This document shows, one piece after another, positions 1-64,000 of a stretch of DNA of 64,000 bases. Each line of letters starts with the position of its first letter. Position 1 is the stretch's first letter. The stretch covers positions 1,344,001 through 1,408,000 of the forward strand of contig CAVUAK010000001.1 in NCBI GenBank assembly GCA_963739455.1, written 5' to 3'. Source of the stretch: an uncultured Gemmatimonadales bacterium. Lineage in GTDB: Bacteria; Gemmatimonadota; Gemmatimonadetes; Gemmatimonadales; GWC2-71-9. The notes below the pieces were generated by a model. The model was given only the letters and a program-made list of their open reading frames with translations. It ran no database searches and was not told where the DNA came from. The position numbers were made by a program, and so were the translations under genes.

Positions 1-573
1 CTCGTCGATCTCGATCCAGTTGAGCGCAGGTACGTTGACGCCGGAGAGCGGCTCGGGCTGGTGATACGCCGGCCGCAGCGGGTTGACGGAGAAGACGTGC
101 TTGATGTCGGTGACGAGCAGCTCCTGGTGCTGCTGCTCGTGGTTCAACCCGATTCGGAGCAGGGGCTCGAGAGTGTCCGGCGACACCACGGGCGAGGCGA
201 GCAGCTCCAGCATGTGCCGGTCGACCCATGCCCGGTATTCATACACCTCGCGCACGGTGGGCCGGGACAGATATCCGCGCTGGTCACGTGCGTGACGGGC
301 GCCGGCCTGGACATAGTAGGAGTTGAACAGGAAGGCGTATCGCGGGTCGAGCGGCTTGTAGCCGGGAAGGTGCGGACCGAGCAGGAACGTCTCGAAGAAC
401 CAGGTAACGTGGGCCAGGTGCCACTTGGTGGGGCTCACATCTGCCATGGTCTGCACGACACAGTCCTCGGCGGCGAGGGGTGCCGCCAGCGCCTCGGTCC
501 GCTCGCGCACCCGGCGATACCGCTCGATCATGGTGCCGCCCAATCCCTCTTCATCTTTCAGGTGTATCATCAT
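1..573 (-). CDS. egtB: Ergothioneine biosynthesis sulfoxide synthase EgtB (5' part; runs off the window). Start may be ATG 531
   Basis: Manual minus-strand translation gives VVQTMADVSPTKWHLAHVTWFFETFLL, YAFLFNSYY and GLNHEQQHQELLVTDIKHVFSVNPLRPAY (EgtB signatures). Not in the ORF track. Next to egtD. Confidence 0.9.
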   Translation of the reverse strand, partial: MMIHLKDEEGLGGTMIERYRRVRERTEALAAPLAAEDCVVQTMADVSPTKWHLAHVTWFFETFLLGPHLPGYKPLDPRYAFLFNSYYVQAGARHARDQRGYLSRPTVREVYEYRAWVDRHMLELLASPVVSPDTLEPLLRIGLNHEQQHQELLVTDIKHVFSVNPLRPAYHQPEPLSGVNVPALNWIEIDE

Positions 574-612
574 CCTATAGGATAAACCGTACGGCTGCCG
601 GAGGTGCGCAGG

Positions 613-1581
613 GTGTCGACGATATCAGCTGGCCAGGCAGCCCGGGCGCAGAACTGGGAAATGCTGGACGAGGTGCGTTCGGGGCTGGGCCGCCCGCAGA
701 AGGAGTTGTCGCCCAAGTACTTCTACGACCTGGCGGGATCGCTGCTCTTCGAGGAGATCACCCGGCTACCGGAGTACTACCTGACCCGGGTGGAGCGCGA
801 ACTGCTGGTCGAGCACGCGCCACAGCTCATGACCAGCACTGGCGTCCGCACGCTGGTGGAACTGGGTGCCGGGAGCGCCTCCAAGACACGGATCCTGCTG
901 GACGCGATGGCTCGAGTGAGCGCCGGCGGCACGTACGTGCCGATCGACGTCAGCGGGGCTTTCCTGAGCGAGACGGCGAGCGGGCTCCGTGCCGCCTACC
1001 CCGGCCTCCGCATTGCCCCGGTCACCGCCGACGTGTCTCGGGACTTCCAGCTGCCGCGGCATGACTCACCGGTCCTCTTCGCCCTGCTCGGCAGCACCAT
1101 CGGCAACTTCGACGAGATGCAGGCGCGGCTGCTCCTGCGTCGGATCCGCGAGCTGATGGGACCGTCAGATCGCTTCCTGCTGGGCGCCGACCTGCAAAAG
1201 GATGCCGCCCAGCTCAACGCGGCGTACAACGATGCCGCCGGCGTCACGGCCCGGTTCAACCTCAACATGCTCCAGGTGCTGAACCGTGAACTTGGCGCTG
1301 ACTTCGACCGCCCAGCCTTTGCGCACCGGGCCTTCTACAATGAGCAACTGCACCGCATCGAGATGCACCTCGTCTCATTGGTGGACCAGGTGGTGACGAT
1401 CCCGGGGATCGGTGGTGTCGCACTGGCGAAGGGTGAGTCGATCCGGACGGAGATCAGCTGCAAGTATGACCGCGCCGGCATCGAGGTCCTGTTCACGGCG
1501 GCGGGCATGTCGCTGGAGACATGGCACACCGATGACCTGCAGCGCTTCGCACTGGCGGTTGGCCGGCTCGGCGTTAGCTGA
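613..1581 (+). CDS. egtD: L-histidine N-alpha-methyltransferase EgtD
   Basis: KELSPKYFYD, LFEEITRLPEYYLTR, VELGAGSASKT, GSTIGNF, AAYNDAAGVTARFN, IRTEISCKY. GGAGGT (600-605) favours GTG 613. Confidence 0.93.
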   Translation: MSTISAGQAARAQNWEMLDEVRSGLGRPQKELSPKYFYDLAGSLLFEEITRLPEYYLTRVERELLVEHAPQLMTSTGVRTLVELGAGSASKTRILLDAMARVSAGGTYVPIDVSGAFLSETASGLRAAYPGLRIAPVTADVSRDFQLPRHDSPVLFALLGSTIGNFDEMQARLLLRRIRELMGPSDRFLLGADLQKDAAQLNAAYNDAAGVTARFNLNMLQVLNRELGADFDRPAFAHRAFYNEQLHRIEMHLVSLVDQVVTIPGIGGVALAKGESIRTEISCKYDRAGIEVLFTAAGMSLETWHTDDLQRFALAVGRLGVS

Positions 1582-1592
1582 CGCTCCCGCCG

Positions 1593-2102
1593 TCAGTCCT
1601 TCTCCAGCACGGCACAGGCCAGTCGCGCGCCGGACCCGCCATTCGCCGGGGAGTTGCCGAGGTTATCGGGGTTGGCGTGCAGTATGACGGCGTGGCCCAG
1701 GATGCTGGTGCTGTCGGAGAAGAGGTTCACCCGGCCCTCGGTGATCTCGAGCTTGCCGGTGCCGTCGGGGCCGACGGTGATGTTGCCGAGATCGCCGGCG
1801 TGCCCGATGCCGTTGGGGCCGGCATGAAAATTCTTCTGCAGGGGATCGAAGTGGGGGCCGGCGCCGGCGAATGGGCCCGCTGAATCCGCAGGCGTGCCGC
1901 AAGTGGCGTTGGCGTGCACATGCAGGCCGTGCCTGCCGGGCGGAAGGCCATGTACTACGACCTTGATCCGCACTCCCTTCGCCTCCTGCTTCACCTCGAT
2001 CTTGCCGACCTCGGCGCCGCTGGCATCATGCAGGACGCCCCTGGCGCCAAGCGCGAACAGGCCCAGCAGGAGAATTGTCGCGCGACCGGTCATTGAATCC
2101 AT
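1593..2102 (-). CDS. sodC: Cu/Zn superoxide dismutase family protein, secreted
   Basis: HGLHVH, HFDP, HAGDLGN, VILHANPD, GSGARLAC. TATTGT lies 6 nt before ATG 2102 (leaderless pattern). Confidence 0.88.
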   Translation of the reverse strand: MDSMTGRATILLLGLFALGARGVLHDASGAEVGKIEVKQEAKGVRIKVVVHGLPPGRHGLHVHANATCGTPADSAGPFAGAGPHFDPLQKNFHAGPNGIGHAGDLGNITVGPDGTGKLEITEGRVNLFSDSTSILGHAVILHANPDNLGNSPANGGSGARLACAVLEKD

Positions 2103-2131
2103 GACAATACAATAACGGTATTGCCCGCCGG

Positions 2132-2299
2132 CTAGCGCCCCCTTCGCGTCTTCGCCGTACGCCCTTCCTGCTTCCGCTGCTTGTTCACCGTGGCGCCGGC
2201 GATTTCCTTGGCGCGTTTCAGCGAGCGACCCTGCTTCCGCTCTGATTCCTTGATGTGTTCGTATTGCCGCTCGTCCTTGCTGCTCCATGCGCGAGGCAT
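2132..2299 (-). CDS. Small basic conserved protein, 55 aa (ERQYEHIK family)
   Basis: Manual translation MPRAWSSKDERQYEHIKESERKQGRSLKRAKEIAGATVNKQRKQEGRTAKTRRGR, with a strong GGAGGAGG SD. Below the ORF-track cutoff. Confidence 0.8.
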   Translation of the reverse strand: MPRAWSSKDERQYEHIKESERKQGRSLKRAKEIAGATVNKQRKQEGRTAKTRRGR

Positions 2300-2411
2300 A
2301 TGGCCTCCTCCTGGTTGCGGGCCTCATTCGAAATACCGCCGCGAGGCTGCATTTGTTGCCTGCCCGGGGTACTCTCACTGACACGACTGCGGTGACAAGA
2401 GGAGCAACCTG

Positions 2412-3938
2412 ATGGCAGACACGAACGATGCCGCCAAGCGAGACCTTCGCGCGGGCGTTTCGCTCCAGGACCTTCCCGATGGCGGGATGCTGCAGGGTAC
2501 GGTCGATGGCGATGACGTGATCGTCGCGCGTCGAGGGGACGAGGTGTTCGCCGTGAGTGCATTCTGCACCCACTATCACGGGCCGCTCGCCGAGGGTCTC
2601 GTGGCAGGAGATACGGTACGCTGCCCTTGGCACCACGCCTGTTTCAGCCTTCGCACCGGCGAGGCGGTGCGGGCGCCGGCGCTGGACGCGATCACCTGCT
2701 GGCGGGTCGACCGGGAGGGTGATCGCGTCCTTGTGCGCGAGAAACTCGCGGTACCTGCCCGGCCGGGCGCCGGTCGCCCGGGCAAGGCGCCGGACTCGAT
2801 TGTCATCGTTGGTGGTGGTGCGGCCGGGCTTGCCGCGGCTGACATGCTGCGTCGCGAAGGGTACGACGGCCCGCTCACGATGATCAGCGCCGACGACTCC
2901 CCGCCGTGTGATCGTCCCAACCTCTCGAAGGACTACCTCGCGGGCACGGCACAGGAGGAGTGGATTCCGCTCCGCCCGCCGGAATTCTACGAGGAGCGAC
3001 AGATCGACCTCCTGCTCAACGCGCGGGTGTCAGGGCTCGACCTGCGCCACCGGAGACTCGAGCTCGAGGATGGCGGAAGCCGGGGCTACTCCGCGCTGCT
3101 GCTGGCGACCGGTGCCGAGCCGGTACGACTGGAGATTCCGGGTGCCGCGAAGGACCAGGTGCTGTACCTCCGCACCTTCGCGGACAGCAAGGCCATCGTG
3201 GCACGGACGGCGTCGGCGAAGCGAGTGGTGGTGATCGGGGCGAGCTTCATCGCGCTCGAGGTGGCGGCCTCACTGCGGGCGCGCGACATCGAGGTTCATG
3301 TGGTGGCACCTGATCGCGTTCCGCTCGAGCGAGTGATGGGGGCCGAGGTGGGTGCGTTCATCCGGCAGGTCCACGAGGGTCATGGCGTGGTGTTCCACCT
3401 GGGCCAGACTGTGGCTCGGGTCGACGGACGCGCCGTGATGCTGACCGACGGCACCACGCTCGATGCCGATTTCCTCGTGGCCGGTGTCGGGGTGCGACCG
3501 GTGACCGGCTTCGCCGAGAAGGCCGGGCTCAAGATCGATCGTGGTATCACCGTGAATGAGTTCCTCGAGACATCGGAGCCCGGCGTCTTTGCCGCGGGTG
3601 ACATCGCGCGGTGGCCGGATCCGCACACCCGCGAGCGGATCAGGGTGGAGCACTGGGTGGTGGCGGAGCGCCAGGGACAGGTGGCGGCGAGGAACATGCT
3701 GGGGCACGAGGAGCAGTTCGACGCGGTGCCGTTCTTCTGGAGCCAGCACTATGACCTGGCGATCAATTATGTGGGTCACGCCGAGAAGTGGGACGGGGTG
3801 GTGATTGACGGGTCGCTCGAGTCGCGGGACTGCAAGGTGAGCTACATGCTGGGCGGGAAGGAACTCGCGGTGGTCACCATCTTCCGTGACCAGGAAAGCC
3901 TCGAGGTGGAGCGTGCGATGGAGCTGTCGGTGCGCTAG
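2412..3938 (+). CDS. Rieske [2Fe-2S] domain fused to FAD-dependent (ferredoxin reductase/AIF-like) oxidoreductase
   Basis: CTHY...CPWH Rieske motif, GGGAAG, RPNLSK, ATGA, GASFI, AAGDIA, VPFFWS. Confidence 0.9.
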   Translation: MADTNDAAKRDLRAGVSLQDLPDGGMLQGTVDGDDVIVARRGDEVFAVSAFCTHYHGPLAEGLVAGDTVRCPWHHACFSLRTGEAVRAPALDAITCWRVDREGDRVLVREKLAVPARPGAGRPGKAPDSIVIVGGGAAGLAAADMLRREGYDGPLTMISADDSPPCDRPNLSKDYLAGTAQEEWIPLRPPEFYEERQIDLLLNARVSGLDLRHRRLELEDGGSRGYSALLLATGAEPVRLEIPGAAKDQVLYLRTFADSKAIVARTASAKRVVVIGASFIALEVAASLRARDIEVHVVAPDRVPLERVMGAEVGAFIRQVHEGHGVVFHLGQTVARVDGRAVMLTDGTTLDADFLVAGVGVRPVTGFAEKAGLKIDRGITVNEFLETSEPGVFAAGDIARWPDPHTRERIRVEHWVVAERQGQVAARNMLGHEEQFDAVPFFWSQHYDLAINYVGHAEKWDGVVIDGSLESRDCKVSYMLGGKELAVVTIFRDQESLEVERAMELSVR

Positions 3939-4006
3939 CGGATACGACCTTGCGCTTCAGGTACCGGCGCTCGACGTTATGCGATCCCGACTACCCCGGA
4001 GAGACA

Positions 4007-5251
4007 ATGCGCGCAGCTGTCGTTCTTTCGCTGGTGCCGGTCCTTGCCCTGCATGCCATCCTGGCGAGCGCCCAGGTAACCGCGATCAAGGCGGGGCGTG
4101 TGGTGGACCCCGACGCCGGGACGGCGGCGAAGGACCAGGTGATCCTGGTGGAAGGCGGCCGGATCACGGCGATCGGCGGCGACGTGAAAGTGCCGAGCGG
4201 TGCGAAGGTGATCGACCTTTCGCGGGCGACGGTATCGCCAGGGCTGGTGGACGCGCACACCCACCTGTGCATGGATGTCCAGGCCAAGCGTGACGCGGGG
4301 AACTATTACATCACGACGCTGATCGACCCCGACGCCTACCGCTCGATCGAGGGCGTCGTCAACGCGAAGACAATGCTCGAGGCGGGCTTCACCAGCGTGC
4401 GCGACGTGGGCAACGAGGGACGGTATGCCTGCGTACAGGTGCGGCGGGCCATCCAGCGAGGGCTGGTTCCCGGACCGACGATGATCACGGCCGGGCGCAT
4501 CATCGCGCCGTACGGCGGCCAGTTCCACCTGCAGCCTGACAAGCCGGCGCTGGCGGAGCCGGAGTACTACTTCGCCGACACCCACGATGAGATGGTGAAG
4601 GCGGTGCGCGAGAACGTGCACTATGGCGCCACCGTCATCAAGATCGTGGTGGACGACCAGCAGTACATCTACTCCACCGACGACATCATCTTCATCAAGA
4701 ATGAGGCTGCGCGTGCCGGGCTCAAGCTCGCGGCGCATGCGTGGACCGAGCCTGGTGCGCACAACGCGGCGGAAGCGGGCGTCGCATCGATCGAGCACGG
4801 CTTCGACATGACCGATGCCGACCTGGAGATCGCAAAGAAGAACGGGGTGGTCCTGGTGGGAACGGAGTATCTCGCCCTCGACGATACGCCGGAGGCGCAC
4901 AAGCAGTGGGTGGACCGCCTGGCGCGGGCCTACAAGGTGGGCGTGACCCTGGTGTATGGCACCGATGCCACCAACCTGCTCGCCGACAAGACCCGCGGAC
5001 AGGATGCCATGATGGGGATCGACCCCTGGGTGGAGGCGGGCATCCCGGCTCCGGACATCCTCAAGGCGATGACGACCAGCGCGACGCGACTGCTGGGGGT
5101 GGACAAGCAGAGGGGCACATTGAAGGTGGGAATGGCCGCCGACCTCATTGCCACGCCCGACAACCCGCTCACGAACATCCAGACGCTCAAGCAGGTCAAC
5201 TTCGTGATGAAGAACGGCGCGGTGGTACCGCTACCCGGCCAGGGCCGTTGA
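4007..5251 (+). CDS. Secreted amidohydrolase family protein
   Basis: Signal peptide, PGLVDAHTH, GFTSVRDVG, SIEHG, YGTDA, VMKNG. Confidence 0.85.
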   Translation: MRAAVVLSLVPVLALHAILASAQVTAIKAGRVVDPDAGTAAKDQVILVEGGRITAIGGDVKVPSGAKVIDLSRATVSPGLVDAHTHLCMDVQAKRDAGNYYITTLIDPDAYRSIEGVVNAKTMLEAGFTSVRDVGNEGRYACVQVRRAIQRGLVPGPTMITAGRIIAPYGGQFHLQPDKPALAEPEYYFADTHDEMVKAVRENVHYGATVIKIVVDDQQYIYSTDDIIFIKNEAARAGLKLAAHAWTEPGAHNAAEAGVASIEHGFDMTDADLEIAKKNGVVLVGTEYLALDDTPEAHKQWVDRLARAYKVGVTLVYGTDATNLLADKTRGQDAMMGIDPWVEAGIPAPDILKAMTTSATRLLGVDKQRGTLKVGMAADLIATPDNPLTNIQTLKQVNFVMKNGAVVPLPGQGR

Positions 5252-7396
5252 GATCGGCAGCTTTCGCACGCGCTTGCCGGTCGCGGCAAACACCGCATTG
5301 GCTATTGCGGGCATGACCGCGGAGGTGCCGGGTTCGCCCATGCCCCCCGGCTCCTCCGTGCTCCTCACCAGGTGAACCTCGATGACGGGCGACTCGTTCA
5401 TGCGGAGCGCCCGGTAGTTGTGGAAGTTGCCCTGCTCGACCCGGCCATCCTTGAGGGTAATCTCCCCGTAGAGCGCCCCTGATGCCCCGAAGATGATCCC
5501 GCTCTGCATCTGCGCCTCGATGATGTGCGGGTTGACCTGGATGCCGCAGTCCACCGCGGCCACCACACGAGTGACCCGCACGTCACTGCCGGTGACCTGC
5601 ACTTCAGCCACCTGGGCGACAAAACTCCCGAACACATGCTGCACCGACACCCCGCGCCCGTGTCCGGCGGGCATCGGCGTTCCCCATGACGCCTTGCTGG
5701 CGGCGAGCTCGAGGACGGCGGCGGCGCGGGGCGAATTCGCCAACAGCGCCCGGCGGAAGGCCACCGGGTCCTGGCTCGACGCGGCGGCCAGCTCATCGAT
5801 GAAGCTCTCGACCACGAAGATGTTGTGGGTGGGGCCGACGCCGCGCCACCAGCCGGTGGGAATGCCGGGTGGTTCCACGCGCACATACTCGACCAGCATG
5901 CTGGGGAAGTCGTACGGGGTGTCGGTGGCGCCGTCGACGGCGTCGAGGTCGATGCCCTTGATGGTGGTAACCAGTCTCGAGAACCCGGCGGCCTTCAACC
6001 CGCTCACGCTCTTCTCTGCCCACCGGAGCAGGATGGATGGCCCGGCGATGCGATGGCTCCACGCCACCGGCTTGCCGCTCGCGTCGAGCCCGGCGGCGAT
6101 GCGGTCGTAGTAGTACGGCCGGTACATGTCGTGCTGGATGTCCTCCTCACGGCTCCAGGTGACGCGTACCGGACCATCGACCTGCTTCGCGATCGCCACT
6201 GCCTGGGTGACGTAATCCACCTCGAGCCGGCGACCGAACCCGCCCCCGATGAGATGGTTGTGCACCTTCACCTGGTCCTTCGAGAGGCCGGTGACCTTCG
6301 CAGCGGCTGCCTGCGCGCGGCCCGCGACCTGGGTGCCGAGCCACAGGTCGCATCCATCGGGTCGCACGTGCACCGTGCAATTGATCGGCTCCATGGTGGC
6401 GTGAGCGAGGAACGGCGCCTCATAAATGGCCTCGACCCTGGTCGTGGCACCGGCCATGGCGGCGCCGACGTCACTATCCTCCCTCGCCACCTTGCCCGGC
6501 CTGGCTGACGCCTCCTCGAGCTGCTTCACCACGTCGGCGGTGGAGAGCGACGCATGCGGTCCGTTGTTCCACTTGATGTCGAGCGCGGCGAGACCCTGTC
6601 GCGCCGCCCAGGTGTTGCTCGCGATGACGGCGACGGCGTCATCGATGCGCACGACCTGGGAGACGCCCTTCACGGTCATCGCCCTGGCCTCATCGACGCT
6701 GTCGACGGTGCCGCCGAAGACGGGTGACGCTGCAACCGCGGCGAAGCGCATTCCCGGAAGGATGGCGTCGATGCCGAACTTCGCCGAGCCGTTGACCTTG
6801 TCGGGCGAGTCGAGCCGCTTCGCCGGGGTGCCGATGAGCGTCCAGTCCTTCGGGTCCTTGAGCGCCACCTTGCCGGGCACGGGCAGGGTCGCCGCCCGAT
6901 CGGCCAGCTCGCCATAGGTACGCTTGCGACCACTCGCGTCGTGAAAGACGACGCCATGGCCGGTACGGCAAGAGGCAGCGTCGACGCCCCACTCCTGCGC
7001 CGCCGCCGCGACGAGCATGGTGCGAGCAACCGCGCCAGCGTGGCGGAGCGGCATCCACATCACCCGCACCGAGGTCGACCCGCCAGTGCCCTGAAAACCG
7101 AGCGCGGGATTGAAGTACGGCCTGGCCGGTGGCGCTGCCTCGAGTGTCACCTGGTCGAGGCCCACATCGAGCTCCTCGGCGAGGAGCATCGGCATGGAGG
7201 TGTAGGTGCCCTGTCCCATTTCCACCTGGGACATGACGAGGGTGATGACGCCGTCGCGACCAATGCGGATCCAGGCATTGGGGGCGAAGGTGCCGGCGGC
7301 CGCGGTGTCGTCGCGCTGGCCGAGCCGGCACGAGAGCAGCAGGCCACCACCGGCCGCAACACTGGCCACGATGAACTCACGACGGGACCAGGCCAC
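5231..7396 (-). CDS. Molybdopterin-binding oxidoreductase large subunit (isoquinoline 1-oxidoreductase beta-like, Tat signal)
   Basis: SRREF Tat motif, EMGQG, TGGSTS, AHATMEP, GGGFGRR, GMGEPG. GTG 7396 follows the small subunit. Confidence 0.88.
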   Translation of the reverse strand: MAWSRREFIVASVAAGGGLLLSCRLGQRDDTAAAGTFAPNAWIRIGRDGVITLVMSQVEMGQGTYTSMPMLLAEELDVGLDQVTLEAAPPARPYFNPALGFQGTGGSTSVRVMWMPLRHAGAVARTMLVAAAAQEWGVDAASCRTGHGVVFHDASGRKRTYGELADRAATLPVPGKVALKDPKDWTLIGTPAKRLDSPDKVNGSAKFGIDAILPGMRFAAVAASPVFGGTVDSVDEARAMTVKGVSQVVRIDDAVAVIASNTWAARQGLAALDIKWNNGPHASLSTADVVKQLEEASARPGKVAREDSDVGAAMAGATTRVEAIYEAPFLAHATMEPINCTVHVRPDGCDLWLGTQVAGRAQAAAAKVTGLSKDQVKVHNHLIGGGFGRRLEVDYVTQAVAIAKQVDGPVRVTWSREEDIQHDMYRPYYYDRIAAGLDASGKPVAWSHRIAGPSILLRWAEKSVSGLKAAGFSRLVTTIKGIDLDAVDGATDTPYDFPSMLVEYVRVEPPGIPTGWWRGVGPTHNIFVVESFIDELAAASSQDPVAFRRALLANSPRAAAVLELAASKASWGTPMPAGHGRGVSVQHVFGSFVAQVAEVQVTGSDVRVTRVVAAVDCGIQVNPHIIEAQMQSGIIFGASGALYGEITLKDGRVEQGNFHNYRALRMNESPVIEVHLVRSTEEPGGMGEPGTSAVMPAIANAVFAATGKRVRKLPISTALAG

Positions 7397-7397
7397 C

Positions 7398-7874
7398 CTA
7401 TGGCTCCCGAACCGCGAGCGTGGAAGAGAGGGCCGCCCGCATGATGGCGGCGCGGATGCGGGTGTAGGTACCGCAGCGGCAGATGTTGCCAGACATCGCG
7501 TTGTCGATGTCGCTATCGGTGGGATGCGGGTTGGCCGCGATGAGCGCAGCGGCGGACATGATCTGTCCCGACTGGCAGTATCCGCACTGCACCACGTCGA
7601 GATCGAGCCAGGCGTCCTGCACCTTTTTCCCGGCGGGGGTGTCACCCACGGCCTCGATGGTGGTGATCGTGCCGCCACTTGCCGCCATGACCGGGGTGAC
7701 GCATGACCGGATCGCCTGGCCGTTCAGGTGCACGGTGCAGGCGCCGCAGGCGCCAATACCACAGCCGAACTTGGTGCCGGTCATCTGGAGCACGTCGCGG
7801 ATGACCCAGAGGAGGGGCATGTCGTCGGGGACGTCGACGTCGCGCGGCGTGCCGTTCACGTTCAGGGTGGGCAT
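7398..7874 (-). CDS. (2Fe-2S)-binding small subunit (IorA-like)
   Basis: [34 protein letters not shown]. Confidence 0.92.
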
Positions 7875-7947
7875 CGGGGTTCCGTTCTGGAATTGCCAGA
7901 TTGCTTCGGCCACTGCGTGGCCTCGCGATGACACTTACAATACAACA

Positions 7948-8982
7948 ATGGAACTTGGACTCTGCAGCTTCGTGGAAATCTCGCCGGACCCCGCTACCGG
8001 CACCCTCATCGGCCCGGAACAACGGGTCAAGGACCTCATCGAAGAGGCCGAACTCGCCGACCAGCTCGGCCTCGACGTCTTCGGGATCGGTGAGCATCAC
8101 CGACCGGACTTCGTGGCGTCGGCGCCGGCGGTGGTACTGGCGGCGATCGCGATGCGCACCAGGCGACTTCGTCTCACGAGTGCCGTGACGGTGCTCAGCT
8201 CGGACGATCCGGTGCGCGTCTTCGAGGAATTCGCCACGCTGGACCTGTTGTCGGGTGGCCGAGCCGAAATCATGGCGGGGAGGGGATCCTTCACCGAGTC
8301 GTTCCCGCTGTTCGGGTACAATCTCGACGACTACGACGACCTGTTCGCCGAGAAGCTTGCGCTGCTGCTCAAGCTCCGGGAGGACGCACCGGTAACGTGG
8401 AAGGGCCGGCTTCGCCCTCCACTCCGGGAGACAGTGGCCTATCCGCGGCCGGTGCAGCAGCCGCTGCCAGTGTGGATCGGGGTGGGCGGCAATCCGCCGT
8501 CGGTGGTACGGGCCGCGACGCTCGGGCTACCGATGGCACTGGCGATCATCGGCGGGGCACCGGAGCGCTTCGTGCCGCTGGTGAACCTGTACCGCGATTC
8601 GGCGCGGAAGGCGGGGCATGACCCTGCGACGCTGCCGCTCAGCATCAACACCCACGCGTATGTCGCCGAGAAATCACAGCAGGCGGCCGACGAGTTCTAC
8701 CCGTCCTATGCATACGTCATGTCGAAGATCGGGCGGGAGCGTGGCTGGCCCCCGATGAACCGCGCGCAGTACGAGGTGCTCCGGTCGCCGCGAGGGGCGC
8801 TGGCGGTGGGGAGCCCACAGGAAGTGATCGACAAGATCCTCTTCCTGCACGAGCTGTTCGGGCAGCAGCGGTACATCGCGCAGTTCAGCGTCGGGACGAT
8901 ACCGCATGACAGGATGATGCGGTCGATCGAACTGTTCGGGACGGTGGTGGCGCCGGCGGTCAGGAAGAGCTTGGGCAGGTGA
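7948..8982 (+). CDS. LLM-class flavin-dependent oxidoreductase
   Basis: [46 protein letters not shown] lies 6 nt before the ATG. Confidence 0.9.
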
Positions 8983-9007
8983 CCGCGGGAACAGGGAACA
9001 GGGAAGC

Positions 9008-10237
9008 TTATTCCTTCGGCGGCGGGGACTGGAGGCGCTCGACAATGTCCCGGGTCGAGTCGAGGATGCCGACATCGGGCAGCGCGTTCTCCGCGACCCA
9101 CGCCTGAAAGAACGGATTGTCGAAGATGACCGTCTTGCCATCGCGCGTGAGGATCTCGCGCTTCTCCAGCCACTCGACGGCCTGGGCCACCTCGGCGCTA
9201 CTGCGGAAGCCGAATCGCTGGAGGCTGTGGCGGGCGTAGAGCTTCGGTTCGCCGACGGCCACCGCGCGGAGCACGTTCTGCTGGCTGGGCGGCAGGTCAT
9301 CCCACAGGCGCCGGAATGCCTCGCCGTAGCTGTCGAGGAGCTCCTGGAGGGCATCATCCAGGGTGGCCGTCGTGACAGCCCCCACTGGGGCCGCGACGTC
9401 GTACACGGCTCGCGCGAGTTCCACGATATCCCGGGTGCGGGGTCCGGCGGTGGCCACCACGCGGGCGCCGATGCCACCGGGGGGCACACGGGCCCCGGCG
9501 AGTCGCTCGTCGATCCAGCGCGCCATGTGGCCGGGGTCGATGGGGCCGAGATGCAGCGGGCGAAAGAGCTTGTAGAAGGCCCGACCCTCGCCCTGCATGG
9601 CGGCGAGCAGGGAGAGTTCGGACCCGGCGCCGACGTAGGCCACGTGCTGATGACGCTCGATGATGCCCCGCAGGTGCCACTCGGCGCCCTCGCCACCAAA
9701 GCGCGCGATGGTCTGGAATTCATCGAGCACGATGCCGATGCGCGCCTTGCGCTGGGCCGCCACCTGGTCGATGGTGTCGAGCACGCGCTGGAGGGTGGCA
9801 CGCTGTTCCTCGAGGGAGTCGCTGCGGCCCTCGAGACTCAGGCTTGGCAGCGCCAGGCCGGTGACGGGGTCGAGTGAGAGGCTGACCCTGAGGGTCAATG
9901 CCTTGAGGAACCCGGCGAGCACGTCCTGCCACCTCCGCCCGATGGCCCGGCTGGCCCCCTGCAGGATCCGGTTGGCGATGTCGGTGACGGTGGTGGCGCC
10001 GGACAGGTCGGCCCGAAACGCGACGCCCTTTCGCGCGGTGACGCTGGCGATGGCCCGGTCGAGCGTGGAGCTCTTGCCCATGCGCCGGGGCCCGAACACC
10101 AGGAGCTTGTCGCCGGGGGACAGCAGGGCCTTCTCGATGCGGCGCAGTTCGTCCGCCCGGTTGGTGAAGAAGCCCTCGGCCACGACGCCGCCAATGCGGA
10201 AGGGGTTGATGGGCGGAAAACCGGCCGGGCGTGACAT
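9008..10237 (-). CDS. AAA+/archaeal-type ATPase with probable C-terminal winged HTH
   Basis: NPF...F.NR.DEL, Walker A GPRRMGKS, Walker B IVLDEFQ. Confidence 0.8.
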   Translation of the reverse strand: MSRPAGFPPINPFRIGGVVAEGFFTNRADELRRIEKALLSPGDKLLVFGPRRMGKSSTLDRAIASVTARKGVAFRADLSGATTVTDIANRILQGASRAIGRRWQDVLAGFLKALTLRVSLSLDPVTGLALPSLSLEGRSDSLEEQRATLQRVLDTIDQVAAQRKARIGIVLDEFQTIARFGGEGAEWHLRGIIERHQHVAYVGAGSELSLLAAMQGEGRAFYKLFRPLHLGPIDPGHMARWIDERLAGARVPPGGIGARVVATAGPRTRDIVELARAVYDVAAPVGAVTTATLDDALQELLDSYGEAFRRLWDDLPPSQQNVLRAVAVGEPKLYARHSLQRFGFRSSAEVAQAVEWLEKREILTRDGKTVIFDNPFFQAWVAENALPDVGILDSTRDIVERLQSPPPKE

Positions 10238-10241
10238 GGAT

Positions 10242-10319
10242 GTAATATAGTTATTAGTAATACGAATGCTAGCTCATTTTGGTCTCCAGCGACAAAATTG
10301 CAGTAATACACTTATTAGT
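10242..10319. promoter_or_regulatory. Two near-identical palindromic boxes TAATA-N4-TATTA between divergent genes
   Basis: GTAATATAGTTATTAGT (10242-10258) and GTAATACACTTATTAGT (10303-10319), 15/17 identical, in an AT-rich island. Confidence 0.6.
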
Positions 10320-10331
10320 TAGTTCATCTCG

Positions 10332-11507
10332 ATGCACTTCGGCTCCCGCTCCCTGCTGCTCCTCCTCGGCGCCGTCAACGGTGCCATCCTCGCCGTGCCA
10401 TTGCTGCGCGCCCGGGTCAACCGGACGGCGAACCGCCTGCTGGCCGCCCTGATCCTCGTCACCGCCATCCGGCTGATCCCGTACGTCGTGGGCTATGCGG
10501 GGGCATATGACGAGCACCGATGGCTCACCTTCGCCCCGTTCGACCTCACCTTCGCGTTCGGGCCACTGCTCTGGGGCTATGTCGTGGTGCTCACCACCGG
10601 TGCGCTCCCGAGCCGGTGGCGGTGGCACTTCGTGCCCGTCGCGCTGCAGCTGGCATACTCGCTCGCCTGCTTCACGCTCCCGATCGATGCCAAGTGGGAC
10701 TGGTATACGGGGTGGCACCTGCACCTGGTGGACCCGGTCATGCTCGGCCTGTTGCTGGTGTCGCTCAGCGGGTACCTGGTGGCGGCGGGGCGCCAGTACC
10801 GACGCTATCTCACCTGGCTGGATGACCACCTCAGCAACAACGACGACGTACGCCTTGCCTGGCTCCGCAACATCCTCCTCGCCTTTGCGGCGACGGTCGC
10901 CGTCACCACCGGCTTCGCCCTCGCGGGATGGTTCGTGACCCCGCTCAACTTCTTCGATCGGTTCCCGGTGATGGTATGGCTCGCCGGGCTCACCTATTTC
11001 CTGGGTCTCGCGGGCTGGCGTGATGGTGAGCGACGCTATCCGCTCCCGTCGGATGTTGCCGACGGGCCGGCGCTGGTCCCATCCCGGCCCGAGCCGCGCG
11101 TCGACTACGCCGCCATCGCGAAGGGGTGGGTGAGCACCATCGAGGCAGGGGCGTGGTGCCGCGATGAGACGCTGACCCGGGAGCGGCTCGCCGAGCGACT
11201 GGGGACCTCGCCGAGGACACTGTCGCGCGTGCTGAATGAGGGGAGGGGGGAGAGCTTCCACCGCTTCATCAATGGGCTCAGGGTGCGGGCCGTGCAGCGG
11301 GAACTGGAGGATCCGGCTTCCGACCGGGACCTCCTGCAGGTGGCGCTCGATGCCGGCTTCTCGGCGAAGGCATCGTTCAACCGCGTCTTCAAGTCGGTGA
11401 CGGGCATGACACCCTCCACCTACCGGGAAATGGCCCGCTCGGGAGGTCTCACTTCGGGCCAAACCGTTGGAACGGCGGAAGCTGAGACGCAGACAAGGGG
11501 GGAGTAG
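10332..11507 (+). CDS. AraC-family regulator with N-terminal multi-TM sensor domain
   Basis: About six hydrophobic segments, then LAERLGTSPRTLSRVLN and VALDAGFSAKASFNRVFKSVTGMTPSTYR. Confidence 0.88.
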   Translation: MHFGSRSLLLLLGAVNGAILAVPLLRARVNRTANRLLAALILVTAIRLIPYVVGYAGAYDEHRWLTFAPFDLTFAFGPLLWGYVVVLTTGALPSRWRWHFVPVALQLAYSLACFTLPIDAKWDWYTGWHLHLVDPVMLGLLLVSLSGYLVAAGRQYRRYLTWLDDHLSNNDDVRLAWLRNILLAFAATVAVTTGFALAGWFVTPLNFFDRFPVMVWLAGLTYFLGLAGWRDGERRYPLPSDVADGPALVPSRPEPRVDYAAIAKGWVSTIEAGAWCRDETLTRERLAERLGTSPRTLSRVLNEGRGESFHRFINGLRVRAVQRELEDPASDRDLLQVALDAGFSAKASFNRVFKSVTGMTPSTYREMARSGGLTSGQTVGTAEAETQTRGE

Positions 11508-11546
11508 GGTAGGATCGCCGGTCCCTCAACCCGGCGCCGTTCATCG

Positions 11547-13052
11547 ATGAGAGCAATTCCACTCCTGCTGGCGTTCCTGACGTTGGGTGCGGGAGGCGCA
11601 CCTGCCCAGGCACCCGGCCCCATTGCTGCCCACCCCGACACTGGCACGCTGTCCGCAGCGGCGCTGCAGGCCGACGTGCAGGTGCTCCGGCAGGCGTATG
11701 AGGCACTGCATCCGGGCCTCTATCGATACAACACGCCGGCGGCGATGAACCTCCACTTCGACTCGCTGGCGGCGGCCCTGGGTCACGACCAGTCGCTGGC
11801 GCAGGCGTACGTCACTATCGCGCGCTTCCTCAACCTGATCGAGTGCGGGCACACCTTCCCCAACCCCTTCAACCAGAAGGACCGGGTCCTGGGCGAGGTG
11901 GTGACTGCCGGCGGGAGGGTGCCCTTCTACTTCCGCTGGCTCGATGGACGGATGATCGTCACCCGCAACGTGTCGAGTGACTCATCGCTGTCGCGGGGCA
12001 CCGAGGTGCTGGCGATCAACGGGGTGTCGTCGGCAGAGCTCCTGCGACAGCTCACGCCACTGTCGCGCGCTGATGGCAGCAACGATGCGAAGCGGGTGGC
12101 CAACCTCGAGGTGCTCGAGGTGGAGAGGTACAGTGCGTTCGACGTGTACTACCCGCTTGTCTTCAATGTGCCGGCTGGGCCGTGGATGTTCGAGGTGAAG
12201 TCGCCCGCGGGGCAGGTGCGGCGGGTGGCACTGATGCCGGTGAATGCGGCGGCACGCTCGGCGGTGGCGGACTCGGTCGGGAGCGAGGGACAGGACTCAC
12301 TGACGCCGCCGTGGACACTCCGCCAGGCGGACGGCGGCATCGCCGTGCTCAGCATGCCGACATGGGTGACGTACAACAACCACTGGGACTGGCAGGGGTT
12401 CATCCATCGCGCGTTCGCCGAGCTCGTGGCACGGGGCACGCCGAACCTGGTGATCGACCTGCGCGGGAACGAAGGAGGGACGAGCGTAGGCGAAGTCATC
12501 CTGCAGCACCTCGTCGACGCGCCGCTGGCGCTCTCCACCTCCGATCATTTCACTCGCTACCGGAGCATTCCGCCGAGCCTCAGGCCCTACCTCGATACAT
12601 GGGATCGATCGTTCGACGACTGGGGTGCCGCGGCGACGCCATCTGCAAGCCGGCCCGGCTTCTACCGGATGACGAAGTACGACGATGACCAGGAGGGCGT
12701 CGTCATCCAGCCGGCCGCACCGCGGTATCGGGGCAAGGTGTGGGTGCTGGTCGGCCCGGAGAACAGTTCGGCGACGTTCGAGTTCGCACTCGCGGTGAAG
12801 CAGCACAACCTGGCGACGCTGGTGGGACGCCCGACGGGTGGCAACCAGCGCGGCATCAATGGCGGCGCGTTCTACTTCCTGCGGCTGCCCAATTCGGGGA
12901 TCGAAGTGGACCTGCCGCTGATTGCCCAGTTCCCCAGGGAGCCGCAGCCAGATGCCGGGATTACGCCCGATGTGCTGGTGGAGCCGTCGGTGCAGGACAT
13001 CGCGGCGGGAGTGGATGCGGAGCTGGAGGCGGTGCGGGCGCGGACAAGATAG
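11547..13052 (+). CDS. Secreted S41-family peptidase
   Basis: Signal peptide, LVIDLRGNEGG, NSSAT, TLVGRPTGG, GITPDV. Confidence 0.82.
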   Translation: MRAIPLLLAFLTLGAGGAPAQAPGPIAAHPDTGTLSAAALQADVQVLRQAYEALHPGLYRYNTPAAMNLHFDSLAAALGHDQSLAQAYVTIARFLNLIECGHTFPNPFNQKDRVLGEVVTAGGRVPFYFRWLDGRMIVTRNVSSDSSLSRGTEVLAINGVSSAELLRQLTPLSRADGSNDAKRVANLEVLEVERYSAFDVYYPLVFNVPAGPWMFEVKSPAGQVRRVALMPVNAAARSAVADSVGSEGQDSLTPPWTLRQADGGIAVLSMPTWVTYNNHWDWQGFIHRAFAELVARGTPNLVIDLRGNEGGTSVGEVILQHLVDAPLALSTSDHFTRYRSIPPSLRPYLDTWDRSFDDWGAAATPSASRPGFYRMTKYDDDQEGVVIQPAAPRYRGKVWVLVGPENSSATFEFALAVKQHNLATLVGRPTGGNQRGINGGAFYFLRLPNSGIEVDLPLIAQFPREPQPDAGITPDVLVEPSVQDIAAGVDAELEAVRARTR

Positions 13053-13139
13053 GAACTGCGGGAACAGGGAACAGGGAACAGGGAACAGGGAACAGCGAAC
13101 AGGAAGGGGCGACTCGCCTTTCCGGTACTATTCTTCTGT

Positions 13140-14087
13140 ATGCCCCTACTTGGATTGCACCACGTCACCGCCATCACTGGCGACGCGCCAGCCAACCTGC
13201 GCTTCTACCGGGACGTTCTGGGCCTGCGCCTGGTGAAGAAGACGGTGAACCAGGACGATGTCTCGGCTTACCACCTCTTCTATGCCGACGCGAAGGGAAC
13301 TCCAGGCACCGACGTCACCTTCTTCGACTGGCCGCGGGCTGCGCCGCACCAGGCGGGAGTGAGCGACATCTCGCGCATCGGGCTCAGGGTGCCGAGCGGT
13401 GCGTTGCCGGCGTGGGAAGCTCGATTCGCCGAAAGAGGCGTGAAGCACGATCCGGTCGCGCCGGTTGCGGGCCGGCCGACGCTGCACTTTACCGATCCAG
13501 AGGGACAGCGCCTGGCGCTCGTCGCCACCGACGAGCCGGCGACGCCACCCGTCTCGGTGCCATGGACGGCAGGAGGAGTGAGCGAAAGCGAGGCGATCCG
13601 GGGATTGGGCCCGATCTCGCTCACGGTGCGGAAGGCCGACTCCACCGTCGCGGTGCTCACCGAGATCATGGGCTTCTCGCCCATCAGTGATACCGAAGTA
13701 GATGGTGGCCGCGATCTCGTGCTCCGCTTGGGCGATTCCGGCGCTGCGGGTGAATTGCAGGTCGAGGAGCGTCGGGCGCTCCCCATGGCGCGCCAGGGCC
13801 GGGGCGGCGTGCACCATGTCGCGTTCCGCACCCACGATGACGCATCTCAGAAGGAGTGGCTGGACCGGCTGCAGCGCTCCGGCGTGCCGAACTCCGGGAT
13901 CATCGACCGCTTCTATTTCCGCTCGCTCTACTTCCGCGAACCCAACGGCATCCTCTTCGAGCTCGCCACCGATGGACCGGGATTCTCGGCCGACGAGTCA
14001 GCCGAAAGCCTGGGCGCAAAGCTCGCGCTGCCGCCTTTCCTCGAGCCTCGCCGCGCGAGTATCGAGGCGGGGCTGGTGCCGCTTTGA
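13140..14087 (+). CDS. Ring-cleaving dioxygenase (VOC/glyoxalase family, MhqO-like)
   Basis: GLHHVTAI, LVKKTVNQDD, GGVHHVAFR, DRFYFRSLYFREPNGILFELATDGPGF. Confidence 0.9.
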   Translation: MPLLGLHHVTAITGDAPANLRFYRDVLGLRLVKKTVNQDDVSAYHLFYADAKGTPGTDVTFFDWPRAAPHQAGVSDISRIGLRVPSGALPAWEARFAERGVKHDPVAPVAGRPTLHFTDPEGQRLALVATDEPATPPVSVPWTAGGVSESEAIRGLGPISLTVRKADSTVAVLTEIMGFSPISDTEVDGGRDLVLRLGDSGAAGELQVEERRALPMARQGRGGVHHVAFRTHDDASQKEWLDRLQRSGVPNSGIIDRFYFRSLYFREPNGILFELATDGPGFSADESAESLGAKLALPPFLEPRRASIEAGLVPL

Positions 14088-14641
14088 CCATCCTGCTCGC
14101 GCTTCTCGCGGCGATCGTGCTGTATGTCATCCTGGCATTCAACTCGCTTACCCGACTCCGGCTGCTCGCGAACAACGCCTGGGCAGACATCGATGTACAG
14201 CTCAAGCGACGGCACGACCTGGTTCCGCGCCTGGTGGAGACGGTGAAGGGGCACACCGGGTATGAGCGGGGCACGATCGAGGCAGTGGTAGCAGCCCGGA
14301 ACCGCGCCACCGCTGCCACCGGGCCATCGGCGAGTGGGGTCGCCGAGGGTGAGCTCACCGGTGCAGTGCGACAGGTATTCGCCCTGGCCGAGGCGTATCC
14401 CGACCTCAAGGCGGGAGAGAGCTTCCTGTCGCTTCAGCGATCGCTCGTCGAGATCGAGGATCACATCCAGAACGCGCGCCGCTACTACAACGCGGTGGTG
14501 CGCGACCTGAACACGAAGATTGCGCAGTTCCCCTCCAACCTGATCGCCGGTCCCTTCGGCATCGCGCCGCGCGAGTTCTTCGGGCTGGCTGATACCTCCG
14601 AGGCGGCGGCGCCCGGCATCGAATTCGGCAAGCAGTCGTGA
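14084..14641 (+). CDS. lemA: LemA family protein
   Basis: N-terminal TM, NAWADIDVQLKRRHDLVP, AEAYPDLKA, ARRYYNAVV, FPSNLIA. TTG start overlaps the upstream stop. Confidence 0.9.
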   Translation: MTILLALLAAIVLYVILAFNSLTRLRLLANNAWADIDVQLKRRHDLVPRLVETVKGHTGYERGTIEAVVAARNRATAATGPSASGVAEGELTGAVRQVFALAEAYPDLKAGESFLSLQRSLVEIEDHIQNARRYYNAVVRDLNTKIAQFPSNLIAGPFGIAPREFFGLADTSEAAAPGIEFGKQS

Positions 14642-16362
14642 GGCGCGCCGTGCTGGTGGCGCTTGCCACGCTCACCGTTTCCACCACAGCACAGGCCCAG
14701 CGTACGCTGGCAATCCAGGATTTCCACGCACAGATCGTGGTGAACACGGACGGTAGTATCGACGTCACCGAGACGATCACGGCGCGCTTCGACGGCAAGT
14801 GGAACGGGATCTATCGCACGGTGCCGGTGGACTATCACAATCCGCAGGGATTCAACTGGTCACTGCGGCTCAGCGAGACAGCGGCAACAGGCCCCGACGG
14901 CGGCGCACTCAAGGTCGAAAGCAGCCGCATGGGGCACTACCAGAAGTTCAAGATCTGGGTGCCGGGTGCCGAGGACGTGACGAAGACGGTGTCGTTCCAC
15001 TACAGGGCGGTGAACGGCCTTCGGTTCTTCGAGGATCACGACGAGCTCTACTGGAACATCACCGGCGACGAGTGGGACGTGCCGATCGAGTCGGCGAGTG
15101 CCACGATCACGCTTCCCGAGGGTGCTGCGGGAGTCCGGGCGATTGCCTTCAACGGCGACTACGGCAGCCGGGCGCAGGACGCGGTGGTGAACATCGATGG
15201 CAGGACGGTGAGCGTGCGCATGCCGCATCCGCTCGGCTTCCACGAGGGTGTCACCGGCGTGGTGGGATGGAACACCGGCCTGGTGAAGCGCCCAACGGCG
15301 GCGGCAAAGGTGATGGGCTTCTTCGCCAGCAACTGGCCGCTGATGCTGCCGCTGCCGGTGCTGCTCGGCATGCTGACACTCTGGTGGAAACGTGGTCGCG
15401 ACCCGCGGAAGCGCCCGGTGACGGTGCAGTACGAGCCGCCGAAGGATGTATCCCCGGCCGAGGCCGGAGTGCTGATCGACGAGAAGGTGGACATGCGTGA
15501 CGTGATGGCCACGCTCGTCGACATGGCGGTGCGCGGCTACATCCGCATCGAGGAAAAGGAGGAGCCGCACCTCTTCGGGCTCTGGACGTCGAAGGAATAC
15601 GTGTTTCACCGACTCAAGCCACCAGCGGAATGGCGCGACCTGCAGCGGCATGAGCAGCTCCTGCTGGAGGGCTTGTTCGACGGACACGGCACCTCGGTGG
15701 AACTGTCCGACCTCAAGAACCAGTTCTACCGGAGCCTGGGCGGGATCCAGACGGCGGTGACCCGCCGGCTGGTGGACCAGGGGCACTACCGCGCCGATCC
15801 CGCCACGGTGCGGGGGCGCTGGCGCTTCGGCGCCATCTTCGCCGGCTTCGTCACCTTCGCGCTTGGCGGTGTCGTCGGCGCGAAGTTCGGGTTTACGCCG
15901 CTGCCCTTCATGGTGGCCGGGGTGAGCATTGCGCTGATCATCGCCATCATCGGGCAGCTGATGCCTGCGCGGACGGTGCCGGGCACGCGCACGCTGGAGC
16001 AGGTGCTCGGGTTCGAGGAGTTCCTGTCGCGGGTGGAGAAGGAGAACTACGCGCGGGTGGTGAAGACTCCGGAGATGTTCGAGCGGTTCCTGCCCTATGC
16101 GATGGCGTTCGGGGTGGAGCGGACCTGGGCGAAGGCATTCAAGGACATCGTGCGCGCGCCGCCGCAGTGGTACAGCGGGGGGAACATGTCGGTTTTCGAT
16201 GCATCCCATTTCAGCAACCGCATCGGTGCCCTGTCCAGCAGCGCGGGGAGCGCCATGACGTCGTCGCCGCGGAGCTCGGGCGGTTCGGGCTTCAGCAGCG
16301 GTGGGTCGTCGGGCGGGTCATCGGGTGGTGGATCAGGGGGCGGCGGTGGCGGGGGCTTTTAG
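14638..16362 (+). CDS. DUF2207-family membrane protein
   Basis: DGSIDVTETI, DELYWNITG, FERFLPYAMAFG, Gly/Ser tail. Typical lemA partner. Confidence 0.85.
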   Translation: MRRAVLVALATLTVSTTAQAQRTLAIQDFHAQIVVNTDGSIDVTETITARFDGKWNGIYRTVPVDYHNPQGFNWSLRLSETAATGPDGGALKVESSRMGHYQKFKIWVPGAEDVTKTVSFHYRAVNGLRFFEDHDELYWNITGDEWDVPIESASATITLPEGAAGVRAIAFNGDYGSRAQDAVVNIDGRTVSVRMPHPLGFHEGVTGVVGWNTGLVKRPTAAAKVMGFFASNWPLMLPLPVLLGMLTLWWKRGRDPRKRPVTVQYEPPKDVSPAEAGVLIDEKVDMRDVMATLVDMAVRGYIRIEEKEEPHLFGLWTSKEYVFHRLKPPAEWRDLQRHEQLLLEGLFDGHGTSVELSDLKNQFYRSLGGIQTAVTRRLVDQGHYRADPATVRGRWRFGAIFAGFVTFALGGVVGAKFGFTPLPFMVAGVSIALIIAIIGQLMPARTVPGTRTLEQVLGFEEFLSRVEKENYARVVKTPEMFERFLPYAMAFGVERTWAKAFKDIVRAPPQWYSGGNMSVFDASHFSNRIGALSSSAGSAMTSSPRSSGGSGFSSGGSSGGSSGGGSGGGGGGGF

Positions 16363-17283
16363 CGGTGCCTTCCTGCCGCCCCACCAGTAGATCCACGTTG
16401 TGCCGATGGTGTTGAAGTTGCCTCCCGTGCGAGCGTACAGGCCGGTGGTGCCGAAGATGCGGAGCGCGTTGTGGCGATTCACGGGAAAGACGAGTGTGGC
16501 GCCGAGGCGCCCGTTCTGCTGGAACTCAGGGTCCTTCACGCCGTCCGTGGTAATCCTGCCCCCGCCGTACAGCGTACCGCCCACCGCGCCCCAGATGCCC
16601 GACCTGAAGGTGTAGACGACGTTCAACTGTCCGGAGTAGAGTGGCGCCTGCTGGCGAACGTGGCCATTGAAGAAATCACCGTTCGCGGTGTAGAAAGTGA
16701 CCGCGCCGAGGAATTCGAGCGTCAACCGACCAAGGGCCTGGGAGAGGCCGACCTGGGGCCGGAACGACCAGCGGTGAGTGCCGACGTTGATGAGCTTTGT
16801 GTTGTCATACTGTCCGATGGGCGCGGTCACGGTGAGGTTCGCGCCCATGAGCAGGCCCTGGTGGTAATGCGGCAACTCGCTCAGCGAGAGCGCCGGGGCG
16901 CCGAGGAAGTTCACCGATACCGCGCCAGTGAAGTCGCTCAGCCCGCAGACATTGCGGGACTCCGCGACGCCTCGAACCTCGCCCGTGCCGTGTATGCAGG
17001 CGAAGGCGTTGCCAAAATTGGCCTTGGCCGACATGCCGAAGAAATTGAAGGCGTGCGAATAGCCGGCGAGGGGGCCATGAAAGGTCACGTGGGCGTTCTC
17101 GATCGGCACGGACGGATCGAACGAGACACTTCCCCAGGAGTAGCCATATCCGCCGATCAGGAAGTTCATCCCGACGGGGGTGTTGACGAAAAAGCGGGGG
17201 TCGAGGGTCTGGGCGCGCGCCGGTGCCGAGGTGCCCAGCAGGAGGAGGCCCAGAAGGGGCACGGTGATAGAGTAGGGGCGCAC
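16333..17283 (-). CDS. Putative outer-membrane 'transporter' (phenol/MetA-degradation-like beta-barrel)
   Basis: Signal peptide, NTPVGMN, APIGQYD.KLINVGTHRWSFRPQVG. Confidence 0.65.
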   Translation of the reverse strand: MRPYSITVPLLGLLLLGTSAPARAQTLDPRFFVNTPVGMNFLIGGYGYSWGSVSFDPSVPIENAHVTFHGPLAGYSHAFNFFGMSAKANFGNAFACIHGTGEVRGVAESRNVCGLSDFTGAVSVNFLGAPALSLSELPHYHQGLLMGANLTVTAPIGQYDNTKLINVGTHRWSFRPQVGLSQALGRLTLEFLGAVTFYTANGDFFNGHVRQQAPLYSGQLNVVYTFRSGIWGAVGGTLYGGGRITTDGVKDPEFQQNGRLGATLVFPVNRHNALRIFGTTGLYARTGGNFNTIGTTWIYWWGGRKAPLKAPATAAP

Positions 17284-17371
17284 GGACGAACAAGGTACGG
17301 CATCGATGCCAACTGCGGGAAGAGGGAAGCGGGAAGAGGGGGTCTTGCGCGATTTCCCGATAACCTGTACT

Positions 17372-17461
17372 GTGTCTGCGCTTGACCGGGAGTCGCGTCC
17401 CAGAGGTCGTCGATCCAGAGCAGTGCCGCACGGCACCAGCAGGGTCGGCTATGGTGGCTGA
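17372..17461 (+). CDS. Putative leader peptide 1 (29 aa, Arg-rich, probably leaderless)
   Basis: GTG...TGA encodes MSALDRESRPRGRRSRAVPHGTSRVGYGG. TAACCT (17361-17366) lies 5 nt upstream. The stop overlaps the 5' arm of terminator 1. Confidence 0.45.
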   Translation: MSALDRESRPRGRRSRAVPHGTSRVGYGG

Positions 17462-17508
17462 GCCTGGCTCTCCCCCTACGACCACCGAGACGCGGCTCTT
17501 TTTGTTTT
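17460..17508 (+). terminator. Putative intrinsic terminator/attenuator 1
   Basis: Imperfect stem (GAGCC/GGCTC plus TCTC/GAGA) followed by TTTTTGTTTT. Confidence 0.5.
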
Positions 17509-17545
17509 CCGTCGATTGACGATTTCCTGATGTAAGGAGTGCACT

Positions 17546-17725
17546 GTGTCCGCGATGTCACGCAGGTCCATCCCAGCACGACCCTGCCGCTTGCATGGGG
17601 CAAAGGTGCGCACGGTCGCGCTCGCGACGGTGAAGGGGGACGTGTATGCGGACCGGCGAGCCTTGGTCGAGGGCGGTCGTGGAATTGATGCGATGCAGGT
17701 GGGGAGCGTGAACCGGGGGCCATAA
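17546..17725 (+). CDS. Putative leader peptide 2 (59 aa, ends NRGP-stop)
   Basis: AAGGAG SD (17534-17539), GTG 17546, TAA 17723-17725. MSAMSRRSIPARPCRLHGAKVRTVALATVKGDVYADRRALVEGGRGIDAMQVGSVNRGP. Confidence 0.65.
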   Translation: MSAMSRRSIPARPCRLHGAKVRTVALATVKGDVYADRRALVEGGRGIDAMQVGSVNRGP

Positions 17726-17760
17726 GCGGCCTGGGTTCGGCTCCATCGGGCGAGAGGATC

Positions 17761-17802
17761 GCCCCACCTGCGCAGAAGATGCCGGGTGGGGCTTTTTGTT
17801 TT
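17761..17802 (+). terminator. Intrinsic terminator/attenuator 2, with competing antiterminator 17695-17704
   Basis: GCCCCACCTG...CGGGTGGGGC stem followed by TTTTTGTTTT. GCAGGTGGGG (17695-17704) is the exact complement of 17762-17771. Confidence 0.8.
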
Positions 17803-17817
17803 CGGGAAGAGGAGTTT

Positions 17818-17830
17818 CGCTCTTTGACAA
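17818..17830 (+). promoter_or_regulatory. boxA antitermination element (NusB/NusE type)
   Basis: CGCTCTTTGACAA versus rrn boxA TGCTCTTTAACA. Lies just past the terminator and before the tRNA array. Confidence 0.7.
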
Positions 17831-17849
17831 CCGAAGGATGCGATGAAAA

Positions 17850-17913
17850 GACGTGATGACGTGAAGACGTGATGACGTGATGACGTGATGACGTGATGAC
17901 GTGATGACGTGAA
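17850..17913 (+). repeat. 8 x octamer GACGTGA(T/A)
   Basis: Direct reading. Same family at ~18088, ~18542, ~32683 and (reverse) ~44251. Confidence 0.95.
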
Positions 17914-18006
17914 GGAACTGCAGGCTGTGGCCGACGCGCGGATGGCGTTCTCATGCGAGACCGCGACTCCCGGATGGGGCGTCATTCGTTCGTCGTGCCA
18001 TTTCCT

Positions 18007-18078
18007 GAAGGCGTTGCGCAATGGGAGCGCGCCCGACTGTCTCTCGGGAGGGTGCGGGTTCGAATCCCGTCGGCTTCG
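18007..18078 (+). tRNA. tRNA-Asp(GTC), atypical, no encoded CCA
   Basis: Acceptor GAAGGCG/CGGCTTC (one G-G mismatch), D stem GCGC, anticodon stem CCCGA/TCGGG with loop CTGTCTC, T-loop TTCGAAT, G73. Confidence 0.8.
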
Positions 18079-18112
18079 TTGGTGCCGGACGTGAGGACGT
18101 GAGGGGTTATCC

Positions 18113-18185
18113 CAGGTGCGTAGCTCACTCGGCAGAGCGCGGGGATGTGGCCCCCGAGGAGGTGGTTCGAATCCGCCCCACCTGA
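18113..18185 (+). tRNA. tRNA-like gene with His(GTG) anticodon and irregular acceptor stem
   Basis: D stem GCTC/GAGC, anticodon stem CGGGG/CCCCG with loop ATGTGGC, TTCGAAT. Acceptor CAGGTG[C]G/CCACCTG needs a bulge. No G-1:C73. Confidence 0.65.
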
Positions 18186-18191
18186 TGTCAA

Positions 18192-18266
18192 CCGCCCGTA
18201 GCTGAGGCTGGGTCAAGCGCCCGTCTGATACACGGGAGCACGGAGGTTCGATTCCTCCCGGGCGGA
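18192..18266 (+). tRNA. tRNA-Ile(GAT), no CCA
   Basis: Acceptor CCGCCCG/CGGGCGG, anticodon stem CCCGT/ACGGG with loop CTGATAC, T arm GGAGG-TTCGATT-CCTCC, A73. Confidence 0.85.
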
Positions 18267-18277
18267 CTGCAGCACAA

Positions 18278-18350
18278 TCCTCGTAAGCATTGACGCGTGA
18301 TGCAGCGGGCTCTTAACCCGCAGAGCGGGGTTCGACTCCCCGACGGGGGA
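18278..18350 (+). tRNA. tRNA-Lys(CTT), atypical, no CCA
   Basis: Acceptor TCCTCGT/ACGGGGG (U1-G72), D stem GCAT/ATGC, anticodon stem GCGGG/CCCGC with loop CTCTTAA, TTCGACT. A instead of U8. Confidence 0.82.
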
Positions 18351-18353
18351 CTT

Positions 18354-18425
18354 GCTCCAGTGGCCGAGCGGCCGAGGCACCAGCCTTCCAAGCTGTGGAC
18401 GGGGGTTCGATTCCCTCCTGGAGCT
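18354..18425 (+). tRNA. tRNA-Gly(TCC), no CCA
   Basis: Acceptor GCTCCAG/CTGGAGC, loop CTTCCAA, TTCGATT, U73. Confidence 0.88.
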
Positions 18426-18462
18426 TTGAACTGCGGGGGACAGGGAACAGGGAACAGGAAAC

Positions 18463-18534
18463 GCGCGGATAGCTCAGCGGGAGAGCGCCGGTCTCACATA
18501 CCGGAAGGCGCTGGTTCAATCCCAGCTCCGCGTA
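18463..18534 (+). tRNA. tRNA-Val(CAC), no CCA
   Basis: Acceptor GCGCGGA/TCCGCGT, TAGCTCAGCGGGAGAGC, anticodon stem CCGGT/ACCGG with loop CTCACAT, TTCAATC, A73. Confidence 0.9.
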
Positions 18535-18593
18535 TCGTCATGACGTGAAGACGTGAGGACGTGAAGACGTGAGGAAACCGAAAGGAGGGTCAG

Positions 18594-19820
18594 GTGAAGA
18601 TCTTTGGAACGCACGACGACGAACACGCGGGCCCAGCTCGCCACAGGTGGCGGAGCGGGCCCGGAAGGTGGCGCTGATGGCCGACGGTCACGTGGGCTAC
18701 GTGATGCCGATCGGTGGAGTGGCGGCCTACGACAACGCGGTCTCGGTGGTGGGAGTGGGGTTCGATATCGCCTGCGGCAACGCCGCGATCCGGACCGACC
18801 TGACGCTGGCCGACCTGGGCGACACCGGTGACGCAGACCGCTCGAGCCTGACGAATCTGGCCGACGAGATCGCCGACACGGTGAGCTTCGGCGTCGGCCG
18901 GAAGAACCGGGCCGACGATGCGCCGACCGATCGATCCGCTGTTCGAGGACGCCGCGTGGGACGCCGTGCCGGCCAAGCATCGCCAGGCGCTCAGGACCAA
19001 GGCGCGCCAGCAGCTCGGCACGGTGGGAAGCGGCAACCACTACGTGGACGTCTTCGCCGACGAGGCGGGAGCGCTGTGGGTCGGCGTGCACTTCGGAAGC
19101 CGGGGATTCGGTCACACCGTCGCCTCGAACTTCCTGGCGCTGAGCCAGGGCAAGGCAAGTGGGGCGATCGGGCGCCCGAGGTCGAGGTGCTGCTGTCGCT
19201 CGACCAGCCGCTGGGTCACGACTACTGGGCCCTGATGGAGCTGGCGGGTCGCTACGCCTACGCCGGCCGGGAGTGGGTGGCCCGGAAGGTGGTCTCGATC
19301 CTCGGCGGGCGGGAGCTGGAGCTGGTGCACAACCATCACAACTTCGCCTGGAAGGAGCAGCACGAGGGCGAGGAGCTGGTGGTGGTGCGGAAGGGAGCGA
19401 CGCCGGCGTTCCCGGGTCAGCTCGGCTTCATCGGCGGATCGATGGGTGACGATGCGGTGATCGTGCGGGGCGCCGACGTCAGGAGATGCAGCGGTCGCCG
19501 AGACGCAGCGAGAGGCGCTCTACTCGACGGTGCACGGGGCCGGGCGAGTGATGAGCCGGACCGCCGCGGCCGGCAAGCGGAACCGGAAGACCGGGGAGAT
19601 CCTGACGCCGGGACGGGTCACGCCCGAGATGATGAAGGGCTGGATCGCGGAGAAGGGTGTGGTACTGCGGGGCGGAGGGCTCGACGAGAGCCCGCAGGTC
19701 TACCGCCGGCTGCCGGACGTCCTGGCGGCGCAGGGCGACACCATCGAGGTCCTGCACACGCTCCGGCCGCTCATCGTGGTCATGGCTGGAGCGAATGAGT
19801 TCGATCCGTACAAGGACTGA
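18594..19820 (+). CDS. rtcB: RNA ligase RtcB (several apparent frameshifts)
   Basis: AAAGGAGG SD plus GTG. Motifs across frames: LMADGHVGYVMPIGGV, VGFDIACGN, QLGTVGSGNHY, VHFGSRGFG, HNHHNFAW, VRKGATPA, GGSMG, HGAGR, DESPQVYR. Confidence 0.9.
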
Positions 19821-19936
19821 ACAGCGTTAGGAGGAACTGCAGGAGCATAAGGAGGAACTGCGACAGCGGGTGCTGCGTGGGCCGTCCGCAGTTGCTGTTC
19901 CTCCTCACGTTCTTCTGTTCCTCCTCACGCTGTTCA
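19818..19936. repeat. Long imperfect inverted repeat (REP-like hairpin of AGGAGGAAC/GTTCCTCCT units)
   Basis: TGAACAGCG...CGCTGTTCA ends. Related copies at ~60027-60150 and (partial) ~57200-57235. Confidence 0.8.
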
Positions 19937-19940
19937 TCAC

Positions 19941-20015
19941 TGCTCCGTGGCCGAACGGATTCAAGGCACCCGGCTTCGACCCGGGAGATTGAGGGTTCGA
20001 CTCCCTCCGGGGCAT
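19941..20015 (+). tRNA. tRNA-Arg(TCG), atypical, no CCA
   Basis: Acceptor TGCTCCG/CGGGGCA, D loop with GG then A20, anticodon stem CCCGG/CCGGG with loop CTTCGAC, T arm GAGGG-TTCGACT-CCCTC. Confidence 0.82.
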
Positions 20016-20076
20016 TCTGTCCATCGCATCCATCGGTTGACACACGGACACTCATGCAGGTGGAAGGGAGGGGACC

Positions 20077-20578
20077 ATGTTGCTGTGCCTGGTATACAAC
20101 ACGACCGGAGAGCCGATCGAGCTCGTGCCGTCGCTCATGGGCCTCGTGCTTCACCTGCGGGGCAAGGCGGTGATCCTGGAGACGGTGCCGGGGCGGTTCG
20201 CGCGAAGCCCGCGACTCAGTCTTCCCGCTGCCGGCAAGCGTAGTGCTGCGACAGCACCGGCGAATCGGGTCACGCGTGGCGGCCCTGACCAACGAGCACC
20301 TGTTCCTGCGGGACGGGCACCGGTGCGCGTACTGCGGGCGGCATCGCCGGGAGCTTGGTGCACGGGAGCGACTGACCCGTGACCACCTGGTGCCGCGGTC
20401 AAAGGGAGGAGCCGACACCTGGCTCAACGTGGTAACCGCATGCAGTTCGTGCAATCACGAGAAGAACGACAAGCTACTGAAGGATGCGGGCCGGAAGCCA
20501 CGGGTGGATCCGTGGGAGCCTTCGCGAGGCGAGCTGGTGACGCGACGGCTGTCGGCTCGACAGGCCACAGTGGCATGA
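20077..20578 (+). CDS. HNH endonuclease (McrA/COG1403-like), one apparent frameshift near 20230
   Basis: SD GGGAGG. RDGHRCAYCG, TRDHLVPRSKGG.DTW.NVVTACSSCNHEK. Confidence 0.85.
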
Positions 20579-20590
20579 AAGGAGACGACA

Positions 20591-20905
20591 ATGACAAGCG
20601 CCCGAACAAAGCGAGAGGAGGGATCGGCGGAGATCACGGCAGGCAGCTACTTCGTGGTTACGGGCGCGCACTTCTCGGCCTGGGTGAGCACGGAGATGGC
20701 CCGCCACATCGAGGCTTGCCTCGACGCGACGCCGCGTCCGGAGTGGATCGCGTTCGTCGACCTCAGCGGAGCACGCATCCGCCTCCGAAGCGGGCAGATC
20801 CAGTCGATCTGCCAGAGCACGGTGGAGCAGCGCCAGGTGTATCGTGACTTGTGGCGCGCGCTGCAGCAGGAGAAGCAGGCCGATCGTCGGCCCGACGAAT
20901 ACTGA
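20591..20905 (+). CDS. Small hypothetical protein, 104 aa
   Basis: AAGGAG SD right after the HNH stop. No family recognised. Confidence 0.65.
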   Translation: MTSARTKREEGSAEITAGSYFVVTGAHFSAWVSTEMARHIEACLDATPRPEWIAFVDLSGARIRLRSGQIQSICQSTVEQRQVYRDLWRALQQEKQADRRPDEY

Positions 20906-20959
20906 GTAACGAGCGCGTGACGCGTCGACGCGCCAGAAAGGGGGTATTATGGTGAAGTG

Positions 20960-20984
20960 GCCTCCCGGCAACGGGAGGCTCTTC
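20960..20984 (+). terminator. GC hairpin (terminator of the tRNA/rtcB operon, or 5' hairpin of dps mRNA)
   Basis: GCCTCCCG-GCAA-CGGGAGGC followed by TCTT. TATTAT at 20945-20950. Confidence 0.5.
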
Positions 20985-21009
20985 ATCCAGCTTTTCAGGA
21001 GAGGTTCCC

Positions 21010-21573
21010 ATGTCACGTACCGCTGCCCCATCCCGTCCCGCTCGCCGCTCCCAATCGCCCAACGGATCCGCGGCGGACAGCACCCGGCTTTACACGACCA
21101 AGAATGACCTGCCCCACGATACCCGGGTCCAGGTCGTCGAACTTCTCAGCCAGCGCCTGGCGGATGTGCTCGACCTGCAGTCCCATTGCAAGCAGGCGCA
21201 CTGGAACGTGAAGGGTCCTCACTTCATCGCGCTGCACAAGCTGTTCGATGAGATCGCGGAGGAGGTGGAGGACTACGTGGACGTCATCGCCGAGCGGATT
21301 GTGCAGCTGGGTGGCGTGGCAGAGGGCACGGTGCGGGCGGTGGCTGCGAAGTCGGCGCTGATCGACTATCCGCTGGCGCTCAGCAGCGGCGAGGAGCATG
21401 TCGCCGCGCTCTCCGATTCCCTGTCGCAGTTCGGGCGGACCGTGCGGATGGGCATTGAAGAGATGGGCGAACTGGAAGACGCCGACTCGGCGGACATCCT
21501 GACGGGGGTATCACGCGGCATCGACAAGTGGCTCTGGTTTGTCGAGGCACACCAGCAGGGGCGCAACGGCTAG
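21010..21573 (+). CDS. dps: DNA starvation/stationary-phase protection protein Dps
   Basis: KQAHWNVKGPHFIALHKLFDE, DVIAERIVQLGG, DKWLWFVEAH. Confidence 0.93.
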   Translation: MSRTAAPSRPARRSQSPNGSAADSTRLYTTKNDLPHDTRVQVVELLSQRLADVLDLQSHCKQAHWNVKGPHFIALHKLFDEIAEEVEDYVDVIAERIVQLGGVAEGTVRAVAAKSALIDYPLALSSGEEHVAALSDSLSQFGRTVRMGIEEMGELEDADSADILTGVSRGIDKWLWFVEAHQQGRNG

Positions 21574-22565
21574 GTTCCGCAGCCGATCCGGGCCTTGCTG
21601 ACAATGAAGTTGTCCAGGTATCGCTCCTCCACCTTCGGGGCGCCGGCGTTCCAGTAGTTCTCGATGAACACGGCGTTGATACCGTAGGTGGAGTAGCTGC
21701 CGACCCAGTTGAGCCCGCTGCGGGTGGCATCGAGCTTTCCGTCCACCCAGAGCTCGAAGAGGCCGTTGGACTGGCCGGCGGTGTTGAGCTTGGCATGCGC
21801 TTCCACACAGTGCCATGCCCCGAGGCTCGGCGCGGTGAAGAGTGGGGTCAGCCCTTGGGCCCTGCCGAGCCAGCGGAGATGGCTGAAGTCGTTGTAGGTG
21901 GTGGTGCGGACGGTGCCGGCAGCATCAGTGCCGGAAGCGGGATCGATGAACAGGTAGTTGAAGGAGGGCGTGGTCCCGCCACTCCAGACATGGGCAATCA
22001 TCGCCTGGGCCCAGCTCGAGCTGGACACAAAAATGGTGGCTCGTGACAGCTTTTCCGCGCCTCCACCCTGCCAGTTGGTCGGGTACCGCACGAAGATGCG
22101 CCAGTAGACCTCGCGATATTTCGCGGTACCGCCATCCACGGGCCGGAAGTAGGGCTGCGGCGTCTTCCCGAAGGCGAGGTGCAGCGCGCCAGACGATGTC
22201 TGCGGCGTCGTCGCGTAGACCGAGCGCATGGCGTACGAGCTACCGACACCAAGGCCGGGCTGGCGGGTGAATCGTCCCCCCGCCTTGGCGAACTCGAAGT
22301 AACGGGCGAGCCGGTCGGTGTCGAAGTCATCGCACCAGATCCACTCTGGACGGGCGCGCGAACACTCGTTCACCAGCGAGGCGGGACTCACGGCGAGGGC
22401 GGCACCAGACAGCGTGTCGAGAATGACGGCTGTGTCGTCACCCGAGTCGCTGGACGCCTCACCTGGCACGGTGCTCGTCTCGGATGGGGCCTTGTCGCAG
22501 GCGGCGGTGCCCAGCAGGATCGACAGGAAGAGCCACGGTGCACGTGGCAGGCGCATTGGATTCAT
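21570..22565 (-). CDS. Hypothetical lipoprotein, possibly polysaccharide-lyase/LamG-like fold
   Basis: Lipobox-like TAAC, WIWCDDF, WHCVE, LWVDG, ENYWN, YLDNFIVS. Confidence 0.6.
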   Translation of the reverse strand: MNPMRLPRAPWLFLSILLGTAACDKAPSETSTVPGEASSDSGDDTAVILDTLSGAALAVSPASLVNECSRARPEWIWCDDFDTDRLARYFEFAKAGGRFTRQPGLGVGSSYAMRSVYATTPQTSSGALHLAFGKTPQPYFRPVDGGTAKYREVYWRIFVRYPTNWQGGGAEKLSRATIFVSSSSWAQAMIAHVWSGGTTPSFNYLFIDPASGTDAAGTVRTTTYNDFSHLRWLGRAQGLTPLFTAPSLGAWHCVEAHAKLNTAGQSNGLFELWVDGKLDATRSGLNWVGSYSTYGINAVFIENYWNAGAPKVEERYLDNFIVSKARIGCGT

Positions 22566-22676
22566 GGCACAAGGTAGGACATTGCATCCTGGCCTTCCGT
22601 GACCAAGGGCGCATTTTCATAGACATTTTCCAGACGGTTCGTCACACTGCTCCGTCACACTGTATAGGAGTGCCGC

Positions 22677-23600
22677 ATGCCAGACCGGGATCGTGACGCC
22701 ATTATCGCCGTGGCCCTCATGGCTGCGCTGTCCGACGGAAATGCCACGGTTGAGGAAAAGCGCCAGCTGCAGGCGGCCATGAGCCAGGCCGGCACTGGGG
22801 ATCTGGACGCGCTCACCATGCGCATCACCACCGGTCAGCTGAGCCTCCAGGACGTCGCGTCGCGGCTCCCTGACGAGTCGGTTCGGCGCGAGGCCTATGA
22901 GCTGGCTGTGCTGGTGTGTCATGCGGATGGGCCCGCGAATGCCGCGGAGGCGAGCTTTCTCTCTGCCCTCCGGGGCGCCCTGGGCTTGAGCGACGCGTCA
23001 GCTGGTGTCATCGATCGCGAAGCGGCGACGGTGAGCGCGGCGGCCAGTTCGGCGGTGGCTCCGGTGGGCAGCGGCACGCCGCCGTCGCCGGCCGGACTCG
23101 ACGAGCTGATCCAGCAGCAGGCGATCATCACCGGTGCGCTGGAGATCCTGCCCGACCGGCTGGCGAACCTTGCCATCATTCCGCTCCAGTTGCGGCTGGT
23201 CTACCAGGTCGGCCAGGCCCACGGACAGCAGATGGATGCGAACCAGATCCGTGACCTCGCGGGCGCGCTCGGCATCGGTGCTGCGGCGCAGGTCATGGAA
23301 GGCGCCGTGCGAAAGCTCCTGGGTGGTGCGGCCTCGAGCATACTGGGCGGACTGCTCGGCGGGACGGCGGGGCTTGCGGCGGGTGCCGCCGTCACGTTCG
23401 CCTCGACCTATGCGTTGGGGCACGTGGCGAAGCAGTACTATGCGCAGGGCCGCCGGCTCAGCACCGCCGACCTGAAGGCGCTCTTCGCCCGCTTCCAGGA
23501 GGAGGCCAAGACCCTGTATCCGAAGGTGCAGTCGCAGGTGCAGTCGCAGGCCAAGTCGCTCAACGTGCAGCAATTGCTCTCGGGATTGCGCCTGCCCTAG
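22677..23600 (+). CDS. TerB-like/DUF533 domain plus DUF697-like membrane region
   Basis: MAALSDG...EE, LVCHADG...AE, Gly/Ala-rich helices, FASTYALGHVAKQYY. Confidence 0.65.
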   Translation: MPDRDRDAIIAVALMAALSDGNATVEEKRQLQAAMSQAGTGDLDALTMRITTGQLSLQDVASRLPDESVRREAYELAVLVCHADGPANAAEASFLSALRGALGLSDASAGVIDREAATVSAAASSAVAPVGSGTPPSPAGLDELIQQQAIITGALEILPDRLANLAIIPLQLRLVYQVGQAHGQQMDANQIRDLAGALGIGAAAQVMEGAVRKLLGGAASSILGGLLGGTAGLAAGAAVTFASTYALGHVAKQYYAQGRRLSTADLKALFARFQEEAKTLYPKVQSQVQSQAKSLNVQQLLSGLRLP

Positions 23601-23673
23601 GGGGACGACGACCATCGCCACGACGTTCCGTCTCGACCAGCTGAACGCGGCCCTCGCGGGTCGCTACGACATC

Positions 23674-26101
23674 ATGGAGCCGCTGGGCCAGGGTGGCATG
23701 GCCACGGTCTGGCTCGCGCGCGACCTGAAGCACGATCGCCTGGTCGCCATCAAGCTGCTCCGCCCGGAACTCGCGGTTCCGGTGGGTGCCGACCGCTTTG
23801 CCAGCGAGATCGGCATCGTCGCCAAGCTCAACCATCCCAACATTCTCGGTGTGCTCGACTCGGGCGTCGTGCAGATCGACGGCGTGACCGCGCCGTACTA
23901 TGTCATGCCCCATGTCGAGGGTCCGTCACTCAGTGCACTGCTGAGCCGGGGCGAGAAGCTCGAGGTAAACGAGGCGCTGCGGCTTGCTGCGGAGGTTGCC
24001 GATGCGCTGGCCTTCGCGCACTCGCGCGGGGTGGTGCATCGCGACGTGAAGCCGGGCAACATCCTGATCCAGGCGGGCCACGCGCTGGTGGCCGACTTCG
24101 GGGTCGCGATCGCGCTCGACGCGGCGACGAGGGGCGGCCGGAACACGATGTCGGGCGAGATCCTGGGGACACCGGTGTACATGAGCCCGGAGCAGGCATC
24201 GGGAGCGACGCGGCTCGACGGGCGGAGCGACATCTACAGCCTCGGTTGCGTGCTGTACGAAATGCTCTCGGGCGACCCGCCGTTCACCGGGAACACGCCG
24301 CAGGCGATGATCGTGGCGCACCTGAGCGAGCCGCCGCCGCCACTGGCATCGAAGCGGCCGGGCATCTCGCCAGCGCTTGCGGCGACGGTGCATCGCGCGC
24401 TGGAGAAGAAGCCGAGCGATCGCTACGCCAATGCCGGTGAGTTCCGGGATGCACTCGAGCGGCTTCGCACGTCCATCGCGCTTCGCCGGCAGTGGTGGCC
24501 GACGGCGGCACTGGTGGTCGCGGTCGCCGCGTTCTTCTGGTGGAGTCCGTGGCGGCGTCGCGCCGGCGAGGCGGCACCGGGGGGGGAGACGGTGGTGCTG
24601 CTGAGCGGCTTCAGGGATCGAAGCGGCACGATGCGGGCGGAAGGTGCGGCGCTCGACGACGCGATGCGGCTCGAATTGCAGAAGGTGCCCGGGCTCAAGG
24701 TGATCGACGTTGGTGACCAGCCCGAATTGCCGGTGGACACGCTGCGCAAGCGCTACCGGGCCGACTGGATCATCCGCGGGGTGGTAGACCAGATCGGAGA
24801 TAGTGTCGGCGCCACAGTGCGCGTGGTGGATGCCAGCAATGGCGCCGAGGTGCGAAGTGGGATGCTGCGGCAGGCGTCGCCCGCCACGCTGCAGGCGGCG
24901 GCAACGGCACTTGGCGAGGAGAGCCTGTTCGGGACGGTGCGGTACGCGATGGATTCGGTGCTGCATAGACCGCTGGTTGCTCGAGCCTCGGTGCCGATAG
25001 CGCAACGGCCGAGTGCGCGCGCGCGTGCACGGGTCGATCGTGGCGCGAGCGAAAGACGCGCTGACCTCGGTAGGGCCGCGACGCATGCTGGAGGAACTGG
25101 CCCTTGCTGATTCCCTGCTCGCCGTCGGCACCGGACCGTCGTCCCTCCAGCGCCCTGGCGCCGTACGCCCGCGCCGAACTCGGCAACGACGTCGGCTTCG
25201 CGCTCCTGGCGGCGTGGCAGTACTTCCCCGACTCCACCTGGCTTCCGCAGCCGACCGAGGCACTCCTGCAAGGCGCTGCCATTCGCCAGCGAGGCGATCA
25301 AGCGCGCGCCCGAGTCGGCCGATGCCTGGTTCCTCAGGAGCAAGATCTACGGCTGGCTGCTGCTGGCAACGGCCGACACCGGCCTGGCGCGACAGCGCGC
25401 TAGCCGACCTGCGCAAGGCGAGTTCCCTCGCCGGTGGGCGAGCCGATATCTGGGCAAGGCGCGCAGACGTCGAGCACATGGCTGGCCGGTCGGCTGACGC
25501 GCGTTTCTCTGCGGAACAGGGCCAGGCGGTGGACTACCTGCACACCCACGCCGAGACGCTGCTCAGTAGTCGTGCCGGGGCGGAAATGGTATTGGGTGAG
25601 TACGGCAGGGCTCGGGAGAGTTGCCGCGCCGGGTCGCGCCAGTTTCCTGGCAATCCCTATTTCATCCCTTGCGAAGCGGAGGTGCTCGGCCGCAGCTCCC
25701 GGGCTCCGCGGGACGCCGCCACGATAGTAGCGCTCGCGGATTCTCTCGACGAGTATGGAACAGGGTACGTGTCACGCATCATGCCCGATGACATCCGGTT
25801 CTGGGCCGTTGCGATCCTGGCGCGGGCCAGCCAGCACGCCGCCGCCGCACGCCTGTACGATGGGGTCGCGGGCGGCTGGCACGGTGCGGTCGATGCTAAC
25901 CTGTTGTTGGAGGCCGCCTACGCGCGACAAGCCATGGGCGACCGGGACAGCGCCCTGGCCCTGGCGGCGCGCGCTGTACAGCAGGACCCTGGCACTGTCG
26001 GAAGCTTCGAGCGCCTTCGATGGTTTCAGCCCCTCCGCGACCACCCGCTCTTCTCCGCTGCGATGAAGGGGATCCCGCCGACAGAGGCTGAACGTCGCTG
26101 A
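23674..26101 (+). CDS. Ser/Thr protein kinase with TM segment and TPR-like C-terminus (frameshifted ~24960-25290)
   Basis: LGQGGMATV, VAIK, HRDVKPGN, DFG, GTPVYMSPEQ, DIYSLG. Confidence 0.82.
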
Positions 26102-26471
26102 CGGTGCCTGAACCGAGCCCCATCAGAACAAATGGCTTGTCAGTAGTGACATGGCGGTGGAGCAGGAGCTTGATCGCCCGCAGCGTGCCATTTCCCTTTC
26201 CCATCAAGATGTCCGCGCGGCTTCCGACGATCTTCTCGACCTCGGCAAGAAACACGGCCGGATCATCGGGATCTCCGTCCGGCTCCTCAAGGCCAGGGTA
26301 CGGGTCCGCAGGAGTGCTTTCCTGTGCGCGGCCGCACTCGACGATTGCTGATGCAGAGCAGAACTGCTTGCCTGGAACCTTGATGCAGATCTGGCTGGCG
26401 AACGTGTTCATGACTGCTCCGTGAACGAGTCCCTAGGGAGTTATCACCCCTCGCCGAAAATCGGAAGGCAC

Positions 26472-26504
26472 AAGAAAGCCCATGGGCCGTTTGGCCCATG
26501 GGCT
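26472..26504 (-). terminator. Intrinsic terminator of the amt-glnK-lipoprotein operon
   Basis: 12-bp stem AGCCCATGGGCC/GGCCCATGGGCT followed by TTCTT on the minus strand. Confidence 0.7.
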
Positions 26505-26527
26505 CCCAGTACCGATATGTTGGCCGA

Positions 26528-27182
26528 CTACTGCCTGATCCAGGTGGGCCTGAAGGTCGCGGGTCACCTGCGCCACCATCTGATCAACCATCTGCGCATA
26601 GGCGGCGTTCGGGTCCTTCCCCGAGATGCTCGGCAGGCGACCGGGGCTGACCGCCACCTGGCCCACGCTCTGGCTCGCGGCACCACTTGAACGCCAGAGC
26701 GTGCCGCCGGTGCTGGTGGAGATCAATCGCACATTCAGCTCCGCCGAGACAGTGGCGCCGACGTTCACGTCACCTGCAGCGCTGACACCGCCATGCGGCT
26801 TTGCATTCGACACTGCGAGCTGTCCGAAGAACACCGCGGGGATGTGCCGGTCACGCCCGAGTTCCTGCGCCGCAGCCGGTGCGTCACCAGCCGCGAGAAG
26901 GCGGGCCACCGCTGTGTCAGCGGGCCCAAGTTCGAGCAATTCGAAACCGGTCTGGCTGGCGAGAACTTCTTCGGCGAAGCGCTGGGTGGCGAGCTGGCCC
27001 AGCCCGTTCTTCGACTGGTCGGCGGAGAAGTTGACCAGGGCAATGCGGTCGTAGTTGCCGAGGTCGAGCCTGGGTGGGACCCGGGCCATTTGCGAGGAAC
27101 AGGCGGTGAGCGCCACGGCCACCGTTGCGGCGGCCGTGAACGCGCGAATTCCACGATTTTCCAACCCATTGATCGACAACAT
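26528..27182 (-). CDS. Hypothetical lipoprotein (TolB-N/CsgG-like); likely frameshift near the 3' end
   Basis: LTAC lipobox, RIALVNF, VRLISTSTGGTLWRS. Confidence 0.6.
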
Positions 27183-27236
27183 CTTGCCCTGCCTCCTGGG
27201 GGTTCGCCCCAGGAGAAAAGGCAAGAGACAGGCCTG

Positions 27237-27599
27237 CTAGGCGCCGATCTTTTCCGCTGGCGTGACGGCGGCCTGGTCGCGTTCCCCGGTGCGGATGCGA
27301 TGCACCTGCTCCAGGTCGAGCACGAAGACCTTGCCATCGCCCACTTCACCGGTGCGCGCAGCGGCCAGGATGGCCTTCACCGTCGGTGCGACGTACGGCT
27401 CCGATACGCCAATCTCCAGCCGCACCTTCTCCTGCAATGCCACTTTCACCGTCGTGCCGCGATAGGTCTCGGCGCGTTCGGTCTCGCCGCCGTGTCCCAT
27501 GACGCGGGACACGGTGAGGCCACGGACTTCGGCGCGGTACAGTGCCTCGAGCACGTCGTTGAGGCGCTCCGGCCGGAAGATCGCGATGATGAGGTTCAC
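27237..27599 (-). CDS. glnK: P-II nitrogen regulatory protein
   Basis: AIFRPE, YRG, RTGEVGDGKVFV, RIRTGE. Directly downstream of amt. Confidence 0.9.
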   Translation of the reverse strand: MNLIIAIFRPERLNDVLEALYRAEVRGLTVSRVMGHGGETERAETYRGTTVKVALQEKVRLEIGVSEPYVAPTVKAILAAARTGEVGDGKVFVLDLEQVHRIRTGERDQAAVTPAEKIGA

Positions 27600-27614
27600 T
27601 GAAGTGATCTCCGG

Positions 27615-28941
27615 TCAGCGAGTGGCGGGGAAGGGAACGGCCACGGGCATTCCCACCTTGGCGACTTCATCCGGCAGCACGAGGATCGAGCCCTCGCCGG
27701 TGCTGTAGGCCTCTTCGCCATGCTGGGTAACGTCGAGCCCAAGTCCCTCGGACTTCTGGTCGGCGCGCAGCGTCATGACGAGGCCGAGCACCTTGAGGAT
27801 GATGAACGTCATGACGCCAGCGTAGACGAACGAGGCGCCTGCGCCGAGCGCCTGCTTGCCCAGCTGCGCCGGGTTGCCGGCGAGAAGGCCGTCGGTGCCG
27901 CCCCACGCCTTCGCCGCGAAGACGCCGGTGAGGAGTGCGCCGGTGAGCCCGCCGACACCGTGACCTGCGAACACGTCGAGCGAGTCATCCAGTCGCGTGC
28001 GGGAACGGTACAGGATGACGAAGTAGCTGGGGAACGTCGCAATCGCACCGAGTGCCAGTGCCCCGATCGGGCCGACGAAGCCAGCTGCCGGCGTGATGGC
28101 CACGAGGCCCACCACGATTCCGGTCGCACCCCCAACCGCCGTGACGTGACCGGTGCGGATGGTGTCGAGAATGCACCAGACGACCAGGGTGGCCATCGGG
28201 GCCAGGAAGGTGTTGGTGAATGCGAGCGCCGGCGGACGCATTCGCCGCGAGCGCGCTGCCGCCGTTGAAGCCGAACCACCCGAACCAGAGCAGGCCTGCA
28301 CCGAGCAGGACGAACGGCACGTTGTGCGGCAGGATGGCCTGACGACCGTAGTCCTTGCGGCTACCGAGCACCAGCGCTGCCACCAGCGCCGACACGCCGG
28401 CGTTGATGTGCACCACGGTGCCGCCGGCAAAGTCGAGCACACCGGCAGCGCCCAGCCACCCGCCGCCCCACACCCAGTGTGCCACCGGAGCGTACACAAC
28501 CAGCAGCCACACCGAGATGAACACGACGTAGGGCCAGAAGCGCATGCGCTCGACGATGGCGCCGGAGATCAGGGCCGCCGTAATGATGGCAAAGGTGCCC
28601 TGGTACGCCATGAACAGCAGGTGCGGAATGGTGCCCTTGGGGGCGAGGTCCACACCGTTCAGCAGCGCGTTGCTGAATCCGCCGAGCCACGGGGAGCCCT
28701 CGGAGAACGACAGGCTGTAGGCAATGAGCGCCCACAGGATGCCGATGAACCCGAGTGCGACGTAGCTCATCATCATGGTATTCAGCGAATTCTTCGACCG
28801 GACCAGACCGCCGTAAAAGAACGCCAGGGCAGGCGTCATGAGGAGCACCAGGGCCGTGGACATGAGCATCCAGGCGGTGTCGGCAGGCACGAGGGCCGGA
28901 ACGACGTCCTGCAACGCGAGTAGAACGTGTGGACTGGTCAC
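27615..28941 (-). CDS. amtB: Ammonium transporter (frameshift near 28235)
   Basis: DTAWMLMSTALVLLMTP.LAFFYGG, DFAGGTVVH, LLWFGWFGFNGGS, GLVAITPAAG, DDSLDVF.HG. Confidence 0.92.
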
Positions 28942-29012
28942 AGTGCGACGGCCTCCAGGGGGAGGGGGTGAGAGGGCGCGTGGACCTGTTGAGATAACCT
29001 AAAATCGGGGTC

Positions 29013-29088
29013 GGCGCAAGCTTTCTTGCACAAGAATTTGTGCACTTTTTGCATGATTCAGTGTGCATCCATGCACGGTGCTTGCGCC
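29013..29088. promoter_or_regulatory. Nested palindromic operator-like array upstream of amtB
   Basis: TGCAC-N8-GTGCA (29027-29044) and TGCAT-N8-GTGCA (29050-29067), flanked by the inverted pair GGCGCAAGC/GCTTGCGCC. Confidence 0.55.
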
Positions 29089-29256
29089 ACGTGGCTAGCT
29101 AAGTCGTTGCCACTGGAAATCTTGGTGTTGCTATCGTGCATCGGTTAGTGCCTTTCGGGGCCCCTGAAGCGGGATTTTTCCGCCGGTAGGCGGCCCTTCG
29201 GGGGGCGTATATGTTGCAGCAAAATTTCGCTTTCCCATTACGCGTCAGGACCACCC

Positions 29257-32200
29257 GTGTCAGCTGTTAGCCCCCGTTCGGCAGAAATCGCCCGCCTCGG
29301 TACCGCCGCCCTCGTTGCCCTGATCATGGCGGCGTGCCTCACCGAGCCCGAGCCGATGGGGCCCAACGAGGCGCCGGCGGCCACGATCGCGGAGCCAACG
29401 GCCGCCCTGACGTTCAAGGGTGGGGACAGCATCGCCTACGCGGGGAGCGCCACCGACCGGGAAGACGGCACGGTGCCGGGATCGCGGCTTACCTGGTGGG
29501 TAGACCTGCATCACGACACGCACACGCACCCGTTCATGCCGCGCACTGCCGGATCGAGCGGCAAGCTGTTCGTGCCGCCGATTGGCGAGACGTCGGACAA
29601 CGTGTTCCTGCGGCTGTACCTCGAGGCGATGGATGACAGCGGCAAGGCGGACACCGTCTTCCGGGACATCCAGCCGCAAAAGGTGCAATTCACCCTGGCC
29701 ACCAACCCGGCGGGGCTCAGTGTGACGCTGGATGGGCAGCCCAGGGAGGTCCCGATCACCATTACGGGCGTGGTGGGGATGGAGCGCGAGCTCGGGGCCG
29801 CGGCGCAGACGGTCGGTTCCACGTCCTACAATTTCACGAGCTGGTCGGATGGCGGTGCGGCCACGCATCGCATCAGTACACCGGCCGACGCCACCACCTA
29901 TACCGCGCGATTCACGGCGGTGGTCAACCAGCTGCCCACGGTGTCGATCACCGCGCCGTCGAATGGTGCTGCCCTGACCGTCAACACCGCCACGACCATC
30001 ACCGCCAACGCCACGGACGGCGACGGCACGGTGAGCAAGGTCGAGTTCCTCGATGGCTCGACGCTGCTTGGCACCGATACCTCCTCGCCCTACTCGCTGG
30101 CGTGGACGCCGAGCGCGACCGGCACCCACTCGCTCACGGCGCGCGCGACCGACAACCAGTCGGGTGTGCGCACCAGCTCGGCCGTCACGGTCAGCGTGAA
30201 CCTCCCGCCGAACCAGTTGCCGACGGTGTCGCTCACGGCGCCGGCGAACGGTGCCAGCGTGACGGTCAACACCTCGGTGACGCTCTCAGCCAACGCCTCG
30301 GACCCGGATGGGTCGGTGGCATCGGTGGGCTTCTACGACAATGGCACGCTGCTCGGATCCCCGGACGCGACGTCGCCCTACAGCTTCTCGTGGCTGCCCA
30401 CCGTGACCGGTGCACACTCCATCACCGCGCGTGTCACTGATGATCGCGGCGGCACGACCACCAGCGCGGCGGCCAACGTGACGGTGAATGCAGCGGCCAA
30501 TGTGCCGCCCACCGCGACACTGACGGCGCCGGCGAGCGGTGCGATCCTGGTGGCAGGCGTTGCGACGACCCTGACGGCCACGGCATCTGATGGCGACGGC
30601 TCGGTGAGCAAGGTGGAGTTCTACGATGGCGGCACCAAGCTGGGCGAGGACGCCACGTCGCCCTACAGCATCTCCTGGACGCCTGCCACCACCACGACCG
30701 GCACGCGTTCACTCACGGCGCGGGCGATCGACAACCTGGGTGCTGCGGGCTCGTCGGCTGCGGTGCCGGTGACGGTGAACCTTCCGCCCAACGTGAATCC
30801 CACCGCGACGCTCACGGCGCCCGCGAACGGGGCAACATTGCCGCGGGGCGTTGCCACCACCCTCACCGCCACCGCGGCCGACGCCGACGGTACGGTGACC
30901 AAGGTCGGCTTCTACGACGGGGCCACGCTGCTGGGCGAAGACACGGCGTCACCCTACTCGTTCAGCTGGACGCCGTCCACCACGGGGACGCATACCCTCA
31001 CGGCGCGAGCCACCGACAACCGGGCCGGCACCGGTACGTCGGGCGCGGTGAACGTGACGGTGAACAACCGGCTCCCGACCGCGACGCTGACTGCTCCCGC
31101 GTCGGGCGCGACACTGGTGGCGAACAACGCGACGACCCTGACGGCCACCGCCGCGGATCCCGACGGCACGGTGGCAAAGGTCGGGTTCTACGACGGTGCG
31201 ACGCTGCTGGGTGAAGACGCGACGTCGCCCTACTCGTTCAGCTGGACGCCAACCGCGACGGGATCGCACTCGCTCACCGCGCGGGCGACCGACAACAACG
31301 GCGGCGTGGGCAACTCGCCGGCGGCATCGGTGACGGTCACGTCGTCGGGGACCGACACCCAGGCACCCACGCTCACGCTCACGAGCCCGGCAGGGCAGAC
31401 CACCGGGATCACGGGGTCGCCGACCTTCACCGTCACGACGGCCGACAACGTCGGAGTCACGGCGGTGGACTACCAGGTGGACGGCGACGCGGTGGGCCAG
31501 GCCACCTCGTCACCATGGAGCTTCACGCTGCCGGCGACGTCGGCATACACCACCGGTGTGCATGTCATCCGCGCCCGGGCGCGCGATGCGGCAGGAAACC
31601 AGTCGCCGTGGTCGGCGGCACGTGTCACGTTCGGTGGCAACGAGAACATTCCCGACGGCTTCACGCGCGCGACGTACGTGCAGGGACTGACGAGCCTCGG
31701 AACATCGATGGCGTTCAGCCCCGATGGCCGCCTCTTCATCTGCGAACAGAACGGGCAGCTCAGGGTGGTGAAGGCCGGCGTCCTGCTGAGTACCCCGTTC
31801 GTGACGGTGCCCACCAGCCAGGTCGGGGAGCGAGGGCTGCTCGGGGTGACGTTCGACCCGAACTTCGCGTCGAACGGTTACGTGTACGTGTACTACACCA
31901 GCGCCACGGGCGGCGCCCACAACCGGATCAGCCGCTTCACCGCGTCGGGTGACGTGGCGGTGCCCGGCAGCGAAGTCATCATCAAGGAACTCTCGACGCT
32001 CTCGTCGGCCACCAACCACAACGGCGGTGCGCTCGCCTTCGGGCCCGATGGCAAGCTGTACGTTGCGGTGGGCGAGAACGCCAATCCGTCCAACGCCCAG
32101 CTGCTGACCAACATCTTCGGCAAGATGCTGCGCTTCAATTCCGACGGGTCGATCCCGACCGACAACCCGTTCTTCAGCAGCACCACGGGGATCAGCCAGT

Positions 32201-32679
32201 CGATCTGGGCGTATGGGCTCCGCAACCCGTTCACCTTCGTGTTCGAGCCTGGCAGCAGCACGATGTTCATCAACGACGTGGGCCAGGACACCTGGGAAGA
32301 GATCGATCTCGGCCGCGCCGGCGCCAACTACGGGTGGCCGACATCGGAGGGTGTCACGACCAACCCGAGCTTCGACTCACCGTTGTTTGCGTATGGGCAC
32401 TCGTCCAACAGCACGCTGGTCACCGGCAACGCCATCGTGGGCGGCGCCTTCTACCGGCCGAGCACGGTGCAGTTCCCGTCGTCGTGGGTGGGGCAGTACT
32501 TCTTCGGCGACTATGTGGCCGGGTGGGTGAACCGGATGGACCGCAACAACGGCAACGCGGTGTACGCCTTTGCCCGCCTGGGGAACCTCACCGATGTGCG
32601 AGTGGGGAGTGACGGAGCGCTGTACGTGCTGGCGGACGTCGGGAATGGGTGGGGGGTGTACCGATACAGCCGGCCGTAG
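29257..32679 (+). CDS. Lipoprotein with tandem bacterial Ig-like repeats and C-terminal PQQ-dependent sugar dehydrogenase (GSDH) propeller
   Basis: Repeats of PT..LTAP..GA...V.KV.FYDG.TLLG.D..SPYS.SW, then GERGLLG, NHNGG.LAFGPDG, AYGLRNPF. Confidence 0.85.
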   Translation: MSAVSPRSAEIARLGTAALVALIMAACLTEPEPMGPNEAPAATIAEPTAALTFKGGDSIAYAGSATDREDGTVPGSRLTWWVDLHHDTHTHPFMPRTAGSSGKLFVPPIGETSDNVFLRLYLEAMDDSGKADTVFRDIQPQKVQFTLATNPAGLSVTLDGQPREVPITITGVVGMERELGAAAQTVGSTSYNFTSWSDGGAATHRISTPADATTYTARFTAVVNQLPTVSITAPSNGAALTVNTATTITANATDGDGTVSKVEFLDGSTLLGTDTSSPYSLAWTPSATGTHSLTARATDNQSGVRTSSAVTVSVNLPPNQLPTVSLTAPANGASVTVNTSVTLSANASDPDGSVASVGFYDNGTLLGSPDATSPYSFSWLPTVTGAHSITARVTDDRGGTTTSAAANVTVNAAANVPPTATLTAPASGAILVAGVATTLTATASDGDGSVSKVEFYDGGTKLGEDATSPYSISWTPATTTTGTRSLTARAIDNLGAAGSSAAVPVTVNLPPNVNPTATLTAPANGATLPRGVATTLTATAADADGTVTKVGFYDGATLLGEDTASPYSFSWTPSTTGTHTLTARATDNRAGTGTSGAVNVTVNNRLPTATLTAPASGATLVANNATTLTATAADPDGTVAKVGFYDGATLLGEDATSPYSFSWTPTATGSHSLTARATDNNGGVGNSPAASVTVTSSGTDTQAPTLTLTSPAGQTTGITGSPTFTVTTADNVGVTAVDYQVDGDAVGQATSSPWSFTLPATSAYTTGVHVIRARARDAAGNQSPWSAARVTFGGNENIPDGFTRATYVQGLTSLGTSMAFSPDGRLFICEQNGQLRVVKAGVLLSTPFVTVPTSQVGERGLLGVTFDPNFASNGYVYVYYTSATGGAHNRISRFTASGDVAVPGSEVIIKELSTLSSATNHNGGALAFGPDGKLYVAVGENANPSNAQLLTNIFGKMLRFNSDGSIPTDNPFFSSTTGISQSIWAYGLRNPFTFVFEPGSSTMFINDVGQDTWEEIDLGRAGANYGWPTSEGVTTNPSFDSPLFAYGHSSNSTLVTGNAIVGGAFYRPSTVQFPSSWVGQYFFGDYVAGWVNRMDRNNGNAVYAFARLGNLTDVRVGSDGALYVLADVGNGWGVYRYSRP

Positions 32680-32682
32680 GGA

Positions 32683-32739
32683 GACGTGAGGACGTGAGGA
32701 CGTGAGGACGTGAAGACGTGAAGACGTGAAGACGTGAAG
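32683..32739 (+). repeat. About 7 x octamer GACGTGA(G/A) between convergent genes
   Basis: Direct reading. Confidence 0.9.
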
Positions 32740-32741
32740 AG

Positions 32742-33137
32742 TTATTGAAGAACTACCGTGCCTGGGCCTGAGACCTTGTTGATGTGACATCCATCGGGGA
32801 CTGAGAAGACGTAGTCAACCGTCATTGCCTGCGTGCCCTTGGAGATGCGTGCCTGCACCGACTCGCCCGACCGGCGAATGGCGCTGGTGCTGCCGTCGTC
32901 GACGAGGATATAAGTGCCGGGCACTGGAAGCATCAGTGACGTGGGCACGAGTACCTGTCCCGTGCGCACCAGGGTGGCGGTGACGGACGCCTCTTGCACC
33001 GGCTGGCCCGATCCATCGACGACGGTGACCCCGACGGTTGCGAACGAGGCAGTGCACGCGTCGCCCGGCATGCCATCGCTGCTGCAGGCGGCGATGGAGA
33101 GCAACACCGCCGGGAAGCCAACCTTTGCTATCCGCAT
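32742..33137 (-). CDS. Small hypothetical lipoprotein
   Basis: IAAC lipobox, Cys pair, GGGGGAA upstream. Confidence 0.65.
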   Translation of the reverse strand: MRIAKVGFPAVLLSIAACSSDGMPGDACTASFATVGVTVVDGSGQPVQEASVTATLVRTGQVLVPTSLMLPVPGTYILVDDGSTSAIRRSGESVQARISKGTQAMTVDYVFSVPDGCHINKVSGPGTVVLQ

Positions 33138-33147
33138 GGTTCCCCCG

Positions 33148-34410
33148 TCATTTCGGCTTCGCGCCGAGCATCGCCGCCGCTGACCGCATCATGGCCTGAA
33201 ACGGGCCCCGGTCCGGGGCGTCGTCGTTGGCGGTGTTGAACGCGATGATGAATGCCTCACTGGTGGCGGGATTCAATGCCACGAACAGGCGGAATCCGGC
33301 CTGCGATCCGGTATGTCCCACCAGCTTCGTGCCGTTCAGCGAATCCACCGTGAATGAAAGCCCGAATGGGCTCACTCCGCCACCAGTGAGGGGGGTCGGC
33401 CGCCACATCTCCTCCAGGGTGCTGTGCTTGAGCACCGTCTCGTATCGACGAGCGAGCGCCGTATCACCCCTGCTCGCATTGGTGAGGAAGCCAACCCACG
33501 TCACGACGTCGGCGAGAGGCGCGTTCCATCCGCCGTTCGGGATGGTGATCCCCGGATCGAAGTCGCGCCCGTATGCGACCACGGTTTCATGTCCCGTGCT
33601 GTCCCGCTCGATGTCGTAGCTGTTGGCGCGGTCTGCGGCCAGGAAGTAGGGCGTCGTGCCGAAGTAGCTGCGGGTCATGCCGAGCGGGGTCCAGATGTTC
33701 TTCTGGATGTAGGACTGGTAGGGGTCGCCGGTGATCGCCTCGATGATCCGCGCGAGGTAGATGAACGCCGGGTTGCTGTAGCTGGACTTCGAGCCCGGCG
33801 GATAGAGGACCTGCTGGTAGGGCATCATCGCCACCAGCTGCTCCCAGCGGGTCGGCTCGAAGGGCTGCCAGGGCGCACCGCTGCCGTACGGCCAGGTGCC
33901 GTCCATGAACCCGGAGGTGTGTGACAGCAGCATGCGAATGGTGATGTCATCCATGGAGCCGTACGGGTTGTGCACCTGCCGGAGTTCGGGCACCCAGGTG
34001 GTGACCTTGTCGTCGAGGGTGAGCTTGCCGCGATCGCGCAGCTGCATGATGGCGACGGCGGTGAGCGTCTTGGTGACCGATGCCCAGTGATAGATGGTGC
34101 GCTCGTTCACCTTCTGCATGCTGTCCCGGTCGGCGATGCCGTACTCCAGGTGCCGCACCACGAGGCCGTCCCGGACCAGCACGGCACTGGCCCCGAAGAT
34201 CCCCTGGGCCGTTACATAGGCCTGGAGGTTTTCGGTGAAGGTGTCCCAGCCGGGGGCGGGGGCTGGGGCTGGGGCCGGTCGCCTGGACTGGGCGTGGAGG
34301 AGGCCGGGGAGGGCGGGGAGGGCGGGGAAGGCGGGGAAGGCGGGGAAGGCGGGTGTCGAGATCGCCAGAATCGCCATAAACCGCCGCCAATTCAGCATTT
34401 TCGGGGTCAC
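33148..34410 (-). CDS. Serine hydrolase (beta-lactamase class C-like)
   Basis: ASVTK, LLSHTSG, YSN, GHTG. Confidence 0.85.
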   Translation of the reverse strand: MTPKMLNWRRFMAILAISTPAFPAFPAFPALPALPGLLHAQSRRPAPAPAPAPGWDTFTENLQAYVTAQGIFGASAVLVRDGLVVRHLEYGIADRDSMQKVNERTIYHWASVTKTLTAVAIMQLRDRGKLTLDDKVTTWVPELRQVHNPYGSMDDITIRMLLSHTSGFMDGTWPYGSGAPWQPFEPTRWEQLVAMMPYQQVLYPPGSKSSYSNPAFIYLARIIEAITGDPYQSYIQKNIWTPLGMTRSYFGTTPYFLAADRANSYDIERDSTGHETVVAYGRDFDPGITIPNGGWNAPLADVVTWVGFLTNASRGDTALARRYETVLKHSTLEEMWRPTPLTGGGVSPFGLSFTVDSLNGTKLVGHTGSQAGFRLFVALNPATSEAFIIAFNTANDDAPDRGPFQAMMRSAAAMLGAKPK

Positions 34411-34500
34411 CGTTGTCCTTGAGGGGGCTTTGGAGTAGGTTTTACGGCTCTACGGGTGCGCCTTGGGCTCACCCCTGACTCAATGTTCAGCGAGGCTGCA

Positions 34501-34701
34501 ATGATCGAAGTTCGTCTGAGCGACACCGACTCGCTGGAGCGGGCGCTCAAGGTCTTCAAGAAGAAGCTGCAGAAGTCGGGTCTCCTTCGGGAGCTGCGGC
34601 GCCGTCGGCACTACGTGAAGCCGAGCGAGGCGCGTGCGCTCAAGACCGCCGCGGCTCAGCGCCGGGCCCGGAAGAAGACCGACACGAAGGAAACCTGGTA
34701 A
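34501..34701 (+). CDS. rpsU: 30S ribosomal protein bS21
   Basis: SLERALKVFKKKLQKSGLLRELRRRRHYVKPSE. Confidence 0.92.
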   Translation: MIEVRLSDTDSLERALKVFKKKLQKSGLLRELRRRRHYVKPSEARALKTAAAQRRARKKTDTKETW

Positions 34702-34708
34702 CGCTGCT

Positions 34709-35269
34709 TCAGCGGGGCCAGAGCCATCCAAAAGCTCCTGCCGTAACCAGGCCGTAGATCAAGCCGTCAAGCACTTCCTTGGCGGCAATGGACCACGGCT
34801 TCCCCATCCAGATAGCAGCAGGCAACTGACCTGCCGCGTACGCCAGAAACGCCACCAGTGCGACGGTGTGGAACACCATCATGTACGTGGTGCCGACTGG
34901 CAGCACGGTACAGGCGACGCACGCCACGAGGGTCGATACCACCAGCGAGAACACGAACCACTGGCCCAGGCTCTTTCCCATTCCCACCACTCCGTTGGGC
35001 CGCAGGTTGAGCACCGCCACCGGTCCCTCCGCCAGCTTTGCGAGGTGCTCAGGACTTCCCATCTGCTTCATGTCGGAAATGTGCGGGATGATGTACTGCC
35101 CCGGGGGCGCGCTGGTGCCCCGGAACGCCGCGCGAAAGGCGTCCTCATTGGGCAGGATCTTGTAGTCCGAGGCGTGGTACTTGAGCACCATGTGGATCAG
35201 GGTGCTGCAGACGAAGACCAGGACCGCAGAGAGCACGATGGGGAGCCAGAGCGCGCTGAGCGAAACCAT
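34709..35269 (-). CDS. Conserved hypothetical membrane protein
   Basis: LWLPI...IHM.L.YH..D, about four TM segments, IWMGKPW, LWP. Confidence 0.7.
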   Translation of the reverse strand: MVSLSALWLPIVLSAVLVFVCSTLIHMVLKYHASDYKILPNEDAFRAAFRGTSAPPGQYIIPHISDMKQMGSPEHLAKLAEGPVAVLNLRPNGVVGMGKSLGQWFVFSLVVSTLVACVACTVLPVGTTYMMVFHTVALVAFLAYAAGQLPAAIWMGKPWSIAAKEVLDGLIYGLVTAGAFGWLWPR

Positions 35270-35332
35270 TGATGGAGCTCCGAATGGGGGCGGGACTTAG
35301 GGTAAGGCGAGAAGAGGGAAGAGGGAAGAGGG

Positions 35333-36355
35333 CTAGGGCGCCGCAACGGTTCCGGTGACGCCTGTCGTCACGAGGCGGAATAGCCCGTGGTAGTCAATGT
35401 CGGGGGTGTCCCCCCGCCCGGTGATCACGGCGACCATATCCAGGTCGCGATGTACCACCACATACTGCCCGCCCTGGCCTGCCATGTAGGGAGTGCCGTC
35501 GGGAGCAATCCACCAGAGAAAACCATATCCACTCGCCGTCGGGTCCGGTCCGCCGGCCTCCACCTGCTTCGTCATCGCCTGGTGCAGATAGTCGGCGGGA
35601 ACGAGCTGCTGTCCCTCCCAGCACCCTCCGCGGAGTGCCAGGAGGCCAAGCTTGCCGAGTTCGCGCGCGGTCAGGAGAAGGCCGGCAGCACCGTCACCAC
35701 TGCCATCGAGCTCGAGCCTCGGCCAGCGCGATTCATCCACGTCAATATCGAGCGGCTTCCACAGCGCCGCCCGGGAGAACTTGAGCGCGCTCTCCTTGCT
35801 GGACTGCCCGATCGCGCGAACCAGGAACTGCACACCCTCGTTGCTGTAGTGGAAGGTGGTACCCGGCTGCGACATGAGCCGGAGCATCAGCGGCTTGTCC
35901 TGGTACCAGACGTCGCTGAGCCCACTGGTCATGGTGAGGAGCTGGCGGATCGTGATCTTCCCTGCGGGGCGCCCTTCGGGCGGCGCCACCTGGGGCACCA
36001 GCTGGATCAGCGGCTGGTCGAGTGAGTCGATGAACCCGCGCTCGAGCGCGATGCCCACCAGGTATGAAGTGACGGTCTTCGTAACCGACGCCACCGGCGC
36101 GGGCTGACCGCGACTTCCGCCATGGAAATACTCCTCGACGGCAACCTGACCATGGCGAACGACGAGGAGGCTGGTCACTCCAGGCATGGCGCGGGTCCGC
36201 GCCACGAGCGCGTTCACCGAATCGGCATTCAGCCCCAGCGCCGCTGGCGTCGCCACCTGCCACTTCTTCGTGGGCCATACCTCGGCTCCGGTGCCGCAGG
36301 TCGCCGCAGGTGTTGCCACCTGTACCAGGAGGGCCAGAATGCCTGCCATCACCAT
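35333..36355 (-). CDS. Serine hydrolase (6-aminohexanoate-dimer hydrolase-like)
   Basis: ASVTK, LLTMTSG, FHYSN, YGFLWW, GQGGQ. Confidence 0.83.
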   Translation of the reverse strand: MVMAGILALLVQVATPAATCGTGAEVWPTKKWQVATPAALGLNADSVNALVARTRAMPGVTSLLVVRHGQVAVEEYFHGGSRGQPAPVASVTKTVTSYLVGIALERGFIDSLDQPLIQLVPQVAPPEGRPAGKITIRQLLTMTSGLSDVWYQDKPLMLRLMSQPGTTFHYSNEGVQFLVRAIGQSSKESALKFSRAALWKPLDIDVDESRWPRLELDGSGDGAAGLLLTARELGKLGLLALRGGCWEGQQLVPADYLHQAMTKQVEAGGPDPTASGYGFLWWIAPDGTPYMAGQGGQYVVVHRDLDMVAVITGRGDTPDIDYHGLFRLVTTGVTGTVAAP

Positions 36356-36590
36356 CAGGACTACCTCCGGTTGCTGATCGGGTCGTGCAATACGACGGCC
36401 GGGGTGCAGGCTTTCGCACATCGTCCCGCGAGGGTCGCGGGCAAAGTGCCGTGCGTGGAGCGCTGCAGGGAATTGCTCGCGCGAAACGTCGCCAGAACGC
36501 CTTGCGGCATCAACGGTTGGAGCGGGGGTTTTCGCGAGCAGAACGGTTCGCCACGTGCAGTAGTTCTGGGCGTCCCCAACCTGACACTAC

Positions 36591-38456
36591 GTGCCCCCAG
36601 CCTCGCGCAACCTGCTGCAGGCCTCATCAGCTCATGCGACCCGCTGGGTAACGGGCTCGCTGTCGCTGGGCGCCGGCCTTGCCACCATCCTCGCATCCGC
36701 GCATTCCTGCGGCCTCATCGGCGACGCCTCTGCGACGCGACGCACCGTGATGGACTTCGGTGTCCACTGGGTGGGCGTGACGCCCGCGCACGATACCCTG
36801 GAATCACTCGGTGACACGGTGCGGCTCGCCGCCTCGATCACCGACCAGCGAGGCACGGCGCTGATCGGCGCGTCGCTCACCTGGAGCAGCGAGAATCCCC
36901 AGGTGGCGACGGTGGACAGTTCGGGTGTTGCCGTGGCACAGGCACCAGGTGCCACCTACATCGTGGCGCATGTGGGCGAGAAATCAGGCCGGTCGCGCCT
37001 GGTGGTGGCGCCGCGGATGGCGCGGCTCGAGATCATCGACACGATAGTGACCATCGGTGAAGGCTACAGTCGCCGGGTGGTGTCGCGGGCCCTGGACGCG
37101 CGGGGCCATGTGGCGCCGGCGGTCCCGGTGACATGGGTATCGTCGGACACGGCGGTGCTTGTCGTGAACGATTCAGGCGTGGTTACCGGCGTCGGGGCCG
37201 GCGAGGCCGACGTGACGGTAATGCACACCGGGGTGCTTGCCACCGTGCACGCATCGGTGGCGCCGGTACCGGGGCGGCTGCTGTCGCTCGATGGCAACTC
37301 GCAGTCGGCGGACGCAGGAACAAAGCTCGCCACCCCGGTGCGCGTGCTCCTCGAATCGCGGCGCGGCCGGCCCATGGCAGGCGTCAGCGTGCACTTCGTC
37401 GCGGAGCGTGGCGGCACCGCCGACCCAGCCTACGCGACCACGAACGCCGAGGGGATTGCCGTAAGCAACTGGACGCTGGGTCCGCTGCCGGGGCGGCAGC
37501 GCCTCTCGGCGTCGTGCGCCGAGCTGGACAGTGTGGCGGTGCTGGTGGCGGAGGCAGAGCCAACGGCGACCAATACCCGCGTGACGCCGGTGGGGTATCC
37601 GTGGAGCGGTGTCGCCGGCGCTCCCGTGCCGCTCCACGTCGCGGTGCAGCTCACCGATTCATCGGGGCGGCTGCTGCCGGGCGTGCCGGTGACCTGGGTC
37701 GCGCTGGACAGCGGCACCATCACCACGGTGGAGTCGCGCACCGACTCGATGGGTGAGTCGCACGCTTCATGGCTCCTGGCGCGTCGCGCCGGGACGCAGC
37801 GTGCCCGGGTACGGGTTGGCAACGGGCGCAATGTTCCGGTGGCACCGGTGATCGCGGCGGGTGTTGCCGGAGCGCCGGCGCTGCTGCTCGGCGGCGATGG
37901 AAATGCGCAGAGGGGCATCGCGGGTGAGGCGCTGCGGAAGCCGATCTCGGTGGAAGTGCGCGACGACGCGGGAAATGCGGTGCCGGGCGCCAGCGTCGTG
38001 GCATCGGTGCTGGCGGGGACGGTGGCGGACAGCGTCGCGATCACCGATTCGATGGGCGTGGCGTCGTTCCGCTGGTCGCTTGGTGCCAAGGCGGGACGAC
38101 AGCAGATGGTGGTGCGCTCGGGCGCGCTGCCGCCCCTCACGGCGACGGTGCTCGCGGCCCCGGGTACCCCGGCCAACATCGAGTTCGTGTCGCCGCCGAC
38201 CAGCGGCACGGCGGGGAAGGTGCTGTCGCGACCGGTGCGCCTGGTGATCACCGATGTACACGGCAACCGTGTCACCGATCGCCAGGTGACGCTATCGGCG
38301 ACGTCGGGCTCACTGGCGCCGACGCGCGCAATGCCTGCGCCCGACGGTTCCGTGACGGCGAAGTGGCGACTGGGAAGCAAGCGCGGAGTTCAAGTGCTCA
38401 CCGCCGAGGTGCGGGGGACGGCGGTGAGGGCAAAGACCGAGGTTACGGTGCGGTAG
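36591..38456 (+). CDS. Ig-like (Big_2/Big_1) repeat surface protein
   Basis: WSSENPQVATVDSSG, WVSSDTAV, repeated W.LG...G.Q. Confidence 0.75.
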   Translation: MPPASRNLLQASSAHATRWVTGSLSLGAGLATILASAHSCGLIGDASATRRTVMDFGVHWVGVTPAHDTLESLGDTVRLAASITDQRGTALIGASLTWSSENPQVATVDSSGVAVAQAPGATYIVAHVGEKSGRSRLVVAPRMARLEIIDTIVTIGEGYSRRVVSRALDARGHVAPAVPVTWVSSDTAVLVVNDSGVVTGVGAGEADVTVMHTGVLATVHASVAPVPGRLLSLDGNSQSADAGTKLATPVRVLLESRRGRPMAGVSVHFVAERGGTADPAYATTNAEGIAVSNWTLGPLPGRQRLSASCAELDSVAVLVAEAEPTATNTRVTPVGYPWSGVAGAPVPLHVAVQLTDSSGRLLPGVPVTWVALDSGTITTVESRTDSMGESHASWLLARRAGTQRARVRVGNGRNVPVAPVIAAGVAGAPALLLGGDGNAQRGIAGEALRKPISVEVRDDAGNAVPGASVVASVLAGTVADSVAITDSMGVASFRWSLGAKAGRQQMVVRSGALPPLTATVLAAPGTPANIEFVSPPTSGTAGKVLSRPVRLVITDVHGNRVTDRQVTLSATSGSLAPTRAMPAPDGSVTAKWRLGSKRGVQVLTAEVRGTAVRAKTEVTVR

Positions 38457-38964
38457 ACCGCGCCATCGCTACGTCCTGCTCCATGGTGTTGCCGAAGAGG
38501 TAAGGCGCGGTTCCCACCTGCACGAAGCCACACTTTCGATAGAAGGCGTGCGCCCGGAAGTTCTTGAACCACGCCAGCAGCCAGATGGTCTCCCGTCCAC
38601 GCCGGCGTGCCTCGACATCGACAGCGGCCATGAGCTGCCGCGCGACGCCCTTTCCCTTCCACACCTGGTCGACGTAGAAGCGCCGGATCTGCAGTGGCGC
38701 CGGGCCGGTGACGCATTCCGGTACCGGGTCCACACCGAGCAGGGTGTAGCCAATGGCGTTGCCGCTGTCGTCCTCGAGGATCAGTGTCGTCGTGTCGGGG
38801 TCGGCGAGCTCGGCGGCCTGCTGGGCAAGGCCAAAGTGCCGGTCCATGTGAACCTGGAGATCAGCGCTCGAGTCGTCGCCACTGTAGGCGTCGTGGAAGG
38901 TGCGACGCGCCACGGCGGCGAGCAGCGCCGCGTCAGCGGGAGTGGCGTGACGGACAGATGGCAC
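38443..38964 (-). CDS. GNAT N-acetyltransferase (PaiA-like)
   Basis: RFYV...KGKGVA, N.RA.AFYRK.GF. Confidence 0.85.
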   Translation of the reverse strand: MPSVRHATPADAALLAAVARRTFHDAYSGDDSSADLQVHMDRHFGLAQQAAELADPDTTTLILEDDSGNAIGYTLLGVDPVPECVTGPAPLQIRRFYVDQVWKGKGVARQLMAAVDVEARRRGRETIWLLAWFKNFRAHAFYRKCGFVQVGTAPYLFGNTMEQDVAMARSTAP

Positions 38965-38970
38965 GGTCGG

Positions 38971-39666
38971 TCAGGTGAAGCGCGCCGCAAACGCCGCGGC
39001 GAGCTCGGGGCCGGCGGTGTCATTGTCGTGCTTGAAGTAGATCCACGCCTCTTCCCAGGGCTGGGCCTTGATCGTGGCCGCCCAGGTATCGAGCTCGGCG
39101 GGCTCATAGGCCGGCTTGTGGAGGCGGAGGTAGCCGTAGGGAGCGGTGACGGAGGTAACGGCCTCCGTGTCCTCGCTCTCGGCGGTGACAAGCGCTACCT
39201 CGTGCTGGCGCAGCAGGGTGTACACGTCGTCGGTGAACCAGGTGGCGTGGCGGAATTCGATCGCGGCCTTCCAGCGCTTCGGAATGAGTGGCAGGAAGGC
39301 CGCAAGGCGTGGCAGGTCGAGCTTCATGTTGGGCGGCAACTGGAACAGCGTTGGCCCGCGCTTGTCACCGAGCGCAGTGCAGACGCGGAGGAGGTAGGTC
39401 ATCAGCTCCTCGGTGTCCTTGAGGCGCGCGTGGTGCGTGATGCGCTGTGAGGCCTTGATGCTGAAGGTGAAGGTGTCGGGCACGGCGGCGGCCCAGTCCA
39501 TCACCACGGATTCCTTGGGAAGGCGATAGAAGGTGTTGTTGATCTCGACGGTCGGGAAGCGGGCCGCGTAGAAGGGAAGCATCTCGGCGGCGGGCAGGGA
39601 CTTGGGGTAGAAGGAGCCCTTCCATTCGGGAAAGGAATAGCCGCTGGTGCCGACGTGGATGCGCAT
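38971..39666 (-). CDS. DUF72 family protein
   Basis: VGTSGYSF.EWKG.FYP, VEINNTFYR, FQLPP, EFRH, YLRL, YFKH. Confidence 0.88.
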   Translation of the reverse strand: MRIHVGTSGYSFPEWKGSFYPKSLPAAEMLPFYAARFPTVEINNTFYRLPKESVVMDWAAAVPDTFTFSIKASQRITHHARLKDTEELMTYLLRVCTALGDKRGPTLFQLPPNMKLDLPRLAAFLPLIPKRWKAAIEFRHATWFTDDVYTLLRQHEVALVTAESEDTEAVTSVTAPYGYLRLHKPAYEPAELDTWAATIKAQPWEEAWIYFKHDNDTAGPELAAAFAARFT

Positions 39667-39742
39667 GGGGGAAATGTAAAGGCGGGGAGGGCGGGGAGGG
39701 CGGGGAGGTTCGACCCTCCTGGCCTCCTGCTAGCTTTCCCCC

Positions 39743-40453
39743 ATGGCCAGCGCGCGCGAGCTCACGATTCCGGTGGATGGCGGCTCCGTATCCGGCATCC
39801 TCGTGGTTCCCGATGTAGCAGGGGCGTGCTACGTGATGGCGCACGGCGCCGGGGCGGGGATGCGGCACGCATTCCTCGAGGCGACGGCAGCGGCGCTGGC
39901 CGCGCGCCAGATCGCGACGCTGCGGTACCAGTTCCCCTACATGGAGCAGCGGCGCGGGCGACCGGACACGCCCACCGTGGCGATGGGGACGGTGCGGGCG
40001 GCGATCGGCGCTGCAGCAACAGAGTTGCCGGGCATGCCGCTTTTTGCCGGTGGAAAGTCCTTCGGTGGGCGCATGACATCGGAGCTCGCGAGCAGGGAGG
40101 AGTTGCCAGGGGTGCTGGGGCTCGCGTTCCTGGGCTTTCCACTGCATGCGCCGAACAAGCCGGACGTGAAGCGCTCGACGCACCTGTACCAGGTGACGCT
40201 GCCGATGCTGTTCCTGCAGGGGACGCGGGACGACCTGGCGGAAATGGGCAGGATGCGGAGTGTGTGCGCCGACCTCAACAACAGCGGGAACAGGGAAGAG
40301 GGAAGAGGGGCGACGCTTCATGAGGTGGAGGGAGCGGACCACTCTTTCCACGTGCTCAAGCGCTCGGGGCGGACCGATGCGCAGGTCCTGGATGAGCTGT
40401 GCGATACAATGCGCCAATGGATGTCGCAGGTGGGCGCTAACTTTCCCGTGTGA
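39743..40453 (+). CDS. Alpha/beta hydrolase (KANL3/Tex30-like)
   Basis: AHGAGAG, GGKSFGGR, QGTRD, GADH. Confidence 0.85.
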   Translation: MASARELTIPVDGGSVSGILVVPDVAGACYVMAHGAGAGMRHAFLEATAAALAARQIATLRYQFPYMEQRRGRPDTPTVAMGTVRAAIGAAATELPGMPLFAGGKSFGGRMTSELASREELPGVLGLAFLGFPLHAPNKPDVKRSTHLYQVTLPMLFLQGTRDDLAEMGRMRSVCADLNNSGNREEGRGATLHEVEGADHSFHVLKRSGRTDAQVLDELCDTMRQWMSQVGANFPV

Positions 40454-43352
40454 CCTTCTCCCCTAGTCCAAGCCAGCGCGCCGCCATTGAATCACCCGCA
40501 GGGCCAGTCCTTGTGCTGGCGGGCCCAGGCGCGGGCAAGACCTTCTGCCTCATCGAGCGGATCCGGCATTTCGTCGACGTGCAGGGCATCCCTGCCGCGA
40601 GGATCTGTGCGGTGACGTTCACCAACCGCGCTGCGGGAGAGATTGCGGGCCGCCTGCGCGAGGCGGTGGGCGATCGCGCCGGTGACATGTTCGGCGGGAC
40701 GATCCATTCCTACTGCGTCTCCCTGCTGCGCGAGTTCGGCGAGCGGATCGGCGTGCCCCGCGGGTTCGGCATTGCCGACGAGAGCTACCAGGTGCAGGTG
40801 CTCAGGCGCCTGGGTGTTCCCAAGGAGGCGTGGGCCAAGTCGCGACTGGGTGACTTCACGCGGCATCGGCTGGCGGGTGCGGAGCTGCATCCCAACAGCG
40901 TGCCGCTGCTGGCCGACTACAAGGCGTGGCTCGAGCGGCGCAAGCTGCTCGACTACGACGACCTCGTCATTCGCGCGGCGCAGTTGCTGGAACTACCCGA
41001 CGTGCGCCGGGAAGTCGCGGGACGGTGGGACGCCGTGCTGGTGGATGAGTGCCAGGACCTGAACCCGGTGCAGTACGCCGTCATCAGCGCGCTGGCGAGC
41101 CAACACCGCAACCTCTTCGCGGTGGGCGACGACGAGCAGTCGATCTTCTCCTGGGCGGGCGCCGTCCCGGAAGTGCTGCAGCGACTCATGAACGACTTCA
41201 AGATCACCTCGGCCATCGTGCTGGAGGAGAACCGGCGGTCGGCGCGGAGCATCTTCGAGACGGCGCGCCGCCTGCTCACGCCTCAACCCGACGCTGTTCA
41301 AGAAGGCGCTGCGTGCCACACGGGAATCGGCGTGGGGCGTGGAGGTGAAGGTGTTCGACGACGACGACGCGGAGTCGGCGTGGTTGCTCAACGACATCGT
41401 CAGGGACCGGGGTGAGACCGGGCTCCCGTGGGGCGAGTACGGCGTGCTGTACCGCACGCACGAGGCAGGATCGCGCATCGAGGGGATGCTGCTGCAGGCG
41501 GGGGTGCCCTGCCGCCTCGCTGCCGGTCGCGCACTGCAGGACGACCCCGTGGTGCAGTACCTGGTGGCCGCACTCAGGGTCATCGCGGCGCCGGGCGATC
41601 CAGTGACCGAGGAAGCGTTCGCGAAGGTGGTGCTGCCCGAGACGCTCTACCAGCGCATCCGCACCGAGGCCGAAACGGCCCACACCGAGTTCCTCGAATG
41701 GCTTCGGCTCACGGCACGGCGGGGCCAGAGGGAAGATCCCGAGATCAAGAAGCTCCGGCGCTTCCAGGTTGCCCTCGACAACCTGCACGCGCTGGGCCGG
41801 AAGCACACCACCATCAACGGGCTGGTGGACGAGCTGCTGGCGCAGCGGGTGGGCGAGTATCGCACGCTGCTGGAGGAGCGACACGAGGAGCTGAGCGACC
41901 CGGCGGGCGACGCCGGATGTGCGCGCCCTGGCGAGCGAGCTCGGCCACCGCGATGCACGGCCGCCGGCGCGTGTGGGTCAAGCGACTTGGCGGGGTGGAG
42001 ATCGCCCTGGCGGGGATGCTGCGCGGCGGCGGCGTCACCAGCGTGGGCCTGCTCGATGCTGGTGTCGACGTGGCTGCCGGCGACCTGGTGCTCGATCCGG
42101 GTCAATGGGCCGACTCGGGTCCGGGGCTCACCACGTTCAAGGCACTGCAGCTGGCGCACAGCCGGGCGATGCCCGACGCCTTCCGCGATTTCGTGGCCTT
42201 CGACCTCGAGACCACCGACAAGGACATCGAGGGACTGCGAGATCGTCGAGATCGCCGGGGTGCGGGTGCGAAACGGTGTCATTGTCGACGAGTTCCAGTC
42301 ACTCGTCAAGCCGCGCGTGCCCATCGCGCCCAAGGCATCGGAGGTGCACGGGTACACGGCGGAGACACTGCGCGATGCGCCGTACTTCGAGGCGGTGTGG
42401 CCGGCGTTCCGCGCCTTCGTGGGCGATGACGTGCTGGTGGCGCACAACGGTCACTGGTTCGACTTCCCCATCCTGCGGCGGATGGCGGAGCCGATCGGCG
42501 GCGCGGTGGACATCCCGGTATACGACACGCTGCCGCTGGCGCGCGATCTCCATCCGGGCAGCCGGCGCCTCTCCGACCTCGCAGAAGCGTTTGGCGTTCC
42601 GCTGCTCGAGGCGCATCACGCGCTCGACGATGCCCGGGCGCTGGCGCTGGTGTTCCTGCGGCTGGAACAGGACAAGCTGGCGCGCGGGCCGGAAGACGGC
42701 CCTGGTCAACCTGCTCGACTGGCTCGGCCTGGCGCTGGTGCTGGGCGACTGGGCGACACTTTCCGACGAGGCGGGACTGCTGCTCAAGCTCACCCGTGCC
42801 TGGGCACTGGGGCGCTACAGCAACTGCCTCGATGAGTACGCGGTGGAACGGGAGCGACCCGGTGCCGCTGGGGCGCCCACACACGACGAGGTGATCGAGC
42901 GGCTGGGTGGCCGGGAGAAAATGCTGCAGATCCGCGCGGAGAAGACTGCCCACGACCGCTATCCGGCGGCGATGGAGCGACTGGGGCGGATCCTCGACGC
43001 GCTCACCGGCACCACGCTGGAGACACAGCTATCCGAGCTGCTCGAGCGGGTGGCGCTCTCGAAGTCAGACGCCGCCGAAGTGGAGACGGATCATGACCGG
43101 GTCAACCTGCTGACGCTGCACGCGACCAAGGGGCTCGAGTTCAAGAGGGTCTACATCGTGGGTGTGGAGGATGCAGAAATGCCGGGCATCAGGCAGGGCA
43201 AGCAGATGGCGAAGAGTGACATGGAAGAGGCGCGCCGGCTGCTCTACGTGGGGATGACGCGCGCCGAGGACCGGCTGGTGCTGACGCGCGTCCATGAACG
43301 GCATGGTGTGCCCACCGGCGGGGCACAGTTCCTCGACGAACTGGGGCTGTAG
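40450..43352 (+). CDS. UvrD/PcrA-family helicase with internal DEDDh 3'-5' exonuclease domain (several apparent frameshifts)
   Basis: AGPGAGKT, TFTNRAA, VDECQD, VGDDEQSI, LTLHATKGLEF, EEARRLLYVGMTRA. Exonuclease motifs FDLETT, VAHNG.FD, HHALDD at ~42190-42640. Confidence 0.85.
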
Positions 43353-43354
43353 GG

Positions 43355-44204
43355 CTAAGCCGACTTCCGCGCCTTCTTCTTTGCCGGCTTGGCGGTCTCG
43401 GCCTCGTCGTCCTTGTCCTTGGCACCGCCCTTCGACAGGCTCGCCTTCAGCGCCTCCATGAGGTCGATGATCTTGGTCGGCGCCTGTTCGGCGGGCTCCG
43501 AGGTGATTTCCTGCCCATCCACCTTGGCCTGGATGGCCTGCATGCACGCGATCGCGCACCTGGTCGTGATACTTCTCCGGGTGGAACTCGTCGGTGGCGG
43601 TCTGCTCGATGAGCTGCTTGGCCAGCTTGAGCTCGGTGTCCTTCACCGTGGCCTCGGGGATCGGCACTTCTGACGCCTTCTTGAGCTCGTCGGCGTAGTG
43701 CAGCTGCTCCATGACCAGCACACCGTCGGCGGTGGGGCGCACGAGCACCAGGTTCTGCTTGCCGCGGGCGGCGTACTGTCCCAGCGCCGCGCGACCGGTT
43801 TCCTCGAGCGCCTTGGCCAGCAGGTGATAGGCGCGCTCGCCGCCCTTGTCGGGACCGAGGAAGTAGGCCTTCTCGAGGTAGACGCGGTCGATCTTGTCGA
43901 GCGGCACGAACTCGGCGATATCAATGGAGTTGGTGGCCTTCTCGTCGAGCGCCTTGAGCTCCTCGGGAGAGAACACGACGTACTGGCCCTTGGAGAACTC
44001 GTAGCCCTTGGCGATCTCGTCCTTCTCCACGACGCGGTTCTTGTCGGTCGGGACGACGTACTGCTGCTTGAGCCGGGTGCCGGTCTTCTTGTCCAGCATG
44101 TTGAACGACACGCTGACCGACGACTCGGAGGTGGAGAAGAGGCTGACCGGAACCGAGACCAGTCCGAAGGAAATCGTGGCGGAGCCAATGGATCGTGCAG
44201 GCAT
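43355..44204 (-). CDS. ku: NHEJ Ku protein (frameshift near 43545)
   Basis: ISFGLVSVPV.L, KGYE, IDIAEFV, EKAYFLGP, IIDLMEALKASL, Lys-rich tail. Confidence 0.92.
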
Positions 44205-44285
44205 AAACGGAAGTAGTCTCCAAAAGCGTTGCGCGTCAACCCGGGCGCGTCACGTCCTCACGTCTTCACGTCTTCACGTCCAATA

Positions 44286-46926
<2,641 letters not shown>

Positions 46927-46963
46927 TGCAGACTCCCAACCCATAGCGCTCAACTCTGAACTC

Positions 46964-49308
46964 TTAACTCTCGTCTTCCTGCCTGAGCGCCACCACCGCA
47001 GCCCTGACGCGATCGGCCAGCGTCCGCTCTTCCCGCAGCTGCTCGATGACCGATTCCGCCTGCTTCATGTGCAGCGACAGGCTGCCGGCCTTCTCGAGCG
47101 CCTGATCGAGCACGGCGCGCTGACCGTGCAGCGACTCGAGGCTGGCCCGCAGGTCGAGCGTCATCGCCTCCGCGCGTGACAGGCGCTGCTCGGCGCGCTC
47201 CACCTGCTGGCGGCGCAGCTCGAGCGCTTCGACGGCGCCACTGGCCTGGCGCAACTGGGCCTGGGTGTCGAGGACGATGCGCGCCGTCTCCTCCACCTCG
47301 CGGCGGGCATCGGAAATCGAGCGTGCCGCCGCCAGGGTCTGCGCCGCCTCGGCGTGCACCTGGCGCACTTCCTTCTGCAGCGTATCCACCGCTTCCTGCC
47401 GGCTGAGCACCGACTCGGTGGCGCGGGTCATCTCCCGCTCCGCCACCTGCCAGCGCGAGAGATGCTCCTCGAACTGCCGCAGCTGGTCCTGCACCAGGCT
47501 GAGCGCGATGCTGCGCTCGCCCAGGTCGGCGCTGGAGCGCTCCAGTTCGCGCGACCGCTCCTCTGCGGTGGCGAGTGACGCCGTAAGGACGCGCACCACT
47601 TCCTCGAGCCGTTCGGCGCTGTCGGCGCCGTCGCGACGCAGTTCCTGCGCGCGGGCCAGCTGTTCCATGGCGCGCTCGAGCCCGCCCTCGCGGCGTGACA
47701 GCTCGTCCTCCAGCTGGCGCAGGCGCTCCTTCAGTTCGTCGGCCATGCGGGCCTTGCTGCCGAGTCCATCAAACGCCTCGGCGAGCGACGACATGCGCCG
47801 GTCGGCGTCACCGATCCAGTTGGCCACCTCGGCGATGCGGTCGGCGACGGTATCGGCTTCGTCGGCGCGGCCGGCGATGTGGCCGAACCGCTGCTCGGCG
47901 CCGTCCATGCGCGCGGTGAGCGCGGACGTGCGCTCGTTCAGCTCGATAGCCGAGTGCATGCATGTTGGCCACGCGCTGGCTCAGGTCGTCCAGCTGGGCG
48001 ACGCGGGTGTCGGCGAGGTCGAGCGAGGTGGTGACCCGATCGACGTCCTTCCGCACGCGCTCGACCAGCGGCTCCAGCGCCAGGAGCTCGTTCACCTGGA
48101 CCTTGAGCGTCCGGGTGGACTCGTCGCTCCGCGACAGCCACTTCTCGGTGTCGCCCTGCGACTCGCGCAGGCGCGCCAGCTCCTGCTGTGCGCGACCCAC
48201 TTCCTCGAGCGCGTCACGCACGGCATCCTCGGAGCCGCGCAGCACGCCCAGGTCGCGCATGGCGATCTCGACGGCGGGGCGGGCATCCTCGATCTTCTGC
48301 ACCCGGAGCCCGAGGCCGGCCAGCAACTGCTCGAGGCGCGCCGCCTCGGCCTGAAGGATCCGCGCGCGCTCCGCCTTCTCGCCCAGTGCCTTGAACTCGG
48401 TGGTGAGCCCGGACACCTGCTGGTACAGGTGCTGGGTCTGCCCGTGCAGTCCCACGATGTGGCGGCTCGACTCGCTCAGGACCTGGAGCTTCGTCTCGTA
48501 CTCGCGGATCTCGGCGCGGATCTCGGCGATCCGCTCGGCGAGCGAGTCCATGCCGCGTCGCTCCTGCTCCACCAGTGACACACTCCGCTCCATGTCGGCG
48601 CGCAGCCCGGTGAGGGCCTCACGCAGGGTGGCCTCTTCCGCGCCCAGCCCAGCCTGGCGCGCGCTGAGCGACTCGGTTTCGTGGGACACGCGGCGCTGGG
48701 TCTCGTCGGCGGTGGTGACGCGCACCTCGAGTTCACGGAGCAGGCGGAGCAGTTCGTCCTGGCGGCGGAACCCGCCCTCGAGCTGGGGCAGCATGCCGAA
48801 GAGGTGGGTGACCTGGCCGCTGGTGCGGTCGATCAGGTCACGCTGCTGCTCCAGGGCCGCGAGCTTCTGCGTGGTCTGCTCGGCGAGTGCCCGGAGGACA
48901 CCGATCTGGTGCTGTACCTCGGGAACCCGCTCGCTCTGCTCGCGCAGGGCGCTGACGATCCCGGTGGCCTGCCCGGTGCGCTCCTCGACCGACGGCGAGC
49001 CTCGCTTCCGCGCTGCTCCAGGCCTCGTCGAAGCTGTTGAGGCGCTGCATGGCGCGCTCGAGGGTGGGTGACAGGGCGTCGATGGCCCGCAGCTGCTGCT
49101 CCAGGGTGGCCACCCGCTCGCCGAGGACGGCGGCCATGGCGGCGCTGTCGCCGGACTGGGCGGCCTGCAGCTCGCCCGCTGCCGCCTCGGCTCGCGCGAC
49201 GAGGGCCTCGAGGCCGCTGCGTTCACGCTGGATGGCGCACAGGACCGTGCGGATCTCACCGGCAGTGGGGCCGGTCTCCTGGCGATTGAGGCCCTTGAGG
49301 AAAGACAT
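46964..49308 (-). CDS. Long coiled-coil protein (~780 aa, split by frameshifts ~48990 and ~47955)
   Basis: Heptad-rich E/R/L/A sequence across three ORFs. Start MSFLKGLNR with GAAGGAG SD. No ATPase motif seen. Confidence 0.65.
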
Positions 49309-49569
49309 GGAAAGGCTCCTTCGGCGTGACGCCAGCTGCAACGGCGGAATGAACGGCGGATATCTATTTGCGCGCAATGCACGTGCCTCTTGCAGTGCAT
49401 CGATGACGACAGCGGCGACGTTTTTTACACCGGACGGTGAGAGGGCGAGGAAGGCACTTTCCGCCTCGGCCGAGTGCCGAATACTGCACGAAGGACGGCA
49501 TGAATTGGGCGTGATGGCGTGAGGACTTGAGGGCTTGAAGAAGGGTTCCCGCCAGGCCGGAGCTGTGCG

Positions 49570-50592
49570 ATGCGCCGAGTTCTGCAGAGTGCGACGATAG
49601 CGAGCTGCCTGATCCTGCTCGCCGGGTGCGGTGGATCAGAGGCGGCGGGGAATGAACCGCCTCCGGGGGGCAATCCGCCCGCCAATCCACCGGTGCTGCC
49701 GCCGGCCAGCCCTGCCGGCACCCCGGACCTGGGAACCAATGCCAGCCTCAACGGGAAGATTCCATTCCCGGTGGACAATGCCTGGAATGTCCGGATCGAC
49801 ACGGCACAGGTGGATCCCAACTCGAATGCGCTCATTGCCAGTATCGGGCTGACCACGAGCCTGCATCCGGACTGGGGCACGACGGAAACGGAGTACGGCA
49901 TTCCGTATGTGGTGGTGGCCGGCAGCGCGCCAAAGGTGAACGTCACCTTCGACTATGCCGATGAGAGCGACGCGGGCCCTTACCCGATTCCACCCAGCCC
50001 ACCGATCGAGGGCGGCAGCGGGAGCAGCGGTGACCGGCACATCCTCATGCTCGACCGGGACAACTGGATCCTGTACGAGCTGTACTCGGCGTATCCGCCG
50101 GCGTCGCCGGGCCAGCCGTGGACGGCGGGTTCGGGCGCGATCTACGACCTCAACTCGAATGCACTCAGGCCGGAGGGATGGACGTCGGCGGACGCCGCGG
50201 GGCTGCCGATCTTTCCGGGGCTTGCACGCTACGACGAGGCGGCGGCGGGGCAGATCCGCCACGCGCTCAGGTTCACGGTGCGGAACAGCCGGCGCGCGTA
50301 CGTGGCACCGGCCCGGCACTGGGCGAGCAGCAACAGCAGCACCAACTTGCCGCCGATGGGCATGCGGGTCCGGCTCAAGCAGGACTTCGACATCAGCGGA
50401 TTCCCGGCGCACGCCCAGGTCGTGCTGCAGGCGATGAAGACGTACGGGATGATCATGGCCGACAACGGCTCGAACTGGTACGTGAGCGGCGTGTCGGATA
50501 CACGCTGGGACCCGGCCATCTTCGACGCCTTCCGCCAGGTGCACGGCAGCGACTTCGAGGTGGTGAAGATGGGGACGGTGGTGACGCCGTAG
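49570..50592 (+). CDS. Conserved hypothetical lipoprotein
   Basis: LAGC lipobox, YGIPY, ESDAGPYPIP, GDRH, TSADAAGLPI, HALRFT. Confidence 0.75.
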   Translation: MRRVLQSATIASCLILLAGCGGSEAAGNEPPPGGNPPANPPVLPPASPAGTPDLGTNASLNGKIPFPVDNAWNVRIDTAQVDPNSNALIASIGLTTSLHPDWGTTETEYGIPYVVVAGSAPKVNVTFDYADESDAGPYPIPPSPPIEGGSGSSGDRHILMLDRDNWILYELYSAYPPASPGQPWTAGSGAIYDLNSNALRPEGWTSADAAGLPIFPGLARYDEAAAGQIRHALRFTVRNSRRAYVAPARHWASSNSSTNLPPMGMRVRLKQDFDISGFPAHAQVVLQAMKTYGMIMADNGSNWYVSGVSDTRWDPAIFDAFRQVHGSDFEVVKMGTVVTP

Positions 50593-50601
50593 CGCCGCGG
50601 T

Positions 50602-51090
50602 TCAGCACCCGAAGTCGCACATGCCTGCCGCGGTGGCCGCCACGAGCACACCGAAGGTCAGCGCGGCCACCCCGACCACCAGGACAACCGTCCCGCCCGC
50701 GTTGCTGCCCCTCGTCTGCACTGAAGTGACTTCGGCAACCGGGAATCCCACCTCAGGGCCGTTCTTCTTCACCAGTCCATAGAGCGAATCATTGGCGACG
50801 CGCGGGTCGTGAAGCTCGATCGTCCCGTGTGTTGCGGTCGTCACCCTGAGCTCGCGCACGCCTTGTGACCCTTGTGTGGACACTGGCTGCTGAGCAAGTC
50901 CCGGTACACCCGCTGGAGGTGCCGGAGCGTCGGGTGACGCCTTGGGGGGCGGAGCCACAATGGTCGCGACGTCGCCCTGCTGGTTATGCCAACCGGTGCA
51001 GCCGGTGGCCGAGACGACGTACGCGCCGAGCAAGAGTGCGGCTGTGGCGCGGCGCAGAAGGGCGCCACGGGTGACGGTAATGGTTGGCAT
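50602..51090 (-). CDS. Hypothetical membrane/lipoprotein, paralog of 51090-51572
   Basis: ATGCTGW...RV.NDSLYG...EVTSVQ.RG plus C-terminal TM. Confidence 0.6.
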   Translation of the reverse strand: MPTITVTRGALLRRATAALLLGAYVVSATGCTGWHNQQGDVATIVAPPPKASPDAPAPPAGVPGLAQQPVSTQGSQGVRELRVTTATHGTIELHDPRVANDSLYGLVKKNGPEVGFPVAEVTSVQTRGSNAGGTVVLVVGVAALTFGVLVAATAAGMCDFGC

Positions 51091-51572
51091 CAGTAGCTGC
51101 CCCCAAAGTCCAACCCGATGGTGTCGAACTCGTTCAGCATCACAACGGTCCCGATGACGAGCGTCGCTCCAAGCGCGAGGCCCACGCCCAGACCGACGGT
51201 CTTTCAAACACTTGTCCCCCGGACCTGGACCGAGGTCACCTCACTCAGCGGCAGCCCGATCTCTGGCTGTCCGCGGCCGGGCGAGCCGTAGAGCGAGTCG
51301 CCACTGATTCGCGGGGCGTCCAGCTTGATCCGGGTCGTGGCGGTGGTGATCCGGATCGACTGCACTTGATTCGGTTGCTCCTGAATCGCCTCATTGCCGG
51401 GCATGCCCAGGGCCGGACCGGCGGGAGCTGGCGCGGCGACCGGATGTGCCGCGAGCACCGCGGCGGCGTCCCCGGACTGGGTTTGCCAGCTGGTGCACCC
51501 GGTGGCTCCCAGGACCTGGGTGACGAGCAGCAGCGAGGCGGTGGCGTGGCGGCTGAAGTCGAGGTGGCGCAT
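51090..51572 (-). CDS. Hypothetical membrane/lipoprotein, tandem paralog (frameshift near 51205)
   Basis: ATGCTSW...RI.GDSLYG...EVTSVQ.RG. The TM tail continues in another frame. Confidence 0.55.
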
Positions 51573-51700
51573 GGCACAGCTCCGTTGGAGGACGGGGGGA
51601 AGCTGGGACCGGCCCGTCAAGCAACGATCAAGGGGCGCGGAACCTTCCCTGACCCCCTCGCGTAGGGCTGACATCCCCATCAGTCCAACCCGGAGGCCCG

Positions 51701-52765
51701 ATGCGCAGCGCCCGCACCGCCGTCATGTGTCCGACTCTTTCCCTCCTGCTCTCGCTCATCGTCCAGTCCACACCGCTCGCGGCCCAGGCGTTCACCCTGA
51801 CCGTCCCATTCGGCAGCCAGCGAGCAACCGTGACCCAGACGATCGGCCTGACCGACATCTCGATGTCATACGACCGGCCGGGAGTGGACGGGAGGAAGAT
51901 CTGGGATGGGCTGGTGCCGTACGATTCGGTGTGGCGGGCGGGGGCCAACGTGAACACGGTGATCGCATTCACGTCACCAGTCACCATCGGTGGGAAGCAG
52001 TTGGCCGCGGGACGATACGGGCTGTTCATGATCCCGACCGCCCAGCAGTGGACGGTGATCCTGAGCCGGGAGGCGAATGCCTGGGGACATTTCAGCTACA
52101 ACGAGGCGGAAGACGCGTTACGACTCACCGCGACGCCGGTGGCGGGCGAGATGACGGAGCGGCTGGAATACACCTTCGACAACCCGAAAGCCGATGCGGT
52201 GACGGTGACGCTGCGCTGGGAAAAACTGGCGCTGCCGTTTGTCATATCAGTGAACAGCACGCAGGTAGTGATGGACAGCCTGCAGCAACAACTGCGAGGA
52301 GTGCCGAAGTTCTTCCCCGATGCCTGGCGTCAGGCCGCGGCCTGGGCGTTCCAGCACGACCAGCTGGCGACGGCGAGTTCGTGGGCCGACACGGCCATCG
52401 GACTTGGCCCTACCTACCAGAACCTCATGCTCAAGTCGCGGATCCTGGCGAAGCAGGGCAACCAGGCCGGGGCGGACTCACTGAAGGCCCGCGCGCTCGC
52501 CGTTGCCACTGAGGCGGACATGAACCTCTATGGATACGCGCTGATGCAGCAGGGCAAGAAGGACGAGGCGCTGGCAGTGTTCATCAAGAACACCAAGACC
52601 TATCCGCAGTCATGGAACACGTGGGACAGCCTGGCGGAGTGCTACGGCAACATGGGGAACAAGAAGCTCGCGATCGCGAACTACCAGAAGGCGCTCGGCA
52701 TGGTGGGGGACCCGGCGCAGAAGCGGCGGATCGAGGGGGCGATAGCGGTGTTGCAGAAGACTTGA
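51701..52765 (+). CDS. DUF2911-domain protein with C-terminal TPR
   Basis: SQ.A.V.QTIG.T.I...Y.RP, LVPY..VWRAGAN, N.WDSLAE.Y. Confidence 0.82.
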   Translation: MRSARTAVMCPTLSLLLSLIVQSTPLAAQAFTLTVPFGSQRATVTQTIGLTDISMSYDRPGVDGRKIWDGLVPYDSVWRAGANVNTVIAFTSPVTIGGKQLAAGRYGLFMIPTAQQWTVILSREANAWGHFSYNEAEDALRLTATPVAGEMTERLEYTFDNPKADAVTVTLRWEKLALPFVISVNSTQVVMDSLQQQLRGVPKFFPDAWRQAAAWAFQHDQLATASSWADTAIGLGPTYQNLMLKSRILAKQGNQAGADSLKARALAVATEADMNLYGYALMQQGKKDEALAVFIKNTKTYPQSWNTWDSLAECYGNMGNKKLAIANYQKALGMVGDPAQKRRIEGAIAVLQKT

Positions 52766-52905
52766 AGACTTGAAGACTTGAAGACTTGAAGGCTTGAAGA
52801 CTTGAAGGAGTGGGAAAGACAGGAGGACGGAATCATGGGATTCCGTCCTCCTGTCACTTCAAGTCCTCAAGTCTTCAAGTCCTCACGCCCTCACGCCCTC
52901 ACGCC
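52757..52905. repeat. Octamer (GAAGACTT)n, a central hairpin and complementary octamers between convergent genes
   Basis: GACAGGAGGACGGAATC-ATGG-GATTCCGTCCTCCTGTC flanked by GACTTGAA and TTCAAGTC units. Confidence 0.85.
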
Positions 52906-53870
52906 TAGAACCGGAAGCCGAACACGAAGGGCACGTACCCCGACGTTGTTCCATCCACCCACACCTTCTGGTACGTCACCTCGATAAAGATCCGGCGGGA
53001 GTTGAGCCCGCCACCGATGCGAGCGCCATAGAGCGGGTTCCGCGCGTAACCGACGAATCCCGGCGGTGGCGAGGTGTTGCGAACGCCACCCACGCCACCA
53101 ATGAGACCGTAGGGCGCCAGGAAGCCGGGAACGCGCTTGCCAACGAGCACATCGAAGGTGCCGGTGAGGTCGTAGAAATTCGCGTCCGTGCTGCTCTCCG
53201 CCCAGTAATTTCCCGCTCCTCCCAACCGCAACTGGGTCACCTTTCCGACGCCAGCGGAATAGGCCAGCATGCCGGCATATCCAATGTCGGTGCTCGTGCC
53301 CATGTCACCAGTTGGCGCCGAGCCACCGCCACCCACGTACCAGTGGGAGAACCTCGCGGGCTTCTTCTCTGCACTGCTGCTCGCCTTCGCGGCCTTTGCT
53401 GGCGCTGCCTTGGCGGGCGCTGCAGCTGGCGGCGGCTCGAGGCCGTCGACGACGGGAGCCGGAGAGGGCGGAGAGGGCGGAGAGGGCGGAGAGGGCGGAG
53501 AGGGCGGGGAAGGCGGGGAGGAAACAACAGCAGGAGCGGACAGAGCAACGGCGGCCGGGGGCTTGGGAGTCGGCGCTACGACCGGTGCCGCAGGTGCCGC
53601 AGGTGCCGCAGGTGCCACTGGTGCTGCGTGCGGCTTCACGATGCTGTCGATCCACACCGTCTTGAGCAGGAAGGTGGTACCCGACTTCGCACTCTTGATG
53701 CGAACGCCGTTGGGGTCGTTGTCGTTCAGGATCTGGCCCTGAATGACGCCGCCTTCCTTGAGGTAGATGGTGGCCATCGCGGGTGCGCCCTGGGCTGCGA
53801 GCGGCGTGACGCCACTGATCGCGCTCCACGCAAGGACAACCACCGCGAGACGGGGTGTGAAAGTGGGCAT
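52905..53870 (-). CDS. Secreted/outer-membrane beta-barrel protein with Pro/Ala-rich linker
   Basis: Signal peptide, low-complexity linker, ends FGFRF. Confidence 0.6.
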   Translation of the reverse strand: MPTFTPRLAVVVLAWSAISGVTPLAAQGAPAMATIYLKEGGVIQGQILNDNDPNGVRIKSAKSGTTFLLKTVWIDSIVKPHAAPVAPAAPAAPAAPVVAPTPKPPAAVALSAPAVVSSPPSPPSPPSPPSPPSPPSPAPVVDGLEPPPAAAPAKAAPAKAAKASSSAEKKPARFSHWYVGGGGSAPTGDMGTSTDIGYAGMLAYSAGVGKVTQLRLGGAGNYWAESSTDANFYDLTGTFDVLVGKRVPGFLAPYGLIGGVGGVRNTSPPPGFVGYARNPLYGARIGGGLNSRRIFIEVTYQKVWVDGTTSGYVPFVFGFRF

Positions 53871-54124
53871 GGCAAGCGCTCCTCTGTTAGGAATGCCCGA
53901 GGACCCCGGGCATCGAGCCCAACGCGGCAACGGCAGTGCCAGCGAAGCTCCGCGCGCTCGCCCAAACCATGGACGGTGACGCGATGCGATTCAGGCAATC
54001 AAGCGCTTGTCAGTGCAGGGGTTACTGAAAAGAGACGTGCCGCCCGATGAGGGCGGCACGAGGGACTGCAAAGATGGGTGCGTGGGCCGGCTTCGGAGCG
54101 CCCGACTCGTTGCGGATTCCGGCG

Positions 54125-55897
54125 CTACTGCGCGATCTGGCCCAGCTCCCAGGTAGTGCCCTGCCGGGTGAGTTGAACCTGCTCATCCACCACGCGCGTG
54201 CTGCCATACGCCCCGCCGCGGATCTCGGTGGTTGAACCGGTCAGCTGCGCAACGGCACGGTTTCCGTTGACCTGCAACCCCGACACCTTCCAGCGGACAC
54301 TATAGCGTCCACCGGTGGCGAAGAAGCCGCCGAGCTGCTCCTGCCGCGCGCCGGGCATGCCGGGATAGCGACGAAGTGCCTCTGCCATATCGCCCAGCGT
54401 CAGCGCCTGACCATAGCCCTTGAGCACCCGTTCGATCGCCGCGCGTGTCTCGGGGGATACCGCGCCGGGCGCGGCCACTCGTCCGAGCAGCGCATCGCTG
54501 CCGGAGATCTCGCGCTTGGGGGCACCGGCGTCTTCCGGCTCCTCCATGTCCACCACCGACACCGCCACCACCACCGGTGCGGCCTCGGCAGGAGTCGCCT
54601 GCGCGGGCGTTGCTGTCTCGGGCGTCGCAACGCCGGCAGCCGCCTTGGGCCCACGCTTCGGGGCACCAGTGGTACCGGTGCCGGGCGTCTCGGCAGGGCT
54701 GGCCGCATCGGCGCCAACCGTGGCGCCAGGCTGCTGGGCACCGTCGACGGGCTGGTTGGCGGCGACGTCCACCGGAGCGACTGGTGGTGCCTCAGGCGCC
54801 GGGCGCCGCCAGGGCGCGAAATAGATCGCTGCAGCCACTGCGAGCCCAACTGCGGTGACGGCCGCGCCCATTCCCCGGCGGCTCTTCAGCACGCCGATCT
54901 GGACCGTCTTCGCCTCGGACATTCCGAGACTGGCGCGGTGGAACGGAATCGGGCTCCGCGGCGTGGTGTAGCGCACCGTCAGTGGGCGCGAACCGGTGGT
55001 GGCCAGCGTGATGAGCTGCGTTCGCGTGGGCTCGTCCTGCGACGCGGTCAGGTGACCGAGGGCCGCGACTGCTTCCTCGATGGACGGCCAGCGGTCAGCC
55101 GGCTCCTTCGCCAGCATGCGCATGACCGCGGCCGCGAGTTCCGGCGGGCACTCGGCGCGCAGTTCCTCGATGGCCGGCACCGGCACGTGCACGTGCGCAT
55201 ACATCACCGACATCATGGATGTACCGGGGAAGGGCAGGCGGCCGGTCAGCATCTCGTACGCAACGACGCCGAGCGCGTACTGATCGGACGCGCCGCTGAT
55301 GTCGTTCGAGAGGCACTGCTCCGGGCTCATGTACGCCGGCGTGCCGACCATCATGCCCGACGTGGTGAGTCCCTCCGACTCGGCGACCTTGGCGATGCCG
55401 AAGTCGGTGACGACACACCAGCCCTCGTCGTCGATGAGGATGTTGCCGGGCTTGATGTCGCGGTGCACGACACCGTGGCGATGGGCATACCCGACCGCGC
55501 TGGCGACCTGGCCCAGGATGGCCTGGACGGTGGGGACGGGCAGTGCGCCCGTTTCCCGGAGGACGCTGTCGAGCGGGCGCCCCTCGACGTGCTTCATGAC
55601 GAAGTAGAGCAGCCGGTCGGCGTGCCGGACGGAATAGATCGGGATGATGTTGGGATGGCTCAGGGACGCCGCAGTGCGGGCCTCGCGGCGGAACCGCTCG
55701 ACCAGGGCAGGACTGGCGCCGAGGGACGGGGCAATGACCTTGATGGCCACCCGCCGGTCGAGTGCAATATCATGCGCGGCGTAGACCGTGGCCATGCCGC
55801 CGCGACCGAGCTCGCCGAGTATCTCGTACTCGCCCAGCGTGGTCGCGCGGAGGAGGTCGAGTTCGTCGGTGTTTGCGGCGTCCACGGGGGTGGCCAT
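54125..55897 (-). CDS. Ser/Thr protein kinase
   Basis: ELGRGGMATV, VAIK, HRDIKPGN, DFG, GTPAYMSPEQ. Its fusion to the upstream gene in the ORF track is an artefact. Confidence 0.88.
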   Translation of the reverse strand: MATPVDAANTDELDLLRATTLGEYEILGELGRGGMATVYAAHDIALDRRVAIKVIAPSLGASPALVERFRREARTAASLSHPNIIPIYSVRHADRLLYFVMKHVEGRPLDSVLRETGALPVPTVQAILGQVASAVGYAHRHGVVHRDIKPGNILIDDEGWCVVTDFGIAKVAESEGLTTSGMMVGTPAYMSPEQCLSNDISGASDQYALGVVAYEMLTGRLPFPGTSMMSVMYAHVHVPVPAIEELRAECPPELAAAVMRMLAKEPADRWPSIEEAVAALGHLTASQDEPTRTQLITLATTGSRPLTVRYTTPRSPIPFHRASLGMSEAKTVQIGVLKSRRGMGAAVTAVGLAVAAAIYFAPWRRPAPEAPPVAPVDVAANQPVDGAQQPGATVGADAASPAETPGTGTTGAPKRGPKAAAGVATPETATPAQATPAEAAPVVVAVSVVDMEEPEDAGAPKREISGSDALLGRVAAPGAVSPETRAAIERVLKGYGQALTLGDMAEALRRYPGMPGARQEQLGGFFATGGRYSVRWKVSGLQVNGNRAVAQLTGSTTEIRGGAYGSTRVVDEQVQLTRQGTTWELGQIAQ

Positions 55898-56001
55898 CCG
55901 GTCGGTTTCCTGAGCGGAATTCACGCTTGGTAACGTGCCTCCTTGGGGAGCGGGACGCAAGCTAAGTCGGCAGTCGGCAGTCGACAGTCGACAGACAGTC
56001 G

Positions 56002-56689
56002 TCAGCCGCTCGTGAAGCCTGTCCGGGCATGGCTTCCGTCGCAAAACGGCTTTGTACCAGAGTGGCCACAACGACAGAACGTGGCCTCCGGGGCGGTGCC
56101 CGCCACGGTGCCGCTTGCATCGAGCACGCGCATGTTGCCGGTCAGCTGGAGTGGGCCGTCGCGCTCGGGCTCGATGCGAAGCGGACCCGACGCATCGACG
56201 CTGCTGGTCTCCAGGCTCGCAGCGCGGAATCCGCTTCCCGTCATCCTGGAAGCGCACCTTGAGGTGCGCGTTGTCGCAGTACGGCTTGTGGGCCGACGCA
56301 CCGCAGCGACAGAGCGTGAGCCGCGTCTCCTGCTTCACCGTTCCGTCGGCTGCCACCAACTCGAGTTGCCCGCGCAGGAAGAGCGGACCGTTTCGTGAAA
56401 CCAGGACGTCATTCTCGGCGCTCGGCACTTCCGCGGGGCCGCCATCCTTGCGGACGTACTTGAGGGAGCCGGAGGGGCACAGCTCCACCGCGGCGGCAAT
56501 CCTGTCCGCGGTGCTGTTGCCGGTGATGACCCATGGACGACTGCCGGGATCGAAGACGCGAGGCAACGCGCGGATGCAGGCGCCCACATGGATGCAGCGC
56601 GTCTTGTCGTACGTGACGTCAATGGCGGCACCGGTGTAGAGGTGCAGCTTCTCGGGCAGGGCGTCGCGGGGGTCCAGGTCGTCAGTCAT
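56002..56689 (-). CDS. Divergent 4Fe-4S (YjdI-like) domain plus two CDGSH Fe-S domains (frameshift near 56230)
   Basis: CIHVGAC...PW...CPSGSL, CRCGAS.HKPYCDNAH, CRCGHSGTKPFCDGSH. Confidence 0.85.
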
Positions 56690-56728
56690 CAGTCGTCAGT
56701 CGTCAGTGAGTCGTGAGTCGTCAGTGAG

Positions 56729-57152
56729 TCAGACGCGCAGGTGGTCGGGGCGCCATTCCTTCACGGCACGCTTGATGTCCCCTGGCTTGGCAAACTCGCC
56801 GGCAAGGACGCGGCGCGCGAGGTCGGGCAGCTCCGCGTCGCTCGCAAAGCGGAGGGCGACGAGCTGCTGCTTGTTGAGCTGCGTCGATCTTTCCGGCAAG
56901 CTCCGGGGCCAGGGCCTGCAGGCGGAGTCGTTCCTCGAGGCGGATGACGCGGTCCTGCACAGTGACCGCCTGGCGCCGGCTAACGCCGAGCACGACGATC
57001 AGGCCGAAGGCGACCACGAAGAGCCACGCCGATGCGGCTGTCGGCACCCGGTACCAGTGCACCCCGGCGATCACGAGATTGGCGACGAAGATCGGCATCG
57101 CGACGAAGTGGAAGAGCGGGTTAAGGCGACGGTGCGTGGCGTAGGATTGCAT
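56729..57152 (-). CDS. Conserved small membrane protein (DUF6526-like), frameshift near 56880
   Basis: QSYATH, QDRVIRLEE.LR, then QLVALRFASD.EL...IKRAVKEWRPDHLRV in the other frame. Confidence 0.7.
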
Positions 57153-57237
57153 GGGACCCTGATAAGAAGCGGGAACAGGGGACAGGGAACAGGGAACTGA
57201 AACTGCGTGAGGAGGAACTGCAACTGCGTCAGGCGGA

Positions 57238-58410
57238 CTACGCCAGGATCTGGCTCAGGGCTGCGATGACGCTTACAAGTGCCTCCTTCGAGGGGAGGCT
57301 GCCCTGGGCGATGCGCGGAGATCCGCCGCCGCGTCCGCCGGACGCGGTCAGCAATTCCTTCAGTACCTTGCCCGCGTCGACGCTACTCGACGGAGACGTG
57401 GCGAACAGGATCGAGGCGGGGTTGTCGAGTGCGCCAATGAAGATCGCATCGTCGTGGGCGGCAATCGCCTGGGCGAGCGGGCGCAGCGCCTCGAGCGAAC
57501 CGGTCGACACGAGCTCCATGATCACCCGGCGTCCACTGCCGTTCGGCGCCGTGGCAGCGATCCGCTCACTGGCCTGATAGGCAGCGAGCTGGCTGATGAG
57601 CGCCTCGCGCCCGGCGTGCGCATCGCGGAGTTCGCCGCGCTGACGATCGACCAGGCCCGGAGTGTCATCGAGTGCCGCCGAGTAGCCGGTGGCGATATGT
57701 GAGAGCGCCAGGTAGTCGGCACGGGCGCGTCGCACCGCACGGAGCCCGCAGAGGAAATCCACGCGCACCCGCTTCTTCACCCGTTCAACCCGGCGCACCA
57801 GGATGGCACCGATCTCCGCGGTGGAGCGGACGTGGGTGCCGCCACAGGCGCTCCTGTCGAGTTCAGCGATGGTGACGAGGCGCAGCACACCGGCACGCTC
57901 GCTCGGCTTCCTGAGGCCGGTGGCAGTGGCGGCGTCCTCGAAGCTCACGGTGACGGGGCGATTCTCGGCGGCCACGGCATTCGCGCGATCCTGCACATCG
58001 GCGAGCTCGCCGGGCGAGACTTCACCGACGTCGAGGTCCAGCGTGGCGTAGTCGGCGCCGAAGTGCACGCTCACCGTCTCGGCGTTCAGCAGTTCGATGA
58101 AGACCGCAGAGAGGAGATGCTGGCCGGTGTGCTGCTGCATGTGGTCAAAGCGCCGGGGCCAGTCTACCAGTCCCTGGACGCTGGTGGCCGAGAGCGGTGC
58201 GGCGAGCAGGTGCGCCACGCGATCCTCTTCATCAACGACGTCGAGCACGGGAATGCCGTCGAGGGTGCCGAGATCGTGCGGTTGTCCGCCGGACGTCGGG
58301 TAGAAGGCGGAGCGGTCGAGGTAAACGCGACGGCCGCCGTCAGTGCTTTCGCTGACAGCGGCCGAGAACGAGGCGAGATAGGCGTCGGTGTAGTAGAGGC
58401 GCTCGGTCAC
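57238..58410 (-). CDS. alaX: Alanyl-tRNA editing protein AlaX with C-terminal DHHA1
   Basis: TERLYY.D.Y, FYPTSGGQPHD, MQQHTGQH, ACGGTHV, GGRGGG. Confidence 0.88.
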   Translation of the reverse strand: MTERLYYTDAYLASFSAAVSESTDGGRRVYLDRSAFYPTSGGQPHDLGTLDGIPVLDVVDEEDRVAHLLAAPLSATSVQGLVDWPRRFDHMQQHTGQHLLSAVFIELLNAETVSVHFGADYATLDLDVGEVSPGELADVQDRANAVAAENRPVTVSFEDAATATGLRKPSERAGVLRLVTIAELDRSACGGTHVRSTAEIGAILVRRVERVKKRVRVDFLCGLRAVRRARADYLALSHIATGYSAALDDTPGLVDRQRGELRDAHAGREALISQLAAYQASERIAATAPNGSGRRVIMELVSTGSLEALRPLAQAIAAHDDAIFIGALDNPASILFATSPSSSVDAGKVLKELLTASGGRGGGSPRIAQGSLPSKEALVSVIAALSQILA

Positions 58411-58419
58411 CCGGGCAAT

Positions 58420-58842
58420 TTAACGCTCGCGATTCTGCATCGCCTCGATGGACGCCTTCACCGCGAGGGCGGAGAGGGTGGCCATGGTGATCTGTACGGT
58501 GATCAGGTCCTGCCAGATGGCGTGGCGGCCGGCGGGATCGACGGCATCGCTGCGGCGGAGCAGGGTGCGGCGGTCATTGGGCCGGGCGCAGCCGGTGGCG
58601 ATGGCGGCGTTCATTTCGGCGGCAATGCGACGCGCGCGGTCCATGAGGCTCTCGGACTTCTCCGCGGCGGTGCGGCACTCGAAGACGGGATCGCGGCCGT
58701 AACGCCAGTCCCAGGACCAGAGCAATCGCACATCCTTGAGGTAGACGTGACCGTCAGCCCCATAGTGTGTGATGCGATAGTTGTGGACGGCTCGACTGGC
58801 CACGGAATCCTCGGCTCGAGTGACAGCAGCAGAGGATCGCAT
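58420..58842 (-). CDS. Hypothetical protein, weak resemblance to four-helix-bundle (23S-IVS-like) proteins
   Basis: LMDRARRIAAEMNAAIATGCAR recalls QxRRAaxSixxNIAEG. Flanked by heptamer repeats. Confidence 0.35.
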   Translation of the reverse strand: MRSSAAVTRAEDSVASRAVHNYRITHYGADGHVYLKDVRLLWSWDWRYGRDPVFECRTAAEKSESLMDRARRIAAEMNAAIATGCARPNDRRTLLRRSDAVDPAGRHAIWQDLITVQITMATLSALAVKASIEAMQNRER

Positions 58843-58975
58843 ATAGCGCGCCGCAGGATGCGGGAGGGGTCCTAGTTGCTAAGTGGTTAGGAGTTAAGAG
58901 TTTAGAGTTAAGAGAAATGGGTGCTGCAAATTCTTGCAGCACCCACTTTCGTTGCGGTGGCCAGACAGTGTCGGG

Positions 58976-59533
58976 CTACTTCACGCGCTCGAGGTACTCG
59001 CCTGTGGTGGGATTGACCCGCACTTTTTCGCCGCTGCCGACGAACTCGGGCACCTGAATGGTGGCGCCATTCACCAGCGTCGCCGGCTTGCTGCTGGCGG
59101 TCTTGGTGGCGGTCTTCATGACCGGCGCGGTGTCGGAGATCTCGATGTCCAGGGTGGCCGGGAGCTTGATCGAGATCGGGCGGCCATTGAGCCACTCGGC
59201 CTGGAACTTCATCTCCGGCTGCATCCAGGGGCGGAGCTCGCCCACGACTTCGGTGTCAAAGGTGAACTGGTCGTAGGTATGCGAGTCCATGACGTGCACG
59301 TCGGTGCCGTCGTCGTACATGACCTGCATTTCCTTCGTGTCCAGGCGGGCGGTTTCGAGGTCTTCCGTGGAGCTGAAGCGGGTCTCGAAGCTGTTGCCGT
59401 TGGACAAGTTACGCATGCGGACCTGGACGAACGCCCGGAGGTTCCCGGGGGTGCGATGCTGGAAGTCCATCACCCGGCAGGGCTGTCCCTCGTAGATCAC
59501 CACAATGCCCTTCCGGATGTCATTGGCCTTCAT
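58976..59533 (-). CDS. efp: Elongation factor P (Asn at the loop tip)
   Basis: HRTPGNLRAFVQ, KPATL.NG..IQVPEF...G.K..V....GEYL.R. Confidence 0.92.
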   Translation of the reverse strand: MKANDIRKGIVVIYEGQPCRVMDFQHRTPGNLRAFVQVRMRNLSNGNSFETRFSSTEDLETARLDTKEMQVMYDDGTDVHVMDSHTYDQFTFDTEVVGELRPWMQPEMKFQAEWLNGRPISIKLPATLDIEISDTAPVMKTATKTASSKPATLVNGATIQVPEFVGSGEKVRVNPTTGEYLERVK

Positions 59534-59732
59534 GCCTGGTTCCGCCTTCAATTCGGTGGTCAATCAAGGGCGGGTGCCCGCGCCCAGTGTGTGGGGACAA
59601 AATAGGGCAGGGCGGGTAGGGCGGGTAGGGCGCTGGTAAGGCGGGTAGGGCGGGTGGATGGTTCAGGGTGAAACTCGTCGTGCGGGGGGACGTATATCAC
59701 ACGCACGACCAACCGCTTCAGCGGAGACGACG

Positions 59733-60035
59733 ATGTCGAACGAGATTACGACGGTATCCAAGGGAGAGATCATGTCCACGACAGAGCAGGTCCACACCGA
59801 AGAGCACAAGGTGGCTGGCGATCGCCTGGTGGAGCGTATCAAGGAACTGGTACGCCAGGGAAATATTCGCCGAGTGATCGTGAAGAACGATGATGGGAAG
59901 TCGCTGATCGAGATTCCGCTCACGATCGGCGTGGTGGGCGCAGTGCTGCTGCCGGTGTGGGTGGCGCTTGGTGCCATTGCGGCACTGGCGGCGCAGTACA
60001 CGATCGAGGTGGAGAAGAGCGACGAAACAGCGTAA
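59733..60035 (+). CDS. DUF4342-family small membrane protein
   Basis: LVERIKELVRQGNIRRVIVK...EIPLTIGVVG. Alternative start 59772. Confidence 0.8.
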   Translation: MSNEITTVSKGEIMSTTEQVHTEEHKVAGDRLVERIKELVRQGNIRRVIVKNDDGKSLIEIPLTIGVVGAVLLPVWVALGAIAALAAQYTIEVEKSDETA

Positions 60036-60142
60036 GGCGGCACAGCGACAGCGTAAGGAGGAACCGCGACTGCGGAAGTTCATCCCGCAGTTGTAGTTCC
60101 TCCTTACGTTTTTTCAGTTCCTCCTCACGCTCTTGCTCCTCC

Positions 60143-60673
60143 TCACGTTTTCCGCTTCACCACAACCTCGGTTGCGGCCGGGTCGATCTTGAGGCCGATC
60201 CACTCCCCGGCGATCGCGTGAGCGGGCACCCCACAGAGCACCCAGAACCACCCCCCGTCCTCGGCCTCGAACGAGGTGTCGTCAGTGCGCCCGACGGGCA
60301 GGCCGGGAAGCACGGCCCGGGTCATGGCATTGGTGAACACCGCCTGGCCACCCTGCTGGGGGAGCTTTTCGCGCTCCGCGACGACCACCAGGCTGTGGCT
60401 GGCGGTTGAGTCCTGGTTGATCCAGTGCCACTTGATGGTCCAGCCGCGGGGCACGATGACCTGGATGCCGCCGTCATGTTCCCCGCTGATGAGGGCGCTG
60501 GCAGCGCCTGCCGGGTGGGTGACGGTGAGATCAAGGAGCACGGTCTTCGCGGCCGGGTCGGGATGGACCCAGCTGGGCAGATCGGCGGCCTGGGCCGAGG
60601 CGGGCTGGGCGAGAGCGGTGACCAGGAAGGCCCCGAAAAGGCCGAATCGCATGCCGGACAAAACCTTAGACAT
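60143..60673 (-). CDS. Sulfocyanin-like blue copper protein (Glu at the axial position)
   Basis: Signal peptide, VP.GW, SHS, CGVPAHAIAGEW. Confidence 0.75.
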   Translation of the reverse strand: MSKVLSGMRFGLFGAFLVTALAQPASAQAADLPSWVHPDPAAKTVLLDLTVTHPAGAASALISGEHDGGIQVIVPRGWTIKWHWINQDSTASHSLVVVAEREKLPQQGGQAVFTNAMTRAVLPGLPVGRTDDTSFEAEDGGWFWVLCGVPAHAIAGEWIGLKIDPAATEVVVKRKT

Positions 60674-60847
60674 TGGGCTCCAGGGTAAGACGCATCTTGA
60701 CATGGGGCGTACTAACCGGAAATTTGATACACCTCAAAACCACCAAATTCAAATAAAGCAGGTCACCGGATCCGTTGGGGAGCGGGGCCGGGCGTGGGTT
60801 CGATCCGGACCGCGCGAACATCACCACATCACGGGAGCGCACCACAG

Positions 60848-62518
60848 ATGAACTTTCGTCGACTGAGTTGGTTGCCGGCGCTGTGCCTGATCACAGGCAC
60901 CGCGGCTGCGCAGAAGCCGACCGGAGATGACTGGACCACGTACGGCGGAAGCCAGTGGAACCAGCGTTATTCCGGCCTGAATGAGATCAACGCCAGTAAC
61001 GTCGCCCGGCTGGTGCCGCGCGGCATGCTGCAGACCGGCATCGCCAAGGTCGGGTCGTTCGAGAACACGCCGGTCATCGTCGGCAACCGGGCCTACGTCA
61101 CGACGCCGTTCAATACGGCGATCGCGTACGACCTGGACACCGGCAAGCAGCTCTGGCGCTATGAGCACAAGCTCGGCACCACGATCTACTGCTGCGGCCC
61201 GAACAATCGCGGAGTCGCCATCCACGGCCCGCACGTGTACATGGGAACCCTCGACGCCCGTCTTGTCGCACTGAATGCGACGACGGGCGAAGTTGTATGG
61301 GACAACGAGGTCGCCGACCCGACGTACGGGTACAGCATCACGCACGCGCCGCTGATCGTGGACAACACGGTCATCGTGGGCGTGTCCGGTGGTGAGTACG
61401 GCATCCGCGGCCACGTGACGGCGTATGACGCCGTGACCGGCAAGCAGGTGTGGCGCTGGTACTCCATCCCGGCCCCGAAGGGCGATCCGACGTTCGACGA
61501 CAAGGCGCCGAACGGCTGGTGGGGCACGTGGGAGCGCAGCACGCCGGATGGCGCGAGCCTGCACCGTGACATCGCGCAGGAAAAGGCCGACAGCGCGAAG
61601 AACGGCGATGCCTGGACGCGTGGCGGCGGCGGTGTCTGGATGACGCCGGCGTACGATCCCGAGACGCACACCATCTACGTCGCGGTGGGCAACCCGTCCC
61701 CCGACCTGTATGGCGCGATCCGTCCGGGCGACAACCTCTACACCGATGCCGTCGTGGCGATCGATGCCACCACCGGCAAGACGAAGTGGTTCTACCAGAC
61801 CGTTCCGCACGACGTGTGGGACCTCGACGCCGTCTCGCCGCCAGTCGTGGCGACGATCGGTGGCAAGAAGGTCGTAGTGCACGCGGGCAAGACCGGCTGG
61901 GTGTACGTGCTCGACGCCGCGACGGGCAAGCTGGTGCGCCGGTCGGATGCGTTCGTGCCGCAGGAGAACATGTTCGCGCTGCCGACCGGTGGCGAGGGCA
62001 CGCGCATGCTTCCGGGCGCGAACGGTGGTGCGGAGTGGTCGCCGATTTCCATCGACCCGACGCTGGGCTATGCCTACGTCGCAGCACTGCACCAGCCGAT
62101 GTGGTACCGCGCGAACTTCGCGCCGTGGGAGAAGGGCCGTCTCTGGCTGGGTTCCGCCTTCGTGGCGATCCCGACCGAGGAGCAGTACGGCCTGTTCTCG
62201 GCTGTTGACCTGGCCACCGGCAAGATCGCGTGGCAGAACAAGGTGCCGCAGCCGATGATGGGTGGCGCGCTGTCGACCGCTGGTGGCCTGACGTTCACCG
62301 GCGAGGGCAACGGCAACTTCAACGCGTACGAGTCGAAGACGGGCAAGCTGCTCTGGACGTTCAACGCGGGCGCCGGCTGCAACAGCGCCCCGATGAGCTT
62401 CAAGCGCAAGGGTGAGCAGATGATCGGCGTCGCGTGCGGCGGTAACTACCAGCTGAACTACCCGCTGGGCAGCACGATCCTCTTCTTCGGGCTTCCGAAG
62501 AACGTGGCGTCGAAGTAA
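60848..62518 (+). CDS. PQQ-dependent alcohol dehydrogenase family protein
   Basis: Signal peptide, QRYS.L.EIN, vicinal YCCGPNNRG, SGGEYGIRG, GGGVW, HDVWDLD, W-motif repeats. Confidence 0.88.
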   Translation: MNFRRLSWLPALCLITGTAAAQKPTGDDWTTYGGSQWNQRYSGLNEINASNVARLVPRGMLQTGIAKVGSFENTPVIVGNRAYVTTPFNTAIAYDLDTGKQLWRYEHKLGTTIYCCGPNNRGVAIHGPHVYMGTLDARLVALNATTGEVVWDNEVADPTYGYSITHAPLIVDNTVIVGVSGGEYGIRGHVTAYDAVTGKQVWRWYSIPAPKGDPTFDDKAPNGWWGTWERSTPDGASLHRDIAQEKADSAKNGDAWTRGGGGVWMTPAYDPETHTIYVAVGNPSPDLYGAIRPGDNLYTDAVVAIDATTGKTKWFYQTVPHDVWDLDAVSPPVVATIGGKKVVVHAGKTGWVYVLDAATGKLVRRSDAFVPQENMFALPTGGEGTRMLPGANGGAEWSPISIDPTLGYAYVAALHQPMWYRANFAPWEKGRLWLGSAFVAIPTEEQYGLFSAVDLATGKIAWQNKVPQPMMGGALSTAGGLTFTGEGNGNFNAYESKTGKLLWTFNAGAGCNSAPMSFKRKGEQMIGVACGGNYQLNYPLGSTILFFGLPKNVASK

Positions 62519-62546
62519 CTATCGGCAAGTCGTTTGCACTGCTGAT

Positions 62547-62590
62547 GGGCGGGAGTGCCTCACGGGGTGCTCCCGCCCTTCAGTTTCTAC
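62547..62590 (+). terminator. Probable terminator hairpin
   Basis: GGGCGGGAGTGCC...GGTGCTCCCGCCC followed by TTCAGTTT. Confidence 0.55.
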
Positions 62591-62611
62591 CGGCCATGAT
62601 GAGGATTCGCA

Positions 62612-63139
62612 ATGATTTACCGCTCGTTTGCCACGACTGCGCTGTTGTTCATCGGTGTCACCGGCATGGTCCACTGCCAGGGACAACCCGCCGCGCGGAA
62701 GCCGGATCCGACCTGGCTCAAGTGGAATGCTGATACCAAGACCGTCACGTTCCAGCTCATCGCTGGAGTACCGGCGGCGTCGAGTCCGTTCAACTTCAAC
62801 GGCTTCACCGACGGCAACCTGACGCTGGTGGTACCGGCGGGCGCCACCGTGGTGATGCCGTTCGTCAATGAAGACGGCGTGCCGCACAGCGCTGAAGTCA
62901 TCTCGGGTACGCTGCCGATCCCGAACATGGGTGGTGACGCCGCGATCCCGAGGGCGTATACGATCAACCTGCTCGAGGGACTTCCCCAGGGCGGGAAGGA
63001 CGTGATGCGCTTCACGGCCGCCCCGAACGCGACCTATCGCATCTTCTGCGGTGTGCCGGGCCACGGACTCTCGGGGATGTACATCGACATGAAGATCGAC
63101 CCGACCGCCAAGGAACCGTCGATGGTGGTCAAGAAATGA
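62612..63139 (+). CDS. Sulfocyanin-like blue copper protein
   Basis: FNFNG, N.DGVPHS, CGVPGHGLSGM (His/Cys/His/Met type-1 site). Confidence 0.82.
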   Translation: MIYRSFATTALLFIGVTGMVHCQGQPAARKPDPTWLKWNADTKTVTFQLIAGVPAASSPFNFNGFTDGNLTLVVPAGATVVMPFVNEDGVPHSAEVISGTLPIPNMGGDAAIPRAYTINLLEGLPQGGKDVMRFTAAPNATYRIFCGVPGHGLSGMYIDMKIDPTAKEPSMVVKK

Positions 63140-63525
63140 AGGCGGGGAGGGCGGGGAGGGCGGGGATGTTCGGCGCGGTGGCCGGGTCCCTCCTGACGGC
63201 CGGGTTCATGAGCGCCTGGCAGGATCGGTCGTGGTTCGAGCTCGATGGAAGCGACTGGATCGCCATGGAGGCCCCGCAACGCATCGCGTGGACGCAGGGG
63301 TTCCTGGCGGGACGCGCGGTGGGGCAGGTGCCCGATTCAGTGGCTCGCGACACGATTGCCTTTGCGCGGGACCTGACGCGGCTCAAGCAGGATCGCGCGC
63401 TCGCCTTTCCGTATGCGGCTTCGCTGTATGTCTCCCGCATGGGGGACTACTACTACTGGGAAAACAATCGTCCGCATCCGCTGTGGTGGGGCATGCAGGA
63501 CGTGAATGGAGAGTTGAAGAGATGA
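63136..63525 (+). CDS. Hypothetical protein
   Basis: ATGA overlap with the upstream gene, hydrophobic N-terminus. Confidence 0.55.
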   Translation: MKAGRAGRAGMFGAVAGSLLTAGFMSAWQDRSWFELDGSDWIAMEAPQRIAWTQGFLAGRAVGQVPDSVARDTIAFARDLTRLKQDRALAFPYAASLYVSRMGDYYYWENNRPHPLWWGMQDVNGELKR

Positions 63526-64000
63526 AAGACGTGAAGGCGGGGAGGGCGGGGAGGGCGGGGAGGTCGCTTGTTGCTGCGGTCGCGATGGTCGCGTTGGCTG
63601 CGCCACTGGTTGCGCAGACGGCGCCGACGAAGCCAACCACCCTGGCGTTCGACAGCGTGAACGCCGTCATCGCGGCGCTCATCCCGGCGAAGGACCGCGG
63701 CAACGTGCGGAGCATCAAGCTCTCGGCCGCGGGGAAGGAACTGCAGGTCGATGCCGATGTGCGGATGTCGGCGGTGCCGGGACTCGAGATGTTCGGGGCC
63801 ATGGGCTTCGCGCATGTGACCGGCGTGGGTCCGGTGAGCCTGATCAAGCCCGGTACGGTGGGTTGGCAGATCCGCTCGATCGAGGTGGCGGGTGCGCCGA
63901 TTTCGCAGTCGCTATGGGGGCCACTCCTGAGGAAGGGCACGAAGCGCACGGACAACGTGGTGCCGGTGCCGGTGGGTGCGTGGGTGAAGGGGGTGGAGGT
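63522..64000 (+). CDS. Hypothetical secreted protein (partial)
   Basis: ATGA overlap, open frame to the window end, signal-peptide-like SLVAAVAMVALAAPLVAQ. Confidence 0.5.
   Translation, partial: MKDVKAGRAGRAGRSLVAAVAMVALAAPLVAQTAPTKPTTLAFDSVNAVIAALIPAKDRGNVRSIKLSAAGKELQVDADVRMSAVPGLEMFGAMGFAHVTGVGPVSLIKPGTVGWQIRSIEVAGAPISQSLWGPLLRKGTKRTDNVVPVPVGAWVKGVE

Follow-up and report, generated by a model that had tools for sequence, protein, structure and literature searches.

The locus raises the question of how a cassette of spare tRNA genes and RNA-repair genes is switched. Described operons of this kind use protein switches, with RtcR sensing broken tRNA and TrcR acting as a repressor. In the 3.6-Mb genome studied here (83.7% complete) no match to RtcR or RtcA was found anywhere, and a WYL pair sits about 45 kb upstream of the cassette, outside the window (the 64,000-nucleotide stretch that was analysed); a first, sequence-only reading had likewise seen no RtcR- or WYL-type regulator and no rtcA nearby. 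The comparisons described below make it likely that a tandem RNA attenuator holds back this Gemmatimonadota operon for RNA repair and spare tRNAs. Besides seven spare tRNAs of divergent sequence, the cassette comprises rtcB, an HNH gene and an orphan ORF; a leader with two terminators and a boxA lies 5' of them. Downstream of the leader, the following features were assigned (z compares a hairpin fold with shuffles):

18006..18534, forward strand: six divergent tRNA genes, Asp(GTC), His(GTG), Ile(GAT), Lys(CTT), Gly(TCC) and Val(CAC)
18006-18079, forward strand: tRNA-Asp(GTC), the first of the array
18594..19820, forward strand: rtcB, matching PF01139 in pieces
19941..20015, forward strand: tRNA-Arg(TCG), the sole copy of that anticodon found in the genome
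20077..20578, forward strand: HNH endonuclease gene (PF01844 and PF14279) with one frameshift near 20220
20591..20905, forward strand: gene of a 104-aa orphan protein, a recurrent regulon member
20957..20981, forward strand: terminal hairpin, fold z -3.84, just 5' of dps

All seven tRNA genes read from the sequence were confirmed and are co-oriented, six of them at the Rfam gathering score; tRNA-Lys reached 40.2 bits. Six also have a separate housekeeping copy elsewhere in the genome, so that the proposal of backup copies rather than sole genomic ones holds with the exception of Arg(TCG). The order of the six-gene run recurs within the 14-gene array of the relative G008, and the array, six plus one genes here, comprises 12-17 genes in G008, G009, G085, G210 and G248. 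A survey of relatives' rtcB neighbourhoods, as the first reading had suggested, showed the architecture to be conserved there. Adjacent tRNAs were present in 12 of the 68 rtcB loci. With regard to the horizontal transfer known for tRNA L-arrays, this distribution is patchy, but the gene order is common to phylum members. Among the 68 loci, Rsr was found in 7, the orphan ORF in 21 and an adjacent dps in 2. Compared to relatives, which carry up to 17 tRNAs together with Rsr, the cassette described here is a reduced copy that lacks Rsr as well as Y RNAs; a TROVE match indicating Rsr was not found in this genome at its 83.7% completeness. The Y RNA-like genes of relatives were judged by eye and by one 120-nt match to a tRNA model, and the Rfam YrlA model gave no score for them. 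A hairpin of the terminal type also occurs in G008, there between rsr and dps, and the one at 20957-20981 may mark the cassette end or be part of a dps leader. Tandem repeats of 8 nt and 7 nt, like the hairpin that follows rtcB, turned out to be genome-wide filler.

RtcB, the HNH gene and the 104-aa ORF are present as first listed, and the frameshifts in rtcB (near 18619, 18644, 18932, 19141-19157 and 19474) and in the HNH gene had gone unmentioned. The rtcB DNA is about 90% identical to the intact gene of G008, and the metal-binding and catalytic motifs are seen in its fragments, aligned to P. horikoshii RtcB via the G008 protein; the HNH orthologue of G008 is intact with 165 aa. One reading of these breaks is a decaying relic that has already lost seven tRNAs and Rsr and in which rtcB and HNH have become pseudogenes. 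It would account for five frameshift clusters within 1.7 kb, more than the genome mean, for the additional tRNAs in G008 and in the relative in run X5, both of which carry extra DNA at the position of the orphan ORF, and for the decayed array in G006. On the other hand, an alignment to G008 covering 114 kb of coding DNA showed 95 frame-breaking indels (3 of them double counts, and some possibly alignment noise). Most of them consist of one additional base in this assembly, and patches elsewhere are equally dense; the breaks in the cassette can be explained without any in-frame stop, the leader is intact, and 63 of 65 family matches span most of the query in a single open frame. The frameshifts are probably assembly errors, and decay of the cassette is rather unlikely.

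The first reading did not know this combination as a described system, which has to be corrected: HNH, rtcB and dpsA genes are published neighbours of cyanobacterial tRNA L-arrays, where they are co-induced by chloramphenicol (PMC8421152). The cargo falls into two known kinds, L-array neighbourhoods and rsr-Y RNA-rtcB operons; the tRNA-rtcB-HNH set is already known, and the new part of the locus is the leader with its phylum-wide regulon. L-arrays, which hold up to 43 genes, the trn operon of Anabaena PCC 7120 and the TrcR regulon (PMC8421152, PMC10272220) share with the Gemmatimonadota loci supernumerary tRNAs of patchy distribution, HNH, rtcB and dps neighbours and a likely response to translational stress. 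The arrays described here are shorter (1-17 genes), and the three Gemmatimonadetes genomes of the L-array survey have no array above eight genes (PMC8421152, PMC10272220). Whereas the repressor TrcR acts on direct repeats over the -10 box of the promoter in Anabaena (PMC8421152, PMC10272220), an RNA attenuator and a boxA are found here, and the shorter of the two published TrcR repeat patterns (at most 2 mismatches) matched twice in the window, in neither case at the promoter. The Salmonella rsr-yrlBA-rtcBA operon (PMC7790460; Y RNAs PMC4201824) resembles the relatives in combining RtcB with Rsr and tRNA-like RNAs, but in this genome RtcA, RtcR and Rsr gave no match and the predicted promoter is of the sigma70 type.

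The leader comprises the following elements:

17345..17373, forward strand: predicted sigma70-type promoter, -35 TTGCGC at 17345-17350 and -10 TACTGT at 17368-17373
17388..17401, forward strand: invariant 14-mer GGGAGTCGCGTCCC, the 5' arm of terminator 1
17388..17508, forward strand: terminator-like hairpin T1, 3' arm 17489-17498 followed by a U tract, z -3.75
17533..17725, forward strand: Shine-Dalgarno sequence (17533-17539) and 59-codon leader ORF, GTG at 17546 to TAA at 17725
17695..17704, forward strand: antiterminator GCAGGTGGGG within the leader ORF, complementary to the 5' arm of T2
17761..17802, forward strand: intrinsic terminator T2, hairpin 17761-17792 and U tract, z -5.05
17819..17830, forward strand: rrn-type boxA with the core CTCTTTGACAA
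17927..18001, forward strand: hairpin H3, apical loop 17961-17971 with CGCGACUCCC, the complement of the 14-mer, z -3.57

The promoter at 17345-17373 was not picked up by a consensus scan; it is conserved in the alignment of three loci of the same genus, and a TTG...TAnnnT promoter lies upstream of most true leaders. Both terminators, missed by a simple terminator scan, fold far better than shuffles, which corroborates this part of the original element list together with the boxA; the antiterminator, the invariant 14-mer and H3 had been overlooked. The exact 14-mer gave 58 matches in 47 of 301 phylum genomes (reversed control: 7). At 40 T2 sites from gene-selected loci it was all-or-none, being exact at 30 and present with one to three mismatches at 0. 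Of the two leader-ORF/terminator modules proposed originally, only the ORF of the second is supported. Within the T1 module, complete small ORFs were no more frequent than in shuffles (81 of 144 compared to a mean of 96), and the AUG following the 14-mer (82 of 144) was rejected as a start codon, with random frame and length and pairing in the stem. Sensing of tRNA-Glu(UUC) halves by the T1 arm was also dismissed: the 9-nt match found here is not kept in G194, G119, G059 and G358, which are examples of leader-bearing genomes lacking it.

For the second module, the evidence comes from the position of the stop codon and from covariation. The leader peptide is not conserved across loci and the ORF shows no codon-position GC bias (0.68/0.66/0.71), the frame being preserved in G008. 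Nevertheless, the ORF stop lies 27-50 nt 5' of T2 in 41 of 45 leaders (shuffle mean 7.4, maximum 15; G468b, with neither promoter nor T1 call, omitted). The same was found in 58 of 63 leaders of an independent set (shuffle mean 10.3, maximum 17), chosen by promoter and 14-mer alone after leaving out 10 of 120 loci already seen; of the 68 new leaders followed by 900 nt or more of sequence, 55 have T2. The antiterminator is a perfect 10-bp complement of the T2 5' arm (fold z -4.76). Across loci, complementarity to this arm peaks 80-50 nt before T2 with a mean longest run of 5.7 and 5.5 compared to about 4. When the arms were swapped between loci by permutation, covariation gave p 0.016 for the 45 leaders and p<1/20,000 (0 of 20,000 permutations) for the new set, values that overstate significance because the loci are related. 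Matched pairs include CCTGCGC/GCGCAGG, CCCGCGC/GCGCGGG, CCTGTGC/GCACAGG, CCTGCAC/GTGCAGG and CCCCGTG/CACGGG. Many antiterminators are only 5-7 bp long, and the outcome of an unrestricted duplex-energy test was weak, as only 7 of 45 loci had no more than 3 equally good shuffles among 60, one of these loci at a different place. The core most frequently ends 25 nt 5' of the ORF stop, which places it at the margin of a terminating ribosome or outside it, and any blocking must therefore be indirect. Rfam models searched against 17300-18010 gave five matches, all with E 1.5 or worse and far below gathering. The proposed control by cis RNA elements thus gains comparative support in the second module. 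As judged from the aligned sequences, this module has the build of an attenuator, in which a ribosome binding site and an ORF are held at a fixed distance from a terminator excluded by an antiterminator; comparison of loci establishes the parts and the cargo, the constant position of the stop and an alternative helix that covaries.

The exact boxA core has three occurrences in the 3.6-Mb genome; besides the one described here, these are in the 16S leader and the 16S-23S spacer. This identity to both rRNA sites upholds the initial boxA call and links the cassette to rrn boxA/Nus antitermination, with the difference that the boxA here lies 5' of a tRNA array and 3' of an attenuator. A tRNA or T-loop RNA follows in 13 of 16 leaders with boxA compared to 11 of 49 without.

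Altogether, the leader evidence fits ribosome-sensing attenuation in place of RtcR or TrcR. We infer that the cassette is silent during normal growth, that a Nus complex is loaded, that the tRNAs are functional and that the switch points in the following direction. The near-consensus promoter would fire, with T1 or T2 ending most transcripts. At T2, the decision would depend on a ribosome on the leader ORF of 40-120 codons, irrespective of peptide identity. A ribosome reaching the stop, 27-50 nt 5' of T2, would melt the segment that the antiterminator helix must close, so that T2 forms and transcription ends. An earlier stall caused by a broken tRNA, an antibiotic or a ribotoxin would allow the antiterminator to pair with the emerging T2 5' arm and the polymerase to continue, and boxA would load an rRNA-type Nus complex for transcription of the long untranslated tRNA run. 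B. subtilis bmrB-bmrCD (PMC4191407) and E. coli toiL (PMC12121999) similarly sense impaired translation by a leader ORF and alternative structures. Compared to them, the ORF described here is longer and without a conserved peptide, an extra terminator lies upstream, and tRNA and RNA-repair genes would be controlled phylum-wide; toiL works via translation initiation and Rho (PMC12121999).

For the opening of T1, H3 is the best candidate. In 37 loci, folded one by one, H3 showed a mean z of -3.9 with CGCGAC unpaired at a probability of 0.76-1.0, and in all 37 the complement of the 14-mer lies in the apical loop of a hairpin of 29-39 pairs. RNAalifold on a MAFFT alignment of H3 gave just 8 pairs because the alignment is poor. 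H3 accompanies the 14-mer in 26 of 30 loci, compared to 1 of 10 loci without it, and an exposed complement of the H3 type would bind the T1 5' arm with -28.4 kcal/mol compared to -20.5 kcal/mol for the T1 arm. No compensatory change between 14-mer and H3 was seen, as both sides vary too little. Seven leaders are without H3, and G059, G458 and G005 have no other exact H3 motif in their genomes. A supply from elsewhere was rejected, since among 10 genomes searched a separate H3, behind T2, was found only in G408, where a contig end has probably split it from the genome's own leader. Variant H3 loops in cis were seen in G479, G374 and G494 and in the second leader of G488; in the present genome a search for a second leader copy found none.

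The complementarity and joint occurrence of 14-mer and H3 could reflect positive feedback by RNA or recognition of both by one protein. The former would amount to a natural, protein-free, self-amplifying switch, which we regard as possible on a tentative basis: stalling would open T2, read-through would produce H3, tRNA processing could release it, and its loop would capture the T1 5' arm on new transcripts and open the first gate. The tRNA backup and RNA repair would then climb steeply as long as stalling persists. Synthetic STARs (PMC5648800) are similar in that an intrinsic terminator could be kept from forming by an RNA that is complementary to its 5' arm. They are engineered and bind long linear regions, whereas H3 is a candidate acting via an 11-nt loop seed and encoded downstream within the same transcript.

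Alternatively, a protein regulator could do the main job, either as one repressor with DNA looping or as one RNA-binding protein, with the 14-mer and its inverted copy 300-700 bp downstream as its sites and the attenuator only tuning. The invariance of the 14-mer, the lack of compensatory change, the leaders without H3 and the WYL pair in this genome would agree with this. However, a DNA operator needs no hairpin around the downstream copy, changes in the T1 3' arm across loci are mostly G-U-compatible, no regulator gene recurs beside the leaders, and neither the stop position nor the T2 covariation would be explained, which makes a leading role of a protein quite unlikely. It is very unlikely that the attenuator is reversed or a homeostat, with leader translation promoting growth-tied read-through and no silent stress cassette: the geometry leaves the sign unfixed with the antiterminator core just outside the terminating ribosome, and bmrCD induction in B. 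subtilis is reported to require leader translation (PMC4191407), but a ribosome at a stop 27-50 nt before T2 is too distant to cover T2, and cargo of the RtcB, Rsr, Hen1-Pnkp and spare-tRNA type is stress-induced where studied (PMC8421152, PMC7790460). A phage origin was rejected, with no phage DNA match, 0 of 95 viral 14-mer matches showing two more leader features, and a viral RtcB identity of at most 51.5%; a plasmid search gave no match.

Returning to the attenuator, its leader is conserved across Gemmatimonadota upstream of RtcB, Rsr, Hen1-Pnkp, tRNAs and the orphan ORF. In a set of 65 leaders (loci with less than 1500 nt downstream left out), a search up to 3 kb away found the orphan ORF at 24, Rsr at 22, RtcB at 21, tRNAs at 17, Hen1 at 5 and Pnkp at 4. 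At least one of orphan ORF, Rsr, RtcB, tRNA or HNH lies near 53 of the 65, and the other 12 have no core gene within that distance; some leaders lie 5' of Usp or DksA-like genes, and many rtcB genes of the clade are without such a leader. The orphan protein has 17 relatives besides itself and no Pfam or NCBIfam family. It is predicted to form a small Sm/SH3-like barrel with a helix (pLDDT 79), for which the fold search (best Z only 5.2) is uninformative on novelty either way.

A published description of this leader was not found in the literature searched, which holds few subscription papers, nor was one of RNA-switch control of RNA repair for these soil and sediment bacteria. The leader provides a sequence marker for the regulon and ties the orphan protein family to it, and a small portable reporter carrying it would allow the role of cryptic tRNA arrays to be tested. 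If T1 is opened by H3 in trans, H3 would be a naturally occurring RNA activator of an intrinsic terminator and the natural counterpart to synthetic STARs, with positive feedback exerted on an RNA-repair regulon that spans the phylum. An RNA attenuator that reads ribosome progress directly appears to be used throughout the phylum, so that RtcB, Rsr, Hen1-Pnkp and tRNA arrays share one signal.

The leader of the cassette is shared with relatives: an alignment shows a conserved promoter, an invariant 14-mer forming the 5' arm of a first hairpin (T1), an ORF, a terminator (T2), a boxA and a further hairpin (H3). The best explanation for the operon, which we consider probable, is a tandem RNA attenuator that would sense ribosome stalling. 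The sequence-only reading proposed two leader-ORF/terminator modules, and the second is borne out, since 41 of 45 leaders contain an ORF of at least 30 codons whose end lies 27-46 nt ahead of T2 (shuffle mean 7.4, maximum 15, 200 rounds) and the same ORF-end position recurs in 58 of the 63 new leaders listed (shuffle mean 10.3, maximum 17, 100 rounds). The first module comprises no conserved ORF, and the length of its T1 loop differs between loci, from about 20 to 95 nt. The leader peptides differ among loci and codon-position bias is absent. Since leaders lacking the 14-mer retain a short hairpin, the ORF and T2, module 2 is the core. Two single loci deviate: L113 (G230), upstream of rtcB, lacks T1 and the leader ORF, the promoter leading directly into T2 and H3, and L195 carries T1 by itself with no T2.

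Complementarity to the T2 5' arm reaches its maximum 80-50 nt upstream of T2, within the last codons of the ORF. Own arm-window pairs exceeded swapped pairs (p 0.016 for the 45 leaders; 0 of 20,000 permutations for the new leaders listed), and clear variants with matching changes on both sides were seen; kinship among the loci makes them non-independent. An unrestricted energy test, which distinguished just 7 of 45 loci, counts against the antiterminator. In the alternative fold of the window, 17695-17704 forms a helix with the T2 arm, and the stop codon lies between the two strands of this helix.

In module 1, changes in the T1 3' arm are mostly pairing-preserving and the 5' arm is unchanged throughout. 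This invariance is not a selection effect, since 30 of the 40 T2 sites found via rtcB or the orphan gene carry the 14-mer without mismatch, and near variants occur at none of them. H3 folds to a long stem with the complement of the 14-mer at its tip in 37 of 37 loci (z under -2 in 33). Of 30 sites that have the arm, 26 also have H3, or 28 when the stem cut-off is relaxed; of ten sites that lack the arm, one has H3 (p 2e-5). Seven leaders lack H3, and in three of those genomes the exact motif occurs nowhere else. On these findings, a pairing of the T1 5' arm with the H3 loop is only plausible. Positive feedback by RNA via H3 appears rather doubtful, and a protein ligand common to 14-mer and H3 is possible.

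The 14-mer matched exactly 58 times in 47 of 301 phylum genomes compared to 7 matches for a reversed control; some of the matches are due to chance. A scan for promoter plus 14-mer over 185,579 species yielded at least 120 loci. Among the 80 titles listed, 77 name Gemmatimonadota lineages (Longimicrobium included), two only 'bacterium' and one Kofleriaceae. Rfam holds no model for the leader, and no account of it was found in the literature searched.

The features of the window touched on here are as follows.

17345-20985, forward strand: the cassette
20591-20905, forward strand: orphan ORF of 104 aa
21010-21573: dps, directly 3' of the cassette; a promoter-like site lies at about 20925-20953
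17851-17915, 18428-18462, 18536-18575 and 19821-19935: genome-wide intergenic filler made up of short tandem repeats plus a long hairpin (pattern matches 115 and 39; related words 44-82 copies)
11008-11095: tRNA-Gly(CCC) by ARAGORN without Rfam match, probably false
23674-26101: protein kinase gene, apparently split between two frames compared to a longer ORF in G008, probably a further assembly error

The genome holding the window comprises 3.6 Mb in four contigs and is 83.7% complete. ARAGORN found the seven tRNA genes as described, and six have a separate housekeeping copy, in line with their proposed role as backups; Arg(TCG) is the sole gene with that anticodon found. The cassette rtcB is the only one found. 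Neither RtcR nor RtcA, reported as missing nearby, matched anywhere in this 83.7% complete genome, nor did Rsr. Upstream of the cassette, at a distance of about 45 kb, are two adjacent WYL-domain genes (G000:C1:1315790-1316976). The predicted boxA was recovered, its core occurring three times in the genome, at the cassette and at two rRNA sites. The 16S-23S spacer of the rRNA operon (G000:C1:2580389 onward) contains no tRNA; tRNA-Ile and tRNA-Ala stand alone on contig C3.

Pfam confirms both rtcB and HNH, with reading frames broken several times in rtcB and once in HNH. Compared to G008, the intact same-order reference, 95 frame-breaking indels were counted in 113,985 aligned coding bases, six of them at the cassette, with three counted twice and some maybe alignment noise at 80-86% identity. 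They are patchy and mostly one extra base in the window assembly; the density at the cassette is above the mean and similar to other patches. The cassette frameshifts are probably assembly errors.

The G008 locus matches the window in flanks and order, but carries 14 tRNAs, and tRNA-like RNAs and rsr at the orphan's place. A contig of sequencing run X5 has 352 additional letters in the array and 1970 letters at the orphan's place; contigs of runs X2 and X9 cover the orphan. Since G008 and the X5 contig carry more, the window cassette is a reduced member. The G008 RtcB matched 65 of 300 other family genomes; these, the window locus and two loci from another family form a set of 68, in which adjacent tRNAs occur at 12 (1-17 genes), HNH at 8, Rsr at 7, the orphan at 21 and dps at 2 (among unpublished genomes, G268 counts for tRNA, HNH, Rsr and orphan, G314 and G218 in the denominator only). 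Two further RtcB classes in relatives (L005-L024; about 570 and 335 bits) have no adjacent tRNAs.

Within 3 kb of the 65 new leaders listed, the cargo comprises the orphan (24), Rsr (22), RtcB (21), tRNAs (17), Usp (4), HNH (2) and one DksA-like gene, with at least one core gene at 53. Hen1 follows the leader at five loci (L260, L261, L267, L274, L280), mostly together with Pnkp, which occurs at four. Among the leaders listed, cargo is non-coding in 13 of 16 with boxA compared to 11 of 49 without (p 4e-5), some arrays lacking boxA. Leaders also precede DksA/TraR-like zinc-finger genes, Usp genes and one CdiI-like gene (L193, L194, L195, L202, L166, L167, L177). The orphan is predicted to form a small Sm/SH3-like barrel plus helix; its best matches score poorly (Z 5.2; E 0.07 for Rv3208A), which leaves RNA binding a matter of conjecture.

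The cargo is a new member of kinds already known. The tRNA-rtcB-HNH combination is covered by the cyanobacterial arrays, beside which HNH, rtcB and dpsA lie, co-induced by chloramphenicol via promoter repeats (PMC8421152). While dpsA neighbours the cyanobacterial L-arrays, dps is rarely adjacent here. Other sources describe a repressor named TrcR (PMC10272220), an rsr-Y RNA-rtcBA operon under RtcR control (PMC7790460, PMC4201824), antibiotic-sensing leader ORFs (PMC4191407, PMC12121999) and synthetic STARs (PMC5648800); a word search of PMC5725501 found no mention of tRNA. The control region would be a new variant of ribosome-mediated attenuation, a reading well supported by comparison.

The array tRNAs diverge in a conserved manner. 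Among the regulon His genes, 11 of 18 carry A73, and G-1 is missing from the window copy; the identity signal of HisRS is G-1/C73. Position 37, normally a purine, is a pyrimidine in 9 of 17 regulon Asp genes. For Anabaena, 23 of 26 array tRNAs are reported as charged (PMC8421152). The array tRNAs may be backups evading anticodon nucleases, or decoys.

Follow-up and report, generated by a model that had tools for sequence, protein, structure and literature searches.

A candidate two-gate RNA leader upstream of an RNA-repair and tRNA-array operon, conserved in Gemmatimonadota

In mycobacteria, efficient translation of the uORF upstream of whiB7 makes a rho-independent terminator form, and impaired translation leads to an antiterminator and read-through (PMC10274678; this and the other papers cited here were available in part, and all comparisons refer to the available parts). 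Attenuation by a leader peptide under ribosome-targeting antibiotics has also been proposed for PA5471.1-armZ (RtcB-like) of Pseudomonas aeruginosa (PMC12057347). The cyanobacterial trn operon, or L-array, which is induced by translational stress, contains a tRNA array, rtcB and an HNH gene, with an adjacent dps-like gene (dpsA) (PMC8421152), and rsr-yrlBA-rtcBA, an operon for RNA repair, includes Ro60 and small RNAs (PMC7790460, PMC4201824). Synthetic STARs are RNAs that act in trans, permitting elongation by binding to an intrinsic terminator's 5' half (PMC5648800); that antisense RNAs can induce antiterminators is noted in general terms in a review, the available part of which describes no example arranged like the present leader (PMC6524683).

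The locus considered here lies in a stretch of 64,000 nt (the window) from an uncultured Gemmatimonadales soil bacterium (genome G000), and all features described are on its forward strand. A ribosome-sensing attenuator had been predicted at 17534–17802 from the letters of the window (the original prediction). Compared with homologous sequences, this attenuator makes up one half of a larger leader, conserved within Gemmatimonadota, with the order promoter, terminator T1 (17388–17508), 59-codon uORF, terminator T2 (17761–17802), boxA and a 75-nt rod RNA (17927–18001), followed on the same strand by a six-tRNA array, rtcB, tRNA-Arg(TCG), an HNH gene and a 104-aa ORF. The promoter, T1, boxA and the rod RNA were all absent from the earlier description; it was the comparison with G006, G008 and G009 that exposed the promoter, T1 and a rod whose loop is complementary to T1.

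Like the whiB7 leader, this one has a long uORF of variable sequence and may amplify its output by positive feedback, but the feedback at whiB7 is exerted by the WhiB7 protein on its promoter, whereas here the candidate effector is RNA and its target a second terminator (PMC10274678). It shares with PA5471.1-armZ a leader peptide before an RtcB-type gene, and differs in its upstream T1, rod RNA and tRNA array (PMC12057347). Its gene content recalls the trn operon; control there is by promoter direct repeats and the repressor TrcR (PMC10272220), here it would be by a leader, and the words 'attenuat' and 'leader' do not occur in the available part of the trn operon text (PMC8421152). In the rsr-yrlBA-rtcBA operon, which this locus resembles as an RNA-repair operon, a protein, RtcR, senses broken tRNA (PMC7790460). 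The rod/T1 pair would work as STARs do, but STARs are engineered, start from a linear toehold and are made from a separate promoter, whereas the rod is natural, would be seeded loop to loop and is encoded behind the terminator that it would target (PMC5648800).

Taken alone, the T2 part (gate 2) is very probably a further example of the known uORF attenuators. Two terminators in tandem, combined with a complementary RNA encoded in the operon, are at least a new arrangement, and no description of the leader was found in the main texts of the open-licence literature. If trans-antitermination is true, the system would be categorically new, a natural STAR in series with a uORF attenuator, giving switch-like or bistable induction without a protein regulator before RtcB, Hen1, Ro60 and tRNA-array operons. 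Controls of RNA-repair and tRNA-array operons in the available parts of the surveyed papers use proteins (RtcR, TrcR), while this phylum seems to use RNA throughout; such an all-RNA leader widens the ways in which bacteria sense translation damage.

Leader architecture and homologous loci

A sigma70-type promoter is predicted at 17345–17373 (−35 TTGCGC at 17345–17350, 17-nt spacer, −10 TACTGT at 17368–17373). The same spacing is found in G006, G008 and G009, and in homologues TTGACA/TTGCGC-N16-18-TAnnnT lies upstream of the T1 motif. A promoter-consensus scan gave no match at 17345–17373 at its threshold, and the start site used below is predicted from sequence. Neither T1 nor T2 was listed by a simple terminator scan, their loops or interiors being beyond its limits, and Rfam 15 returned no covariance-model match at E up to 5 in 17340–18001, which includes T1, T2 and the rod (at gathering score, tRNAs were the sole matches). 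Downstream of T2, a boxA-like element (GCTCTTTGACAAC, 17819–17831), which we take to bind Nus factors, agrees in 12 of 13 nt with an element upstream of the 16S gene of G000 and is retained in several tRNA-array homologues. A tandem repeat of GACGTGAT (17850–17912, 7.9 copies) lies beyond it and is not present in G008.

A scan for T2 only gave 120 loci, and examination covered 80 of them, which had long flanks. The T1 arm was found 293–527 nt upstream in 32 of these 80; since 31 of the 32 record titles name Gemmatimonadota (the other is Kofleriaceae), the leader is assigned to that phylum. Pooling gave 65 candidates, from which L104, L112, L291 and L300 were dropped by hand (no T2, rod or U tract), leaving 61 curated loci; 58 of these have T2 and 52 the rod motif (L316 and L185 were missed by the filter). 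In metagenomes, scanning for the promoter together with T1 yielded 120 loci, 114 of them distinct; the T1 3' arm and U run were present in 100 of the 114, and the long loci had T2 in 44 of 57 cases and at least 40 open codons in 37 of the same 57. In all these tallies the homologous loci are related, and the counts overstate the number of independent events.

The 13-mer GGGAGTCGCGTCC has matches in 118 of 401 genomes of the class, a tally that includes one unpublished genome whose match is outside the locus set; most of the matches are due to chance and lie inside genes, and a reversed control also matched in many genomes. Unpublished genomes contribute to tallies of this kind and to no conclusion beyond them. 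A DNA search with the whole region returned mostly relatives from the same genus (8 of 101). Over this region G008 has 89% identity, and G006 and G009 keep the promoter, both terminators, boxA and the rod. The T1 motif is absent from the rtcB loci of G048 and G050, and no such leader was seen when their upstream DNA was read. Nine further loci (Gemmatimonadota or unassigned) combine a uORF-like leader and T2 with neither T1 nor rod. Exact motifs also occur in L194 and L200, records titled Kofleriaceae and Thermomicrobiales, where misbinning or transfer is possible.

The uORF and terminator T2

The elements described in the original prediction were recovered. The Shine–Dalgarno sequence AAGGAG (17534–17539) forms a duplex of −7.7 kcal/mol with the 3' end of the genome's own 16S rRNA and precedes a 59-codon uORF (17546–17725, GTG to TAA, no Pfam match), which ends NRGP-stop 35 nt before T2. 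Within the uORF, the antiterminator strand (GCAGGUGGGG) occupies 17695–17704; this segment, GCAGGTGGGG, is the exact reverse complement of 17762–17771 in the 5' arm of T2, and a perfect match of this type of at least 10 nt arose in 29 of 5000 shuffles. T2 is a strong U-tailed terminator (stem 17761–17792, −24.9 kcal/mol, U tract 17793–17802), with TTTTTGTTTT directly 3' of the stem and the conserved sequence CGCCCCACCUGCG..GGUGGGGCG. In the antiterminator fold an inner hairpin (17706–17741, −19.4 kcal/mol) places the TAA stop in the 6-nt loop of a GGCC/GGCC plus GAACC/GGTTC stem, as had been claimed, and stop-in-loop hairpins of a similar kind occur in G006 and G009. Folding of both conformations, proposed as a check of the prediction, gave an antiterminator pair probability of ~1.0 in RNA ending at 17785 and of 0.09 once the full terminator is made, so that the choice at T2 is predicted to be kinetic.

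Support for a uORF-controlled switch comes from the family. A stop codon 26–45 nt before T2 together with at least 45 open codons was found in 55 of 58 homologous loci, compared with a mean of 8.7 (maximum 15) in shuffles and 14 in the reverse complement; an SD-led ORF precedes T2 in 44 of the 58 (shuffles 10–25). The antiterminator covaries with the T2 arm: the T2 core CCTGC is accompanied by GCAGG in 42 of 50 loci, CCTGT by ACAGG in 8 of 13 (ACAGG is found in 6 of the 50 CCTGC loci) and CCCGC by GCGGG in 3 of 4, a tally that omits 6 of 77 loci without a stop in the window searched. It is this conservation of stop and frame, with the compensatory arm changes and the downstream genes for RNA repair, translation and efflux, that supports the switch. 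The leader thus has the attributes of a whiB7-type attenuator, namely an SD-led uORF ending just before an intrinsic terminator, a conserved antiterminator within the uORF that is exclusive with the terminator, and downstream genes of ribosome or RNA stress. Judged from sequence, T2 is very probably a ribosome-sensing uORF attenuator of this type, working independently of the peptide sequence.

We infer the following direction of regulation. A ribosome passing through the uORF close behind RNA polymerase would melt or cover 17695–17741, and T2 would form; upon failure of initiation, or a stall before about codon 46, 17695–17704 would capture the T2 5' arm and transcription would continue. Past T2, boxA would probably recruit Nus factors that assist transcription of the structured tRNA array. 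Which peptide the uORF encodes would be irrelevant. In the folding model the antiterminator is lost only with a ribosome at codons ~47–57; when the ribosome sits on the stop codon, and steric effects are left out of account, the strands can pair again on either side of it (0.98), so that termination would need coupling or steric exclusion.

The original prediction had also likened the RGP-stop end to those of the SecM and TnaC arrest peptides and pointed to the uncommon arginine codons; read further, this would make arrest at either of them the specific signal. Arrest by the nascent peptide has in its favour that RGP-stop is retained in G008 and that GP-stop ends 8 of 44 predicted leader peptides; AGG and CGA are indeed uncommon (4.7 and 5.9 per 1000 codons genome-wide; the uORF has one AGG and two CGA), and the operon carries the only tRNA-Arg(TCG) call of the genome. 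However, RGP-stop itself is confined to 2 of the 44 peptides, those of the window and its closest relative; lengths and C-termini are diverse, the stop in G006 and G009 being at the same place after RREE and RRDT, and the GP residues are the coding outcome of the GGGCC hairpin stem. Between G000 and G008 the uORF shows 8 non-synonymous and 3 synonymous changes, which is near neutral, and the stop changes from TAA to TAG, the AGG codon is lost and the frame is kept despite a 6-nt in-frame insertion. In the last 45 codons of the leaders neither codon is enriched in frame (AGG 21 in frame versus 32 off frame per 1000, CGA 29.5 versus 31). Finally, a stall at codons ~47–57, near the end of the uORF, would in the folding model favour termination and not read-through. 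We therefore regard an arrest-peptide or rare-codon signal as very unlikely: the SecM/TnaC class was rejected for want of a conserved C-terminal motif under amino-acid selection, and a trp/his-type amino-acid or rare-codon leader because the control codons are not enriched in frame. What stands of the earlier reading is the uORF-controlled terminator and antiterminator with read-through into the tRNA and rtcB genes; its arrest peptide does not, and it did not contain T1 or the complementary RNA.

In G008 (L042), around window positions 17681–17695, a strong SD precedes an internal ATG ten codons from the stop. The antiterminator consensus is itself SD-like, and there may be either a second, short leader or a pause at an internal SD.

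Terminator T1 and the rod RNA

T1 is a predicted long-loop intrinsic terminator (17388–17508; 3' arm 17487–17498, U tract 17499–17508; fold z = −2.44 over 17380–17520). Its 5' arm, GGGAGUCGCGUC, lies at the predicted transcript start and is invariant, with no mismatch in any of the 32 T1-bearing loci found via T2 alone. The invariant 5' element GGGAGUCGCGUCCC (17388–17401) can act as this arm or fold, at the 5' end of the transcript, into a 4-bp hairpin, GGGA-GUCGCG-UCCC (−4.7 kcal/mol), whose 6-nt loop is complementary to the loop of the rod RNA. A loop-degenerate search of 401 genomes gave 55 matches, and among the 29 loci examined no other loop occurred with this architecture: six of them have a different loop and lack both T2 and a complement of the rod type (the 25 matches that had no locus lay outside the comparison). 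Viral contigs gave 43 pattern matches, none with the architecture.

The rod RNA (17927–18001) is a helix of ~32 bp (−42 kcal/mol) with the apical loop CCGCGAC (17961–17967). Its structure is supported by covariation: in the alignment 87.8% of cells are paired (62.2% in shuffles, 30–42% in slid controls) and double changes occur at 32 of 32 pairs, the alignment being model-fitted and one of its 35 rows a reverse-strand match. From the loop onwards, CGCGACUCCCGG (17962–17973) is the complement of 17386–17397, and a 12-nt match arose in 1 of 5000 shuffles. The ACGC seed is predicted to be unpaired with probability 0.90–0.97, and the helix below the loop is weak.

The two elements occur together. 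Of the 32 T1-bearing loci, which the T2 scan had picked without regard to T1, 29 have the exact complement of the T1 arm in the apical loop of the rod, 46–203 nt after T2, and the rod motif is present in 41 of 45 metagenome loci. A genome-wide search found the rod in 18 of 32 T1-positive genomes, in each case at the locus already known, and in none of 80 genomes without the T1 13-mer, the latter under stricter filters. The motif is lacking in 9 of the 61 curated T1 loci, which keep the T1 arm unaltered; six genomes with such a rod-less locus gave no rod at any other site, in a search that failed to detect known rods in eight genomes. In 45 of 50 loci the rod pairs with the T1 5' arm more strongly than the T1 3' arm does. 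The Watson–Crick CGCGAC is kept in 52 of 52 rods, whereas the T1 3' arm uses G-U in 28 of 48 loci (13 of the 61, unassigned, were left out). Some rods mismatch the GGGA part (CCCC, CACC, CCCG), leaving a kiss of 7 bp. The core of the T1/rod pairing is invariant on both sides, and no covarying variant pair was found.

Since the rod is made after the decision at T1, any effect of it on T1 must be in trans, and since removal of the 5' arm can only open T1, such an effect would be positive feedback gated by T2. T1 (gate 1), upstream of any ORF, would dampen basal transcription. The rod would be the first product beyond T2, and the nascent 5' hairpin has a loop to which the open loop of the rod is complementary; the favoured role is that accumulated rod would kiss new transcripts, withhold the T1 5' arm during the 30–100 nt before the 3' arm is made and so open T1. 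This positive feedback would operate only while ribosomes are impaired. Kissing-loop contacts have precedents in plasmid antisense RNAs, and, as the STAR mechanism requires, the rod offers an accessible complement of the terminator 5' arm that is stronger than the 3' arm. That the rod antiterminates T1 in trans by kissing, as a natural STAR with positive feedback, is nevertheless a tentative proposal, to which we give slightly less than even weight; for the whole model, in which a two-gate RNA leader controls an RNA-repair and spare-tRNA operon, our judgement is evenly balanced. If the rod opens T1 in trans, the pair would be nature's equivalent of an engineered regulator and would amplify by feedback with RNA alone, and with a target of ~110 nt and an RNA of 75 nt it is small enough for reuse as a synthetic part.

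With T2 as the ribosome sensor, the rod could instead act in cis, protecting its own 5' end or guiding processing of the tRNA/rtcB precursor by RNase III or RNase P, with T1 a fixed, leaky damper. Such a role would fit the finding that the rod, wherever detected, follows T1 within one predicted transcript, and boxA with tRNA arrays recalls the handling of rRNA-type precursors. In the finished transcript, however, the T1 stem sequesters the 5' arm, and equilibrium cofolding gave no exchange: the rod brings no gain over completed T1 (−102.6 versus −102.6) and little over nascent RNA. Moreover, the rod also precedes plain protein genes without tRNA, and a loop contact of 7–11 bp is short for an RNA processing stem. 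We consider a cis role unlikely, if well short of negligible.

Another explanation is that a protein or host RNA binds the invariant 5' hairpin and antiterminates T1, BglG/RAT being the model for hairpin-binding antitermination, and that the rod serves as decoy, timer or additional site. The absolute invariance of the hairpin without covariation, and its persistence in rod-less loci, are what such a factor would predict. A host RNA partner was sought: rRNA and tmRNA have no contiguous match to the T1 arm, and CGACTCCC, an 8-nt complement of the arm, occurs in the T arm of 2 of 61 G000 tRNA calls (18278–18351 and 19941–20015), both in this operon, which speaks for such a partner, but in only 7 of 102 tRNAs in nine array loci. 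The tRNA T arm as partner was rejected, the match being 8 nt in 2 of 61 calls only and the invariant C opposite the G of the rod being left unexplained. The rod, furthermore, has the complement of the hairpin and not a copy, and no protein is common to all loci (a small family is present in 18 of 61, and G000, which is 83.7% complete, gave no TROVE match). A hairpin-binding factor thus seems distinctly unlikely.

Lastly, the T1 arm and its complement might be DNA inverted repeats (inversion or mobile-element ends) with no role as RNA, given exact inverted copies 300–720 bp apart and the patchy distribution of the locus. Since the inner segment is always in forward order in the curated loci, the complement lies in the loop of a covarying hairpin and no recombinase was found among the 85 downstream proteins scanned, this is a far-fetched explanation.

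A bacterial Y RNA (YrlA/YrlB) was also tried as an identity for the rod and rejected, as the motif GNCGAAN0-1G (taken from the available part of PMC4201824) is absent from its consensus and there is no Rfam YrlA match. Ro60 may nevertheless bind the rod in members other than G000. In L142 (1185–1587), YrlA-like matches below gathering score lie downstream of the rod and before a TROVE gene, and L194 (1312–1372) has a weak tmRNA-like match.

Downstream genes

The tRNA array (18006–18534) comprises calls for Asp, His, Ile, Lys, Gly and Val; with tRNA-Arg(TCG) (19941–20015), the sole such call among 61 in G000, it amounts to six plus one, versus 14 in G008 and 12 in G009. Between them, rtcB (18594–19820) is spread over several reading frames in this assembly (PF01139 in three), and the HNH nuclease gene (20077–20578, profile match) has one frame change. 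Both genes are intact in G008 and G009, and rtcB of G006 is also split; the splits are either assembly indels or decay. The 104-aa protein (20591–20905, no Pfam match) belongs to an unnamed family of ~100 aa that recurs behind the leader, with homologues in 18 of the 61 curated loci; it is single copy in G000, is often encoded by the first gene after the rod, and has Atlas matches that are Gemmatimonadota hypotheticals.

Among the 85 downstream proteins scanned were RtcB, TROVE/Ro60 (10 of the 85), HNH, Hen1, EF-Ts, DksA/TraR, Usp and HPF, and many were without assignment. TROVE follows the leader in several homologues. T2 occurs without T1 or rod in L164, L182, L202, L224, L170, L242 and L195, before genes that we take, by eye, to encode MATE pumps, Hen1 and an EF-Ts paralogue, and before a gene pair that includes a DksA-like protein, which suggests that the T2-only loci form a wider ribosome-stress regulon. 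The leader would mark this regulon and place the unnamed 100-aa family in it.

The spacers of the operon contain repeats of GACGTGAT and GACGTGAA (17850–17912 and 18542–18575) as well as GGGAACA repeats.

Follow-up and report, generated by a model that had tools for sequence, protein, structure and literature searches.

Why would a bacterium enclose tRNA genes in a long-range helix of the kind that closes rRNA precursors? The question arises from a 64,000-nt window (the whole stretch of DNA analysed) of an uncultured Gemmatimonadales bacterium, in which the initial annotation saw a 21-nt inverted repeat around a tRNA and rtcB block and proposed cutting by RNase III and possible circularization by RtcB. 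Repeat searches and base-pairing register placed the two arms at 17825..17845 and 20022..20042, as annotated (all features are on the forward strand unless noted), with 19/21 positions paired and A.A mismatches at positions 3 and 11. Weaker pairing out to 17851/20016 was borne out (85% over the extended repeat), as was the overlap of the 5′ arm with a 12-nt boxA at 17819..17830. A genome-wide search with the 21-mer, allowing up to three mismatches, returned only the two arms in the 3.6-Mb genome, and the reversed control gave 0 hits. We also counted inverted repeats with 19 or more of 21 positions paired at a distance of 0.5–5 kb: the window held 5 antidiagonals, and eight first-order Markov simulations held 0, 0, 0, 0, 0, 0, 0 and 2. 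Three of the other four antidiagonals were inspected; two were simple-repeat or REP-like and one was GC-rich and coding-like. As length by itself does not set this repeat apart in the window, the case for a helix rests on conservation and covariation.

Across homologous Gemmatimonadales loci, the top partner of the boxA-linked 5′ arm lay directly after the last tRNA in 15 of 20 cases (13/15 boxA-bearing loci in one set and 2/5 in a second). The arms are conserved and change together at at least five positions, including compensatory changes at columns 13, 15 and 18 of the arm alignment and an additional G-C pair present in both arms of G000 and G008; columns 10–11 are changed in L048, L353 and L355. 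Cognate arm pairs had a mean predicted energy of −30.8 kcal/mol versus −23.5 kcal/mol for swapped pairs, and the cognate partner ranked top in 10/13 loci, with 0/20,000 permutations equally good, a figure to be read with the non-independence of the loci in mind. G.U pairs in the arms of L045, L307 and L355 point to RNA. The inverted repeat is thus a real, selected RNA helix. That the repeat instead acts as DNA, bounding an element that is mobile or invertible, is scarcely credible: the patchy distribution of the arrays would suit such an element, but the arms are single-copy rather than dispersed, their flanks carry no target-site duplication, no transposase was found among the ORFs tested, the conserved unit reaches 450 nt further upstream than the 5′ arm, inverted orientation was seen in 0/15 loci and G.U pairs are tolerated. 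Transposon ends were rejected on the first three of these grounds.

The helix is not present everywhere. BoxA and both arms are jointly absent in L046 and L162, whose arrays of five tRNAs persist, making the module dispensable, and the module has decayed in L043, L175 and L354; the arms of L043 pair no more strongly than shuffled ones, and in L175 the 3′ arm is gone. These losses would fit a reading in which only boxA antitermination matters and the 3′ arm, left over from a copied rrn module, now does little. We consider this unlikely, as the two-sided changes arose in separate lineages and the 3′ arm stays right behind the last tRNA despite an enclosed length that ranges from ∼0.5 to 4.1 kb.

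The boxA itself is letter-for-letter identical to the boxA of the rrn leader and spacer of the same genome, and these three are its only exact copies there. As the initial annotation had supposed, the geometry is rrn-like, with the helix beginning inside an rrn-type boxA at the same point as the 16S and 23S leader-trailer helices. All complete rrn boxA arms paired just past their rRNA (19/19), and 30 loci fetched with the boxA-plus-arm pattern comprised 25 rRNA leaders or spacers and three tRNA arrays. In viral contigs, 45 loci with the boxA 16-mer included an ungapped 16-nt partner in three and a strong partner in two of six that were folded; none of the 45 had a partnered arm enclosing a tRNA array. 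The proposed Nus-factor context was also confirmed, with NusB and Rho encoded in the genome, and RNase E/G and YbeY are present. Like rRNA leader-trailer helices (PMC10250234; Gemler et al. 2024, PMC11404451), the array helix joins the flanks of a stable-RNA block by ∼17–23 bp, starts its 5′ arm in boxA, covaries, shares its boxA and resembles in its arm the lineage's own rrn, and is kept without RNase III, a situation also seen in Deinococcus radiodurans. Unlike them, it surrounds tRNA genes together with a hairpin RNA and, in many cases, an rtcB frame instead of 16S or 23S rRNA, and it lies behind two terminators and hence would be conditional.

The enclosed content is as first annotated, namely seven tRNA genes and rtcB. 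ARAGORN at default settings (relaxed settings gave noise) called Asp(GUC), His(GUG), Ile(GAU), Lys(CUU), Gly(UCC) and Val(CAC) tRNAs at 18006..18534, five of the six also found with Rfam, and, with Rfam agreeing, a last tRNA-Arg(UCG) at 19941..20015, the only UCG-anticodon gene that ARAGORN called in the genome. The other six anticodons each have another gene elsewhere and are supernumerary. The rtcB gene (18594..19820) matches Pfam RtcB in three frames and carries five frame-shifting insertions relative to the intact gene of G008, so the operon, which looks partly decayed, may be inactive in the source genome. Downstream lie an HNH endonuclease gene (20077..20578) with one frameshift near 20221, intact at 166 aa in G008, and a recurrent 104-aa protein without a Pfam family (20591..20905), homologues of which follow HNH or rtcB in many loci. 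The helix goes with the tRNA array and not with rtcB. Among 15 stem-bearing loci, rtcB is inside the stem in eight, outside in three (L034, L045 and L353) and not seen in four, which speaks against the proposed excision of rtcB as part of a unit, and five rtcB operons without tRNAs had no closing arm, two of them with a partnerless boxA remnant and three without boxA. A coupling of stem and HNH gene did not hold up either: the stem occurs without HNH in L307, and HNH without the stem in L046 and L162, ruling out HNH as an obligate partner.

In its supernumerary tRNAs, HNH and rtcB neighbours, a dps neighbour and patchy distribution, the locus resembles the L-arrays, the trn operon of Anabaena PCC 7120 and the TrcR regulon (PMC8421152; PMC10272220), and in relatives Ro60 is present as well, along with tRNA-like RNAs similar to Y RNAs. 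Unlike in L-arrays, the source copy has only seven tRNAs, although its relatives have up to 18. The terms 'boxA' and 'RNase III' are absent from the main text of both papers. Searching 301 family genomes gave 25 pattern matches, of which 16 were genuine leaders, and this patchiness may reflect horizontal spread.

RNase III is the usual, though not the universal, nuclease of rRNA leader-trailer helices. Cleavage of the stem by RNase III, as first proposed, requires an enzyme that we did not find in the lineage. No RNase III domain was detected in the source genome (84% complete), in 27 other genomes of the family or, in a second sample, in 84 genomes of the order, versus 14/15 in other classes; RNase J and Ro60 were likewise not found in the source genome. 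The available text of a 2021 review names only D. radiodurans as a bacterium without RNase III, and our survey suggests that Gemmatimonadales are a large group of this kind. The helix therefore most likely acts in another way. Circularization fares no better, as the stem has mismatches only and no bulge-helix-bulge. RtcB requires a 3′- or cyclic phosphate plus a 5′-OH. RNase III products carry 5′-P/3′-OH ends, according to the accessible part of PMC8708148, and are thus not RtcB substrates, leaving an RtcB circle unsupported. The locus shares a long-range stem and a nearby RtcB gene with archaeal circular pre-rRNA, which is made through a bulge-helix-bulge, EndA and RtcB, but here the host is bacterial, the bulge-helix-bulge is lacking and the position of rtcB is not tied to the stem. 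Hence, although the stem resembles rrn stems in length and boxA placement and rtcB sits inside in eight of 15 loci, a stem cut by RNase III and a block circularized by RtcB is very improbable, being largely refuted by the missing enzyme.

As rRNA maturation in the lineage has to proceed without RNase III, the helix could instead be a handle for whichever nuclease replaces it in Gemmatimonadales pre-rRNA, with the array cut out as one linear piece including the internal hairpin RNA (hairpin E, below) and, where inside, rtcB mRNA. In keeping with this, the array arm resembles 23S arms over ∼20 nt, for example with 20 identical letters in the 23S leader of G158, and an internal mismatch at columns 10–11 is common to the array stem and the 23S stem of the same genome. 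However, most homologous stems lack this mismatch, and the first 8–10 nt of the arm also occur at boxA sites without a partner (IS110, tmRNA and others), so the 23S likeness may be due to an extended boxA rather than to descent. We identified no candidate enzyme, and the presence of HNH does not follow that of the stem. We regard such a handle as possible, but not as the probable explanation.

Upstream of the helix lies a leader with two terminator-like structures. A probable promoter, TTGCGC-17 nt-TACTGT, was recognized by eye at 17345..17373, which would place the start near 17380, and a similar −35/−10 pair precedes most homologous leaders; a consensus-based promoter and terminator scanner called neither this promoter nor the two structures, T1 and T2. 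T1 (17387..17508) is predicted by folding as a long-loop terminator-like helix with a 5′ strand at 17387–17401, a 3′ strand at 17489–17498 and a U tract at 17499–17508. In a 13-locus alignment its 15-nt 5′ strand is invariant and its 3′ strand shows wobble-only changes, with no compensatory pairs. Behind it, a 59-aa uORF (17546..17725) ends in Gly-Pro-stop, as in 13/15 leaders with a detected antiterminator strand, the rest of its sequence not being conserved. T2 (17761..17802; −26.3 kcal/mol), kept in homologous leaders, is an intrinsic-terminator hairpin with a U-rich tail whose 5′ strand is alternatively complementary to 17695–17704, the antiterminator strand under the final uORF codons.

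The same overlap of a long uORF end with the antiterminator strand of an intrinsic terminator characterizes the whiB7/wblC attenuators, where, as far as the accessible text of the preprint goes (bioRxiv 10.1101/2023.06.02.543512), poor translation is expected to give read-through. Unlike there, a second, translation-independent terminator-like helix (T1) comes first here, boxA and hairpin E follow, and any positive feedback would be by RNA and not by a transcription factor. Leader anatomy suggests that translational stress would induce the array, apparently through uORF attenuation and not through a repressor on direct repeats as in the TrcR regulon, which would give stress tRNA arrays a second mode of control. 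The arrangement of terminator, uORF attenuator and covarying hairpin is conserved and apparently undescribed; Rfam has no family for T1, T2, hairpin E or the arms.

Together, these data favour, with a probability of roughly 0.55, a model where a stress-type tRNA array of the L-array kind adopted the boxA and closing-helix module of rRNA, in a form that is RNase III-independent and mainly structural. When translation falters, the uORF attenuator would let RNA polymerase past T2; NusB/NusE would then load on boxA, take polymerase across the mostly untranslated array in spite of Rho and keep the 5′ arm bound to polymerase until the 3′ arm has appeared, whereupon the helix would close, uncut by RNase III. 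Most likely it would serve, like rRNA leader-trailer helices, to tie the precursor ends together and to mark the point at which the stable-RNA block gives way to mRNA. Ordinary cuts by RNase P and enzymes of the RNase E/G type would set the tRNAs free, with rtcB a probable passenger whose position relative to the helix varies. Of the initial idea that the transcript is handled like an rRNA precursor, boxA and the covarying leader-trailer helix thus stand, and the RNase III cut, the RtcB circle and the rtcB unit fall. As folded rRNA gains from tied ends and tRNAs fold alone, the benefit for the array is not obvious. Escherichia coli needs its rRNA leader-trailer helices whether RNase III is present or not, and the basis of this RNase III-independent need is an open question (PMC10250234; PMC11404451). 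Here, a helix that covaries surrounds self-folding tRNAs in a lineage with no RNase III found, which uncouples the helix from ribosome folding as well as from RNase III and offers a non-essential test case for structures studied so far as a ribosome-assembly device.

Inside the array helix, hairpin E (17928..18000), with a ∼27-bp stem, is single-copy in the genome and covaries: over 15 loci, 97.7% of cells are paired and 10/27 pairs show two-sided changes, with 0/500 shuffles as high. Its apical part (17962–17972) has an invariant loop and is antisense to the transcript 5′ end (17387–17397), which it is predicted to bind at −28.6 kcal/mol, compared with −21.5 kcal/mol for T1's own 3′ strand. 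Small transcription-activating RNAs (STARs) are synthetic. Like a STAR, an RNA complementary to a terminator's 5′ strand could keep that terminator from forming, but hairpin E is natural and encoded downstream in the same transcript, making it a candidate natural antisense activator. Tentatively, and with more doubt than confidence, we propose a self-amplifying, RNA-only stress switch, in which poor translation would open the attenuator, the read-through transcript would be closed by the helix, rRNA-like processing without RNase III would free hairpin E, and hairpin E, by pairing with the 5′ ends of newly made transcripts, would block T1 and further increase transcription. Hairpin E would then be a natural RNA activator of transcription acting in a positive loop, and the helix a dispensable, inducible reporter for how a bacterial order matures rRNA without RNase III. 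No T1 leader without a cis hairpin E turned up as support for action in trans: of the 16, 15 have one, and the remaining leader has an insertion-like ORF after T2. A covariance model of hairpin E matched in 2/141 phylum genomes, too narrow to enlarge the set, and a loop pattern with one mismatch was dropped, as its reversed control matched about equally often in 401 genomes. The enclosed stretch also holds dispersed repeats: an 8-nt tandem repeat filler at 17849..17914, with more copies at 18087 and 18541–18574 and in related genomes, and an unstranded REP-like inverted repeat between rtcB and tRNA-Arg (19816..19940), with matches elsewhere in its own and related genomes.

The inverted repeat that the initial annotation had described around the tRNA and rtcB block was confirmed: its arms lie at 17825–17845, overlapping a boxA at 17819–17830, and at 20022–20042, and 19 of 21 positions pair, the exceptions being A·A mismatches at positions 3 and 11. 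Enclosed by the arms are six tRNA genes, rtcB and tRNA-Arg, and the 21-mer has no further copy in the genome at ≤3 mismatches. Equally good inverted repeats occurred 0–2 times per window in simulated sequence (8 runs), and the window itself holds four further antidiagonals of equal quality, mostly simple-repeat text. As other such repeats exist in the window, the finding needed comparative support. Among 19 loci of a first conservation set, 15 carried boxA and the 5′ arm, two lacked them (L046, L162) and two were truncated at the end of a contig. Within 4.2 kb, 13 of these 15 arms had their strongest duplex beyond the last tRNA and outdid all six shuffled versions, which were scanned at a coarser step that gave the real arm a slight advantage. 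Arm pairing in L043 was no better than that of shuffles, and L175 has lost its trailer. A second set of 11 further loci contained five boxA-like sites, two of them with a closing arm (L353, L355), the L355 helix enclosing decayed tRNA-like pieces only. With 12 loci in register (L048 was left out because a bulge was needed), column 13 was G-C in seven and A-U in five, column 15 showed one switch from U-A to C-G and column 18 one from A-U to G-C. Columns 10–11 were altered on both sides in L048, L353 and L355, and one additional G-C pair, with a base in each arm, is common to the window's genome and G008, a relative with intact rtcB and HNH genes. Mean pairing energy was −30.8 kcal/mol for cognate versus −23.5 for swapped arms, the cognate partner ranked top for 10 of 13 arms, and a permutation test gave 0/20000, a value overstated because five of the loci belong to one lineage. 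Counted without a tree, five or six independent two-sided events support covariation of the arms across homologous loci, a check proposed at the outset, and G·U pairs in several loci point to pairing as RNA.

The accompanying interpretation, that the transcript is handled like an rRNA precursor with tRNAs and rtcB excised as a unit, is partly supported. The helix tracks with the tRNAs rather than with rtcB or HNH. In 15 two-armed loci, rtcB lay inside the helix in eight, outside in three (L045, behind HNH; L034, behind Ro60; L353, immediately behind the 3′ arm) and was not seen within the stretch of DNA examined in four, which does not favour an enclosed tRNA and rtcB unit. No closing arm was found in any of five rtcB operons without tRNAs; L307 has the helix and no HNH, and boxA and both arms are missing from L046 and L162, which carry HNH and tRNAs. 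Exact matches to the 12-nt boxA number three genome-wide, one in the leader of the rRNA operon, one in its 16S-23S spacer and one in the array leader, and both helices of the rrn operon begin at the same place inside boxA as the array helix. Arms of rrn operons found their best partner just after the rRNA in 19/19 complete cases, one more being truncated. A boxA-plus-arm pattern was present in 43 of 401 Gemmatimonadales genomes (control pattern: 0), and 30 fetched loci comprised 23 23S spacers, two 16S leaders, three tRNA arrays and two others. Nine boxA sites outside rrn operons (ahead of IS110 copies, tmRNA and unidentified genes) carry the arm's first 8–10 nt but showed no clear partner arm, so part of the resemblance to the 23S arm comes from an extended boxA. 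By sequence, the array helix appears to be the lineage's rRNA module, which may have arisen here otherwise than by descent from an rrn operon.

The single rRNA operon (G000:C1:2580234-2585295, L040) has a spacer without tRNA, tRNA-Ile and tRNA-Ala lying elsewhere. Non-coding flanks of IS110 elements usually encode bridge-type RNAs. In L315 (G104:C3:362800-382600), three copies of an rrn-type boxA occupy such flanks of repeated IS110-family elements, one ORF being confirmed as DEDD_Tnp_IS110; similar sites occur in L314 and L316 (G213), and no closing arm was found at these flank sites. A boxA also lies 27 nt ahead of a tmRNA gene (L313:851-1234, G035), and the tmRNA of the window's genome has none. 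In viral contigs L289 (5001-5540) and L281, a promoter, boxA and 5′ arm precede one or two short protein genes, whose stop codon is followed at once by a matching 3′ arm, an arrangement in which the boxA-helix module would close a phage mRNA; L271, L293 and L297 look similar.

Upstream of the arms, follow-up revealed a conserved control region absent from the initial annotation. A probable promoter is followed by T1, a helix with a long loop and a U tract. Its 15-nt 5′ strand is identical across all 13 aligned loci, and its 3′ strand wobbles. A uORF of variable sequence comes next, its end covering the strand that competes with the terminator T2. The uORF ends in Gly-Pro-stop in 13 of 15 leaders with a detected antiterminator strand, the pattern for that strand having no match in 9 of 24 leaders examined. 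In its accessible text, the whiB7 attenuator study (bioRxiv 10.1101/2023.06.02.543512) describes a layout shared by this uORF/T2 leader. Hairpin E, 3′ of boxA and the 5′ arm, had 97.7% of cells paired (slid controls 38–54%) and two-sided changes in 10 of its 27 pairs, and 0/500 shuffles scored as high. Its apical 11–12 nt are invariant and antisense to the T1 5′ strand, with which they are predicted to pair more strongly than T1's own partner. Searched in 301 family genomes, the T1 15-mer gave 25 matches spread over 23 of them (control: 2). Genuine leaders account for 16 of the 25, and 15 of these 16 carry the E sequence in cis, which is kept even where the E stem is unrelated. As the seed never varies, covariation cannot prove E–T1 pairing, and the seed may instead be bound by a protein, as DNA or as RNA. 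Because read-through must precede the synthesis of E, a trans-acting E would form a positive feedback loop, the boldest of our readings, which we consider unlikely. At two loci, L358 (G312) and L359 (G213), the T1 leader with hairpin E is present, and the DNA examined downstream showed neither rtcB nor HNH nor a tRNA array. Rfam holds no family for T1, T2, hairpin E or the arms.

Cleavage of the stem by RNase III with circularisation by RtcB had been proposed. RNase III was not found in the window's genome by either Pfam model, by tblastn with real RNase III or by a six-frame motif scan. PF14622 matched 0/27 other genomes of the family and 1/18 from two other families of the order, a possibly foreign match that lies next to era at the edge of a contig, in a draft assembly of 3% contamination. 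PF00636, which also covers Mini-III, matched 0/55, 0/28 and 0/1 genomes in the order's three families, 0/20 in five further families, 1/1 in family f9 and, as internal positive control, 14/15 genomes from the phylum's other classes. In five near-complete genomes, no score exceeded the cut-off. These counts are samples and hold for the genomes searched. Across families f1–f8, the order and most of the class, RNase III was found in 0/104 genomes. RtcB is not known to join 5′-phosphate and 3′-hydroxyl ends. Such ends are those of RNase III in the available part of PMC8708148, and no bulge-helix-bulge was found in the stem. The failure to find the enzyme in the genomes searched, the end chemistry and the stem structure together led us to reject the RNase III/RtcB-circle reading. 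The genome encodes NusB, Rho, RNase E/G and YbeY, RNase J not being found. Cutting of the helix by some other nuclease seems rather unlikely. In our preferred reading, Nus factors on boxA would escort polymerase across the untranslated array while holding the 5′ arm ready for pairing once the 3′ arm has been transcribed, and the helix would tie the transcript ends and mark the end of the stable-RNA block. The accessible part of a 2021 review names Deinococcus radiodurans alone as lacking RNase III. Our literature search, incomplete for subscription papers and mostly by titles, found no account of RNase III loss in Gemmatimonadales and none of a tRNA array closed by a helix that is anchored in boxA; PMC3071783 Figure 2 and the PMC11404451 supplements may bear on how RNase III and the helix are distributed.

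The tRNA block is an accessory array, another gene existing elsewhere in the genome for 6/7 anticodons. The downstream HNH protein has close homologues (71–100% identity) in Gemmatimonadales/Gemmatimonadota records, and operons of relatives contain, besides up to 18 tRNAs, HNH, rtcB, Ro60, an unknown protein of 104 aa and long tRNA-like RNAs, which resemble YrlA Y RNAs. In L033 (G008) and L034 (G009) several such RNAs lie between HNH and Ro60, ahead of the Ro60 gene; the window has none. This gene set matches that of Anabaena L-arrays, long arrays of supernumerary tRNA genes with HNH, rtcB and dpsA neighbours that are induced under translational stress, as far as described in the accessible text of PMC8421152 and PMC10272220. 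The operon appears to combine two known things, an L-array-type stress operon and an rRNA leader-trailer module; what is new is their combination, with an undescribed leader, in a lineage for which the searches gave no RNase III. Some counts include unpublished genomes (G025, G102, G218), which no conclusion needs. The window's array is reduced (7 tRNAs versus 14 in G008), Ro60 was not found in its genome, and frame-shifting insertions number five in rtcB and one in HNH. About three frame changes among 25 non-operon queries in flanking genes indicate some indel noise in the assembly; the rtcB rate is well above theirs, and the operon here has probably decayed. The 104-aa protein (20591–20905) has no Pfam family and recurs after HNH or rtcB in many operons at 42–56% identity. 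A weak ARAGORN call of tRNA-Gly(CCC) at 11008–11095, unsupported by Rfam, is probably false. Short tandem repeats and REP-like ones make up spacers within the array and next to it (17849–17914, 18087, 18430–18460, 18541–18574, 19816–19940); they vary among relatives, and some occupy the positions of tRNA genes there.
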